A stretch of 64,000 nucleotides of DNA, taken from assembly GCF_030684315.1 (NCBI RefSeq), contig NC_081359.1, positions 95,822,838-95,886,837 on the forward strand, read 5' to 3'. The notes under the pieces were generated by a model that was not told the origin of the DNA, did not search any database, and saw only the letters and a list, made by a program, of their open reading frames with translations. The stretch comes from Stegostoma tigrinum (taxonomy: Eukaryota). Numbering within the stretch: position 1 is the first letter of the stretch; each line of letters begins with the position of its first letter. The position numbers and the translations under genes were made by a program. Positions 1 through 64,000 of this stretch are shown piece after piece.

Positions 1-1305
1 CCGAGGAAATAGCGGAGGTGTTGGTTGTGATCTTTCAAAAGTCACTGGAGTCAGGGAAAGTCCCAGATGATTTGAAAATCGCTGTTGTAACCCGCTTGAT
101 GAAGAAAGGATCAAAGCAAAAGATGGAGAATTATAGGCTGATTAGCCTGACCTCGGTTGATGGTAAAATTCGAGAATCCATCGTTAAGGATGAGATTTCT
201 AAATTCTTGGAAGTGCAGGGTCAGATTAGAATAAGTCAGCATAGATTTAGTAAGGGGAGGTTGTGCCTGACAAGCCTGTTAGAATTCTTTGAAGAGGTAA
301 CAAGTATGTTAGACCGGGGAAACCCAGTGCATGTTATCTATCTAGACTTCCAAAAGGCCTTTGATAAGGTGCCTCACGGGAGGCTGCTGAGTAAGGTGAG
401 GGCCCATGGTGTTTGAGGTGAGCTACTGGCATGGATTGAGGATTGGCTGTCTGACAGAAGGCAGAGAGTTGGGACAAAAGGCTCTTTTTTGGAATGGCAA
501 CCGGTGACAAGTGGTGTCCCGCAGGGTTCCGTGTTGGGGCCGCAGCTGTTCACTTTATATATTAATGATCTGGATGAAGGGACTGGGGGCATTTTGGTGA
601 AGTTTGCCGATGATACGAAGTTAGATGGACAGGCAGGTAGTACTGAGGAGGTGGGGAGGCTGCAGAAAGATTTAGACAGTTTAGAGAGTGGTTCAGGAAA
701 TGGCTGATGAAATTCAACATGAGCAAATGCGAGGTCTTGCACTTGCAGGAAAAAAGAGTACAGGCATGGACTATTTTCTAAATGGTGAGAAAATTCATAA
801 AGTCGAAGTACAGAGGGATCTGGGAGTGCTAGTCCAGGATTCTCTCAAGGTTAACTTGCAGGTAGAGTCCGTGATTAAGAAAGCAAATGTAATGTTGGCA
901 TTTATCTCAAGAGGGTTGGAATAAAAAAGCAGCAATGTGCTTCTGAGACTTTATAAAGATCTAGTTTGGTTCCATTTAGAATATGGTGGCAATTTTGGAC
1001 CCCACACCTCAGGAAGGACATACTGATACTGGAGCAAGACCAGCGGAGATTCACACGGATGATCCCTGGAATGGTAGGCCTAACATACGATGAACGGCTG
1101 AAGATCCTGGGATTGTGTTCATTAGAGTTTAGAAGGTTGAGGGGAGATCTAATAGAAACTTACAAGATAATGCATAGCTTAGAAAGGGTGGGCACTGAGA
1201 AGTTGTTTCCGTTAGGTGGGGAGACTAGGACTTGTGAGCATAGCCTTGGAATTAGAGAGGGTCAATTTAGAATGGAAATGAGGAGACATTTCTTCAGCCA
1301 GAGAG
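1..1305 (+). mobile_element. CR1-clade LINE ORF2 reverse transcriptase remnant (disrupted)
   Basis: Motifs [42 protein letters not shown] across several frames; stops at 414-416 and 922-924 plus frameshifts. Confidence 0.93.
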
Positions 1306-1378
1306 TGGAATGCGTTTGGAGAGTTGGTGTGACTCGAGGGGCTGAATGGCCTGCTTGCACACCGTAGAGATTCTATGA
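1306..1378 (+). mobile_element. SINE/LINE 3' tail fragment (HE1-like)
   Basis: gagttggtgtg...ggcctgcttgcacaccgtagagattctatga resembles the tail of the SINE at 58355-58675. Confidence 0.6.
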
Positions 1379-1429
1379 AATAGACCTCTGTCCAGTAGTA
1401 CCAGATACCATTCATGTCTCTAAAGGGGA

Positions 1430-1520
1430 ATGTGGTACGAATAGAGGACCATACAGTCAGAGGGATTGATACTGCTCTCTGTAGACAGGATCGGGAGACC
1501 TGAAAGCTGGATTGCACTTA
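1430..1520 (+). mobile_element. CR1 ORF1 esterase-domain fragment
   Basis: Translates IEDHTVRGIDTALCRQDRET*KLDC, resembling the GDSIVRG..C..RE block of CR1 ORF1. Confidence 0.45.
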
Positions 1521-1899
1521 TTATTTGGACAGAAATGGTGTCCAATGATATTGGGAAAAAGCAGGAGATGGGCACTTGGGTGTGATGCTCGATTGAAGGG
1601 CTTTTGCAGGTGCGATGGACAAAATAGCTTCCTCCTGCACCAGAACAATTCTGTTATTCCGAGCAATTCTGCTAGCTGAGTGGCAAAGTTCTGGGCATTT
1701 CCTTGTTGCTGGTGAAAACCTTGGATGAGGAGTGTTCTACTTATTGAGATCTCCAAAGGAAAAAAGTTACTTAAGTTGAACCAGTGACTGTTATTGCTGA
1801 AAAAATTCAAGGAACTCAGAGCCACATTACAAAGCAGAGCTTCAGGTGCTATCATCACTGTGTAACCAACTGAGTCACCTTCAAACTGGTCTAGGGATA

Positions 1900-2960
1900 A
1901 ACTGATTGCATTTTCAAATATGTGGTTAAAAGAGAGGTGTGTGACGCATGAGTTTAAAGTTGCAGGGTGGTCGACACCATATGATGAAATAGAATCATAT
2001 TTGGTATATCTATTTGGATTTTTTGAGGGGATAACTTGTTGGTTAAAGACAGAATTGATGGACATAATATATTTAGCTTTCCAGAAGGCATTGAAATAAA
2101 ATGCCATGTGCTGAACTATATTAGTGCTAATAAGTTTTAGATAATACAGTATATTAATATAGGTAGAGGATTGGTCAATAGACAGAGAACAGAGAGGAAT
2201 AAAAAAAGCTCATTTTCAGGATGACTTGTGATTCTAGTGCTGGGTCAGCTGTGCTGGCGCCTCAGTTTTTAAAATCTATACAAATGGTTTGGATGAAAGA
2301 ATGGAGTATAATATAGCCAAGTTTTTTAACAATACAAAGCAAGATACAAAAGTAAGTTGTGGGCACATTTGGTTTGCAACGGCCTTTGGACTGAATCAGA
2401 GGTCAAGAAAGAAGCTGGCAGATGAGTACAATGTGGAGAAGGACGAAATTATCCACTTTGGTATGAAGAGCAGAAAGCGTATTTTTTTCAAAATATGAAA
2501 ATTTACTACATTTTTAGAAACGTCTCTGTGTTATTGTATGCGAATCATAGAAGATTAGCAGAGAGATGTAGCAAGCAATTAGGAAGGCAAATGGCAGATT
2601 AGCTGTTATTGAAAGGGGGATTATAGCATAAGATGAAGGAAGGCTTTTTTTGCAATTTTTTTACAAGATTTGAAACTCTTGCATGCCACACCACTCTTTT
2701 AACCACATATTTACAACTGGGTTTTGGTGAGACCACAACCTGATTATTGTCTATAGTTTTGATTCTCTTACCTAAGACACAATGTTACAATGGTACAAGA
2801 TTGTTTCTTGGGCTGACAGCACTATCCTATGAAGAAACATCAACTAAAATGGTTCTACTTTCTCTGGTGTTAAACGGGATTAAGTATAATTCCAACATAC
2901 ACCTTTCAGAGAAGGCTTTAACCCGGGAGGTACAGTTTCCCTAGTCCGGAGTGTATTGAT
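1900..2960 (+). mobile_element. old degenerate CR1 RT fragment
   Basis: Decayed YLAFQKA and YNVEKxEIIHFG-like segments. Confidence 0.65.
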
Positions 2961-3960
2961 CTAGTGAGATCGAATTTGAGCAGGAATGAACCTGTAGACC
3001 ATTAAAAACAGGAAATAGGAATGACGCTGATGAAAATGTTCTATCCCATTTTTGGCTGATAAAATTTTATCAGGCAAAGGGTGTGCACCAGCACAAACAT
3101 GAATCCAGTGGGTGATTTGCAAATAGTACTGAGTTCACAAAGGCCACAATTAGCCTTTCCTGGGGCCTTAACTACCATGTGGGAGTCAAAGACATAAGAA
3201 GGAGATGTAAATGTTCTTGAAGCATTTGTTTGAAAGTGCTTATCTAAAGTTATTTAAATCCGCAATCCTTTAAAGGCTGCAGGAGTCACAGTCAAAACAA
3301 ACTCACGGTGCTGGAGTGCATTGATTGTCAGGTCATCTAGTGTATCTTGAAAAAAAAAGCCATTATTATTACAGTTTCAGTCAAGTTGATTGATGACATC
3401 TCCAAAGGACTGATGACCCCATTACAAAGGCTGAAGTTTGAAAGGTCTGGAAGCTCGTATTTTGATTGACAATTGTGCCTTTTAAATTATTAGACGTGCT
3501 TGATGTGATTACTGATGTTACAATTATGATGGTAAAAAGACTGCTTTGGGTGGGGAGTGGTCTTTAAAATTAGAATGAAGTGGATAATGTGATCCATTCT
3601 GAAATCTGCCTGCCAACAAGTCTGGGTGGCTTGGTTGTTAACAGATCCCAGCTTATTTTACTAGCAAGAAAGTACAAGGTATTTATGCTTGGAAACAATG
3701 GCAGTATCATGTGTTTCACTAGTGGATAAAGTGAGCCTCCAAAGCAGAAGAATATTCAAAATTTTAGGTTGTACACATTTGTGCTTTGAACTGTCCATTT
3801 ACTTCCACGTGGATAGATTGAAGAAGTTGGGATTTTTCTCCTTGAAGAGAAAAAGGCTGACAGGATATCTAATTGAATTTTTCAAGATCATGAGTAGGCG
3901 AGACAGTGTTGAAACTGTTTCCAGTTATAAAAGAACCAAGCACATGAGGTTATAATCTAA

Positions 3961-4151
3961 TCAAAGATGATAAGAACTGTCAATGCTGGAGTCTGAGATA
4001 ACACAGTGTGGGGCTGGAGGAACACAGCGGGCCAGGCAGCATCAGAGGAGCAGAGTTTTCTGATGAAGGGTCCCAACCCAAAACGTCAGCTTTCCTGTAG
4101 CTCTGATGCTGCCTGGCCTGGTGTGTTCCTCCAGCTCCACGCTGTGTTATC
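3961..4151. mobile_element. palindromic Penelope-like (PLE) terminal remnant with decayed HHR
   Basis: Arms gataacacagtgtgg...gcagcatcagag / ctctgatgctgc...tgtgttatc. Core ctgatga-agggtcccaaccc-Aaaacgtc at 4060. Imperfect 17-bp TSD at 3938-3954 / 4152-4168. Confidence 0.75.
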
Positions 4152-4495
4152 AAGAACATGAGGTGATAGATTTAAAATGTTACCAGTTGAAGTTTAACGT
4201 GCTCAAATGTGAGACGAGCATTTTGGAAGGTCAAGTACAGGTGGAAATTATACGGTGAATGGCAGAGCCCTTTAGAGTATTAAAATGCAGAAGGATCTGG
4301 ATGTGCAAGCCTATAGATCATGGAAGGTGGCGGGACAGGTAGGTAAGGTAGCTTAAAAAAAGTGTAAAGCATGCTTACCTTCATTAGAAGAGGCATTGAG
4401 TACAAGAGTAGGCAAGTTAGGTGGCAGCTTTACAGAACTTTAGATAGGCTACACTTGGAATGTTGTGTACAGTTCTTGTTGCCACACTACCAGAA

Positions 4496-4898
4496 CCACT
4501 GCACTACACAACCAGCCCAGCTCTTCCCCTCCACCCACTGCATCCCAAAACCAGCCCAGCCTGTCTCTGCCTCCCTAACCTGTTCTTCCTCTCACCCATC
4601 CCTTCCTCCCACCCCAAGCCGCACCTCCATCTCCTACCTACTAACCTCATCCCACCTCCTTGACCTGTCCGTCTTCCCTGGACTGACCTATCCCCTCCCT
4701 ACCTCCCCACCTATACTCTCCTCTCCACCTGTCTTCTTTTCTCTCCATCTTCGGTCCGCCTCCCCCTCTCTCCCTATTTATTCCAGAACCCTCACCCCAT
4801 TCCCCTCTCTGATGAAGGGTCTAGGCCCGAAACGTCAGCTTTTGTGCTCCTGAGATGCTGCTGGGCCTGCTGTGTTCATCCAGCCTCACATTTTATTA
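4496..4898 (+). mobile_element. 5'-truncated Penelope-like element 3' end
   Basis: Near-identical to 52645-53040; C/T-rich tract plus HHR; TSD accagaa at 4489-4495 / 4899-4905. Confidence 0.85.
4809..4836 (+). ncRNA. minimal type I hammerhead ribozyme motif (intact core)
   Basis: CUGAUGA-A-GGG(UCUAGG)CCC-GAAAC-GUC; canonical CUGANGA/GAAA/NUH core with vestigial palindromic (ACGU) stem III. Confidence 0.7.
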
Positions 4899-6529
4899 AC
4901 CAGAAGCATGTGGATGCTTTTGAGAGGGTACTAAAAATTTTTACCAGGATATTGCCTGTTATGGGGGATTTTGGCAACGAAGAAATGTTGGATAGGCTGG
5001 ATTTCTTTTCATTGGCATGCGGGAGGTTGAGAGGCCACCTGATAGAAGTTTATAAGATTGTGAATGGCATGAACAGAGTAGAAAGCATGAGGCTTTTTCC
5101 CAGGGTGGAGGGATCAATTACTGGGGGACACAGGTGCAATGTGCGGGAGGAGGGAGTTTAAAACAGATGCGCGTGCCAGGTTTATCACACAAACACGAGT
5201 GCCTGGAATGGGCTGCCAGTGGAGGTGGTGGAAGCAGACACAAAAGCTGCATTCATGAAGCACCTGGATGAGTACATGAATTGGAAGGAATTAGGGGAAT
5301 GCAGATTCTCTGTAAGGGAAGACTATGTTTTAGTATGGAAGAGAAAATGTGTCAGTGCAGGCTTGGAGGGCCGAATAGCCCGATCCTGTGCTATATTGTT
5401 TTTTGTGCAAATGAATCCCGGGCGATATGAGAAAAAAACTTTTTCACACAGCAAGTTGTCACACTATCTTGAATTTTGGTGGAAGTTGATTCAATTGAGG
5501 CATTCAAAAGGACATTGAATGTTTCTTTAGATGGTTATGGTGTGCAAGAATATGGCAAAAAGCTGGAGATTATCTCTGTTATCTCATACCATACTGGATA
5601 ATAGAGTTAATACAGGTATGATGGACAAAATTGCCTTCTTCTGCACTATGTTAATTCTTCTGTGACTCTGGGTCTCAATGATAATTAATCAGCATTTCTA
5701 CCTGGATATATGGTTCAAGTGATTCATATACAGATATATCAGTCAAAACTTACAGAAAAGGGTTAGCCTTTCAGAATTGGGGAGAGGGAGTGCATCTATA
5801 GCCAGCAACACACTTGTGGTATATCATGCAGAAATGTAAGTTATAGGTTACATTATCGTTTAAGACTAAATTAGTGGGAGTTAAAACTGGGCTGGAAGAT
5901 TAGTGTAGCTTTCACTAGAAAAGCGTCATTGCAAAGGACAGTTCTGAGATTAAAAGTTCACTGGCTGCGAAGATTAAGTTTAAAAAAGCAACTTCACACA
6001 AAAAAATTATAAATATTGAAAATTGGAAGAGATAACATAAACTAATGGACGTCTACAGTAAAGTCAAAGGGCATTTACCACAGTTAACATTTGGATGACA
6101 CCAGTGTGATGGTCTGAAATAATAATCTCTCATGTTTAGTCAATGCATGACTTGCTGCATAGGACTCTGTTTATTTTTTTCTGAAAGATTATCTTTTCTT
6201 CTATTGCTCATTGGAGAAGAAGTGGGATCAGAAATACAGAAATCAGCAGAATAAAAAATATTCTTTGAGCAAATCTTTCTGATTATTCTTTTGACCAAGC
6301 AGCAATAGAAAATATAATTTTAATTAAAATAATGGATTTGAATGCCATTAGCCTGTGAATTAATACAATAGGTAAGCAAATTCATTTTCCTATATTTGAT
6401 TGTTTCTCAACTTCAGCAGTACAATTAACTTTGATGATAAAGCAGTAAATATTGAAGTGATTCAATACTGTTAAAAGGAATCACAGGCCTGGCAAGATAA
6501 TGATAGACCTCTCACAGAATATATTTATG

Positions 6530-7010
6530 GTGACTTCTCGAAGATGAGAGGGTTGGCTTATGAGAAGAGATTGAGTAGACTGGGATTATCTCATTGGAAT
6601 TTAGGAGAATGAGGGCGAATTTTATAGAATCATATAACACTATGAAGGGAATAGATAATATAGAAGCAGGGAGGTTGTTTCCACTGGCAGATGAAGCTAG
6701 AAGTAGGGGGTAGAGCCTCAAAATAAGGGGCAGCAGATTTAGGACTGAGCTGAGGAGGAACTTCTTCTCCCAAAGTCTTGTGATTCTTTGGAAATATCTG
6801 CCCCAGTGACACATTGAGGTGGCCTCTGTGAATGTTTTTAAAGCAAAGATAGAAAGAGTTTTGATCAGTAAAGGAACTAAGGGTTATTGGAGCAGGTGGG
6901 TAAGTAGAGCGGAGTCCACTAAAAAGATAAGCCATGAGCTTATTGAATGGTGGAGCAGGCTCGAGAGGCCAGATAGCCTACTCCTGCTCCTATTCCCTAT
7001 GTTCTTTTGT
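6530..7010 (+). mobile_element. CR1 LINE 3' end
   Basis: LSYEKRLSRLGL..RRMRANFIE-like coding remnant followed by the cctactcctgctcctattccctatgtt tail. Confidence 0.8.
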
Positions 7011-8506
7011 TCTCAATATTCTGAACACACATAGGTAATTACATGGAGACAACAACAGAGCACATGTTGCAACAGTGAATAGGTGACGGTCTTGCTTTAC
7101 AAGTGCAAAAGGAGCTATTATGTAAAACCGTTTCAGAGATAGTAGGAAGGTGCTGGAGAATCTGAGAGCACAAGGTGTAGAGCTGGATGAACACAGCAGG
7201 CCAAGCTCCTATGTCTTCTATTGTATCAAACCTTTGAGCTTCCACTACCTCATTGGGTACATTCCTCAGCCAAAATCATATTAAGGTGTCAGGCTTGGCA
7301 GGTCTTTTGTTCAAAATCAGCTGTGACAGCTGTAAGAGTGCCATATTTGGGCTCAATGAGGAAACTATATGTCCAGGATTATTCCTAATCACTACCAAAT
7401 GCTAGAAACATTGGCTAAGACTTGTATCAAATTATTTCAGAACTCCTTTGATAATTGAATAACCTGTAACATTGTCAGCCATTAAAAACAGTTGCTAATA
7501 CTACAGACGTTTACAGATGTACACAAAGGTCTTCCAGAAATTTTGTGACAGATCACCAAACTGTTCTGCTAAATGCCCCCAGATTGCATTCCCCCTTTTG
7601 GATGCAATTGCTCTTTGTCAGCCAGGACCATTATTTAGAAAATCAAAATACTGCTGATGCTGGCATAATAATAATTCCAGGTGCAGCTCTGAACAGTTCA
7701 GGAAATCCTATCTAACATCAGCATAACAGTTGGATAGTATTTCCAATAACATCAATGATAAGTTGTCAAATAAATTGTCAATTAAGAGTTTTCATTCAAT
7801 AAGCTGCAAAACCTTCACATAAGTGGCAAGTAATTTACTACATTTTAGTTTTAATGCTTAAAGGCTGGTGAAAATGAGCAAATTTCAAACAGTTGACTAA
7901 TTGCATGTGGTTTAATTATTTAGGTAATGGTACAGAATTTGTCAGAAGCATCACATTGAGAATATTTGTTACAGAAATTCTGTTTGATAATCTGTTGCCT
8001 TCTCTTTATCATACACCTACTTCTTTCTTCATATGCCTGCACGATACTTCATTCACAAATTGGGACTCATATGGAGTATTAGGCCACCATACATCAGTTG
8101 GACCCAATAGCCTGTTTATCTGCTGTACCTTTAATGAATGAGGCTCAATGAGTTGAATGAGTCGAGGCTGGAATTGCAACTCATAACCTTTTCCATATGG
8201 CGGTGAAATCATTTGGTTGTATACAGTGGCCTCAAACTCATGTGATTTAGGAGTGGTAGCATGCTTTTCAATGAAAAACATACTTGAGCCTGCAGTACTT
8301 TTCTAGAAGATCATGGAAGATATGCTTATAATCTAAAATCTTCATTCTCTGATTACCTTTCAACTCTATCTCTATGGATGGTAGTTTCACTGAAATTTTC
8401 GAAAGCAACACTGCTAGAGTTCTTAACAGGTCAAGTGGCCAATGGATAGGCACTAAAGCTGCTAAATGAAACTTAAGTAAAGATCAGCCTTAATCTAATG
8501 ATTATG

Positions 8507-8677
8507 GGCAGCACAGTGGTTAGCACTGCTGCCTCATAATGCCAGAGACCTGGGTTCAATTCCAACCTCAGGTATGGGTGGAGTTTTACATCCTCCCCAT
8601 GTCTGTGTGGGTTTCCTCTGTGTGCTCCAGTTTCCTCCCACAGTCTAAAGATGTACAGTTTAGGTAGATTGGCCATG
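8507..8677 (+). mobile_element. tRNA-derived SINE (HE1/V-SINE-like), 3'-truncated
   Basis: gggcagcacagtggttagcac A-box, gggttcaattcc B-box, gggtttcctc..tgctcc..tttcctcccacagtc core. Confidence 0.8.
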
Positions 8678-8681
8678 ATAT

Positions 8682-9036
8682 TCTTTATTCATTCATGGGA
8701 TGAGGGCATCGCTGGCTAGGCAGAATTTATTACCCATCCCTAATTGCCCAGAAGGCAGTTAAGCATTAACCACATTGCTATGGATCTGGAGTCACGTGTA
8801 GGCCTGACCAGATGAGGATGGCAGTTTCCTTCCCTATGAGACAGTAGTGAACCAGATGGGTTTTTACTGACACTTCACATTGGATTCATGGTCATCATTA
8901 GATCCTTAATTCCAGATATTTATTGCATTCAGACTCCACCATCTGCCATGGCAGGATCTGAACCAGGTCCCCAGAACATTATCTGGGTCTCTGGATTAAC
9001 AGTCCAGCGATAATGCCACTCGGCCATCGCCTCCCC
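8682..9036 (-). mobile_element. tRNA-derived SINE family B, full length
   Basis: Minus strand head gggaggcgatggccgagtgg...ggttcagatcc and tail gggtaataaat...cccatgaatgaataaa; at least 8 related copies in the window. Confidence 0.85.
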
Positions 9037-9259
9037 TGAATTACACATAGAGTCCAGAGTGCAGGCTAGCTGGATTAGCTGTATGGATGCAATGGGCTGA
9101 ATAGCCTGCTTCCACACTGTACGGATTCAATGAGCCTAGTACAACAGACTTGCATGGCCTAAATTTCAATGCTCCTGTTTTACAAACACCTTTGAGTGAA
9201 AGATTCACTTGTAATTTAGTTGTCAAATGTAGCTAGTGGCACCACCCCAATTTAGAATG

Positions 9260-9710
9260 TCATGACTTCAAGACCCATCCTAAAGACTTGAGAACCAAAA
9301 TATGGACTCATACTTCAATGTTAAATTGAATGTTATACTAACAGAGGTGCCTTTTCAAATAGGCAGTAATCTGAAGCCACTTTGTGCTGTCCTAGGTGAA
9401 AGTAAAAGTTATCACAATATTATCTGAAGGGCAGCAGAGGAATTTTCCTGGACATCTTGCTCATAGTATCCATCAACCAACATCATTACAATAAATTATC
9501 TGGTTATGATCACAGAGAGAGTTGACTAAGTGCAAGTTATGTTTCGCATTAAATTAAAACAAAGACAATGAATGCTGGAGATCTGAAACAAACACATGGC
9601 TGCTGTATTTCCCACATTACAATGGTGACTACACGTCAGAAGTGCTCAATTAGCGATCAAGTACTTTAGACTGCCCCAAGATCATTAAAAAACATCATAC
9701 AAATTCAACT
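9260..9710 (+). mobile_element. old Deu-domain SINE (SacSINE1/AmnSINE1-like)
   Basis: gaggtgccttttc...ggtgaaagtaaaag...catcaaccaacatca core and cacattacaatggtgactacac tail, recalled as Deu-SINE features. Confidence 0.55.
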
Positions 9711-10799
9711 TTTTTTTTACTTTTAATAAACTTGAAGCAAGCACAGTTTCTGAAAAATTGCACAGTGAAACTTTGTTTATTTTAAGTCAAAACTAGAGGC
9801 AAGAAGACAAGTTAATTAAATTGTAACAGCGGCTCCCATTATCCAGCTGAAAAATGTATAATGTTTATTCACAGAACTGTGTCACTACATTTTCTTCTCT
9901 CAGTAATTCATTAACTTAAACCTGGTCCCTGACTTTCCTGTCAGCTTGACCTTCTCTGTTAACTCATCCTCACGCCCCTATTCTGCACTCCACTAGTCCC
10001 TCAGGTTCAGTTGTCATCACTGTGAGTTCCTTTATAGCACTGTAAGCGCTTTAAAGGAAAACAAATCTCACTGGCCTCCTATTCTATCTTTAGGACTGCA
10101 AGCAATTCAAAGAACAAATCCTCTCCTTAAACAGTAAGCGATTAGTGACCCTTCACCATTATTAACCATGACTTAAAACTTCACAGAATTCCAGTGCAAT
10201 CCCCTCGCAAACAGCCATCATATACTCTACTACACACCTGAGAGTAAAGGAGAAAGAAATAAGTCACAAAGCAACATGTAAAAACAAGACAGAGAGAGGA
10301 GAAAATTGAAGATTATTGTGAACATTTCTCTTCAAACAGAAAGTATAAGTGAGGAGGAGGCACCTTTTAGGAATGAGATAAGATAAATTTCTTCAATTGG
10401 CTGATTGTGGCTTTTTAGAATTCTTTATGCTGGAAAGCTGTGGATGACGTCATTGAATACATTCAAGACAGAGTTCAATACATTTTTGGAGGATAAATAT
10501 TCAATATTATGGGAATATAGTGGGAAAGCAGTTGAGGTAAAAGATCAGCCAATGATCATAGTAAATGGCAGAATGAGGGGCCAGATGAGCTATTCATTTT
10601 CTTATGCACTACGTTCACGGAGCATATAATGAGACAGAAGCAGTAAATAAAAAACAGCACATGTGCTGGGCTCCAATTTACCCTGGGAAATTGGACATCC
10701 AGTAAAACTATACAACTTGTGATATATTAAAGTGCCACAATTATTTTCAGTCATACTTGCTCTATAATATCTTGTTGATAGCACATTATTGTTATAAAA

Positions 10800-11100
10800 G
10801 CAAATCTTGGTTTTATATAGTGTCTTTTACAGCCATTTTTCAGCCAAGTAAGTACTTTGAAGGGTAGCCACCATCGTAATATAAGAGACTTGGGAACCAG
10901 TTTGCACAGAACAAAATCCTACAAACAGTAATGCAACAATGGCCACAATCTTCCCTTGTGATGTTAATTGTAAATTAATTTTGGACAGGTTATGGGGACA
11001 ACTCCATGCTTTTCCTTGAAATAGTGCTATGGGATTGCTTGCACCAACCAGGGAACGTGAACAGGACCTTTCAGATGTCCTATCACATCTGAAAAACAGT
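10800..11100 (-). mobile_element. old Deu-domain SINE
   Basis: Reverse complement of atcccatagcactatttcaaggaaaagcatggagttgtcccc core and the ...actatataaaa tail. Confidence 0.55.
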
Positions 11101-11821
11101 GTGGTTTATAAAACAATGTGAAAAATGCTTGGGACAATCCGCTATATTGTATAGGTGAGATTGCATCCTGCCATTATGTCTCAGCACAGGGAAGATTCTT
11201 AACCTGCTCTTTAGGGTAACACTAATGTTGTGGATTGACTGCCTATTGTTGAACCCACCCAATTTTTGTTTCCATTGCTCATTACCAATTTGTGCACTTG
11301 TTGCATGTTAAAAAATCTATCACACTGTCTCCTGATTCTTTACAAACAAGTAGGAGGAAATCCAATTGCAAAAATTAGAAAGTTTGCTGATCTGTGCAGT
11401 GTCTATGTAAAGACAATTAAGGCTTGTAATAAACAGTAGAATTTTGAGAATCCTGGGCTTACTAATGTGCCATTCTGATTTTCTAGGCTTAGTGAGCATT
11501 CTGGCCAATATATAAACTTCTACAAAGATCACAAAAAGCAACTTAGCTAGTCCTTATCAAATTGATCTTTGTGTGAGCTTGTTGTGCATCACTTTTTCAC
11601 AATTTTTTCCTCATTGCAATCATGACAATAATTCAAAAGTATTTCATTTGTTTACAAGTTCTATAGGACATCCTAAGATCATGAAAAATACTATATGCCT
11701 TTATCACTCAGCCAATGTCACTAAAGCAATACTGTATGGTCATTTATGTCATTGCTGTTTGTGGGACACTGCTGTGTGCAAATTGGCTGTTACATTACAA
11801 AAGGGAAAATTCAGCAAAAGT

Positions 11822-12115
11822 TTCTGGGGACCTGGGTACAATTCCTGCCATGGCAGATGGTGGAATTTGAATTCAATACAATTCTGGAATTAAGAGTCTA
11901 ATAATGGCCATGAGTCTAATATTGATTGTCAGAAAAACCCATCTGGTTCACTAATGCCCTTTAGGGAGGAAACTGCCATCCTTACCTGGTCTGGCCTACA
12001 TGTGACTCTATACCTACAGTTATGTGGTTGACTCTTAACTGCCCTCTGGAAAGTTCAGGTTGGGCAATAAATGCTGGCCTAGCCAGCAATGCCCTCATCC
12101 TGTGAATACTTTAAA
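11822..12115 (+). mobile_element. SINE family B (5'-truncated)
   Basis: Matches the reverse complement of 8682-9036. Confidence 0.8.
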
Positions 12116-12598
12116 AAGAATTAATTGCAGAAGTCTCTGGGGTGTCCTGAATGTTATAAACCTAAGCTTTCTTCTTCCCACTATCAGTATGAACCATTCA
12201 TCTCTGTGACCTTTCCAATTAAACAGGCAAGTGAATGGAAATTTCTACTTTGCAGATGAGTATAGAGACAGTACTTAGATCAAGTTGCAGAATGCAGCCA
12301 ATAATATTTAACAGACAATTCATGATGGGCAATAATTACTCTGTGAGATCATTTGAAAAGCATGGTTGTGGCACACTGTGACTGGGTTTCAAAGCAAGAG
12401 AGTCTGCTCCTTCCAAGATTATAAAAGAAATAACTCATGCCTGCAAGGGATTAAAAGGCAGTAATCTCATTGAAGAGTTCAGAAGGCGAAGAAAAATTGG
12501 GTAATCCAAGGCAAGAGATTAGGTTGCGCTTGAGCTCACTCTAAGGTGTTTGGTATTTCCTAGAATTGATTCTATGAACACTTTGGGTCATTTTCAGT

Positions 12599-12710
12599 GA
12601 TAACAAAGTGTAGATCTGGATGAACACAGCAGGCCAAGCAGGATCTTAGGAGCACAAAAGCTGACATTTTGAGCCTAGACCCTTCATCAGAAAAGTTCCC
12701 ATTATTTCTA
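12599..12710 (-). mobile_element. Penelope-like terminal fragment with decayed HHR
   Basis: Perfect 13-bp TSD ggtcattttcagt at 12586-12598 / 12711-12723; minus-strand ctgatga-agggtctaggctc-AaaaTgtc. Confidence 0.8.
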
Positions 12711-13145
12711 GGTCATTTTCAGTACTAGGTTAATTTATGCCTTAATTACCAATATGTGCAGTCTGTGCTATTCATGTGAGATGCTGTGTACAGTGGAAGA
12801 TGATAGCAGTATTCCAACATGTATATCAGGAAAATCATTTGTAGTTAAACCTCCAAAGCAGATGTGTTCAGTGTGATATATGAACAGAGTAATCTAATTG
12901 AAATTCAATAAATTATAGAACATAGAACAAAACAGCGCAGAACAGGCCCTTCAGCCCTCGATGTTGTGCTGACCTGTGAACTAATCTAAGTCCCTCCCCT
13001 GACACTATCCCATCATTATCAATATGTTGTGAATGTTTTTGTGAACAGAAAGTTTCAATCATTTATTTAAAGATTTCTGTAAAACAGATTATTAGTATAA
13101 CCAAGTAGTCACACAGATAGAATCGCATAACAACATTCAGACTCT

Positions 13146-13356
13146 GGATGTGAGTTTGCTAGCTGAGCGGGAAGGTTAGTTTTCAGACGTTTCGTCACCA
13201 TTCTAGGTAACATCATCAGTGAGCCTCCAATGAAGTGCTGATGTTTTGTCCCGCTTTCTATTTATCTGTTTAGGTTTCCTAGGGTTGGTGATGTCATTTC
13301 CTGCATCGGTGATGTCATTTCCTGTTCTTTTTCTCAGAGGATGGTAGATTGGCTCC
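13146..13356 (-). mobile_element. Penelope-like 3' fragment, second family, with HHR
   Basis: Perfect 17-bp TSD aacaacattcagactct at 13129-13145 / 13357-13373; internal repeat ggtgatgtcatttcctg x2. Confidence 0.75.
13183..13222 (-). ncRNA. minimal hammerhead ribozyme motif (intact core)
   Basis: Minus strand UCA-CUGAUGA-U-GUUACC(UAGAAU)GGUGAC-GAAAC-GUC-UGA: 3-bp stem I, 6-bp stem II. Confidence 0.75.
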
Positions 13357-13449
13357 AACAACATTCAGACTCTTAGGCTTTTCAGCACACTAGAAAGGCC
13401 ATTTGATCTATCATGTCCATGCTATCAATAACAATCTGACTACACTAAT

Positions 13450-13832
13450 CTTGAGGGGTGACCTTATAGAGGTTTATAAAGCATGAGGAGCATGGATAGG
13501 ATGAATAACCATGGCCTTTTTACTCGGTTGGGGAATCCAAAACTAGGGCATAGGTTTAAGGTGAAAGGGGAAAGATTTAAAAAGGACCTGAGGGGTAATT
13601 TTTTTTGTAGAAGGTGGTGTGTTTATGCAATGAGTTGCCACAGGAGGTGGTGAAAGCAGGTATAATTACAACATTTAAAAGGCATCTAGATAGGTGTATG
13701 AATAAGAAGAGTTAGACGGATATGGGCCAAAAGCTGACAAATGGGTCTATGTTAGATTGGTATGTCTGGTCAGAACAGATGAGTTGGATCAAAGGATCTG
13801 TTTCTCTGCTGTGTGACTCTACGGCTCTATGA
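13450..13832 (+). mobile_element. CR1 LINE 3' end
   Basis: LRGDLIEVYK remnant and gactctacggctctatgac tail. Confidence 0.8.
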
Positions 13833-15182
13833 CTTCCAAGTGAGAAACTGGTGTCATCTAGTTTCTTGGCATGGATAGGAGAATTATAAACTGAGCATTA
13901 ATGAAGTGACTGTAGCTAATAATGAGATGCAGCTGTATGGAAGGAGCGTGCCACTTCTTCATGAGACCCAGAACTCGCTGTTGACACCTTAAGAGGATGA
14001 TTGGAATTCTTTCTGTTCATTTTGAGAATCAGATCTTTCTAAACTTGCCATTGCCCAGTTCACTTGAAGCTGGAAAAATCTGTCCAATGTTTCCTTGATT
14101 GAAATCAGCTAGTCAGGCTGATTATGGAATTGGAAGCTTTCAGATTCTGTGAGATTCAGTTCCACATCATATCCCCACCAAATGAGGGATATTTTAAACT
14201 CAGATGCTTCTGTTGTGACGCCAATTAGTTGGTAAGCACACTCCAATTGCAACAGTAAATAATTGTGGAAAATTTCAGCTGCGCTGCTTAAGTTGTTCAA
14301 ACTCCACCTCACTCAAGCTGGCTCAGTAACTGCCTTTGATGCTTCTTTTTGAATCTCGCAGCTCATAATTGTGTTGGAGCTGCCGAAAGAAAAGTTTAAA
14401 GAAAAGGTGTCTAGAGAGGAGAGACTGCATGTAGAATGACAAATATGGCAAAATTATTTTTACATTCTCAATATCCAAGCTACTTATTCTGTTGTGCAGT
14501 GAGAGAGCCTTTGTTCTAACACTGCTGATGCCAACAGATGTCTGGATCCAAATCAGCTAGACCTCCCAGTTATATGTAAATGTTTCACTGTGCAATATCC
14601 AGTCTCGTCCTTTTAATTATGTCAACAGATCAGTCAAATCAAACAATGTTTTTGTCACAAAATGTTTTCAGTGTATGCATTATCTGTGTTCCTTAATTTG
14701 AAAGACTGGATAATTCAGTCTTTACTTCAAGCAGTCATTGATTTTGAATTAATTGTTGACTATATCACCTTCAGCACTGAGATGACATGGGTTAATACAA
14801 TGTAACAGTGGACTTAAATACAATTGGCTATCAGAACTGTTCACTCTTCAGAACAGGAGTGTTCCCTAAACATGAGGACAAGTGGCACATTGTCATAGCA
14901 AGTAGTTATACTGCAAAAATGAATAAGCAACTTAATAGACTTTTTTTGGTTTTATGTTCTTATATTCTCCATTTACTTTTGCCTTTTAGCAGATTTTCCT
15001 CCTTTTCATCATTTTTATGGGCCAGTCACACAATACCATTTAAATGTGACATTTGGAGAATACAGTGTTTTTAGAATTACTGCCCTTCCAATAAGCCTTT
15101 GAACTAAAATGCGAAATTTGAATAGAAAATGTTGCAAGCAACCCTGATCATACTTCATCACATCCTACCCCAAAAGGAAACT

Positions 15183-15570
15183 ATCCCATTTGTAACTTCC
15201 TCTGTCTCCCTCATCTCCAATGTGATAATGCATATAGTATATATGTACACACATAATATTTATTTTTCAACAATACCCTTCCCATCATAAGCGGCAGGCC
15301 CTTTAAGGCTACCTTTTTCACTTCACACTTCTGCTTTATCAACACCCCCACATTTCCTGAACCAGTACGGGGTTCTCCTTGTTCTCACCTTCTTCTACAC
15401 TAGCTGCCACTTAAAAAGGATCATTTTCCAACATTTTGCCACCTCCAGCATCAGAAAGCACATCTTATCTACTATCAATATTCCGAAGGGGGTCATCCCT
15501 TCTGCAAAAACCTCATCTCTCCTTGACTATCAACTCCAACGCTCCATACCCTTCCCGGGCACTTTTCTGT
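15183..15570 (+). mobile_element. decayed Penelope-like ORF remnant (RT thumb/linker region)
   Basis: Fragments resemble IPF..FLRL, VPLVLTF..RII..HF.HLQ and GTF(P)C blocks of PLE ORFs. Confidence 0.5.
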
Positions 15571-15574
15571 ATTG

Positions 15575-16555
15575 TAAAGCGATGGACGGTGTTATGAACA
15601 GTGTTATCAAGTAGCACTTTTGTGGCAATAACCTGCTTGCAGAGGCACAGTTTGGGCTTTACCAGGGCCACTCAGTTCCAGACCTCATTAAAGCTTTAGT
15701 TCAAATATTGACAAGCAAGCTAAAATCCAGGTGAGGTGAGAGTAAACACCCTTGAAATCAAAACTGCGTTTAACTGGTTATAGTATCAAGGAGCCCTAGT
15801 TAAACTAGATGCAATGGGAACCAGGGGTTAAACTCTCTGTGTGTTGGACCCATACCTTGCACCTAGGAGGATGGTTATTGTTGGAGGACATCTCTGTTGG
15901 AGTTCCTCAGGGTAATGTCCAAGTCCAACCATCTAAGACCTTCCCTTCATCATAAGGTGAGAAGTGGGAATGTTTACTGATGATTGCAGTATTCAATACC
16001 ATTCACGATTCCACAGATATAGAAGCAGTCCTGGACAATATCCAGGCATGGGCTGACAAGTAGCAAATCACATGACTGCCACCCAAGTGCCAGGCAATTA
16101 TCATCTCCAACAAGTCAGAATCCAACCATTGTCCTTGTCATTCAATCGTAATAATACAATTGCTGAAACCCCAGTTACCAACATCATACAGGTTACCATT
16201 CACCAGGAAGTGAACTGGACAAGCCAGATAAATATTGTGGTTTCTACAACAGTGAAACACTTGGTAGAATACAGGGACTAACTCACCTTATGACAAGGGC
16301 AGAAAATACATGGGAACTCCACAACCTTCAAACTTTCCTCCAAGCCATTCACCATCCTGACTTGGAAATATATCACCAGGCCATCAGTGTTGTTGGGTCA
16401 AAATCCTGGAACTCTGTCCTACTGGTACTGTCTACCTACAGAACATGGACTGCAGCAGTCAAGAAGGCAGCTCATCACCATCTTCTCAAGCGCAACTGGG
16501 TTGGGCCATAAATGCTAGGTGAGTCAGCAACACTGACATCCCATCAATGAATAAG
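15575..16555 (+). mobile_element. LINE (CR1/L2-related) RT-to-3' remnant sharing its tail with SINE family B
   Basis: AQFGLYQGHSVPDLI, GVPQG and FTDD motifs; ends ataaatgct...catcccatcaatgaataa. Confidence 0.75.
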
Positions 16556-17314
16556 AGGAAGCACAGAAGATGAAACACCTGCCCTTTTACCTCTTCCTGT
16601 GTCACCCTAAAATACCCCAAATAGTCATTTTAGATGAAACAGTGATAAACATAAACCTTAAATGATGATTAATGTAATCACCGCTCATGGTAGTCTCTGG
16701 CACAGTCATAATGTATCTCCCTGCAAGCCATAAGGTCCGGGTTCGAGGTCCACTCTAGTACTTAACGGCCAAGGAAAATGAATATGACCAAATGATTTGA
16801 GAATCAACCTGTAAATCTTTCAACAGATGCCATTGGTAGACTTAAAGACAGGAGAGATTCCGAGAGAGCCATGTGGTGGAACCAACGTCTAAGACTCTGG
16901 AATCATTATTCACAGCAACTGACCTCAACCTGGCTGTAAAAGTACATGCAGCCACAGCAACGTGGTGTCGCTGTGTGAACTGTAAGCACCACTATTCATT
17001 GATCGAAACCGAAGGAACCAAACACACATTGAGTGACTGCTTTGCGGCATACCTCTGCTCAGTGTGCAAGCATAATCCCACACGTTCAGTGACCTGTCAT
17101 TTGAATTCTCTAACACACTTCTATGTTGACCTTTCTGTCTTTGGCTTGCTAATTTGTTTCAGTAAAAATCAATTGAAGCTGAACAGAAATTCACTTTTGA
17201 ATTTGAAACGTGACAGCCTCCTGGACTCAACAATTGCCTTCTATAATTTCAGTTGATCATCTCTGCTTTTAGCGTTGCAGGATCAGCACAAAACATACGC
17301 ATCCAACGATTCCT

Positions 17315-17515
17315 TTTTTTTATTCATTCACAGGATGAGTGCGTCACTGGCTGGGCCAGCACTTATTGCCCAACTCAAATTGCCCAGATGGCTGTTGGGA
17401 GTCACCAAATTGTAGTGGGTCTGGATTCACATGTTGGCCAGACCAGGTAAGGATGGCAGTATCCTTTCCGAAAGGACATTAGTGAACCAGATGGGTTTTC
17501 TCAGCACAATTGAAA
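17315..17515 (-). mobile_element. SINE family B, 3' part
   Basis: Matches 8682-8880. Confidence 0.75.
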
Positions 17516-17589
17516 ATGGATGTGACGCCTGCATCCATGCTTGAAACATATTATCTCTCCAACTTTTTCTAAAGTGGTGAGAGATCTTA

Positions 17590-18210
17590 AAGTGTAGATG
17601 TACAGAGGGACCTAGGTTTCCTTGTCAATAAGTCACTAAGGGCTAACAAATAATCGCAGTAATCTATGAGGAAAGCTAACGGAATATTAGCCTCGATTGG
17701 AAGGGGATTTGAGTACAATGTGTGCAGTTTGTGTCTCCTTATTTCAGCAAAGATAATATTGCTGATAGAATACAACCAAGGTTCACAGAGCAGCAGGACT
17801 ATCCAATGAGATAGACTGTGCAAATAGGCATGGATTTGTTCAAGTTTTAAAGAATGTGAAGCAGTCTCATCAAAAACAAAAAGCTACTTCAAGGGATCAA
17901 CAGGTTTGAAGCAAATAAGATGTTTTCCCTCCCTAGATGTCTAGAACTAGGGGTCAAAATTTAACAATAATGGGGATTCCATTTAGGACCATGAATAGGA
18001 GAATTTGTTTTACTCAGAGGATGGTGAATCTTTGGGCATTCTGCACATCAAAGAGCTGTGGAAGTTCAATCTTCGAGTACATTTAAAGTAGAGATTGAAA
18101 AATGTTTGTTTTTTAATGGCATAAAGGGTTATAGGGAAACTGTGGGTAAAACAGGTCGAAGCTATTACTGTAGCTACTGGCAGGCCCGATGGTCTAATTC
18201 AGTTTCTACA
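17590..18210 (+). mobile_element. old CR1 3' fragment
   Basis: VQRDLG...RKANGILA remnant and decayed 3' region. Confidence 0.65.
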
Positions 18211-18969
18211 TTTCAGTTCTGATGAAAGTCATGGATCTGAAAAGATCATCTGAATTTTCCCAGTCCTGGAGTGATGGGCTGGGAATATGTCAGGGGAAGA
18301 TTTTAGGTTTGGGAGCCTGATATCTTGCCACCATTGTCACATTCTGCCAACCACTTTTGTGGGGTGGCCACTGCCTGGGCAACAAATTGAGCCAATTAAG
18401 TGCCAAATTGAGTGTCACTTCTCACTCCCATTAGTATTTTGGCTACTTCAGGACAGTTTGGCATGTGGAGAGACTACCAGGTAAATCTTGGCAACCATCC
18501 TAGGAAGCTGTTAGGGGAAGGATCCATCATTTTATGGCTGCTCCATGACCCACAGAGGGTCTAGTGACTCCTGATGGACACTCTGGTGGAACACAGCTCT
18601 CTCCGCCAAATCCCAGTGCCTGAATGCCTGTTCCGAGAGTGCTGTAAGAACAAACACTGGTCTTTGGCAGAGGTCTTGACATGTAGGGTCCTTCTCTTCC
18701 ATCTTGTAGAATTAACAGTGGCCCCCACTAGGGGCCGTTTAATGGTTTGGCTGGAGGGCTGGGAACCAAGACCCTGTCCTCACTTGGACAACAGTCTTGA
18801 TATTGGCAAATGCTGGGCTGGCTGTCACCCAGCAGCGGGGCTTCGAAACCTCTGGCAAAAGAACAAAATCAGACCATAACATCTGTTTCTTTGGCCACAA
18901 CTGTTGTCAGTCCCGCTGAGTATTTTCAGCATTCATTGTTCTTACAGATGTAAGGGGAGACTTTAATCC

Positions 18970-19305
18970 AGTTAATCCAGAGACACAGTAATGTTCTGGA
19001 GACCTGGGTTCAAATCCAGCTATGGCAGATGGTGGAATTTGAATTCAAAAAAAAAATCTGGAATTAAGAGTCTAATGACGACCATGAATCCATTGCTAAT
19101 TGTCAGGGGAGAAAAAAATACCCATCTGCTTCACTAATGTCCTTCAAGAAGGGAAATCTTGCCTTCCTTACTTGGCCTGGCCTACATGTGACTCCAGACC
19201 TACAACAATGAGGTTGACTCTTGACTGCCATCTGAGCAATTGGGAATAGGCAATAAATGCTGGCATAGCTAGCAACACCCTCATCCGGTGAATGAATTTC
19301 AAAAA
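18970..19305 (+). mobile_element. SINE family B
   Basis: ctgggttcaaatcc B-box through the gaatgaat tail. Confidence 0.8.
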
Positions 19306-20094
19306 AACAGTTTTTCAGCAGCAACAGAGTTTGGCTTTTATTTTAGTGGTCTGGTATGCTTGCTCTTGATGGTTCCCTTGGACACAAAACATCCCTGGTG
19401 CATCTCAAAATGGAGTGAGGTTTTCTCCAGTGACTCTGATTTGTGTTTCAACCCCCAGCAGCATCAGCAGGGAAATAGCTTGACTGGTCAACTGTCTCAC
19501 TGCTGTGTTTGCCTGACGAACAGCAGTTGCTTGAAATCTTGATGCCTCGATATAAGGCACAAGCAAAGTATTATTTGGGCTGTGAAGTAAGATGTTAATC
19601 AGATGAAGTCATGATGAATCAAAATTGTGAGAACAAATTGTTTTTAATACACAATGTTGTATAAGTGCAATTAGTGAAATGCAGAGTCCAAAAGTTCACA
19701 GGGTTTTGACCACCGTGAATCTTTATAAGCCAATTTTTTTTTTTGTTTTTTGCTGTCCAAAGTTAGCAAAGAGCTGATTATTCTGTCAGCTATTGGTAAT
19801 ATCAAACTGCAATTGGAATTATGTTGTTGAATTTCTGCACAGTTTTCTTCTCCCTGGTCAGAAAGTATTGCAGATGATAGATAGATAGAATAAGTAGAAT
19901 ATGACTGATGTCTCAAAGTATTATACAGCCAGTGAAGAGCTTGATACTTGGAGTCACCGTTCTAATGCAGGAAATGTGATCAGCCAATTTGTGGCAACCT
20001 CCAAAGGAGCAATTTTTAGACAACCTGTTTTCGTGGTGTCAGTTCAGGGATACACATATGAATGTATGCAATCAGTTAGGTATACTTGCCTTTG

Positions 20095-20685
20095 ATAATC
20101 AGTGCATTGAGTATAGGAGTTGTAAGGCTGTACAGGACATTGGTTAGGCACCTTTAGAATACTGTGCACAATTCTAGTCTCCTTGCTATTGGACGGATGT
20201 TGTGAAACTAGAAAGGCTTCAGAAAAGATTTACAAGGATGTTACCAAAGTTAGAGGGTTTCAGCTCTAGGGAGAGTCTGAATAAGCTGGGGTACTTTCCC
20301 TGGTGTGCCGGAGGCTGAGAGATAACCTTAAAGAAGTTTATAAATTCATGAGGAGCCAGGATAGGGTGAATAGCCAAGGTCTTTACCCCAGGGTGGGGGA
20401 GTCCAAAGCTAGAGGGTATGGTTTTAAGGTGAGGGGGAAAGATTTAAAAGGGGCTGAAGGGGCAACTTTTTCATGGAGAGGGTCGTGCATGTATGGAATG
20501 AGCTGCCAGAAAAAGTGGTGGAGGCTGGTGCAATTACAACTTTTAAAAGCCATATGGATGAGTATATGAATAGGAAGGGTTTGGACGGATATGGGTCAAA
20601 TGCTGGTAAATGGGACGATATTTAGGATATCTGGTCAGCATGGATGAGTTGGACCGAAGGGCCTGTTTCTATGCTGTATGACTCT
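20095..20685 (+). mobile_element. CR1 LINE 3' end
   Basis: LEYCAQF and RRLRDNLKEVYK remnants; ctgtatgactcta tail. Confidence 0.8.
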
Positions 20686-21626
20686 ACGTCGGCCATTAAG
20701 CCCCTTGAACCTGCTCTGCGACGTAACAAGATTGTGGCTGATCTGTTTACATTTCAAATTCCACATTCCTATCTCATACCAACAATTTTATGCAAGGCAA
20801 GAAATTTATCTCAATCCACCTCTGTCTTAAAAATATTTGATGATTTTACCTCCACTGCTGCCTGGGGCTAAAGGTTCCCAAATAACACAACTCTCTGCAA
20901 GGTTATCCTTCCTGAAAAGGTGTGTCCTAATTTTATACAGTTGACAGACAATTGCAAACATCCTTTCCTTACCTACCTTGTCAAGACCATTGAAGCTTCC
21001 ATTGGTGAGGTTTTAATTTAGTGTGGCAGGGTTGGGGCCAGGGATGCAGGGGAGGGGGTGTGTAGTGTGGGAGGGAGGAAACTGATATGTGAGCTTAGAT
21101 GATGCAGATCATGAAACAGGAAGTAGAACATTAGTTAGTGACGTTGTCAGTGACTGGGAAAGACAAAAGAAAAAGGATTGACATTGTTGAATTGTTCATA
21201 TTTAAATGTAAGGAATATTACAAACTATGCAAATGAACAAAGGACACAGATAGACACAAGGTTAGCACAATGTTGTTGCTATAATGGAAACCTTGCTAAA
21301 GGAGGAGCAAAATTGGCATCTCAAAATCCCTGAATATAGACAGTCTAGAGTGAGTGACAAAAAAAAGGAGGGGGAGCAGTATTGGTTAAAGCATCAATCG
21401 CAGTTGTTCTAAGTGATACTAAATAGTTTAACAACTGAAGCTTTAAGGGTTGGCCTTCAGAATTAACAAAGGGATAGTCACAAGACTAGTCACGACAGAC
21501 CCTCAAACAGTGACAGGAAGATAGAAGAAATTCCTGCCTGTATGAATAATAGGGCAATAGTAGTAGAAGTCTTTAACTAACCCAATGTCAACTGGGGTGC
21601 AAACAATATAAGGGGCATTCATGGCA

Positions 21627-21772
21627 GCATCGTAGAAGTTCTGAGGAAGGGTCACCAGACCCAAAACGTTAACTCTGACTTTTTCTTCACAGATGCTGTC
21701 AAACCTGCTAAGCTTTCCCAGCAACTTCTGTTTTTGTTCCAGATTTACAGCATTCTCTGTTCTTTCAGCTTT
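21627..21772 (+). mobile_element. Penelope-like terminal fragment, third family, decayed HHR
   Basis: ctgagga-agggtc(acca)gaccc-Aaaacgtt; TSD-like taaggggcattcatggca / taaggggattcatgtca. Confidence 0.6.
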
Positions 21773-21779
21773 TAAGGGG

Positions 21780-24128
21780 ATTCATGTCAAGCTAATTGAG
21801 AGGAGAAGCAATTCTGGATTTAGTTTTGGAAAATGAAGATGAACAAGAGGGTGAAGTGACTGTGGGCAACTATAGGGATTGTGATCAAAATTCAGTTAGA
21901 TTTAGTACTATTATTGAAAAGGATAAGAGATAAATCAGTCACAAAAGCTCTTAACTGGAGAAAGTTTTGTAAAATTTGCCTAAGAAGTGATTTTGTTGAA
22001 GTGGACTGAACAGGTCTGCTAAACAAAAAAAAGTAATAAACAGTGGGAGGCACTAAAAAGTGAGATCCCTCAGACTCAAAACGGACATATCCCCTCCAAA
22101 AATAAGAATCATACTGCCAAATCTAGATTCCCATAGTTGTCTAGAAAAATACAGGGGAAGATTAAACAGAAAAAGAAATATTTTGATAGTCACAAAAATC
22201 TCAAGACTGCAGATAGCCTTGAGGAGTATAGAAAGTAACGGATAAAGTTTAAAAAAAAGGAAATCAAAGAGAGAGACTGAAAAGATATTAGCCAGCAATA
22301 TAAGGGAAACGCCAATGATGTTTTACCAGTATATAGAGAGCAAAAGGAAAGTTAGGGAAGAAAAGGAACCTATCGGAGATGAACAAGGGAACTTGTGTGA
22401 AGTTGTAGAGGATATCAGAAGAATTTTAAATGAATTCTTTTTTGTCTCCATATTCACAAAGGAAAAGAATGATGTGCATATAGTAATCCAGGAGGAGCAG
22501 TGTGAAATAGTGAATAAAATAATCATGAAAAGAGAAGAAGTGTTAGAGGAGGTAGAATCCTGGAAATGGATAAGTCACCAGGGCCTAAGATATTGATGGA
22601 GTTCAGGGAGGAAATAGCAGTTACTCTGAGCATTATTTTCCAAACTAGACTCAGGTGAGGTGCTGGAGAACTGGAGAACTGCAAATGTAGTTCTAATGTT
22701 GTTTAAAAAGGGTACAAAGGAAATGCCAAACAATTATTGTCCAGTTAATCCTATTTTGGTGGTGGACATATTGTTCGAATCATTATTGAGAGACTGGATA
22801 AACTGTTACTGAGAAAGGCATGGACGAGTCAGGAATAGTCAGTGTGGTTTTGTCAAGGGAAGGCGATGCATTACAAATTTGATGGAATTGTTTGAAGAAG
22901 TGACAAAGAGGATCGATGTGGGTGCTGCAGTGGATGTTGTCTACATGGATTTTAGTAAGGCATTTGACAAGGCCCCTCATGGCAGTCTGGTCAGAAAGAT
23001 AAAAATAACCCCATGGGATAAAGGGTAATGTGTTGAATTGAATCTGAGGTTGGCTTAGTAATGGGAAACAAAGGGTAATGGTTGATGGTTATGACTGCCA
23101 TTGTAAATGGGAAGCTGTTTCAAGTGGTGTTTCGCAGGGCTCTGTGTTAAGAACCCTGCTGTTTGTTTTGTACATTAACAGTCTAGACTTGAATGTGGGG
23201 TCACAAATAGAAAATTTGTAGAAAACACATAAATTGGCCATGTAGTGGATATGTAGAGGATAGCTACAAGCGCCAAATTGATACTGATGGGTTGGTGGAG
23301 TGGGAAGGAAACTGGCAGATGGAATTCAACTTTGATATGTGTGAGATCATGCATTTGGGAAGGTCAAACAGTAAAAAAGGAATTCATAACAAATAGGAAT
23401 ATACTGAGAGGGGTAGACAAAGTGAGAGAGCTTGACTTGCATTTACTGAGGTCCTAAAAGTATCAGTAGAAAAGGCTGTAAAGAAGGATATGGAATGCTA
23501 CCCTTTATTGGCAGAGGTACAGAATTCATAGGTAGAAATATAATGATGAACCTGTGTTAGACACCAGTGAGGCCACAACTGGAGTACTGTGTGCAGTTCT
23601 AGTCACCATATTACAAAAAGGAAATAATTACTTTGGAGAAAGTGTGGAGAAATATTACTAGAATGTGGCCAGGGCTGGAGAATTGTAGCCACGAGGAGAG
23701 ATTGGAGAGTCTGGGTAGTTTTCCTTGGAATAGAGAAAACTGAAGGGTGACATGATTGAGGTATAAAAAACTGTCAGGGGTAGAGATAGAGTAGACAGGA
23801 GGAACCCGTTTCCCTTGGCTGAGAGTTCAAAAACCAGCAGTCATAGATTAAAGATAAGTAACAGATGGATCAAGGGGTGTGAGGAAAACCATTTTTACGC
23901 AGTGTGTGGTGGGTGACTGGAATTTGCTACCTGAGTTTGTTATGGAGGCCGAGACACTAAACTCTTTTAAAATGTACCTGGATTTACACCTTAAATGCAG
24001 TAAGCTGCAGGCCTGTGGGCCATGTGCAGGAAGATAGGATTCGAGAGTGCATCAGGGTATCTTTGGATCGGCATGGACATGATGGCTGAATCATATTGCA
24101 TATGTTGCATATTTCCTATGGTTCTATG
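21780..24128 (+). mobile_element. long decayed CR1 LINE (post-endonuclease region, RT and 3' tail)
   Basis: LNEFFFVSIFTKE, MDFSKAFDK (~22946), SGVSQGSVL (~23123), RPQLEYCVQF; tail cctatggttctatg; many stops. Confidence 0.88.
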
Positions 24129-24129
24129 A

Positions 24130-25745
24130 ACTTCTCATCTTGGCTGCTATTCCCAATCTGATTTCCCCCATTTACAATCACCAGTAATTTTTCCAATCCT
24201 GTTATCACAAGCACCCAATATTTTATCTTGTATACTTTGCCCTACATTTTAATAAGTGTTAGGTGCCTTGCAGAATACTCCCACTAGTGGCTTCTTTGCC
24301 CTGCGGTTTCTCATTTCCAACCAGGCTGATTCAACATCCTGGTCTCCTGAACCAAAGTCCTCTCTAATTATTGCACAAATGCCACCTTTGATTAACAGTA
24401 ATTGATTAACTTCCTATTTTTCTTGAATATTATATAGTCCTCAACACTCAGGACCTAATCCTTGACTTCCTGCAGCCCTATTTCCATAGTGGCTACCAGA
24501 TCACATTTATTTGTTTGAGTGTGTATACCAAGCCCTGAGGTTTGTCTTTTTGTTATCTTTGTAACGTCTGTCTTGATGGAAAATTCCTTGTTCTGTTCCT
24601 CTCTGTCTCTTCCTGCCATGATCTGAATCAATTCCTATGTCACTATCTTCCTGCCTTGTCTGTCTCTACTCTTTGACATACCACATCTTTCCACATTTGA
24701 TCCCTTACCCCATTATTTAGTTAAAAACAATCTATATTCCCTTCTTATGCAGTTTTCAAGTGCACCTACCCATGTGGTTCAGATGTAGCATGCTCCAATG
24801 GCACAGCCTCACTTTCCCTATTAGTTCCAGTAGCCTTTGAATTGGAATCATCATCTCGGGACTGCAGTCTCTGACATTCATACTCTGCTCTCTAACTTTA
24901 TGCTTTTGAGGTTCTGATCCTTATTTAGGACTCGGCTGTTCATATTTGCTGTACAGAACCGCTTTCCTAGTTCTACTTATTCACTGGATATGGACCCTGA
25001 CTACTAGATCGCCCTCCTCCTACTGGACGTTTCTTTCCTGCCACCAGACAAGCAACACCCCGAGCCCTAATGTCAGCCAAACAGGCTGGGAAAACCTCAG
25101 GCCTTTTAGACAACTACAGCTCTTATTTGCATTCGCGTCCCTGACCACTGAGAAAAAATCAAACAGCCTTTTTTTTCTCTTTATTCTCATTAACTGGATG
25201 AGGGTATCACTGGCTAGGCAGCATTTATTGTCCATCCTTAATTGCCCAGAGGGCAGTTCAGAGTCAACTACATTGCTGTGGGTTTGGAGTTAAATGTAGG
25301 CCTGACCAGGTCAGGAAGTCACTTTCCTTCCTGAAAGGACATTAGTGAACCAGATGAGATTTTCCTGACAAACAACATTGGATTCATGGCTGTCATTGGA
25401 TTCTTAATTCCAGATGTTTTGTTATTGAATTCAAATTCCACCAACTGCAGTGGTCAGATTCAAACCTGGGCCCCTCAAACGTTATCTGGGTCTCTGGATT
25501 AACAGTCCAGCAATAATACCACTAGGCCATCGCCTCCCCTACTCTAAGTAGGACAAAGAATCCAGGCCACTCTCCCCATCTCTAATGCTTAACGGTGTCT
25601 GTAATTCAGCCTGCAGCTCATAAACTCTGAGAAGGCGCTGCTCTGCCTTCAAACACTTATTGCAGACATATTTGTCCTGGGTCAGAATGGTATCCAGGTG
25701 TTCCCACAAGCTGCAGACTTGATACATCACCTGTCCTGCCATCCA
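24130..25745 (-). mobile_element. CR1 5' region remnant (ORF1 start and endonuclease), split by a SINE
   Basis: ORF 25539-25742 has a C-x2-C motif and LLRVYELQAEL coiled coil typical of CR1 ORF1; 24130-24500 gives VESAWLEMRN-like endonuclease remnants. Confidence 0.6.
25180..25538 (-). mobile_element. SINE family B, full length
   Basis: High similarity to 8682-9036. Confidence 0.85.
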
Positions 25746-27516
25746 TAATGATTTTTAATTCTTTATATTATTCACTTATTTATGTTCCCTTTTCTATGCT
25801 TGATTAACTTTATCCCCCAGTTTTATACTCTGTTAAAGTTTAAGAATAGAAAAGGCCTAACTACTCACCAGAGTCACACCAAACAGATGATTTTCACTTT
25901 AGAAGAGCAAGAATCAATTTCAACTGGCTCCAATCAATCTAGGTCCTATATACTGGCAGGAAAATCACAGAAAAGAACTGCCAGGGTTGTATTGCATCTA
26001 TGTAGGAGAGTAGACATCACTATCTCCTCATCCTGCCGTTATTCCTAATATTGGTTTGTAAGGGGATAAATTCAAGAACTGCCTGTCCCTATAGAAAAGT
26101 AAAGAAGGGCAATAATGGGAAATGCAATCTGGAATAGAAATTTATTCCATGTACTGGCCCAAAAGAGGTGGTGCAGTATCTGACACAAGTTATGCACAGT
26201 GTCCGGTATTATTTCCATTGTCTGCACCACTGCAGAAGACAAATCTCTCCCAAGATTCAAGAGGGTACCATTTCAAATTGCATCTCCGTTAATTGCTGGC
26301 TATTTCAAATTCACTAAGACCTGTGGGCTTTCGGGTTCACTGATTTTAAAATGGCATTTTCCATTGTTATAACCGAGATGGATTGAGTGTGTTGTTGTTC
26401 TCACTCCAATTGTTCCAAGGTAACAACAATATTTTACTCAAGCCTTGATATAATAAGTCAAATAATTTCTCGATATTATACTTAGAAAGAAAAGATCCAT
26501 CAAATTTTTTTTCAATGAGCACAAAATAATTGATTTATTATGAAATAAAACCCATTGAACAAAGATGCCAAATTGATTAACATATGCAATTTGTTGATAA
26601 AACATTTGTTCTTCAAAATAATCTGAATGCACTTCAGGTACAGGGGAGGAAGAAATGGATTTCTCTCTGTAGGGATTCACTTAAAAAAAATCTTTCTGGC
26701 CAATGGGTGGCATTCTTGAAGGTAACTATGAAAAGGCATAGAATCTTCTAGAGTGTTGATCTGATGATCATATCACTAATCACTCATGATTACTTCTACA
26801 AATCTTGTCCGACAAAGCGTGCTCAGGAACCAGAATATTGAGAGGTTGTTCCAGATACTTATCCAGAACAATCATGTTTCACAGCCAACATGTTTCAGTA
26901 ACAGGAGACACTAGCAGAACAGATTGTCCTTTGGCTGGCTTTCCTCAAAGAATTCCAAACAGAAAGCCATATATTAGTCCAACAGCCTCAACAGAGGATC
27001 TCCAATAAACACAGAGTTTATATGTCATATGCTTCCAATAAGTCTCAATAGAACATCGTCAATTTCCAAAGGCCTTTCAGTGACTGTTTTAAAAAACCTA
27101 ATTCAGATTGTTGTGTACAATTTAAAATCAATCCATTTTTCCACAATCCTTCAATACTCAAGTCTTTGAAGAAATATTAAATATTGAAGCAGCTTCTTAA
27201 CACCTTGTGGAACCACAGTATGTATCCCCTGTAATATAAGAGAAGCAAGCTAGTGATAAACACAATTAAATGATTTATCACACTTCTCAGATATTAAAAC
27301 ACCGTCATTGTTTTCAGTGTAAAAGAAACGTCAGTATCACACAAGATGTATCATACATACAAGTATATTTTAAGGCTGTTACTGCAGTGTTCTTACAATG
27401 GCAACAGAGAAGTGGGAGATTGCAGAAATCAGTGCTAAGTGCACAACGCCTCACAGGAATGAAAATCCTAGTCCTTCAGGCTTTCAAAGGCATTCTCCAG
27501 TTCACAGATTCACAGG

Positions 27517-28476
27517 GATAATGGGAACTGCAGATGCTGGAGAATCCAAGATAATAAAATGTGAGGCTGGATGAACACAGCAAGCCCAGCAGCATCTCAG
27601 GAGCACAAAAGCTGACGTTTCGGGCCTAGACCCTTCATCAGAGAGGGGGATGGGGTGAGGGTTCTGGAATAAATAGGGAGAGAGGGGGAGGCGGACCGAA
27701 GATGGAGAGAAAAGAAGATAGGTGGAGAGAAGAGTATAGGTGGGGAGGTAGGGAGGGGATAGGTCAGTCCAGGGAAGACGGACAGGTCAAGGAGGTGGGA
27801 TGAGGTTAGTAGGTAGGAGATGAAGGTGCAGCTTGGTGTGGGAGGAAGGGATGGATGAGAGGAAGAACAGGTTAGGGAGGCAGAGACAGGTTGGACTGGT
27901 TTTGGGATGCAGTGGGTGGAGGGGAAGAGCTGGGCTGGTTGTGTGGTGCAGTGGTGCAACTCATATTCCGCTTGGGAACCCTGCAGCCCAATGACATCAA
28001 TGTGGACTTCACCAGCTTCAAAATCTCCCCTTCCCCACCGCATCCCAAAGCCAGCCCAGTTCATCCCCTCCCCCCACTGCACCACACAAACAGCCCAGCT
28101 CTTCCCCTCCACCCACTGCATCCCAAAACCAGTCCAACCTGTCTCTGCCTCCCTAACCTGTTCTTCCTCTCACCCATCCCTTCCTCCCACCCCAAGCCGC
28201 ACCTCCATCTCCTACCTACTAACCTCATCCCACCTCCTTGACCTGTCCGTCTTCCCTCGACTGACCTATCCCCTCCCTACCTCCCCACCTATACTCTCCT
28301 CTCCACCTATCTTCTTTTCTCTCCATCTTCGGTCCGCCTCCCCCTCTCTCCCTATTTATTCCAGAACCCTCACCCCATCCCCCTCTCTGATGAAGGGTCT
28401 AGGCCCAAAACGTCTGCTTTTGTGCTCCTGAGATGCTGCTTGGCCTGCTGTGTTCATCCAGCTTCACACTTTATTA
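27517..28476. mobile_element. Penelope-like insertion with inverted pseudo-LTR (~400-bp palindrome)
   Basis: 27551-27954 is the reverse complement of 28074-28476; the loop encodes QLIFRLGTLQPNDINVDF (GIY-YIG C-terminus); TSD tcacagattcacagg at 27502-27516 / 28477-28491. Confidence 0.9.
27612..27641 (-). ncRNA. minimal hammerhead ribozyme motif (intact core)
   Basis: Reverse complement reads CUGAUGAAGGGUCUAGGCCCGAAACGUCAG. The + strand partner at 28387 has GAAA changed to AAAA. Confidence 0.7.
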
Positions 28477-28869
28477 TCACAGATTCACAGGTATCAGATT
28501 CACAGGAATATCACCACCTGCAAGCTCCCCTCCAAGGTCTTTTCACCAGAGGAAGGGAGTCCAAGACAAGCGGGCACAGGTTTAAGGTGAGAATAAAAAG
28601 ATTTAACAGGGACCCTGAGGAGGTCTTGGAACTGTGTCCCTGTTTCTTTACTATCATTCGGTCAAAAATCCTGGAACTCCCTCCCTAAGAAACCGTGAGC
28701 ATCCCAAAATCCTATGAACTGCAGCTGAACTGCAGCAGTTCATGGAGGCAGCTCACCACCGCCCTCTACAAGGCAACTTGGGATGGGCTGTCACTGCTGC
28801 CCAAGTCAGTGACATCCACATCCCATGAACACATAATGAAGAAGAAGTATTACTCTGCTGCCTCAGGGT

Positions 28870-29180
28870 CCATGTGTTCACAGGGAATGTTGAGTGAAAT
28901 CAATTTCTTTAAGGGACGTGGGTGTGGCTGGTTTGGAGTCACGCCACATCAGGTAAGGATGGCTGGTTTCCTTCCCTAAAAGACATTCATGGGCGAGATG
29001 GGATTTCATGGTATTAGGCAATGGGTTACATGGTAGCATTAGGCTAGATTTTAATTCCGAATTGTCACTGAATTCAAATTTTATCATCTGCCATGGCAGG
29101 ATTTGAACCTTTTCACCAGAACATGAGCTGGAGGTTCTGGATTACAATTCCAGGGACATTACCACTACACATTGCCTCCC
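28870..29180 (-). mobile_element. SINE family B (diverged)
   Basis: ggtaaggatggctggtttccttccctaaa...ggatttgaacc...attgcctcccc. Confidence 0.7.
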
Positions 29181-29714
29181 CAGTGATGCTGAAGCAAAAT
29201 TAGGCAAGGATTGTGAGAAGCAGTGTGCAGCATTTATGGCTCTGTAACAGACATTAAAAAAGAAAAGCTAATTAATCAACCTGTTCGGCCATGTTATGAG
29301 ATATCTCAATTTCAGGGTGGGACTGCGATGCAGACCTTCTGGCCCAGCAGTAGGAATACTCCCATGACATCACAATAGCTCCTTGACAGGTTTGTACATT
29401 CAACAAAAATGTATTCATGTTCACTACATTTATTCATATAATGACTAGCTATATGAATGAATGTATCTTAACAGCATCACCAACAATGTCTACAATTGGA
29501 TCAATTCCCTACTAGTTTACCAAATTGAGGAAACGTGAAGTGTAATGTGATGTCCTTACTTCAGGTCAAAAAGATCATTTCCCACTGACCCCTGAGGTGT
29601 GTCATGTCAAACATGTTGAATAGTAATGTGAGTTTGGACTGTGCAGATACATTTCAAAACATTGGACCTGTGCACAAGAAATGAACTCTGAATAGCTAAT
29701 TGAAGTGGCATAAT

Positions 29715-30385
29715 ATTTATTTTCTCGTTTTTGAGATGTGAAAATTGCTGGCAAGACTCAGATACATTGCTCATCTCTAGTTGTTCTTGGGAATGTGGTG
29801 CTGAGCTGCCTTCTTGAACTGGTGCAATCAGACTGGTGTAGGTATAACCAATGGAGCTGTTGGCAACAGAGTTCCCAGATTTTGGCTCAGCAACAATGAA
29901 AGAATGGTGATAGAGTTCCAAGTCAGTTTGATGAGTGACGTGGAGAACAGTTAGCAACAGTTGCTGTTCCTATGTTTCTGGACACAGATTTTGAAGGTGC
30001 TGTCAGAGGGAGCCTGGTGACTTACTGCAGTGCATCTTGTAAATGATACACACTGCTGCCACTGCGTGCTAGTTGTAGAGGGAGTGAATGTTGAAGATGG
30101 TGAATAAGGTGTCATTCAAGCTGCTATGTCTTCAATAGCCTCAAACTTTGTGCATGTTTTTGGAGCTGTAGTCATCTAGGTAAATGGAGAGCATTCCACC
30201 ACACACTCTTGGCTTGTGTGTCGTACGGGGACAGGCTCTGGGGAGTCCAAAAACAGATTACTCACCAGAGAATTCACAGCATCTGACATCATCTTGTCAT
30301 CACAATATATATGTTATAGGTTCAGTAAATTTTCTGGTCAACAGTAACCCACAGGGTGTTAATGTTGAAGTGATTCAGCAATGCT
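29715..30385 (-). mobile_element. LINE 3' end (family of 15575-16555)
   Basis: Reverse complement of the catca.actgacttggaactctatcacc / caagaaggcagctcagcaccac blocks. Confidence 0.7.
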
Positions 30386-30414
30386 GAAGCTGCTCAATGT
30401 CAAGGAAATATATA

Positions 30415-30800
30415 GAATCGTTGAATCATAGAGTACAGAAGGCCCTTCAGTGGATCTAGTCTGTAACAAAAAAAAACTAATCTGAATCTACACTCGTCCC
30501 AGCTTCCGGCATTTTGCCCATAGCCCTGAATGTTATGAGTGCTCACCCAAGTACATTTAAAGACTGTCAGATTTCCAGCTTCTACTACCCTCCCAAGCAT
30601 TGCATTTCAGATTTCCACCATAGTCTGGGTGTAACTGTTTTTCCTCAGATCCTCTCTAAATTTCCCTTTGTCCCACACCTTAAAATTACACCTCCACATT
30701 GTTGAACCTTCATCTAAGGGGCATAGCTGCTTTCTATCCATGCTGTCTATGCATCTTTTACACCACAATGGGGTGTGGTCTCAGCCTCCCTGCTCGAAAG
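30415..30800 (-). mobile_element. CR1 LINE 3' end
   Basis: Minus-strand VVEAG..TVFK and gggccttctgtactctatgattc tail. Confidence 0.65.
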
Positions 30801-31851
30801 CAAACAGGGTTTATTTAGGTTCACTGTCATTGGAGATGCTCATTGTTTACTGATCGTCATCATTTTTAACCACTGGAGATTGTAAACAGATAAATATGGA
30901 GCCTTTCAAAATGGGCATGATGACAGGGGGTGGGGGTGGAAGGTGCAGAGTTGCAAGTTGTAGAATTGGATCGGAGCACTCGGATCAGATTCCTGCCATC
31001 AGGAAACTATCCCCAATTAAGTCTGGGGCACAATGAGCTTTCAAAAATTCCCAAATCAACCTGTTCAGAGGTGTCATTATTCACTTCTAGGGCAGATAAG
31101 ACTTGAACCTGGGCCTCTTGGTTCACTTTCACTTGGAACAGACTTTCCCCAATGAGTTTGATACTGGAATCTTGTCCAGAGGAGCAGGATGTCAATTTGC
31201 CTCATTCATAGAAAAGAACAAAGAATAATACAGCACAGCAACAGGCCTTTCAGCCTCCAAGTCTGCACCGATACATTTTGGCCTTTCATTCTGAAACTAC
31301 ATGCACTATTTGAAATTAGTTATCCCTGATCCCATCAGAATTTATTGGTGGCTCAAGGATGTAATGAAACTAACTGAGCTCTCTCAAACTTCTTGAAGGC
31401 TGCAAAGCCGCAACCAAGAGGCTTGTCTGGGGCCTCATAAGGCGATCGATCATTGTTGGGTACTCAGTGCCAAACTTTTGGACCAGATTTTTGGAAGTGA
31501 GCTGCTGAAGGTCACCCTCTGTCTTCATGTCTGACCGTCTCACCAAACCCCCTCATCCCAGGGCAAACCTTTACCCATGGCCCCCTTCCCACCACTCACC
31601 ACTGTACAGGGATCCACTGGAGATGGATTTTATTTGGCTGTGAAGTATTGCCAGTTGCAGCCACCTCTCACGTTGGTGAGTTGGTGGGTTTGGGAACCCA
31701 TGTTGCTAATGTAACAATGCAAATCCTGTTACTGAATCTACTTGTTTCAAATAGCAGGACACTGCGAGGAAAATCACAGCCCAAACAAACTCCATCAGGC
31801 TGCAGGAGCGACGGTTTGACTAACATATCAAATCTCTCATATTCCCAATAG

Positions 31852-31995
31852 ATGCTTATCCGACCTCAGAAGTTATTTACACATGGACGAACGAAACTCA
31901 CAAATCGGTGGTCGTGGCAGAAGATGGATCGCGTCTAAATCAGTACGATTTATTAGGTCAAACTGTGGGTAGTGAACTTATCCCTTCAAACACAG
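31852..31995 (+). CDS. GABRA5: GABA-A receptor alpha subunit (alpha5-like) internal coding exon, extracellular loops B/F/C
   Basis: cccaatag|ATGCTTAT...AACACAG|gtcagt; 144 bp, phase 1/1. Translates (Y)[47 protein letters not shown](G), matching alpha5 [32 protein letters not shown]. Not in the ORF track. Confidence 0.9.
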
Positions 31996-32177
31996 GTCAG
32001 TTTAGATTTTCACCTACTTTTGCTCAAAGGTATGAGATAACTGCTACACTTTAACTCAAGATTTTTAGAAAAAATTTCAGTGGGTCATTTACTTATTACT
32101 ATGTTATAAGTGCCCATAAATTTCAGGTTCTAATAGCGAGGAGACTACTCTGTGGAGAAAGGACCACACAGTTGAAA

Positions 32178-32610
32178 GTAAAAACAGGAAGTGTTAGAGG
32201 AACTTAACAGCTCTGGCAGCATCTGTAAAGAGAGAAACAGAATTAAGATTTTTAATCCATGATGTGGAGGTGCCGGTGTTGGACTGGGGTGGAAAAAGTC
32301 GGAAGTCACACGACACTAGGTTATAGTCCAAAAGTATTTGAAATCACAAGCTTTCGGAGCATAGCCCCTTCATCACCTGACAGTCCGAAAGCTTGTGATT
32401 TCAAATAAACCTGTTTGTCTATAACCTAGTGTCGTGTGACTTCTGGCTTTGAATCTAATATGACTTTTTCTGGGCATGTATCTTCCGATGTGGCTGCTTT
32501 ACTAAACAATGTTGTAAGCAAATAAATCTGCTGCAAAACCTGCTGAGTTTCTCCAGCACCTTTTATTATGTCTGAGATTTTCCAGCATTCACAGTATTTT
32601 TGCTTTCACA
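32178..32610. mobile_element. nested Penelope-like palindromes (insert ~32259-32450 inside an older palindrome)
   Basis: Inner arms 32295-32358 / 32384-32450 with minus-strand gtgatga-aggggctatgctcc-gaaagctt; outer arms ...ctggcagcatctg / ...cctgctgagtttctccagc. Confidence 0.7.
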
Positions 32611-33446
32611 TAATTAAGGTTACTGATCCTATCAACGGTGCTCATTTGTTCCAATGTCCAACAACTGCTGGCTTGCTCTTCGTTTGTAAAATGTACGCTA
32701 CCTTCCTTATGAAACCATTTCATAGTATAAGCTGTATTCCGAGCTGAAACATACTAGCTGGTTTTCAGTCAGTAACAAATTGCAATTCCCTCAGGACACA
32801 GCTGGTGGTGAATGAAAGCTGGATACAGCTACCCTGACTGATCCAGAAACAGTGTCTCCATGAGTTGGTGCTTTCAGACCAAGGAGGTTTCCGATCATGG
32901 GGTAAGTCGCCCATTGGTCCACACGATATAGATCACGCAGCTAAACATTGGCTTCGCACGACGTCGTACCCAGTCAAACAGTCCGCTCTGATTGGCTGCT
33001 GGCTGTGAAATTTCACACACATGGGGCCGGCAACTGTTATGGCCGCACTGGATTTCCCCGCCCCCCGCAGAACAGACTGGCGCTACTCCAACGCAGCAGA
33101 TTCACTAATTATGCCGAAGGTAGTTGTTTTATCCGCGTCGATGATTTGAAATCTGCTGCTAGGGCCGGTCACAGAACTCCACCAAGGATTTGGGATTAAG
33201 GTTTAACAATTAGGATTTTATTGAAATTACTTTGCTGCACAACGCATTGGTTCGCCTTCGAGCTGTGGAGAATTCCCTAAGGTCCGGACGTACTGTCGTT
33301 GACCAAAACAACGATAGTGCTCATTGACTTATTTCTAAGGGTAAATGGTCAACATGCAAACTAATACGTCAGATTTTTTTTGCATTGAATGAATCAATTT
33401 TTGCACACGCGTGCGTGGACATATACGGAAAACACTGCTGGGAGGG

Positions 33447-33568
33447 TGGTCCTTCCACATTGTGGCTCTCCCATAGTGTTTTCAATGGGCCGTGGAGCGC
33501 AAATACAACTCGTGACATTGTGTGTCTTGTTATTTGATAGTCTCATGAAAGAATATTCCACAGGGTCA
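33447..33568 (+). repeat. duplicated structured element, copy 1
   Basis: Roughly 80% identical by eye to 34795-34907; self-complementary ends TGGTCCT / AGGGTCA. Confidence 0.8.
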
Positions 33569-34794
33569 AAAGAAAGCTATTTGCAGTGATTCTGAGAATT
33601 TAGGGTGGGTACGTCTGATTCCTTGGCAGTTGGAAAAAGAAACATGGGTTTGAAGAAAGTTAAGAAAGGAGCCCACACTGAATCATCCAGCCACCCGCAT
33701 CATGAGGGAGTATCTAGGTGTGAGAGTTTGCCTGCAGGAAGCGCTGTATCCTTCATTTGCTCGGAAGTGCGTTGCACTCCAATCTGCCTTTCGGATTACA
33801 CCGAGATGCTTTTTTTCCGTATTGCGTAAAGACGCGTGGTATTAGAGGATTGCTTCCCCCCCGCCCCCACTTGTTAAAACGGGGCGTAAATCGCTTCATA
33901 ATTTCAGTGATAGGCAGAAACGCTCACAAAGATCCTCACAGAACTCCAGAAATTATTTGAAGAGTACACAAAAGAGGCAAATCGGACGAGAGCATTTGAA
34001 AATAAAATCACAAACGCTGAAAATATTAACCAAGGCAAAACTTACATCTCGTGGCGTTTTCTGCTTCCTTTCTTCAAAGAGTATATATACACACAGTCTG
34101 ATTCAAAAATGCCTGTCACTAAGTGAGTTGCCTATTTGGAGAGCTGTCACAGACGCGGGGGGCCGAATGGACTGCCTCTGCATTTTCGTGGTGCTGTGTT
34201 TATGGCACCAGGTTAATTTGCACCGTTAAGGTAATTGAGAATTGTTCTTGCTCTCGCCCACCATCTCCCCCCCTCCCCCCGATTTAGGGTGCCCGACAGA
34301 GTCACTTCCTGTTTCGATATTCTAGCACTCCTGAAATGTTCTGAGGAAAAGGTTGAGTGAGACCTTTGATTTATCACTGAGGGCATTGACGGCTCAAGGC
34401 AGGCTACAGTATCCGCTGGTCTACAATGTATTGTTCCATGGCAACCCACAATGAATGAATGAAAGCCCCCACCTCCCATCGTTTATTCCGAGCAACATCG
34501 CACTACACTACAGTGCAGACCTGCGAGTTCAAGTAGATGTTCGCACACTTCAAACTGGGACTCACCAATTGACGATCATGGCCGCGTTGTTTTCTGCAGC
34601 GAATGGTATTTCCCCATTGACTTTCAGCAACAGGATGCTCACCAGGAGACCCAGTGCTTCTGACATGGTGCTGCTTGGCGATCTGTACCCCTCTCTCTGG
34701 CAATAACACGTTCAAAAAGGACAGCAGGCAACCGGCTGGCGGCCACATGGCCCAAGGAGACGAGATATTTGACACATTTTCACCTCACATCGTG

Positions 34795-34907
34795 TGGCCC
34801 TTCCACATTGTGGCGTTCCCGTGATGTCTCAATGGGCCGTGGATCGCAAATACAAGTCGTGAACTTGTGTCCTATTTTTTATTTGATAAGAATACTCCAC
34901 AGGGCCA
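34795..34907 (+). repeat. duplicated structured element, copy 2
   Basis: Direct repeat of 33447-33568; ends TGGCCCT / AGGGCCA; followed by an A-run. Confidence 0.8.
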
Positions 34908-35832
34908 GAAAAAAAACCTTCGACTGACACGACAGGCGCTGTATACGGTCCACAGGAATCAGGGCAGAGTGGATGTGACACACTGCTGGATGCAGATTGC
35001 AATGAGGGATTAGTAGGCGAATAAAAATCGGCTTTCCAACAGAGAGCAGCCGCCGTGAGCTCTTTTACGGACATAGATAAGTTATGTCCATTGACATTAC
35101 ACAACTGAAGCACTGACTCAACATTTTATGAATAACTGTTTTCGTCCATTTCTGTCTTAAGTACTGATTTTTATTTGACTTTTCTTCCTGAACTTGCAGA
35201 AAGAGTTAAACAGCAGTGCAAAACTATGTTAAAAAGAACGCGCGTTAAAATCTGTTCTGGTGCATATAGCTGATCTTAGGTGGAACTGTGGCGTACTGAC
35301 AGCTGGATTGTCACCTGTTGCAGGACAGTTAATTCTACACTCTGGTTGCAGTTTGAGAAGTGGGACTCTGTCCAATGAACCAACCTAGGAGTCAAGAGTG
35401 AACTTAATTCTGGAGCGAATGGAGGTGGCGGAAGCCAGATAAAGATGAGTTTTCTTTGCGCCTTGTTGATATCCGGACTTTAACCGGCTCCAAAGTAAGA
35501 TAGTTCCATCGTATCTCGGCGCTTCCAGATTAACTTTCTCAGCCCCATTTAAAATAAGTCTTACTAATTTGGTCTTTTCTGTCCCTGTGCCTCAGTTGCT
35601 GTTCCCCTTAATTGGTATTCTTGTGAACTGTCAGGATGATTGCAAGACTAGAACCCTCCGCAGAATATGTTTTTTGAGTACCCTAGATTCTACATTAACA
35701 AACACCTATTTTTATACCTGTGAAAAGGTATGATAAAAGACCAAATTGTATAGTTCAACATAATTAATTCTTAAATTGTTGTTTAATTGTTGTATGGCAT
35801 CCTGGTTGACAAGTGAACTCAAGTAGTGCAGG

Positions 35833-36055
35833 GATAATGGGAACTGCAGATGCTGGAGAATCCAAGATAATGAAGTGTGTAGCTGGATGAACACAGCAGG
35901 CCAAGCAGCATCTTAGGAGCACAAAAGCTGACATTTCGGGCCTAGACCCTTCATCAGAAAAAAATGATGAAGGGTCTAGGCTCAAAATGTCAGCTTTTGC
36001 ACTCCTGAGATGCTGTTTGGCCTGCTGTGTTCATCCAGCTACACACTTTGTTATC
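35833..36055. mobile_element. palindromic PLE terminal element with two opposed (decayed) HHRs
   Basis: Arms ~35866-35957 / ~35965-36055 separated by an A-run. Confidence 0.8.
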
Positions 36056-36203
36056 ACGTAGTATGGAGCTTTATTGCTTCATTGCTAGGCCATGCCGGTT
36101 TGATGAGCAAGTCAATATCTATGAAGTCCCCTAAGTATTCTCTCCAATAAGATGGCTTGGAGCACAGCTTGAACCCCACAAGGCAAGGACAAGCTGGACA
36201 TTC

Positions 36204-36431
36204 GAGATAACAAGGTGTAGAGCTGGATGAACACAGCAGGCCAAGCAGCATCAGAGGAGCAGGAACGCTGACGTTTTGGGCCTCGACCCTTCATCAGTGA
36301 TTTCTGAAGAAGGGTCCAGACCTGAAACACCAGCTTTCCCGCTCCTCTGATGCTGCTTGGCCTGCAGTGTTCATCCAGCTCTACACCTTGTTTTCTCAGA
36401 TTCTCCAGCATATGCAGTTCCTACTATCTCT
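36204..36431. mobile_element. palindromic PLE terminal element with two opposed (decayed) HHRs
   Basis: TSD caagctggaYattc at 36190-36203 / 36432-36445; arms meet at cttcatcag-tgattt-ctgaagaag. Confidence 0.82.
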
Positions 36432-39400
36432 CAAGCTGGATATTCAGTCAGGTGGAAAAACATGATCTGAAGACCCTATTTATTTAATGAACCAGTCTGC
36501 TGCAGAGGTAGAACCAGACAGTGCCAGGATGAGTGGATGACAGAAGTCGGGGTAAACATTATCTGAAAACTCCAAATTTGGGACAGCCAGCCCAGTGCAT
36601 AGTGGTAAGACCTCACACGGTAAGGTTAAGCTTGGTTTATGTAGGTGCTGGACAAGAAACTAGGTTAAGAAATTTGCACAGCAAAGTGAAATGAAGTGAT
36701 TTCAAATCTATCAGAACAGAATTGGGGTGACTAGATAAAGAAATCAGTTAGAACACTCCCAATTCAAAGTATATGGCTGCTAATATTATTTCACTGATGA
36801 AAATTAATGTATTCCTTTTGTTGAAATTGGATGGATACATTGTCTATGTATCTGAGTATTGCTGAAAAAAAAAGACAGGCTCTTGCATTAAGACTGATGC
36901 AAGAGTACCAAATTGAAAAGGAAACATTAATTAATTAAACAACATTGATTGATGACTATCTGCATCACTGAGTGACAGATGCACACTGTTCACTACATAG
37001 CACATGCATGATTATTAGATTGCATCTCAATATGACTATTTCAAGACTGATTATTTTTCACATTTAAACTGACGTTCTCACTCCTTCAAAGTCATTACCT
37101 CAATTCTGCCCTCAATTAAAATAGGGTGTTGTGTGGTGATCATTCTTAGAAAGCAATCAGGAATGAGAATATTTGAACACTGTTTAGCTCCTAAGGTCAG
37201 TAGTTGTTCTGCCTTGTCAGTAACTGAAACAAACACAGTCCTGGGATTAATCCGAGTACTTCCATGATCGATACATGTGTATCTTTTTCTTCTTCTCATT
37301 TATGAAAAAAAATGCTTTGTTTCCCAACCAGTTATGGTTTTGAGATATTTTCTAATCAACCTGTTCAGACAGATGTTATTGCATACCTCTGGAGCAGGTG
37401 AGACTTGAGCTCAGGCCTCCTAGCTCAGCGGTATGGACACTATTATAATACCACAACAGCCTTCACCAACTATGTTTTTTGAGTATCAGTTCAATAATTT
37501 ACCAGGTCTACTGTATCAGTACATTTATTGTTAACACATTTCTTATCGTGTGGATAAAACAACATAGGCCATTAATTTAAAATCACATTGATTGATAATA
37601 CAATGCAACTGTTTCAAGTTAAAATATTCCATTTGTTATCCCATTACTAGTTGCACAATCTGTTTAGTCAGTCAATGCATGTTAATTGCTTGTAGTTACC
37701 ACTCAATTATTAAAATACAAATGTTTCATTTTCAGTTTCCTCCAGATGCTGAGCTAAGGTGGATGGTGTTCAGGTTATGATGCAGGATAACTGGGCACAA
37801 ATCAATGTTGCCAAATTTCACACTTGATAACCTTAGCCCTTTGACAACCAAGAATTGTTTTCAGACCTGGCTAAAGGACCCTCCCTAATTCTGTTTAGTG
37901 CAGGTCATATTTCAGCAATAAAATTGATTAACAGTTAAAAGGAAATTTATGAAATATTATAATCTTTGTAAAGACATTTAAAAAAAGACCATTCTTCCAG
38001 TCAACAACTGAAGGGATAATGTGTCAAGTTTCATACTTTAAGATTTTTATAGTAAGATAAGATGAAAAGCACATCAATTAAACACTATTTTTGTCGGAAA
38101 CTTAGACTTTGTATCACAGAACAACGCTTTTCCTTTCAGCACAACTGAAATGCAATACACATATGCATCACAGGTGTATTTTACCAAATGCTTTAAGTGG
38201 ATATTCAGTTTGCCTGGAATTGATTCAATATGATTCTTAGTTCTCAAGGACTTACATCTGCTCTTTGTTTTTCTCAGCCTGGGAACTTTTAACCTTAGAA
38301 ATGTATTTTACGATGAGGATTTTCTCCCAGTGTTTCTTCCCCTTGTATACCTGGCAGCTCTTTCAGCCTCATTTTAACTCTTCATGATTTATTTTCTCCA
38401 ATCTGAGCATTAGCTCCCACTTGCATTCACCCAAAATGAACGCCAGTTACTTATACTTGTTTCCCCTACCCTGAATTCTTACTGACCACCTGTGCCTATG
38501 AGTTTTCAGGGAAGTCTTAGAAACCTTTCCCATGAAAGAAATCCATTTCCATGCCAATATGAATCACAGACTTTTTATGCTAGACAGAAATGCTGATTAG
38601 CTATTCTTGAAATCTCAAATCTCTAGTACCTTGGAGATAATTTAAAACATATCTGTTTACAGCCTGACCCACTCTTGGTGATTTTGAAGAATCGAGGGCT
38701 TTGGTTATTGTCTCTAAATACCTTGCACATCCTTCCCAATAAATCAAATTTGGTCCCCTTTAACATTTAGCAATGAAAACAACAAGATGTATTGTCGGGC
38801 AAACTTCAGAATAAGTTAGATGATCCTCGGTATCGTAACTAAAATTAAAAGTAAGTTTTCAAATTATAACAGTCATACTTTATCTAAGTTAAAAAGATGC
38901 CAAGAAAGAGAAACATTCTTTAGCAGTTCTTTTGCCCAAAGGGATGTCAAAACCATACTGCCATGTCTTCCATCATGGGTAGGAAATGATAGTGGTCCCA
39001 AATTTACCCTGGTGCTGTTGGCACCAATCTGATCCACTCCAGCTATTCAGTCAGCTGAACCCCGAAGCAATCAGAAACAAAATCAGAAATCGCTGGGAAA
39101 ACTCAGCAGGTCTGGTAGCATCTGTGGAGAGAAAGCAGAGTCAATATTTCAGGTCTAGGGAATCTTCTTCAGAACTGGAAGGATCCACAAAGAATCAGAG
39201 TTTCTCTGGCAACATATATGTTGCAGTCTGGAGGTATGAATGGTGATGGTTGACAGTCTAAGTTTCTTGACGTGACATTATCTGACCTGGAGTCACTTCT
39301 GCTCTTTTTGTTTGCCATTGACATTTGTTGAAAGGATTTATAGGTTGGTCACACACGGAAGTGAAGAGGGACATAAACGGAGCTTCTGGGTCAAGGGCAG

Positions 39401-40134
39401 GGATGCTACTCACTACAGCGTGTGACTTCCCATTTTGAACTGTTTACGTTAAAACTGATGCAGTCTGATTCATATCAAAATGCAAATTGAATTAAATGAT
39501 TTATTGTCACTTTCATTTTACAGTGAGTAATACAGGAAAATCCAGTGAAAATCTTCAACTGTCGCCACAATCTGGCACCATTTTGAATAGTTTAAGAATA
39601 AAAAAGATATAACTTTGTAAATATGATAGATGTAAATACTTATAAACAAAGATATAGATATGATATGGTATTGTATAGAAATCAGCGTAAAACTAACTTG
39701 TAATTAAAGTCTATGGAATATTGCAAATCCAGGGCTCGGGTACTATTTGCTACAGAGACGAAAATGGCCTTTCAAACATATGAGCAATGTGTAAAGTCTG
39801 TGCATTCTACTAAGTGTTCATTTTTTTCTTAAATGCTGCTTATTATGTCAAAATGTTAACTTGTGCTAATGTATAGATTGTTATAAATTACATAATATGT
39901 AATGCTCGTTAGTCGCCAAATTGGCATTCTGTCATCTCCTTAAGTGAGAGATGTAATTTTATGCATGTCCTTTTTAAGTAAGTTTTTTCTCAGATCATTT
40001 AATGTGCAGTTTTAAGCCATATTTGCACATGTACACAAATGATTCATTCCTTTCCCAAATCATATCTACTTGTTCAAATGAAATAACTTACATCTTGCCA
40101 AGGAGAATGATGAAAGATGTAAAACCAAACAAAG

Positions 40135-40800
40135 AACTGCAATCTGAAACATGGAAAAAAAACAGAAATTGTTGGAGAAACTCAGTAGATCAGGCAGCGT
40201 CTGTAAGAAGAACAAAACAGAGAAATGGTTTGAGTGACCTTTCTTCAGTACTAGTAGCAGCTTGGAGAAGGTACATATGCTGTTGATGGATGGGTAGGAG
40301 GAAAAGGAGCGAGTGGATAGGTGGAGATGAAAAAGACAGAGAGAGAGAAAGAAAGAGAAGAAACGGGTGAAGAAGCATCTGGGCCCGAAATGTCAGCTTT
40401 CCTGCTCCTCGGACGCTGCTTGGCTTGCTGTGTTCCTCCAGCTCTACACCTTATTATCCTAGACACACAAGGGGATTGTTGACAGTAAACCAGACAAGAA
40501 GAGAGGCTAGATAGGTGACAATGGGGGCTACAAGTAATTGAAAGTGGATTGGGGTTGTGCCGAAAGAAACCCATTTTATACTGGGAACTGGACTTACCGG
40601 GGTAGGTAGTACTCATGGAAGGAGGTGTTCATGCTCTGAAATTGTTAAACTTGGTCCTGAGTTCTGATGGCCAAAAGGCACCCAAGTAGAAAATTAGGTG
40701 TGGTTCCTCAAGCTTGGCTGGAACACTACAGCATGACTTCGACAGAAATGTTGGCATGGGAACACCGTGATGTGTTGAAGTGGCAAGCAACTGGAATCCT
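40135..40800 (-). mobile_element. old Penelope-like 3' end with a nested + strand PLE terminus (~40368-40460)
   Basis: Minus frame KLEEPHLIFYLGAFWPSELRTKFNNFRA* resembles the GIY-YIG C-terminus of the 52327 ORF. Confidence 0.65.
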
Positions 40801-41150
40801 GATGTCTTGCTAAATATGGAGATGGACTGCTTCAGAGTCTGATGAGTCTCAAATATTTCTGAACATTGTGTGACATCGGTGAACAGTCCCACTTCTAACC
40901 TTATCATGGAGAGAAGATCATTGATGAAGAAACCGAAGGTGGTTCGGCCAAGGACACTATCCTGAGGAACTCTTGCAGAGATGTCCTGGGTCTGAGGTAA
41001 CAACCTCCAACAACCACACCCATCTTGGTCTGTGCAAGGTATAACTCCAGTTTTCCTTTGATTTGCAATGACTCCAGTCCTGCTCAGTTTCCTTGATTCT
41101 GTACTTGCTCAAATGTTGCCTTGATGTTCGGGGCAGCCACTCTCACTTGA
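40800..41150 (-). mobile_element. LINE RT fragment
   Basis: Minus frame VPQDSVLGRTTFGFFINDL...LFTD; GNIWAS/DIKATF-type remnant. Confidence 0.75.
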
Positions 41151-43139
41151 CCTTATCATTGGGGTAATTGCACAAAGGAAGTGATTATTATTTATTAAGG
41201 TTGAAAAAGATGAAGCGATGCACCATTTCCTGAAGTCAAGCATTTCTTCCTCATCTATTCATACATTGTGTGTTTTCCAGGTTGGAAACAAAAAGTGCCC
41301 AGAGCGTTACAGGGCTGGTATACAAACCAGCTTCTGCAGAATGTGCAGTGACATTGCTGTAATATAAATTTAAACAGACACAGTTGACCAGGCAGTTTGC
41401 TTACTTGGCAAGCATCTGACCACATTGCATCCACGCAACGTGAGGATATTTGCACTTTGACATTTTTGGTCTGGTGATCAACGCAACGTTTGTTTTCACG
41501 GCTGCTTTGAGAACCTGGCCATCCTCTACCACCATCAGACCCAGTCTCTGAACTGTCAGCTCTGAGCCCCACCTCCATTCTTGATGGCCAGCAAAGGTGT
41601 GTCATAATGTGGTCAAACGGGTCAACTATAAATGTGCAAATCCTTTTGAAAACCTCTGTGTTAAAAATGGAAGCGCTTTCTGGTCAGAAAGAAGCATGTA
41701 GCAATTGTAGTATAACAGCCCGTCCATATTAGAAGACGCCATGTGCAGGTTCTGGCTATGAGAGATGACCACTTGTACACATTTTGAGCACCACACAACT
41801 CCCAGTGTTGACTCCATGGTAATTGTATTGATAGCTAAAATGAAAGCTCCATGTACGTGCTACTCAAGACTGTTTCTACAGAAAGGTATTCAGTTCTAAA
41901 TTACTTTACCTTATGATCTGAGCAAGTTAAGCATCAATGTTATTTATCCAGCTTGTTTATTGAATAATACTTGAACTAACTCTGGTTCATCATCTCTTGA
42001 TAGCCAAAATGCAAACCCTGGTGCCTGAAACTTGTCAGAATTCTAAAGTAAAATTGAATGTATCAACAATGGGGTGGAGTTATCCTGTGCCTCCAAGAAC
42101 TGGACCAGTACCAATATGAACAAGTTGACAGCACCTCTTGGGGTGACTTTTCAACTGGTTACCATTCGCTTCTGAGCTGAATAATACGGTTCCAGGAGCT
42201 AAAAGTTAAAGGAGAGTGCAAGAAGGCAGAAATAATATCATCTGTCTCACTACTGGCTGATACTTCCTTGAGGCTATTTTGATACATATTCATAGTGTCA
42301 TGCAATATGGAAACAGGCCCTTTGGTCCAACCAGTCTATGCCAACCAGAATCCCAAACTCAACAAATCCCATCTGCCTGCACTTGGCCATATTGCTCCAA
42401 ACATTTCTTATACTTGGTATAGACTAGCTATTGTGCAAACATTCAATCCTTGTGAAGTAGGTGGCCAGTGAATGCCTCTTAGAATGGAAACATATAGAAT
42501 AGGAATAGCAGTAGGCCATTCAGCCCTTCAAGCCTAATCTGCCATTCAATACGGTCATGGCTGATCATCTAACTCAATACCCTGTTCCCTTCTTCTCTCC
42601 CTATCCTTTGATCCCTTAATCCCAAAGAACAGTGTCTAACCCCTTGACAGCATTCGATGTTTTGTCTTCAACTGAATAAGATTATGGGAGTGTGATTTTA
42701 GAATAAAGAAAACTGTCTTTTTCACTTATTTCCCTGTCATACTTCATGAAACCCAATGCTAAGCAAAATCTAATTCAAATGCACCTTAATTCTGTTCTAA
42801 TCTCGATTGTTTTGTACTTCAGATAAAAAGTGGACGTGCTGACAAACTGTGGCCATTTCTGCAGCCATTGATGTAGGACTATTTTCTGCACTGAGAAAAT
42901 GAGCATTACTTTATGCAGTATTCCTTCATAGTTAATTCAATCACTTGATTTCATAAGTCAAGCGGATAATAAATACAATTCAGTAATCCATGGCAGGACA
43001 TGTACAGGTGATACAGATTAATCATGAATCAGTTTGGATAGTCATCACTGGCCAATGAAAATCACTATGACGAGTCTGATGAGCAAATAAATTCAGTGAA
43101 CATATGATATGAATGATGAATCTTGCATTCCTTATATGA

Positions 43140-43439
<300 letters not shown>

Positions 43440-44052
43440 TAAAACGTGCTGCATTTCAAACGGCAGTAATTTGTAATCTGTTGAGCAAGAAGGTTGCTTT
43501 TCCCAACTGATAGCCTAGCAAAATAATTTCACTGCATTCTTCATTTCCTTTTGACAGATCATCCTATAGAGATTAGATAAGGTGAGAAGGGTAAGGAGTT
43601 GATGCTTACTTTGGTGACCAGTGTTATTTCCTGAGTCTTATTTGATGAGATCATTCACTCCATCTAGTTCATTTTAGGATGACACTTCTTTGATCCGCTA
43701 TTTGTAATGTAGGTATAAAAATGTAAAAATGTATTTCCAGCATTTCTTTGAACAACGGATTAAGGAAGTTCGCATCACCTCCCCTGATTGTTGCGATCCA
43801 TGAAATTTCATCACTCCCTCCAATCTTAGTTCATATTTCTGTTACTCTTCTCCCGAGACAATGTTAAATAGGCCATGGGAAATCGCAAGCTTGGGGCATT
43901 GCAGTGAAAATGGGAAGTGACATTTATATAAAGGGCTTTAAGGAAGATTATAGTGGAGAAATTTGAGGCAGGGAAAGCGGAGGCAAGCTAAAGATTGAAA
44001 TCACAAACCATCATAAGAATTTCTGCAAAGAGACATATGTTGAAGTTTTTTG

Positions 44053-44237
44053 AGATAACAAGGTGTAGAGCTGGATGAACACAGCTGGCCAAGCAGCATC
44101 AGAGGAGCAGGAAAGCTGACATTTCAGGCCTAGACCCTTCTTTAGATTTTCTGAAGAAGGGTCTAGGCTCAAAATGTTCATCCAGCTCTACACCTTGTTA
44201 TATCAGATTCTCCAGCATCTGCAGTTCCTACTACCCC
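44053..44237. mobile_element. palindromic PLE terminal element
   Basis: 17-bp TSD tatgttgaagYtttttg at 44036-44052 / 44238-44254. Confidence 0.8.
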
Positions 44238-44430
44238 TATGTTGAAGCTTTTTGTCCTGCACTTATCAGGTCATTCTGCAAGAATACCAATTTAAAGGGA
44301 AAGCCATCATTTCAACAGTGTAAGTGTCCGTTTTCCTTTAAAATTGTTATTCTTGCAATCTACCCAGATGTGTGTAAGATGAAAATCTTTAGTACAATTG
44401 CCTTTTTCAGCAATACTCATGTTCTGTGCT
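44238..44430. mobile_element. ancient hairpin element, fourth HHR-like family
   Basis: Arms gcaagaataccaatttaaagg / cctttaaaattgttattcttgc; minus-strand cctgataa-gtgcaggac-aaaaagcttc is HHR-like; relatives at 54272 and 62290. Confidence 0.5.
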
Positions 44431-44459
44431 ACCAATTGTCTTTTTTAATAGTAACTTAA

Positions 44460-44980
44460 TAATACCAGATACTGTGGATGCTGAAAATCTGAAATGAAAT
44501 CAATAAAATAAGGTGAAAATACTCAACATATCAAGTAAGGCCTATAAAGAGATTAAAAGAGGTAATATTTCGGAGCGATGACCTTTCATCAGATTGGAAC
44601 ATCCTGAAATGTTCTGGATAATGTGTTACTGCCACAGATGAAAGACAGGAAAGAGGATATCTCAGAAAGTAAAGTTGGCATGTGACTTAGAATGGAAAAA
44701 GAGGTGAAGGTGTCAGAGGAATAGACCCAGATGTCACTGAACTGAATTAAAATAGGAGCTGCTGAGAAACTCAGCCAGTTTCGGAACATGTGTAGATAGA
44801 AACAGAGCCAATTCTTCAACACCAATAACTCTTTGGCAAAATTGAAGTAAAAGTTCTGTAGAAAAGTCATATTGAAATCAAAGGGTCAATGGTGTTTCTC
44901 CACTGATATGGCCAGAATGTTGAGTATTTCAGGACTTTCTGTTTTTATTTAGGATCTTCAGCATCTGCAGTATTTTGCGT
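44460..44980. mobile_element. decayed third-family PLE terminal repeats in inverted arrangement
   Basis: atactgtggatgctgaaaatct ... gatcttcagcatctgcagtatt termini. Confidence 0.5.
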
Positions 44981-45914
44981 TTATCTCACTCTAAGCTGGT
45001 TCTGGGCAGGCATTATAGACAAAAATTTAGCTGCAAATTTATTACTGTATTGTTGATTCACTACTGCCTGCTTCCACAGGAATTTGGAACAATTGATACA
45101 GCAATAACTTTGAGTCCAGGCACGTTCATTTAGCAGTGATCCCTGGAAAACATATTTTGTAGATTGCAAACCTAAACTCTGGTGTATATATGAGGAAGTC
45201 AGATACAGAATTGTTCCTCCTGCTGGAATTGAACATGTAGATGCCAAGCGACAGACAGCTTGGTCGGGCATCAATAGCAATGATCAGTTGTGGCTTGAAA
45301 CCTGGCTCCACCTCCTTGCATGTATGTAGCAGCCCTAGCTTTGGAGATGGCAGCAGATGCCTCAGAGGCTTGAAGGCCAATTTTGTCCATTTTCAGGTCT
45401 ATACAAAGACACAGTCACTCTGCACCTTAGCAGCCATCAAACAGCAATTGGGTACAATGCTGTTCACTTCACTTCAAGCCATCCAGTGGGTTTTCTATTC
45501 TTTCCCAATTGGAATGATGTGCAGAGTTACTGGGAAAAGGCAGGAGATTGACACTAAGTCAAAATGCTTAGAGTGCAATTGCAGACATGGTGGGCTGAAT
45601 GGCCTTCCTCTGCAACAAATCTGTGACTGCCTGACTTATTTTTGTTTGCCACTTCCTTTTTCAGGCTTGACAATGGCAACTAATGGGCTTACAAACCATA
45701 ACTGCTTGTTTTTAAAGTTTTAGTCATTCATTTTTCTGTTACTCTGGTCGTGAGTATACTGCCTGCACTTTTCCTGAATGTATACTGCTTCAAAGGGGAG
45801 GTCAACACCTCTCTGATAATTAAAACTGAAAGAGAAGCTCATGTCATCTCATAATCTGTTAAAGTAAATGTGAAAAGTGGTATAACCTGCCTCTCAATTC
45901 TCTGCTTCCAAATC

Positions 45915-46713
45915 TGTTATAAAGGAGTGGTTAAACGAAGTAAAATGTTTTCACTTAATCTGTAATCGACCAATAAAATTTCATTTATCTATCTCTAACA
46001 GTAAAACAATTAACATAACTACTAACAAAACGAACAATTCCCCCCTAACTACTAACTATTCCTAAATCAAACAAGAGTCTAATGATATGCTGTTTCAATA
46101 AATATAATTCCCACTTATATAAACTAAAGTAATAAGAAAAGTAAATTAAAACATAGTCTTTCAAAATTAAAGCCAGAGTAAGTTTTTTTACCCTCTTTAC
46201 TGATCCTCAGTCAGCAATGCCTTTCTCTGTCAAATTCTTGTGTCAGGAATATTAGCTAAGAATGCCGCTGTAACTTTAGATAATGGTTTTCTGAGAGCTT
46301 AGAGAATTCTGTGAAAGTCAATGATTTTTATTTTAAAGCTGAGAGCTGTTCACTTGGGAGATGACAGTTGACTCTCACACTGATTTTCTAATGCCCTCTT
46401 CTTTTATACCGTTAATCACCTATAAATTTCCTACAATAGGACTTGTTCTAGTTTGCCAAAACCATCAGATTTAAATCTAATTGGGTTTTGGTATCTAGAG
46501 CCTGGTTTAGATTAATTGGCTAAATTCCAAAAACCTGCTGTCTTGGTAAAAATGCCACTTTGCCTGCTAGCAGTGTACAATGTTTATACAATGTTTCAAT
46601 TTCGAGGACTTTCTGTGTACCTGCTGCTACCTGCAGGCTTTTGTTTTAAATCCCCAAGCCTAAAAAAACACATCATCTTTTAAAGGGACCACACACTATT
46701 TTCCCTACTTACA
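45915..46713. mobile_element. possible solo LTR
   Basis: TGTTA...TTACA ends and a distinct composition; no convincing TSD. Confidence 0.25.
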
Positions 46714-49562
46714 AACATTAAATGTTCTACCCAACGCTCAACTGTACCTGAAGATATATGAATTAGTGGATCTTAATTTTTTTATATATCAGAAATAGTT
46801 TATTTCTATTTGTGTATAAAATCCCCCATCTATTTTTTCAGGTGTAAACAACATCAGTAGTACAAAATCTAGGCATTAGCATCTTGGCTTTCATATGAAA
46901 AATTGTCATTTTATCAGAAGTGTTGATTTCTGCTGAATCACACCTTTTCATGTGGTTGGAACATTAAGCTTTGCAATATGTGCTGACCCAGTGTAGCATA
47001 AAATAACTCCTCCAAATTCAAAGTATGTACCTTTCTTGTTATGATCCTTCTGTGACTGCACGCCCATGTAGCAAGCAGAATAGATTTCATGCACGAGTTA
47101 TTCAACATTAAAATATAAGCGATAATTGAGAACATACAAGTATGAAGATTTCATGGAAGAGTGATTTTCTACAATACCAATCGTAAACTTCTGCAAGTGC
47201 AGAGAGATTGTTACTGTAGGATAGCAAAATTTAACATCAGTCTACATTGTACCACCGTTATTTTGATCTCCCTTCATCGTACTATAATGCATTTTGATAC
47301 ATGCATATGTCAACCCTAGGTTCTTTCAATGACATATGCAGTTTATTTAATAGAAGATCCCAGTTAATTTGGCTAGATCACCCTTCAACTCTCTATTCAA
47401 GCTACTGGGAAAATATATGGCTTCTGCTTGAAATTGCAACTGAATGCCTGGATGAAACTGGACACAATTGCTTAGGAAATTATTTGTGCACTAATCCACT
47501 GACACAAACATAATTGGCTTAGCATCTCACCTTCCTCTGTGTCATTATGTATTAATCATTTCAGTGCTTCAAGACAAACTGTATTAATGCAATTTGAACT
47601 TCTGGTCAGTGGTTTCCATTTATCACTTTTGATGGATGCCATTGATCCTTTGATTCCTTATCTCAATACAATTTAGTTAATACTCATGCTTTTGTCGTTG
47701 ATCCAGCTAATTCTTTGAAGCCTGGACCTTGTCTTTTTTCAAATCTCAAATCCATTTGTTTCCAAGTTTACAAAATTTTTAACATACTCCTAAAGATATA
47801 TGTGAAAAATTATCACCTTGATCACCTGTGGGCCTGGATTTATAATGAGATAGCTGTTGTCATCTGAGGCAAATTGAGAATGGATGAATCACATATTATG
47901 GCATAGAGATTCAAACATTGAAGGAAGTGGCCCAACTAGCCAAAGTACATGTGCAGAGATTCTTATATAAAGTGTCTGATTTAAACCATCACTCTTCAGC
48001 CCCTTTACTTCAACCACATGTCTCAACTGTTCCGAGATACTTACATAGCCTCGGCTTCTACTCGCAAGTAGCCTTCTCTCTGGAAAGGAACAGCCATGAA
48101 GGGTCTTATCACTGTCAGGTGGAAGGTGAATATATACAGATGATAACTGACAACAGAATTGGGCATGATCATAATGGAATACGCATTGGGTACATTTCCC
48201 TATAGCATTACCTGGCTCTGCTGCTGTATCATTGGAAGGAGTTCAGCTGAAATCCTGATAACGTGCACAAAGGAGGTGCAGGAAAAACCCCAAGAAAATT
48301 CATCAACTGTGGTCAGAAGTAATTTTATTACAGTCCAAGTACATTATGTTCTCCAGCTGTTATTTTCTGTACCAACTGTCAGTGTAAAACTGAGTAGCAG
48401 TGTTGCACCTAAATTAATCCGTAAGAGAATTAAATGTTAAGGGGAAAAAGAAGGAAATTGGAGTTGAGGTTATCAGATCAGCCATGATACAATTGAATGG
48501 CAAAGCAGAATCAATGGGCTGAGTGGCCTGTGACTGCCCCTAAATCTTATGAAGATCTTTTGGAGTAGGTTTCCAAAACAGTGGACAGTATTCTGAAAGA
48601 CATATCTTGGAAAGCACCATGGCATTAAGGGCAGTGAGGGAAGATTTTGGGCAAGATGCCTATGGTCCTTAAATTAAGATGGCAGAAGAGAGAAAAAAAT
48701 TGAGTTCATGCTGGTATCCTTGAGGTGTAGCATAAGTAGTAATCATGCTGAAGACAACAGCTAAGTTTGTAATTCAAGGAGTCTCAGTATTTAACTGACA
48801 GTAATCTGTACTTTTGCTAACAGAATTATATTGGCAAAGATGAGATAAAACTTATGTTAATTGTTGAAGCAAAAATATAAATCTGAAATCTTTGAACTTT
48901 AATATTTGATGTTAAACATTAAATATCAAGGTGCAGCAGTGAACATGATTAATTAGCAGATTTATGTCTGACATCACCATTACTTTGCTTAAACAGCAAT
49001 TAAGTTGCTGTTTTTCTGTAGTTATAACTGTTATGAAGAATGAGGTTTTTCAAAAAGTTTGCAATATTTTGCAAAGATGTTGACGTGCAAAGAATATCAG
49101 AAAGAGTTTAATTTTGATTAAACTCTAAAGCTGTTTAAATCGTTAACTTTTCATTTTATTTATTAATCTTTTTGAAGATGCAGGCTTTTCAATAATATGG
49201 AACTGTACGGCTATGAAACTCAATTATTTTTGATGGAGAGCAGCCAACAACTTTGAATTGCAGTAATGTCGCTTAGAGCAATAATACAATTAATCTCCCA
49301 ATGTTATCTGTCTCTGGGTGCATGGTGACAACACCAAAGAAAGATAAATTAATATCATATTAACCCATTCAGCTAAGTGCCATATTTTCTACTCAGTAAA
49401 GGAGTGGGGCAGAAATGCCCTCTTTTGGCCTGACAGTTCCTGAGGATTTCTATGACAGCAGAGGCAGAGACAGGCTATTCCTGTTTCATGCATGGCTGAG
49501 AACTGGTATTTATTCATTATGAAGTCAAACTGTCTTTTGAGAGCTAAGTGAAAGGATCACAT

Positions 49563-49990
49563 AGAGAGTCATGGAGTCACACAGCTTGGAAACAGACCTT
49601 TTGGTCCAACCAGACCATGCCGAACATAATCTCAAACTAAGCTACCCCCAGCTGCCTGCTCATGGCCCATATCCCTCTAAACATTTCCTATTCATGAACT
49701 TATCCAAACGTCTTCTAAATGTTGTAAATAGTATCCACATGCACCACCTCTTCAGGAAGTTCACTCTACACTCAAACCACCCTCTACATAATAAATTTGC
49801 ACCTCATGTCTTTTTAAAATCTCTCTCCTCTCTTCCTTCAAAATGTGCCCCTTTTGAAATCCTCCATCCTAGGGAAGACACACCGGCCTTTAACCCTAAC
49901 TATAGCCCTTGTGATTTTATAAAGTTGTATCAGGCACCTCAAACTCCCATGCTCCAGAGAAAACAGTTCCAGCCTATCCAGCCTGACTTA
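49563..49990 (-). mobile_element. CR1 LINE 3' end
   Basis: Reverse complement of a typical tail (catagagagtcatggagtc...cccatatccctctaaac). Confidence 0.75.
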
Positions 49991-50819
49991 ATCACTTCTG
50001 ATGTTGAACATCTGTTGATTTTGACAAACAATAAGGGACAATAATCACAATGCCATTTTTTTGTCTTTTTTTTCTGTTCAATGAATGCTTGCAGAACTGA
50101 AAAAATGTTAAGATACATTTGAATATTTGAGAAATTCAGATACCAGAAAGTTATTAATGATTATAGCGAGTTTTGATTATTGTGATAATACCAGGAGATG
50201 TTTGACACCCAAGAGATATAACTTTCTCATATCCACTGGTGGTGAGATACCCTTCTCATTACTCATGTTTATCCGAAAATTATTTACACCAATGGGAAAT
50301 TATTCCCAAGTCTATCAATATGACCCATTGTCATTTATATCAAGCAACGATCAAATGTAAAATAAATTCCACTATTCTATGTGCATGATGGAGTAGGAGG
50401 CCATCTATACACCTGGTATACAGCCATTGTAAACCTACTCATTATGATTCTGATACACTGAGTAAATCCTGATCCTTTCTGGTTTAGTCTCCAGTCTCAG
50501 AAGAAAGTTCTGATGTGACATTTCCAGCACCATACACTGGGAATCTTTGTAGCTTTTAGCATGAGATTAAATGCTCAATAATTAGATGCTAGATATGAAA
50601 TTATAGGCAGCAATGTGCTATGCATTTTTGTCCACCAGCATCTGAGTAGCGCTGCTCCAAATGAAAAAGCTCGTGAGTGTAGAGAACTTCCATCAGTTTG
50701 AAATCCACTTCACTGAGGTCAGATGAACAATTGAGGCTTCATTATAAAATAACTGCAAAGAAAATATGGCAGCATTTACTAATTTTGTTGCTGACTCCAG
50801 TTTACTGTTCTTTGCCTGT

Positions 50820-51695
50820 GGGACGACAGTGGTGTTGTCACTGGATATCACTGATTCAAAGGCCCACACTAACGCCCTGGGGACATGGATTCATTTTCCA
50901 AAGTGGCCAGTGGTGAAATGTTAAATTCAATTGATTAAAACTTATTTGGCATTTGAAGTTCATCTCATTAATAGTGCCCTGAAATTATCACCTCACCTTA
51001 AGATTTAATTCCTTTTGCCCAATGCAGGAAAATGGGCAACATAACTCCATCGCTGGCCCTGGTCCGTTACAATCTTTTTTTTCTTCCATCCAGATGGCAT
51101 CCCACTCTTGGAGGCCCTCCTTAAATATACCTCATTGCTTCTTCTTGGGCTAGCTAGCCCCCATCTTCTTCCTCTTCTCTGTCAGTGCCCATTAAACCTC
51201 TACTCTGATGGGCGTATGTTGGGAGGTGAAAGACAGGTACTGCCAGCGTTAGTTATACTTCTGTTACAATGTCCCTCATGCTCATTTGATATTTCCTTTG
51301 TAGCATTTTGTTTTGTGGGCAATGCTGTCTCTGTGCGCTATCTATGGCTGGACTGGTGAAAGACTTACCTGACACCTTTGTGGTCCTCTTCCATGTCACA
51401 CTGGTGTAGATTGTGGAACTGTCATCAGTTGTTGCAAATCCCTATCAGGTCCATGAATGTCCTTTGGTAAAAGAAATCTGCTGTCCTTCCCCAGTCTACC
51501 TTTGACTCAAGAGCATCCTCACAACTTCTTCACTGGGCCACAGTCCCAGAAGTCCCTTTCAAACAACAGTGTGTGAGGCCCTACATCTCATAGCAATCTG
51601 GAAGGCAGGTCACCATCACCTCCTCTGGGGTAGTTAGGGTCAGGCAATAAATGTTGGCCTAGCCAGCAACACACACAACCAATGAATGAATAAAG
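50820..51695 (+). mobile_element. SINE family B split by an unrelated insertion
   Basis: Head gggacgacagtggtgttgtcactgga at ~50821; body resumes at ~51440; tail gaatgaataaa at 51684. Confidence 0.55.
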
Positions 51696-52328
51696 AACCA
51701 GTGAAATGCAGTCGACGCTAAACTACCCCATGAAATACCCGAGCTATCCATTCAGTTCAAGGGCATTCAGAGATGAGCACTGAATGCACAAGCTGCCAGC
51801 AATATCTCAATCCCATGAATGAGTACAAGAAAATATTCCAGCCTTAACACTGTCTGCTACAACCCTCATCATTATTCAGACCATTCTTCAGAAAGATGTA
51901 CAATACTTTGAATTATTAGTACCATATGATAAAACTGCCACTCTTAAAACAAAATTAAAATAAGTTAAGGGCAGGTAACCCTAATTGCTCCCAATGGTAC
52001 TGTCTTCCTCTGCATTTTTTTTTCCTATTACTGCAGCCCTGACTTTCAACACCTCTCTCCTCATCACAAAGTGAAATGTGGAAGTTGTTAATGGGTCTCC
52101 CCAGAGATCAGTCTATACTTGAAAATCAGATAGGCCAGTGTATAATTTGTAAAGGATCCTGCCTGAGCTCCCTCCATTTTTTTCTTGTAAGGAAAATCAC
52201 TTTTATCCAACTGGCATTTCAATATATTACTGTGCCTCAGCAATCTTGAGCTACCTGGTTGCCATGTTCATATACCCATTTGTCCCCACTTAAGGGAATA
52301 GTGGGGAATCATCAAACTGATCGTCAAT

Positions 52329-53078
52329 GTGTGGCTTCCTCTACATTGGGGAAACCAAGCGGAGGCTTGGAGACCGCTTTGCAGAACACCTCCGCTCAGT
52401 TCGCAATAAACAACTGCACCTCCCAGTCGCAAACCATTTCCACTCCCCCTCCCATTCTCTTGATGACATGTCCATCATGGGCCTCCTGCACTGCCACAAT
52501 GACGCCACCCGAAGGTTGCAGGAACAGCAACTCATATTCCGCCTGGGAACCCTGCAGTCTAATGGTATCAATGTGGACTTCACCAGTTTCAAAATCTCCC
52601 CTTCCCCTACTGCATCCCTAAACCAGCCCAGTTCGTCCCCTCCCCCCACTGCACCACACAACCAGCCCAGCTCTTCCCCCCCACCCACTGCATCCCAAAA
52701 CCAGTCCAACCTGTCTCTGCCTCCCTAACCGGTTCTTCCTCTCACCCATCCCTTCCTCCCACCCCAAGCCGCACCCCCATCTACCTACTAACCTCATCCC
52801 ACCTCCTTGACCTGTCCGTCTTCCCTGGACTGACCTATCCCCTCCCTACCTCCCCACCTGTACTCTCTCCACCTATCTTCCTGACTCTCCATCTTCGGTC
52901 CGCCTCCCCCTCTCTCCCTATTTATTCCAGTTCCCTCTCCCCTCCCCCTCTCTGATGAAGGGTCTAGGCCCGAAACGTCAGCTTTTGTGCTCCTGAGATG
53001 CTGCTTGGCCTGCTGTGTTCATCCAGCCTCACATTTTATTATCTTGGAATTCTCCAGCATCTGCAGTTCCCATTATCT
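52329..53078 (+). mobile_element. young 5'-truncated Penelope-like element: GIY-YIG endonuclease C-terminus plus HHR-bearing 3' terminus
   Basis: Open frame LYIGETKRRLGDRFAEH...VANHF...H...RRLQEQQLIFRLGTLQSNGINVDF; TSD ctgatYgtcaat at 52317-52328 / 53079-53090. Confidence 0.92.
52952..52979 (+). ncRNA. minimal hammerhead ribozyme motif (intact core)
   Basis: CUGAUGA-A-GGG(UCUAGG)CCC-GAAAC-GUC. Confidence 0.72.
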
Positions 53079-54271
53079 CTGATTGTCAATCTGTTTGAAC
53101 CCGTCATGGATACTCCTTTAACTAACATAGAAAATTCAAGAGAAAATCTGCATGCCAGGCAGATCTGTGGGGAGAGAGAGATAGAGAGAGCTCATGATTT
53201 GAGTCTTGTATGACTCTTCTTCAGACCTAATCTGCCTGCTGAGTTTCTCCAGCAGTCTCTGTGTTTTCTTCAGATTTCTAGCATCCACAGTATTTTGCTT
53301 TTATTTGAATGGATAGTCCTTCTCTGGGCATTGGCCTGGAGGGAGATTTGAACCTGGATCTTGTCGTCCAAAGGTAAGAAGATTATTTACTGGGGTACAA
53401 AACCTCATAGAATAAGCATACTGAGATATTTAGGGTCTTCTGAACATAGTTCTGAGAGCCTGAACTCCAAGTAGAGCACTGTAACTACAATAAAAGTGAG
53501 CCAGACCATAGGCTACAGTTTGCAGAAATGTTGCTGAGACATGCTCTGACTGAATGCAGCTGCTTTCCGAGTGTAAGATTCCTGAATTATTTTTGTTCTG
53601 TACAAATACATTCAAACATGATAAGCAATTTTAAAATAATAAATATAGATAATCCATCTTTAATACAAGTGACACACAAACTTAACTAAAACCCTATATC
53701 TTGTAGTTTGCCTGTTAATCTAATAAGTAGTTCAGGAAATGTCCTAACATGCCTCAAATGGCAGTGTGTTTATGATCACTATTACTTTGAATCCTACCCT
53801 GCTATATAGAAGCAATTCCCAGATACACATAATGCTATTTCTATCAAATGCTTGCATAGCATAAATGGAACTCAGAAACTTTTGTGTGCTTATTGTTGGA
53901 ACTACACTGCAGCTTTTGTTTGCTTTGATTCAGAAGGTGAGCACAGACCAGTAATGTTAAATCCACATTGCTGTCCTGGATTTAGGACAACTATTGGCAG
54001 CTGTGCCAGAATGTCAAGCCGACAGTGATTGTGTTCAGTGGCAGTTCTCTTTCATGGATCCAGGAGAAATTAGCAACTGTATGTGAAATCTCGGACCATT
54101 GTGCCAAGAAATGTTAATATCAATCAATGATCAGACTTAGCTTTAAGTGACCAAAATCTCCACCACATTTCAATCACTGGATGTTCTCTGCAGAATCTCA
54201 TACTTGCTTTGTTACTGCTCAGTGTGTTGACATTTGAATTTCATGAGCTATTTCATGATATTGCTGAAAGG

Positions 54272-54470
54272 AGAGATATGTTGCTGAAACTTTTTGTCTT
54301 ACACTCTCTTCAAAACATATAGAAGTGCCAATTAATCAGTACCATTTCATCCTGTAGTGTAAATTGTTATAATTGTTTGAAATTTAGTATTCTTGTCTTT
54401 GTCTTGATGAGTGTAAGACTAAATGCTTTGACAACTTGTCCGTCCTTTCCAGCACTGTTCAAGTACTGTA
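54272..54470. mobile_element. ancient hairpin element (family of 44238)
   Basis: gtcttacactc ... gagtgtaagac inverted arms; cttgatga-gtgtaagac-taaa decayed HHR-like core. Confidence 0.45.
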
Positions 54471-55470
54471 TTACATAGTGCACAGTTTACTATATTAAAG
54501 ACTATGTATAAATGCAAGTTGTTGAGAAAAAAAGAATTCTATGTTTAGAAAGTAAACTTTGTCTAACATCCTTATCAGGATAAAGCCAATTTAATTATCA
54601 ATGTATATATCATCCAAACAAATTATTTTAAATGGAAATTACTGAACCATGTGTAATATTCCAAAGTTGCATCGTAGAATTAATCCTTTGGCATCCCTCA
54701 GACAAAATTTCGTTGCAGTTTAAAAAAAAGTGAACAGTTAAGTTTCAATTTGTACTAAAGGATAAAAATTATCTTTTGGAAACAGAACAAAATTTTTTTT
54801 TCTGTGTTTAGTGACTTAAAGCGTATTTCCATACCTAAAATGATTGGTAGCTTTAGTCATGGCAACAGTGTAGAATACTGTTTACCCAGATGAATCAACA
54901 TCATAAAACAAATGCCTATGAGTTCTGGTATATATTTAATGATGTTTTCAGTTTGCATTTTAAAAACAATACTTTCAAGTTGTCTGATGGGGCACTGAGT
55001 TAACCCAAATATCAGCTAAGTAGCACTGACCAAGGACATCCCAGGTTCAATCCCACTTTAACATTGAGTTTGTCATCTGTTAGTGCCATCAGCTTAGGTT
55101 GTTCTATGGTGCCCCATCTTATGAACACTCAGAGTTATAAATGAGACCCCATATTACTTTTAATTTTAAGGTTCCAATGTGTAATAGTTTGCTCATAATT
55201 ACAAACTGACATTTTATAGTACACGGTATTATGCTCCAACTTGCACTCAAATTAACTTATGAACGTTCTCAGGAATGCCATTCTTAACCTGAAGACCTCC
55301 TTTCTGTGAATTCTGCTATTGGAAGGCCTCTGTATGGACATCTGATAAGGAGGGGACTGATTGGTTGAGTGGCAATAAAACCTGAGATTGAGGAATCTGT
55401 CATCAACACTTTGTTGCCCTGGGTAAGGGCTGGGAGTGAAATTGATGCCAATGAAACTCTGGGAAGAAAT

Positions 55471-56078
55471 TGTGACAATGCTGTCACTTTAACAGTTTAT
55501 TTTGTTCTGGTTATTTTTTGAAGAGAGGTTGTAAGGCGGAACCAACAAGCTGGTTCCTGTATACTGCTTTAGTAAACAGCTTGGGAGGGCTTGGGTTCAT
55601 AGGTGTGGCCAGCTCTCACAGATCCTGATTTCTGAGTTTGGTTATTTCAGTAACATTATAAGCTACTGGGATCACAGCAGAGTTGGAAGCTTCCGTGAAT
55701 TTTTCCTAGCTACTACTTTCTTTGAATTTTCTCTTTATGTTTCTTTTTTCCCTCCTTGATTGGAAAACTGCATGTGAGAATCTCTCCTGAATGGTCTTTT
55801 ATTGCTAAGGGCTGTGTTTATAGGTGGTTACTATACTTACCGTATGTATTCTTCTGTTACGTTTTCTATTAGAGTTGTTATTTGAAATTCCTCTTTCTTT
55901 TTGATGTATTTTTTAACTGTTGTATTTAAATAAATTGTGTTTTTGTTAATGTTGAGTAGTCTTGACCAGTCGCATTGCATCTGGACAAACACTTTCCATT
56001 TGCATTGAGAAAAGGAAAAGTTAGGGTCTAAGCTACCCTCTTAAAATACTTTGAGGGTATCTGATCGAGTCAACAACA
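55471..56078 (+). mobile_element. probable solo LTR
   Basis: TGTGA...CAACA termini, near-TSD gaaat / gcaat, AATAAA at 55929. Confidence 0.5.
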
Positions 56079-56381
56079 GCAATCAACACTATTTTCCATG
56101 AAGAGAGGGGAGAAAACTGGCAAAATAATTGAGACTTTGTTGTTAAAAATGTATTTTTCATCTTTGTTAATAATTCTGAATTTGACAGTGAAAGATCCAA
56201 ATGTTTTGATTTATCTCTACTCTTTATCTACTGAACTGCAATTAAATTGTTTTGTGGCTCAGTGTCAAATATTGTCTGATGACTTCAACACATGAAGGAA
56301 CTTGGTGCATTTTGTTATGTTAAAAGTGTCATTAAATGCAGGTGGTTGTGGTTGATATTACCCTCTGTTCTTTCTCTTCAG

Positions 56382-56593
56382 GTGTAACCACAGTGCTGAC
56401 AATGACAACATTGAGCATTAGTGCACGGAATTCTCTGCCAAAAGTAGCTTACGCCACTGCGATGGACTGGTTCATCGCTGTGTGTTACGCATTTGTCTTT
56501 TCTGCTCTGATTGAATTTGCAACAGTAAATTACTTCACCAAACGAAGCTGGGCATGGGATGGGAAAAAAGCATATGAAGCTTTTCAATCTAAG
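56382..56593 (+). CDS. GABRA5: GABA-A receptor alpha subunit exon, TM2-TM3 and start of intracellular loop
   Basis: tttctcttcag|GTGTAACC...TCTAAG|gtaaga; 212 bp, in frame with the previous exon. [70 protein letters not shown]; WDGKKAxEA is alpha5-like. Confidence 0.93.
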
Positions 56594-56894
56594 GTAAGAA
56601 TTTTCAATCTGTTACTTACACAGTACTTGAAGATCACACACAGGCTAGGGTCTGGAGGATTAGTATTGAGCAAGAGAATGGGCTTCAGGCAGGACAGGGA
56701 GAGATTGCCCAGTCTTGGTACACGAGCAATCAAAACAATAAGGATGTTATGGTTAAGGCAGTAAACTTCCTATGGTACAGATAAAGGCCATTCAGCCTAC
56801 TGATCTTCCAAAGATCCTCACATGCAGACCCACCACATCCCCATAACCGCCGCATTCACCACAGTCTATCAACTTAGCCAGCACATCCATGGAC

Positions 56895-57092
56895 ACAAGG
56901 GCAATTTAGCATGGCCAATATACCTAACTTGCACATCTTTGGGCTATGGGAGGAAATGGACCACCTGGAGGTAACACATGTTGACACAGAGAGAACATGC
57001 AAACTCCACACAGACAGTCACCTGAGAGTGGAATCAAACCTGGGTCCCCAGTGCTACGAGGCAGCAGTGTTAACCCAAGAGCCACCATGTCA
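56895..57092 (-). mobile_element. HE1/V-SINE-like SINE
   Basis: Reverse complement of 58355-58550. Confidence 0.8.
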
Positions 57093-58226
57093 CCCTATTG
57101 ATGAGAGAACTGCAAATTCAGAAAGAGAGATATAGCAAATTAAGGTGAGTTTTGTTTTGTTCTCAGCTTATCCACAGCTTGCAGGTTGGCTGCAAACATT
57201 GGGCTTAGATTGCCTTGTGCATCGTGAGTGTGGAGCCACCTCATTACCTGGGTCTGCAAATCTGAGCCAGGAAAGGTGGCCAAGAGGTTGAATTTGCATT
57301 TTGGATGATGGGCTATACTGAGAAGAAGGATGTGTGACCCCAGATGAGAACAAAAGCTGTTGGTGGGGTTGTGTGGAAGAGCTTGAGATGAGGTTTCATA
57401 AAAACATAACTACATCCATTAAAACTTTCTTCCTCACACCTCCACCCTCCTACACACTCCCCATGGTGTATCCATGCCAACCCATAGCCCCACATGCTCC
57501 ATGCTGCACTCCAATGTGTTTTTCTCGGGTCCTATGACAATTTAGTGCCAAGTCATGCCAACACATGACCACCATCATTTTCCCTTCTATCTATCATGAC
57601 AGCCTATGAAATTCTATGGGCACACCTCAGTAACCCAGGCAGAGGTGAGTCAAAATGAAGCTCTATGTGTCTATTGCAGACTTCACTATATTGAAAAGCA
57701 TCATTCATAAAACTTACACTTACATTCCTTTAACTAAATAAACCCTACCAACAGGAATATATTAATTCATGCACACAGTTGTTCAAAGTAAGCATTAGAA
57801 TTCCCAATCTTACACTGAAAGGTCTATAATCATTTATTGCTGCTCATAACACTAAAATATTGCAGGCATCCGACTGTGATAGTGAATGGTTGTGAAATTA
57901 GTCATGCATCAATAATTCATTCATGAAAACACTCAGACTAATATCAATAAACACCAATGAGCAACAGTGAACAATCTATTTTAATTGAATCTTTAAAAGC
58001 AATTTTCAGTATGTCATTGAGATAACGTACTCAATTATTTCTTAAAATAGCAGTGACGTTCTCCATTATGGCAAAAATCAAGGCTTTAAGTGGTGAAAGT
58101 ATGACAGCATCTGAGAAAGAAGTGCACTTTTTTTTCCTCTGACAGTTTTTATGCTGAACCAATAAAAAAAGATAAACCTATTGACAAAACAATTATCTAC
58201 TTCAGGAAAAAAGTTGCCTGATATGT

Positions 58227-58324
58227 GGGGTAACAAGGTGTAGAGCTGGATGGACTCAGCAGGCCAAGCAGCATCAGAGCAGCAGGAAAGCTGACGTTTT
58301 GGATCTAGACCCTTCTTCAGAAAA
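58227..58324 (-). mobile_element. PLE terminal fragment with decayed HHR
   Basis: Perfect 12-bp TSD tgcctgatatgt at 58215-58226 / 58325-58336. Confidence 0.8.
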
Positions 58325-58354
58325 TGCCTGATATGTACTGTCTTTACTCATTTT

Positions 58355-58675
58355 AGGGCAGCACAGTGGCTCAGTAGTTAACATTGCTGCCTCACAGTGC
58401 CAGGGAACTGGGTTCATTTCCACCCTTGGGTGACTGTCTGTGTGGAGTTTGCACATTCTCCCTGTGTCTGCGTCAGTTTCCTCCGGGTGCTCTGGTTTCC
58501 TCCCACAGTCCAAAGATGTGCAGGCAAAGTGGATTGGCCGTACTAAATTACACATAGTGTTCAGGGATGTGTCGATTCAGTGGGTGATAGGGGCATGGGT
58601 CTAGATGGGATGCTCTGAGAGTTGGTGTGGACTTGTTGGGCAATGGGCCTGTTTCCACTCTGTAGGGATTCTATG
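58355..58675 (+). mobile_element. full-length HE1/V-SINE-like tRNA-derived SINE
   Basis: A-box agtggctcagtagtt, B-box gggttcatttcc, central core, gggattctatga tail. Confidence 0.85.
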
Positions 58676-59169
58676 ATGATGACATCCCAAAAGTTCTTCA
58701 CAGCCAATAGAGTACTTTTTAAATGAATTCACCATTGTAACGTAGGCAAATACAACAGCTAATTGCACACGACAAGGATTACAAACTAAATGGGATAAAT
58801 GAACAATGAATATGTTTTCATAATGTTAGTTCAAGGATAACTGTGCAATTTATCCCTCAAGACATTCATATCAATGTTGTAATAGAGATTTTGCACAGTG
58901 CTTTGTACAGTGAGGGCTATTAATTTATGATTACCACCAACTGAGGTTCATTTCAAATGTAGCAAGAGTTTGGAAGAAATATAATTTGCCCCAGCATGGA
59001 ATTCTCACTTCTTGTTGAGTAAAATATCTCAGCTGTTAAGTGAAGTTCTGATGCTTTCAGTTATCGCTGCAATTTGTTGCTTACTCTTGCAAAAAAAAAG
59101 ACAAGCTAATGTTATTGCTTCGTCATTTGGAGAATGCAATTCTTTCTCAGTTTTTAAATCATGAAGAAC

Positions 59170-59660
59170 TCATAAATCACAAAAAAATGGTGCACATGTT
59201 CTGTGGATGATACAGAAGGCAAATAGAAAGTTAGTCTTTATTTGAAACAGAATGGCATATAAAAATAGGGAGGACTTGCTAAAACTATACGAGACACCAG
59301 TTAGGCTACACCTAGAAGACTGAATTTTTTTGATCCCCTTATGGAAGGAAAGATAAACTGGCATTGGATACAATCCAGTCAAGGTTCACTAGGTTGACCC
59401 TGGCTATGGACATTTTTAATATAAAGGAAGATTGATTAGGCTGTGTTGTATTTCTTGGAGTTTAAAAGAATGAAGAATTGAAACATATGAGATTGCTAGG
59501 GGTTTTGACAGAATAGATGCAGAAAGATTGTTTCCCCTCTTGGAAGTGTATAAGGGTTCAATCTCAGAGTAAGGGGTTGCCCAATTAAGACATGAGGTGA
59601 GGAGGAATTTCTTCCCTGGAAGGAGTTTACCAAGGAGCACTGTACAGACTAGTTTGTTAA
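59170..59660 (+). mobile_element. old CR1 3' fragment
   Basis: QKANRKL, VRLHLED and RRNFF remnants. Confidence 0.65.
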
Positions 59661-60239
59661 GTGTATGGACTACTGCATGCTCCTGTGGTTCTAACCTGTC
59701 TGTGAAATGGAAGGTAACTTGCTGAATGACTCTTGAGTGGCTTCAGCAGAAACAGCTATGTATTGCATGTATATAGGCATTAGGAAGGAGATGGCCACAT
59801 ATGTTCATACTAAATTGGATCAGAATACCTCTCTACAGAAAACTGTAACTTAAAAATATCATGTAGGGCAAAAAAAAATTGTTTCAGTGCCATTTCCAAC
59901 ACTTGTGGAAAATGCAATTATAAATTTGAGTTACTGATAGCAACAAAGTCAATTTGAAGATAATGTAGCTGCTAGATTTAATTAAACATATCACATCCCT
60001 CTTGTGGTTGCATTTAACTACTATAGATTTATTGCATGATCAGCTAAAGTACCTCTTTTATACATAAAACTTGTTCAGTATAAATGAGGGAGGCATTCGC
60101 TTAATCTTCCTGATGACGAAGCAGACAAAAGTTCAAAACAAAATAATTTTTTAAAGAGAGGAAACAGCCATCAGTAAACCAATCAATAAGCCAAATTTTA
60201 TAAGGAGTTCATTCTATTTTCTGATCCGCATTTGTGCCT

Positions 60240-61010
60240 CCCAAATGCTAGACCCTGATCATCTCCAGAGAGAGAGAACCGAACTAGCATCTCTTGACAT
60301 TCAGTCGCATTATCGCCATCTAACCACACATCATCAACATCCTGGGGGTTACCATTCACTAGAAATTGAAATGGGTCTGCTTACAATACTTATATTACAA
60401 GAGCAGGTCAGAGGCCAGAAACTCTGTGGAAACTAACTCACGTCTTGTATCTCCAGCGCTTGTCCACCCCTTACAAGGAACAAACCAGGAGTCTGATGGA
60501 ATGCTGTCCATTTGCCTGGAGGTGTGCAGCTTCAACAACAGTGAAGAAGCTCAATAACATCCATGACCAAGCAGGCCACATCACTGGAACCACACTTATC
60601 CAAATTCATACCCTTCCATACTGAGGCACAGAAGCAGCAGTATGTATTACCTACGAGATTGATGTGTATTATTAATCACTGCAGTGATTGACCAAGCCTC
60701 TTTCAATAGCTCCTTCCAAACCCCAACTTCTACAGTCTCTTAGGGCAGAAGCAGCATGTGCATGGGAACATCACTACCTGCAAGTTCCCTTCAAGTTGTA
60801 TACCATCCTGACTTGGAACTATTTGCTGTTCCTTTACAGTCACTGGTTCAGAAGCTCTTAAATCCCTCCCAATTAACACTGCGTGTCCCACACACTCCAA
60901 GAACTGCAGGTGTTCAAGAAGGCAGCGTACCATTACCTTTTCCAATGTGATTAAGAATGGACAATAAATGCCATCCTAGCTAGTGATGCCTACATCTCGT
61001 GAACATTTTT
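60240..61010 (+). mobile_element. LINE 3' end (family of 15575-16555)
   Basis: caacatcctgggggttaccatt, ccatcctgacttggaactat and caataaatgcc tail. Confidence 0.7.
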
Positions 61011-62289
61011 TTTAAATAAAAGAAAGCCTTCAGTTTCTCCGCACTTGTGAAAGAATCTAATTTAGCGTCTGTTTAAGTGACATTTCTTTCTAATTCTAAT
61101 GCATAACTTCTATACACTTTAAACTAAAAACTGAACTTGCCTTCTTGTTCCCAACAATTTAAATTTACTTTAAATTTCCTTTCACAAGACCAGATTTTTT
61201 TTTGATCTGTCTTTCATTCCAGTCAGATTTGGCTAACTCTCAGTTATATTTCAGGTTTAATGTCACAGACTCATACGGCATAGAAACAAGCTCTTCAGCC
61301 CACCATGCCTATGCTGACCAACAACTGCTAACCTGCACTAATTCAATTTACTGCACTTTTAGAGTCAGAGAGAGTTTCTGTGATGCTGCCCATTAAAAGA
61401 AGCAGTAGTAATGAGTGGCCTGTTAGAGGTTAGGAACTTTAAATTGATGTCTCCAATGTTATTGTACAACCTCTGATGCACACATCAAATTGATCGCTTT
61501 GCTCTTTTAACAGGGTCATTAATCTGTTTAGAGCAACCAACTCAGATTATAGTCCTGCAGAAATATATGAGAGAGCACGCGTGTTAAGCAGTCGTATCCG
61601 AAAATTGCCAACAGTCATTTTTACCCTTTGGTTTGGGCATCAACCTCAGTGGAATCAGTGCAGCAATTATTATGAAGCATTATTTCTTCAACAATGCATT
61701 TGAAATTACTTACAAATTTTAAGACCACTAATTTTGACAACCTAATGTTAGCTTAAAGTTTATTTACAGTTTCTGAGACCATTATATTTCCCTCCATTGT
61801 GCCACGTCGGTATATGGCAAAGATTGAGAGTTCTGCATTTGAATAAATTCAATCAGAGAATATAAAATGTGATCCTTTGGGCCATAAGGCAGTCAAAGAT
61901 GACAAGCCTTCAAGAAATTCTTCTTCTATTAATGTAACATGTGAAACACAGATATGATTAATTGTGAATAATTTATCACATTGCCAATTCTTGTTACGAA
62001 CATGTTGACTCATTGGAGAAGTTTTAAAATACTGCACACAGGGAGAAAGAGGTTTGTTCATTGTTGTTCCTTCTTGAATCATTGAATAAAGAATCTGAGA
62101 TAGACTTTGATCAGTGGGGCAATCAAGGCTTTTGGGGAAAGGATAGAAAAGTGGGCAAGACTGTTGGATCAGCCAAGATCCTACTGAATGACAGTGTATG
62201 TGAATAGCCTACTCTTCTTCCTATTTCTTATGGACTTAGAACAGCATATACAAGTAGTTATTTGATAGTACAGAGTGTGAATATTACTG

Positions 62290-62810
62290 AAACAAGACAG
62301 ATATTGCCAAAGCTTTTTATCTGGTATTCATCTGGGCTGTTTGCAAAAAATACCAATTTAGTAGGAAAACAATCTACATTTATTACATTAGAAGAGAATG
62401 TCAGGTTTTTTTTGGCAAGTGGACTCTGATTGGTAGATATGTTGCCATGAAAAAACCACTAGTTAGATAATGATGACAGTTAAATGCTAATTCTTGGTTA
62501 AATGTGATTTACGCAGGTTGACTCTGATTGGTCAAGGTATTGCCATGATTAATGAATGACAGCATAGCCATCACCTGTTTTGTAAAGTTGAACTGGACAC
62601 AATGTTTGTACAAACACAGAACTTGCTGCAAAAGCTCATCAGGTCTGGCAGCATCTGTGGAGAGAAATCAGATTTAATGTTTCACGCCCAGTGACCCTTC
62701 CTCAATGTTTATCCATATTCTTTCTGTCTGCAAAGTACTGCACACTGGTAATGCTGGCTAACAATTTTAAATTGGTTGTCAGCATAATTCTTAGCTCACT
62801 CAGGATCACT
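62290..62810. mobile_element. ancient hairpin-family element with nested PLE fragment (~62613-62702)
   Basis: Shares gcaa.aataccaattta with 44280; near-TSD caatgtttgtaca / caatgtttatcca around the insert. Confidence 0.45.
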
Positions 62811-63129
62811 TGGCATTACTGCATCACTTCTAAGATACCTTACCCATCCAGAGTAATCAGAGGTAGACTGGGTACTTTTCAAGACCAAAGCTGTTAGCCT
62901 TAGGTCCATCATGACTTTGGTGTGATGTACCAGTATCTATCACAAGCCTACCCTCACTGGGCAATATGCACATTGACATTCCTAATGCAATAAGATTGAC
63001 CCTATTAGCAACCTCATAATTAAGATCCAAGACATTTGTTCACTGTGCAAGCTTAATGTTAGAATAGCTTTCATCAAACCAACCTGTGGGATAATGGCTA
63101 ATCTGATTTGATCGTTTCTCACAGTACAC

Positions 63130-63545
63130 TGCACAGACTACCTCTCATTACCCTTCAGGTAAAATATCTGAGCAGCAGGCAAAGCTGGCTGTTTCGTGTT
63201 GTGATGTGCAATAGCAACACAAGGGGTGTTTGCCACCCAACAGATTCTGTATCACGACAAAAACACTTTGTGCCTCTCTCACATGTGAGTAAATGTGGTA
63301 TATGAATTCCAGTGCTGGTATGATCTCAGGTATAGGAGCCTCTCAGTCCAAAGACTGGTGGATCATATCAAACAGCATATCCCTTTAGCTGTTCACAATG
63401 AGCATGGTACTTATTGTATTCAACCAATCCATGCTGACAAAACTCAATGCAAGTGTCCAACATTAGGTGTGATTCGATGATTAGGCAATTTTTGCTGAGT
63501 TGTTCTTTGTGTGCTAAGAATGACCTTGGCAACTAAACATTGTCA
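63130..63545 (+). mobile_element. decayed Penelope-like ORF (linker plus GIY-YIG N-terminus), distinct family
   Basis: VYEFQCWYDLRY....QRLVDHIKQH resembles the PLE VVYxFxCxCxxxYVGxTxxRLxxRIxQH motif. Confidence 0.55.
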
Positions 63546-63547
63546 TT

Positions 63548-63838
63548 GACCTGGGTTCGAATCCTGCCACGGTAGATGGTGAAATTTGAATTCAATAAAT
63601 ATCTGGAATTAAGAGTCTATTGATGACCATGAATCCGTTGCTGATTGTCGGGAAAAATACATCTGGGCCACTAATGTCCTTTAGGAAAGGAAACTGCCAT
63701 CCTTACTTGGTCTGGCCTTCATGTGACTCCAGACCAACAGCAATGTGATTGACTCTTAATGTCCCTCTGGGCAATTAGGAATGGGCAATATATGCTGCCT
63801 GGCCAGCAATGCCCTCATCCTGTGAATGAATAAAAGAA
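63548..63838 (+). mobile_element. young SINE family B (5'-truncated)
   Basis: Intact B-box gggttcgaatcc; gaatgaataaa tail. Confidence 0.85.
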
Positions 63839-64000
63839 AAACAAATTTGCGCACCCTGGAATCTACATAGATTAATAGACAGTAAGAACATGAATGCACA
63901 CTGCATGACTATTTCAACTTAAAACATATTTCTGCCATTCTCTGATTCATTTCTCAGGACATTGTTTTGATGAATCCAAATTAACCTGCCACTTTAACTT

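What the first reader, a model, noticed from the sequence alone, without database searches (positions are those of the whole stretch)
33447..34907. Two copies of an unrecognised ~115-120 nt element that fold alike: candidate novel structured RNA
Seen by hand folding, in both copies: a 7-bp closing stem (UGGUCCU/AGGGUCA with two G-U pairs; UGGCCCU/AGGGCCA); arm 1 UCCAC/GUGGA + GGC/GCC + CCRU/AUGG; arm 2 UACAA/UUGUG (extended to UACAAGU/ACUUGUG in copy 2); and a U/A-rich arm 3 around UUAU-UUG-AUAR. An A-rich tract follows each copy. Most differences fall in loops or keep pairing via G-U, which favours the + strand. A second conserved UCCAC near the 3' end competes for GUGGA, so the fold could be bistable. 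Both copies lie downstream of the putative promoter. I recognise no tRNA, 5S, Y, vault or snoRNA identity. Two copies are too few for statistical covariation.
Basis: partly seen in the sequence, partly recalled or inferred. Interest (0 to 1): 0.7.

Follow-up and report, generated by a model that had tools for sequence, protein, structure and literature searches.

The report
Twin orphan RNAs inside Gabra3 intron
Two old, well-kept copies of a 113-122-base sequence sit in a promoter-like island inside an intron of a GABA-receptor gene and match no catalogued RNA family; they likely encode a small folded RNA that would be cut out of a hidden non-coding transcript, but no such RNA has been shown.

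Summary
The duplication is real: two copies (33447-33568, 34795-34907; 97 of 129 columns identical) with unalignable flanks, the only two found in a 3.2-Gb vertebrate genome. They lie in a largely repeat-free CpG island with three CCAAT boxes, inside an 11-kb Gabra3 intron. No Rfam, tRNA, C/D or repeat identity. A shared plus-strand fold has modest support (consensus energy reached by 2 of 500 shuffles; 7-bp end stem plus stacked 5-bp helix in 22 of 20,000), but copy 1 alone folds no better than chance and no pair changes on both sides. Best reading (0.45): paralogous snoRNA-like small RNAs released from introns of a nested non-coding host transcript. Canonical H/ACA membership fails (no conserved second hairpin-ACA). 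One weak lead: the two UCCAC motifs could form a pocket above the end stem whose only rRNA match is the U equivalent to human 18S pseudouridine 1347. No RNA data or orthologs were available.

The parts
33447..33568 (+). Copy 1 of the conserved element (122 nt); end stem 33447-33453/33562-33568 with two G-U pairs; UCCAC at 33454-33458 and 33557-33561; GUGGA at 33492-33496; 10-nt insertion relative to copy 2
34795..34907 (+). Copy 2 (113 nt); perfect end stem 34795-34801/34901-34907; UCCAC at 34802-34806 and 34896-34900; GUGGA at 34839-34843
33568..33575 (+). A-rich tail of copy 1; fits ANANNA at two offsets
34907..34916 (+). A-rich tail of copy 2; fits ANANNA at four offsets
32913..33064 (.). 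Promoter-like block: three inverted CCAAT boxes ending at 32917, 32951 and 32995, and a GC box at about 33063; function inferred
   Evidence: one of 3 same-strand triple-CCAAT clusters within 90 bp in the 64-kb window
32900..35500 (.). CpG island, the only run of 500-nt windows with CpG o/e above 0.55 in the window; single-copy apart from short matches at 34117-34280, between high-copy repeats
33341..35199 (+). Candidate splice skeleton of a nested transcript: donor 33341, acceptor 34079, donor 34123, acceptor 35199, which would put one copy in each of two introns; consensus matches only, unvalidated
33428..33483 (+). 18-bp inverted repeat: copy 1's upstream flank (33428-33446) pairs with 33466-33483 inside copy 1
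34749..34906 (+). Interrupted rod: copy 2's upstream flank pairs with the 3' half of copy 2
31996..43239 (+). Host intron of the GABA-A receptor alpha-3 gene (Gabra3), same strand as the element

Best explanation
These are two old tandem copies of one conserved sequence that likely encode a small structured non-coding RNA, which would be released from the introns of an inferred non-coding transcript starting at the CpG-island promoter nested in Gabra3, in the way snoRNAs are released from snoRNA host genes. Shown: duplication, sharp conservation limits, low copy number, genomic setting, end-to-end complementarity. Inferred: RNA polymerase II starts near 33030-33100 on the plus strand; splicing puts one copy in each of two introns; after debranching, exonucleases trim back to the protein-bound, base-paired ends, leaving an RNA of about 115-125 nt closed by the 7-bp stem. 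Most speculative step (about 0.15-0.2 overall): with H/ACA core proteins bound at the ANANNA-like tail, the two UCCAC motifs would open into a pocket above the end stem and guide pseudouridylation of 18S U1306, equivalent to human pseudouridine 1347.
For: Copies keep 97 of 129 columns while 400-nt flanks have lost all similarity, which implies long selection on this block. Conservation ends where the end stem ends; a 7-bp end stem valid in both copies arises in 94 of 20,000 column shuffles, and with a stacked 5-bp helix in 22 of 20,000. Plus-strand consensus fold reached by 2 of 500 shuffles, structure conservation index 0.73 by 14 of 500; minus strand not significant. All 3 substitutions in consensus helices keep pairing on plus. 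Two copies only, 1.35 kb apart, in a CpG island with CCAAT and GC boxes, with splice-like sites placing one copy per intron and no ORF over 15 codons in that exon model. Pocket lead: 9 base pairs (6+3), a 3-bp upper stem directly above, 13-15 nt to an ANANNA; its only hit in 18S plus 28S is U1306, marked pseudouridine in human and Xenopus; 8 bp is the reported minimum (PMC6049503).
Against: No pair changes on both sides. Copy 1 alone folds no better than shuffles and its end stem has probability 0.00. With upstream flank included, both copies are predicted to refold: the end stem is not among the helices above 0.3 probability in either. No C box and no conserved second hairpin-ACA, so how the ends would be protected is unexplained. 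Splice-like sites are about as frequent on the minus strand (6 donors against 8). Guide scans over all shared pockets are at chance level (35 of 100 and 5 of 40 shuffled target sets do as well). The U1306 pocket was picked after the fact, a hit of that score arises in 46 of 500 shuffled targets, and the open-pocket fold costs 9.6-12.5 kcal/mol because GUGGA closes it. That site already has guides in human and Xenopus (SNORA4, SNORA67).
Confidence: 0.45

Rival explanations
1. The element is a cis-acting RNA structure that works inside a longer transcript (the nested non-coding RNA or the Gabra3 pre-mRNA), for example in splicing, processing or nuclear retention, and is never released as a small RNA.
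For: Same strand as Gabra3. No snoRNA boxes in working order. Each upstream flank pairs with its own copy far better than chance (copy 1: 0 of 1000 shuffles; copy 2: 0 of 1000), as in a co-transcriptional switch. The island holds other strong hairpins (33075-33170, z -3.6; 33290-33320, z -4.8).
Against: The two flanks pair with different parts of the element and neither pairing is shared (541 of 1000 and 952 of 1000 for the cross tests). Conservation limits that coincide with an end stem, tandem copies and a size near 120 nt fit a discrete RNA better.
Confidence: 0.22
2. The element is a duplicated DNA regulatory module (promoter-proximal or enhancer sequence) of the CpG island; the pairing potential is incidental.
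For: It lies in a promoter-like island. No double-sided covariation. Copy 1 has no folding signal alone. Long invariant blocks can equally be protein-binding DNA.
Against: End-to-end complementarity at the conservation limits (22 of 20,000), strand asymmetry of the consensus fold and three G-U-compatible changes are not expected of a DNA module. Resemblances to SOX, FOX, REST or CTCF sites were weak and judged from memory only.
Confidence: 0.2
3. The copies are divergent but canonical box H/ACA snoRNAs (hairpin, H box AUACAA, hairpin, ACA-GGG).
For: AUACAA fits ANANNA and ACA lies 3 nt before a plausible end in both copies; size and setting fit. Fish and frogs carry guides missing from mammal-based catalogues (PMC6984369).
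Against: In this register I found no lower stem adjoining ACA for the second hairpin (helix list), and its first A pairs with GUGGA. Best shared target, 28S U3376, is at chance level (35 of 100) and is unmodified in human and Xenopus. No Rfam H/ACA match to either copy.
Confidence: 0.08
4. The copies are a neutral relic, such as a decayed MITE, SINE or retrocopy.
For: Short terminal inverted repeat and A-rich tail resemble mobile elements; copy 2 with its flank forms a degenerate inverted repeat.
Against: Only 2 copies found by DNA search, exact 17-mer search and contigs laid at 80% likeness. No target-site duplication seen in the sequence. Neutral copies would decay with their flanks.
Confidence: 0.05

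Closest known systems
Intron-encoded snoRNAs in non-coding snoRNA host genes (SNHG type; e.g. SNHG12 cluster in PMC6984369, passages read)
   Same: Tandem paralogs of about 120 nt, conserved against unalignable flanks, apparently one per intron, behind a CpG-island promoter, with no coding potential in the exon model.
   Different: No C/D boxes, no complete H/ACA layout, no Rfam match; host transcript is only predicted and is nested in a neuronal receptor gene.
Box H/ACA guide SNORA4 (18S pseudouridine 1347; Xenopus SNORA4 and SNORA67; PMC6984369 supplement)
   Same: The pocket above the end stem would address the equivalent uridine with 9 base pairs at 13-15 nt from an ANANNA.
   Different: One very long hairpin domain of about 115-120 nt, no conserved second hairpin or ACA, pocket closed in the predicted fold, no match to any Rfam model.
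Single-domain H/ACA RNAs (AluACA RNAs; trypanosome and archaeal single-hairpin guides; as summarised in PMC6984369 passages)
   Same: One large hairpin domain followed by an A-rich box-like tail.
   Different: Not Alu-derived, and the tail reads AAA or AGA rather than ACA; AluACA layout (H box before the hairpin) is recalled, and no such H box precedes these copies.
SNORA35 (orphan H/ACA RNA; its host, an HTR2C intron, is recalled) and miR-105/767 carried by CT-GABRA3 (PMC4164501, search listing only)
   Same: Small RNAs hosted in introns of neurotransmitter-receptor genes.
   Different: No sequence or family match; no microRNA-length hairpin inside either copy; here a separate internal promoter-like island is present.
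tRNA and tRNA-like elements (mascRNA type; features recalled)
   Same: Consensus fold has a 7-bp end stem with a 5-bp helix stacked on one continuous 3' strand, plus 4-bp and 5-bp hairpins.
   Different: No D-loop GG, no T-loop UUC, the T-loop position holds 52-60 nt; ARAGORN and Rfam negative.

Membership tests
Box H/ACA snoRNA | Hairpin-hinge(H box ANANNA)-hairpin-tail(ACA) layout | tested here: not met
   With AUACAA as H box the second hairpin lacks a lower stem next to ACA. With the A-rich tail as H box no second hairpin-ACA is shared downstream.
Box H/ACA snoRNA | Pocket with at least 8 bp to a target U about 15 nt from the box | tested here: inconclusive
   All-pocket scans against own 18S, 28S, 5.8S, U1, U2, U4, U6 are at chance level. 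One canonical pocket matches 18S U1306 with 9 bp (46 of 500 null). U5, U12, U4atac and U6atac not tested.
Box H/ACA snoRNA | Binding of dyskerin, NOP10, NHP2, GAR1 | not testable with these tools
   Needs RNP data.
Box C/D snoRNA | C box RUGAUGA near the 5' end and D box CUGA before the 3' stem | tested here: not met
   No RUGAUGA in 32800-35600 on either strand; no CUGA before the 3' stem; SNORD88 match 17.5 bits against a gathering score of 46.
Box C/D snoRNA | Antisense element of 10 nt or more to rRNA, kept in both copies | tested here: not met
   No plus-strand complement of 11 nt or more shared by both copies in 18S, 28S or 5.8S; the longest shared one found is 9 nt.
tRNA / tRNA-like element | Cloverleaf with D-loop and T-loop invariants, Pol III B box | tested here: not met
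   ARAGORN 0 genes; no B-box pattern in either copy; loops do not fit.
HDV-like ribozyme | Nested double pseudoknot with 7-nt L3, P1.1 GG and catalytic C in J4/2 | tested here: not met
   Fitted by hand to the helix list using recalled features: helix order can be mimicked but L3, P1.1 and J4/2 cannot be met together; no Rfam ribozyme match.
Vertebrate telomerase RNA | Template CUAACCCU | tested here: not met
   Absent from 32800-35600 on both strands; no Rfam match.
MITE / SINE | Dispersed multi-copy family with target-site duplications | tested here: not met
   2 copies only; no duplication seen at the flanks.
Intron-encoded small RNA of a non-coding host gene | Spliced Pol II host transcript and a discrete intronic RNA | not testable with these tools
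   Only promoter and splice consensus matches could be examined.

The most novel reading that the evidence does not exclude
A vertebrate class of single-domain guide RNA: one giant hairpin closed by a 7-bp stem, with an ANANNA tail and no second hairpin-ACA, whose internal GUGGA masks its own guide pocket until the RNP or the 18S target opens it, encoded in a non-coding gene hidden inside Gabra3.
Probability: 0.15. Interest if true: 0.8.

Novelty: new variant of a known kind. Interest (0 to 1): 0.5.

Why it matters
If true, this is an uncatalogued small RNA family and a hidden non-coding gene inside a major neurotransmitter-receptor gene, found from one genome. It fails both snoRNA box layouts, so a stable RNA of this shape would need an unusual way to protect its ends, and it would extend the list of non-mammalian vertebrate guide RNAs that mammal-based catalogues miss. 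It is cheap to test: one ortholog alignment and one small-RNA library decide most of it.

Tried and rejected
Expression: no RNA holder listed for 32900-35800 (4 runs listed, none on record as RNA); this says nothing on expression. Contigs of those 4 runs (at most 2 samples, 1 study, possibly the assembly's source) cover both copies with no differences and no extra look-alike contig. Homologs: a 20-mer scan of metagenome contigs gave 2 GC-rich loci matching only the 20-mer; viral contigs 0; earlier-findings look-ups by place and sequence gave nothing. A covariance model from the two copies found no third copy in the window (10 matches at E up to 5, only the two copies significant) or in 12 stretches (94,912 bases), mostly from paralogous GABA-receptor genes (4 matches, E 0.12-1.2); the model could not be run on the whole genome. 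A 13-mer genome search gave 149 places and was uninformative. Guide candidates rejected: 28S U3376 (unmodified in human and Xenopus); 18S U1282, which scored well (2 of 200 among the 9 end-stem pockets) but corresponds to unmodified human U1323, not pseudouridine 1326. No upstream element shared with own U2 or U6 genes was evident by eye. Small ORF in both copies rejected: the first 12 codons differ only by amino-acid changes and the frames then diverge. Bistability rejected on energy. Literature: searches (listings only) showed no description of this element; PMC4378963 mentions GABRA3 only for its editing stem-loop (passages); motif searches in supplements of PMC6984369 and PMC3789328 found no copy. 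The Xenopus supplement lists coordinates, and I saw no snoRNA sequences in the parts read (2, 3, 8 of 12), so a homolog there is not excluded; bioRxiv supplements and figures could not be seen. Short ORFs in the host intron were not scanned against Pfam.

Full report
Setting. The window is a stretch of a 3.2-Gb vertebrate genome (G000, contig C6), probably a cartilaginous fish (recalled resemblance of its repeats; not tested). It holds the 3' half of a GABA-A receptor alpha-3 gene on the plus strand: the only Rfam match at gathering score in 64 kb is the GABA3 editing element at 56441-56494, and that exon's best matches among solved structures are alpha-3. The finding lies in the intron 31996-43239. 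Inside it, 32.9-35.5 kb is the window's only CpG island, is single-copy apart from short matches at 34117-34280 and is bounded by high-copy repeats. It starts with three inverted CCAAT boxes 34 and 44 bp apart and a GC box; 3 such triple clusters exist in the window.

Observation. The two copies are real: 33447-33568 and 34795-34907, 97 of 129 columns identical, with 18 substitutions and indels of 1, 2 and 10 nt. The alignment score is 110 against at most 26 in 300 shuffles, while 400-nt flanks are at chance (86 and 215 of 300). Genome search finds 2 matches, an exact 17-mer 2 matches, and contigs from 4 public runs span both copies without differences or extra look-alikes (these may be the assembly's source). 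An old duplication whose flanks have decayed while the block has not implies selection.

Structure. Copy 2 folds better than 199 of 200 shuffles; copy 1 does not (77 of 200 as good). The consensus fold has a 7-bp end stem, a 5-bp GUGGA/UCCAC helix stacked on the same 3' strand, and small hairpins CCAC/GUGG and CCCRU/AUGGG. Its energy is reached by 2 of 500 column shuffles on plus and 46 of 500 on minus (these shuffles do not keep dinucleotides and flatter the result). An end stem valid in both copies arises in 94 of 20,000 shuffles, with the stacked helix in 22. Of 34 pairs, 3 change on one side and none on both. Unexplained: copy 1's upstream flank pairs over 18 bp with the part of copy 1 that differs most from copy 2 (0 of 1000 shuffles), and copy 2's flank pairs with its 3' half (0 of 1000), but neither pairing is shared (541 and 952 of 1000), and both displace the end stem in a precursor. 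The segments for these tests were chosen after seeing the folds.

Identity. No Rfam family matches either copy: 3 weak matches at E 2.4-9.9 in 33000-35500, 0 around copy 1, 1 partial at 17.5 bits against 46 around copy 2. No tRNA, C box, B box or telomerase template. The small ORF shared by both copies behaves as non-coding. No homolog was found in the collections that could be searched; no other vertebrate genome was available.

Guide tests. Using the genome's own 18S, 28S, 5.8S, U1, U2, U4 and U6, shared H/ACA-type pockets gave chance-level best scores: 47 pockets, 35 of 100 null sets as good (without U1 and U4); 346 relaxed pockets, 5 of 40. The top strict hit, 28S U3376, is unmodified in human and Xenopus (PMC6984369 supplement part 3). 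The best end-stem hit, 18S U1282, maps to unmodified human U1323 (supplement part 2). One pocket has textbook geometry (PMC6049503 passages): lower stem = end stem, 5' strand UUCCAC, 3' strand AYU, upper stem AUU/AAU, 13-15 nt to an ANANNA in the A-rich tail. Its only hit in 18S plus 28S is U1306, 9 bp, and the U/C difference between copies keeps the pair. U1306 corresponds to pseudouridine 1347, marked in the human and Xenopus rows and assigned to SNORA4 and SNORA67. Against it: 46 of 500 shuffled targets give such a hit, the pocket was chosen after the fact, the open fold costs 12.5 and 9.6 kcal/mol, and no second hairpin-ACA is conserved. It is a lead, not a result.

Mechanism. The arrangement most resembles a non-coding snoRNA host gene: promoter-like island, candidate exons at about 33050-33340, 34080-34122 and from 35200, one conserved copy per intron, no ORF over 15 codons. 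These sites are consensus matches, and the minus strand has nearly as many. I put 0.45 on a small RNA released from these introns, 0.22 on a cis-acting RNA structure, 0.2 on a DNA module, 0.08 on a canonical H/ACA RNA and 0.05 on a neutral relic. Shown: duplication, selection, setting, pairing potential. Inferred: transcription, splicing, release, fold, any target.

Novelty. Nine literature searches (listings only) and two supplement searches found no description of the element, and earlier notes of this scan hold no look-alike. Papers seen: PMC6984369 (passages, section 6 part 1, supplement parts 2, 3, 8 and term searches), PMC6049503 (passages), PMC4378963 (passages), PMC3789328 (supplement term search), others as listings. 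It works most like an intron-encoded snoRNA but fails the box tests, so I file it as a new variant of a known kind, unproven as an RNA. Interest 0.5.

Noticed in passing
window 33075-33170 (+): Long hairpin of microRNA-precursor size just after the GC box; z -3.6, 0 of 200 shuffles (best of 194 windows scanned); no Rfam match. Could be a lineage-specific microRNA or the 5' structure of the nested transcript.
   Followed up: partly
window 33290-33320 (+): Uninterrupted 12-bp hairpin with a 7-nt loop, z -4.8, just before the candidate donor at 33341.
   Followed up: partly
window 34796-34847 against L005 (28S 2392-2410): Copy 2 holds two 9-mers that are neighbours, in sense, in the 28S rRNA; 15 of 3000 null sequences do so, test chosen after the fact. 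Probably chance; the site is unmodified in human and Xenopus.
   Followed up: partly
window 33485-33589 and 34832-34927 (+): Both copies contain an ATG-initiated ORF of 34 and 31 codons starting MGRG; differences are non-synonymous and frames diverge, so likely not coding.
   Followed up: yes
window 56441-56494 (+): Gabra3 exon-9 A-to-I editing stem-loop is conserved here (69.3 bits).
   Followed up: no
window 34250-34320 and 34565-34582: Second promoter-like patch upstream of copy 2 (GC box, ETS-like site, CCAAT, YY1-like ATGGC); copy 2 might have its own start site.
   Followed up: no
window 35829-36431 and 32200-32580: High-copy repeats with inverted arms bound the island on both sides.
   Followed up: no
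window 33147-33152: TTTGAA (CHR-like, recalled motif) lies 150 bp after the last CCAAT box, inside the 33075-33170 hairpin; too far for a usual cell-cycle promoter layout.
   Followed up: no
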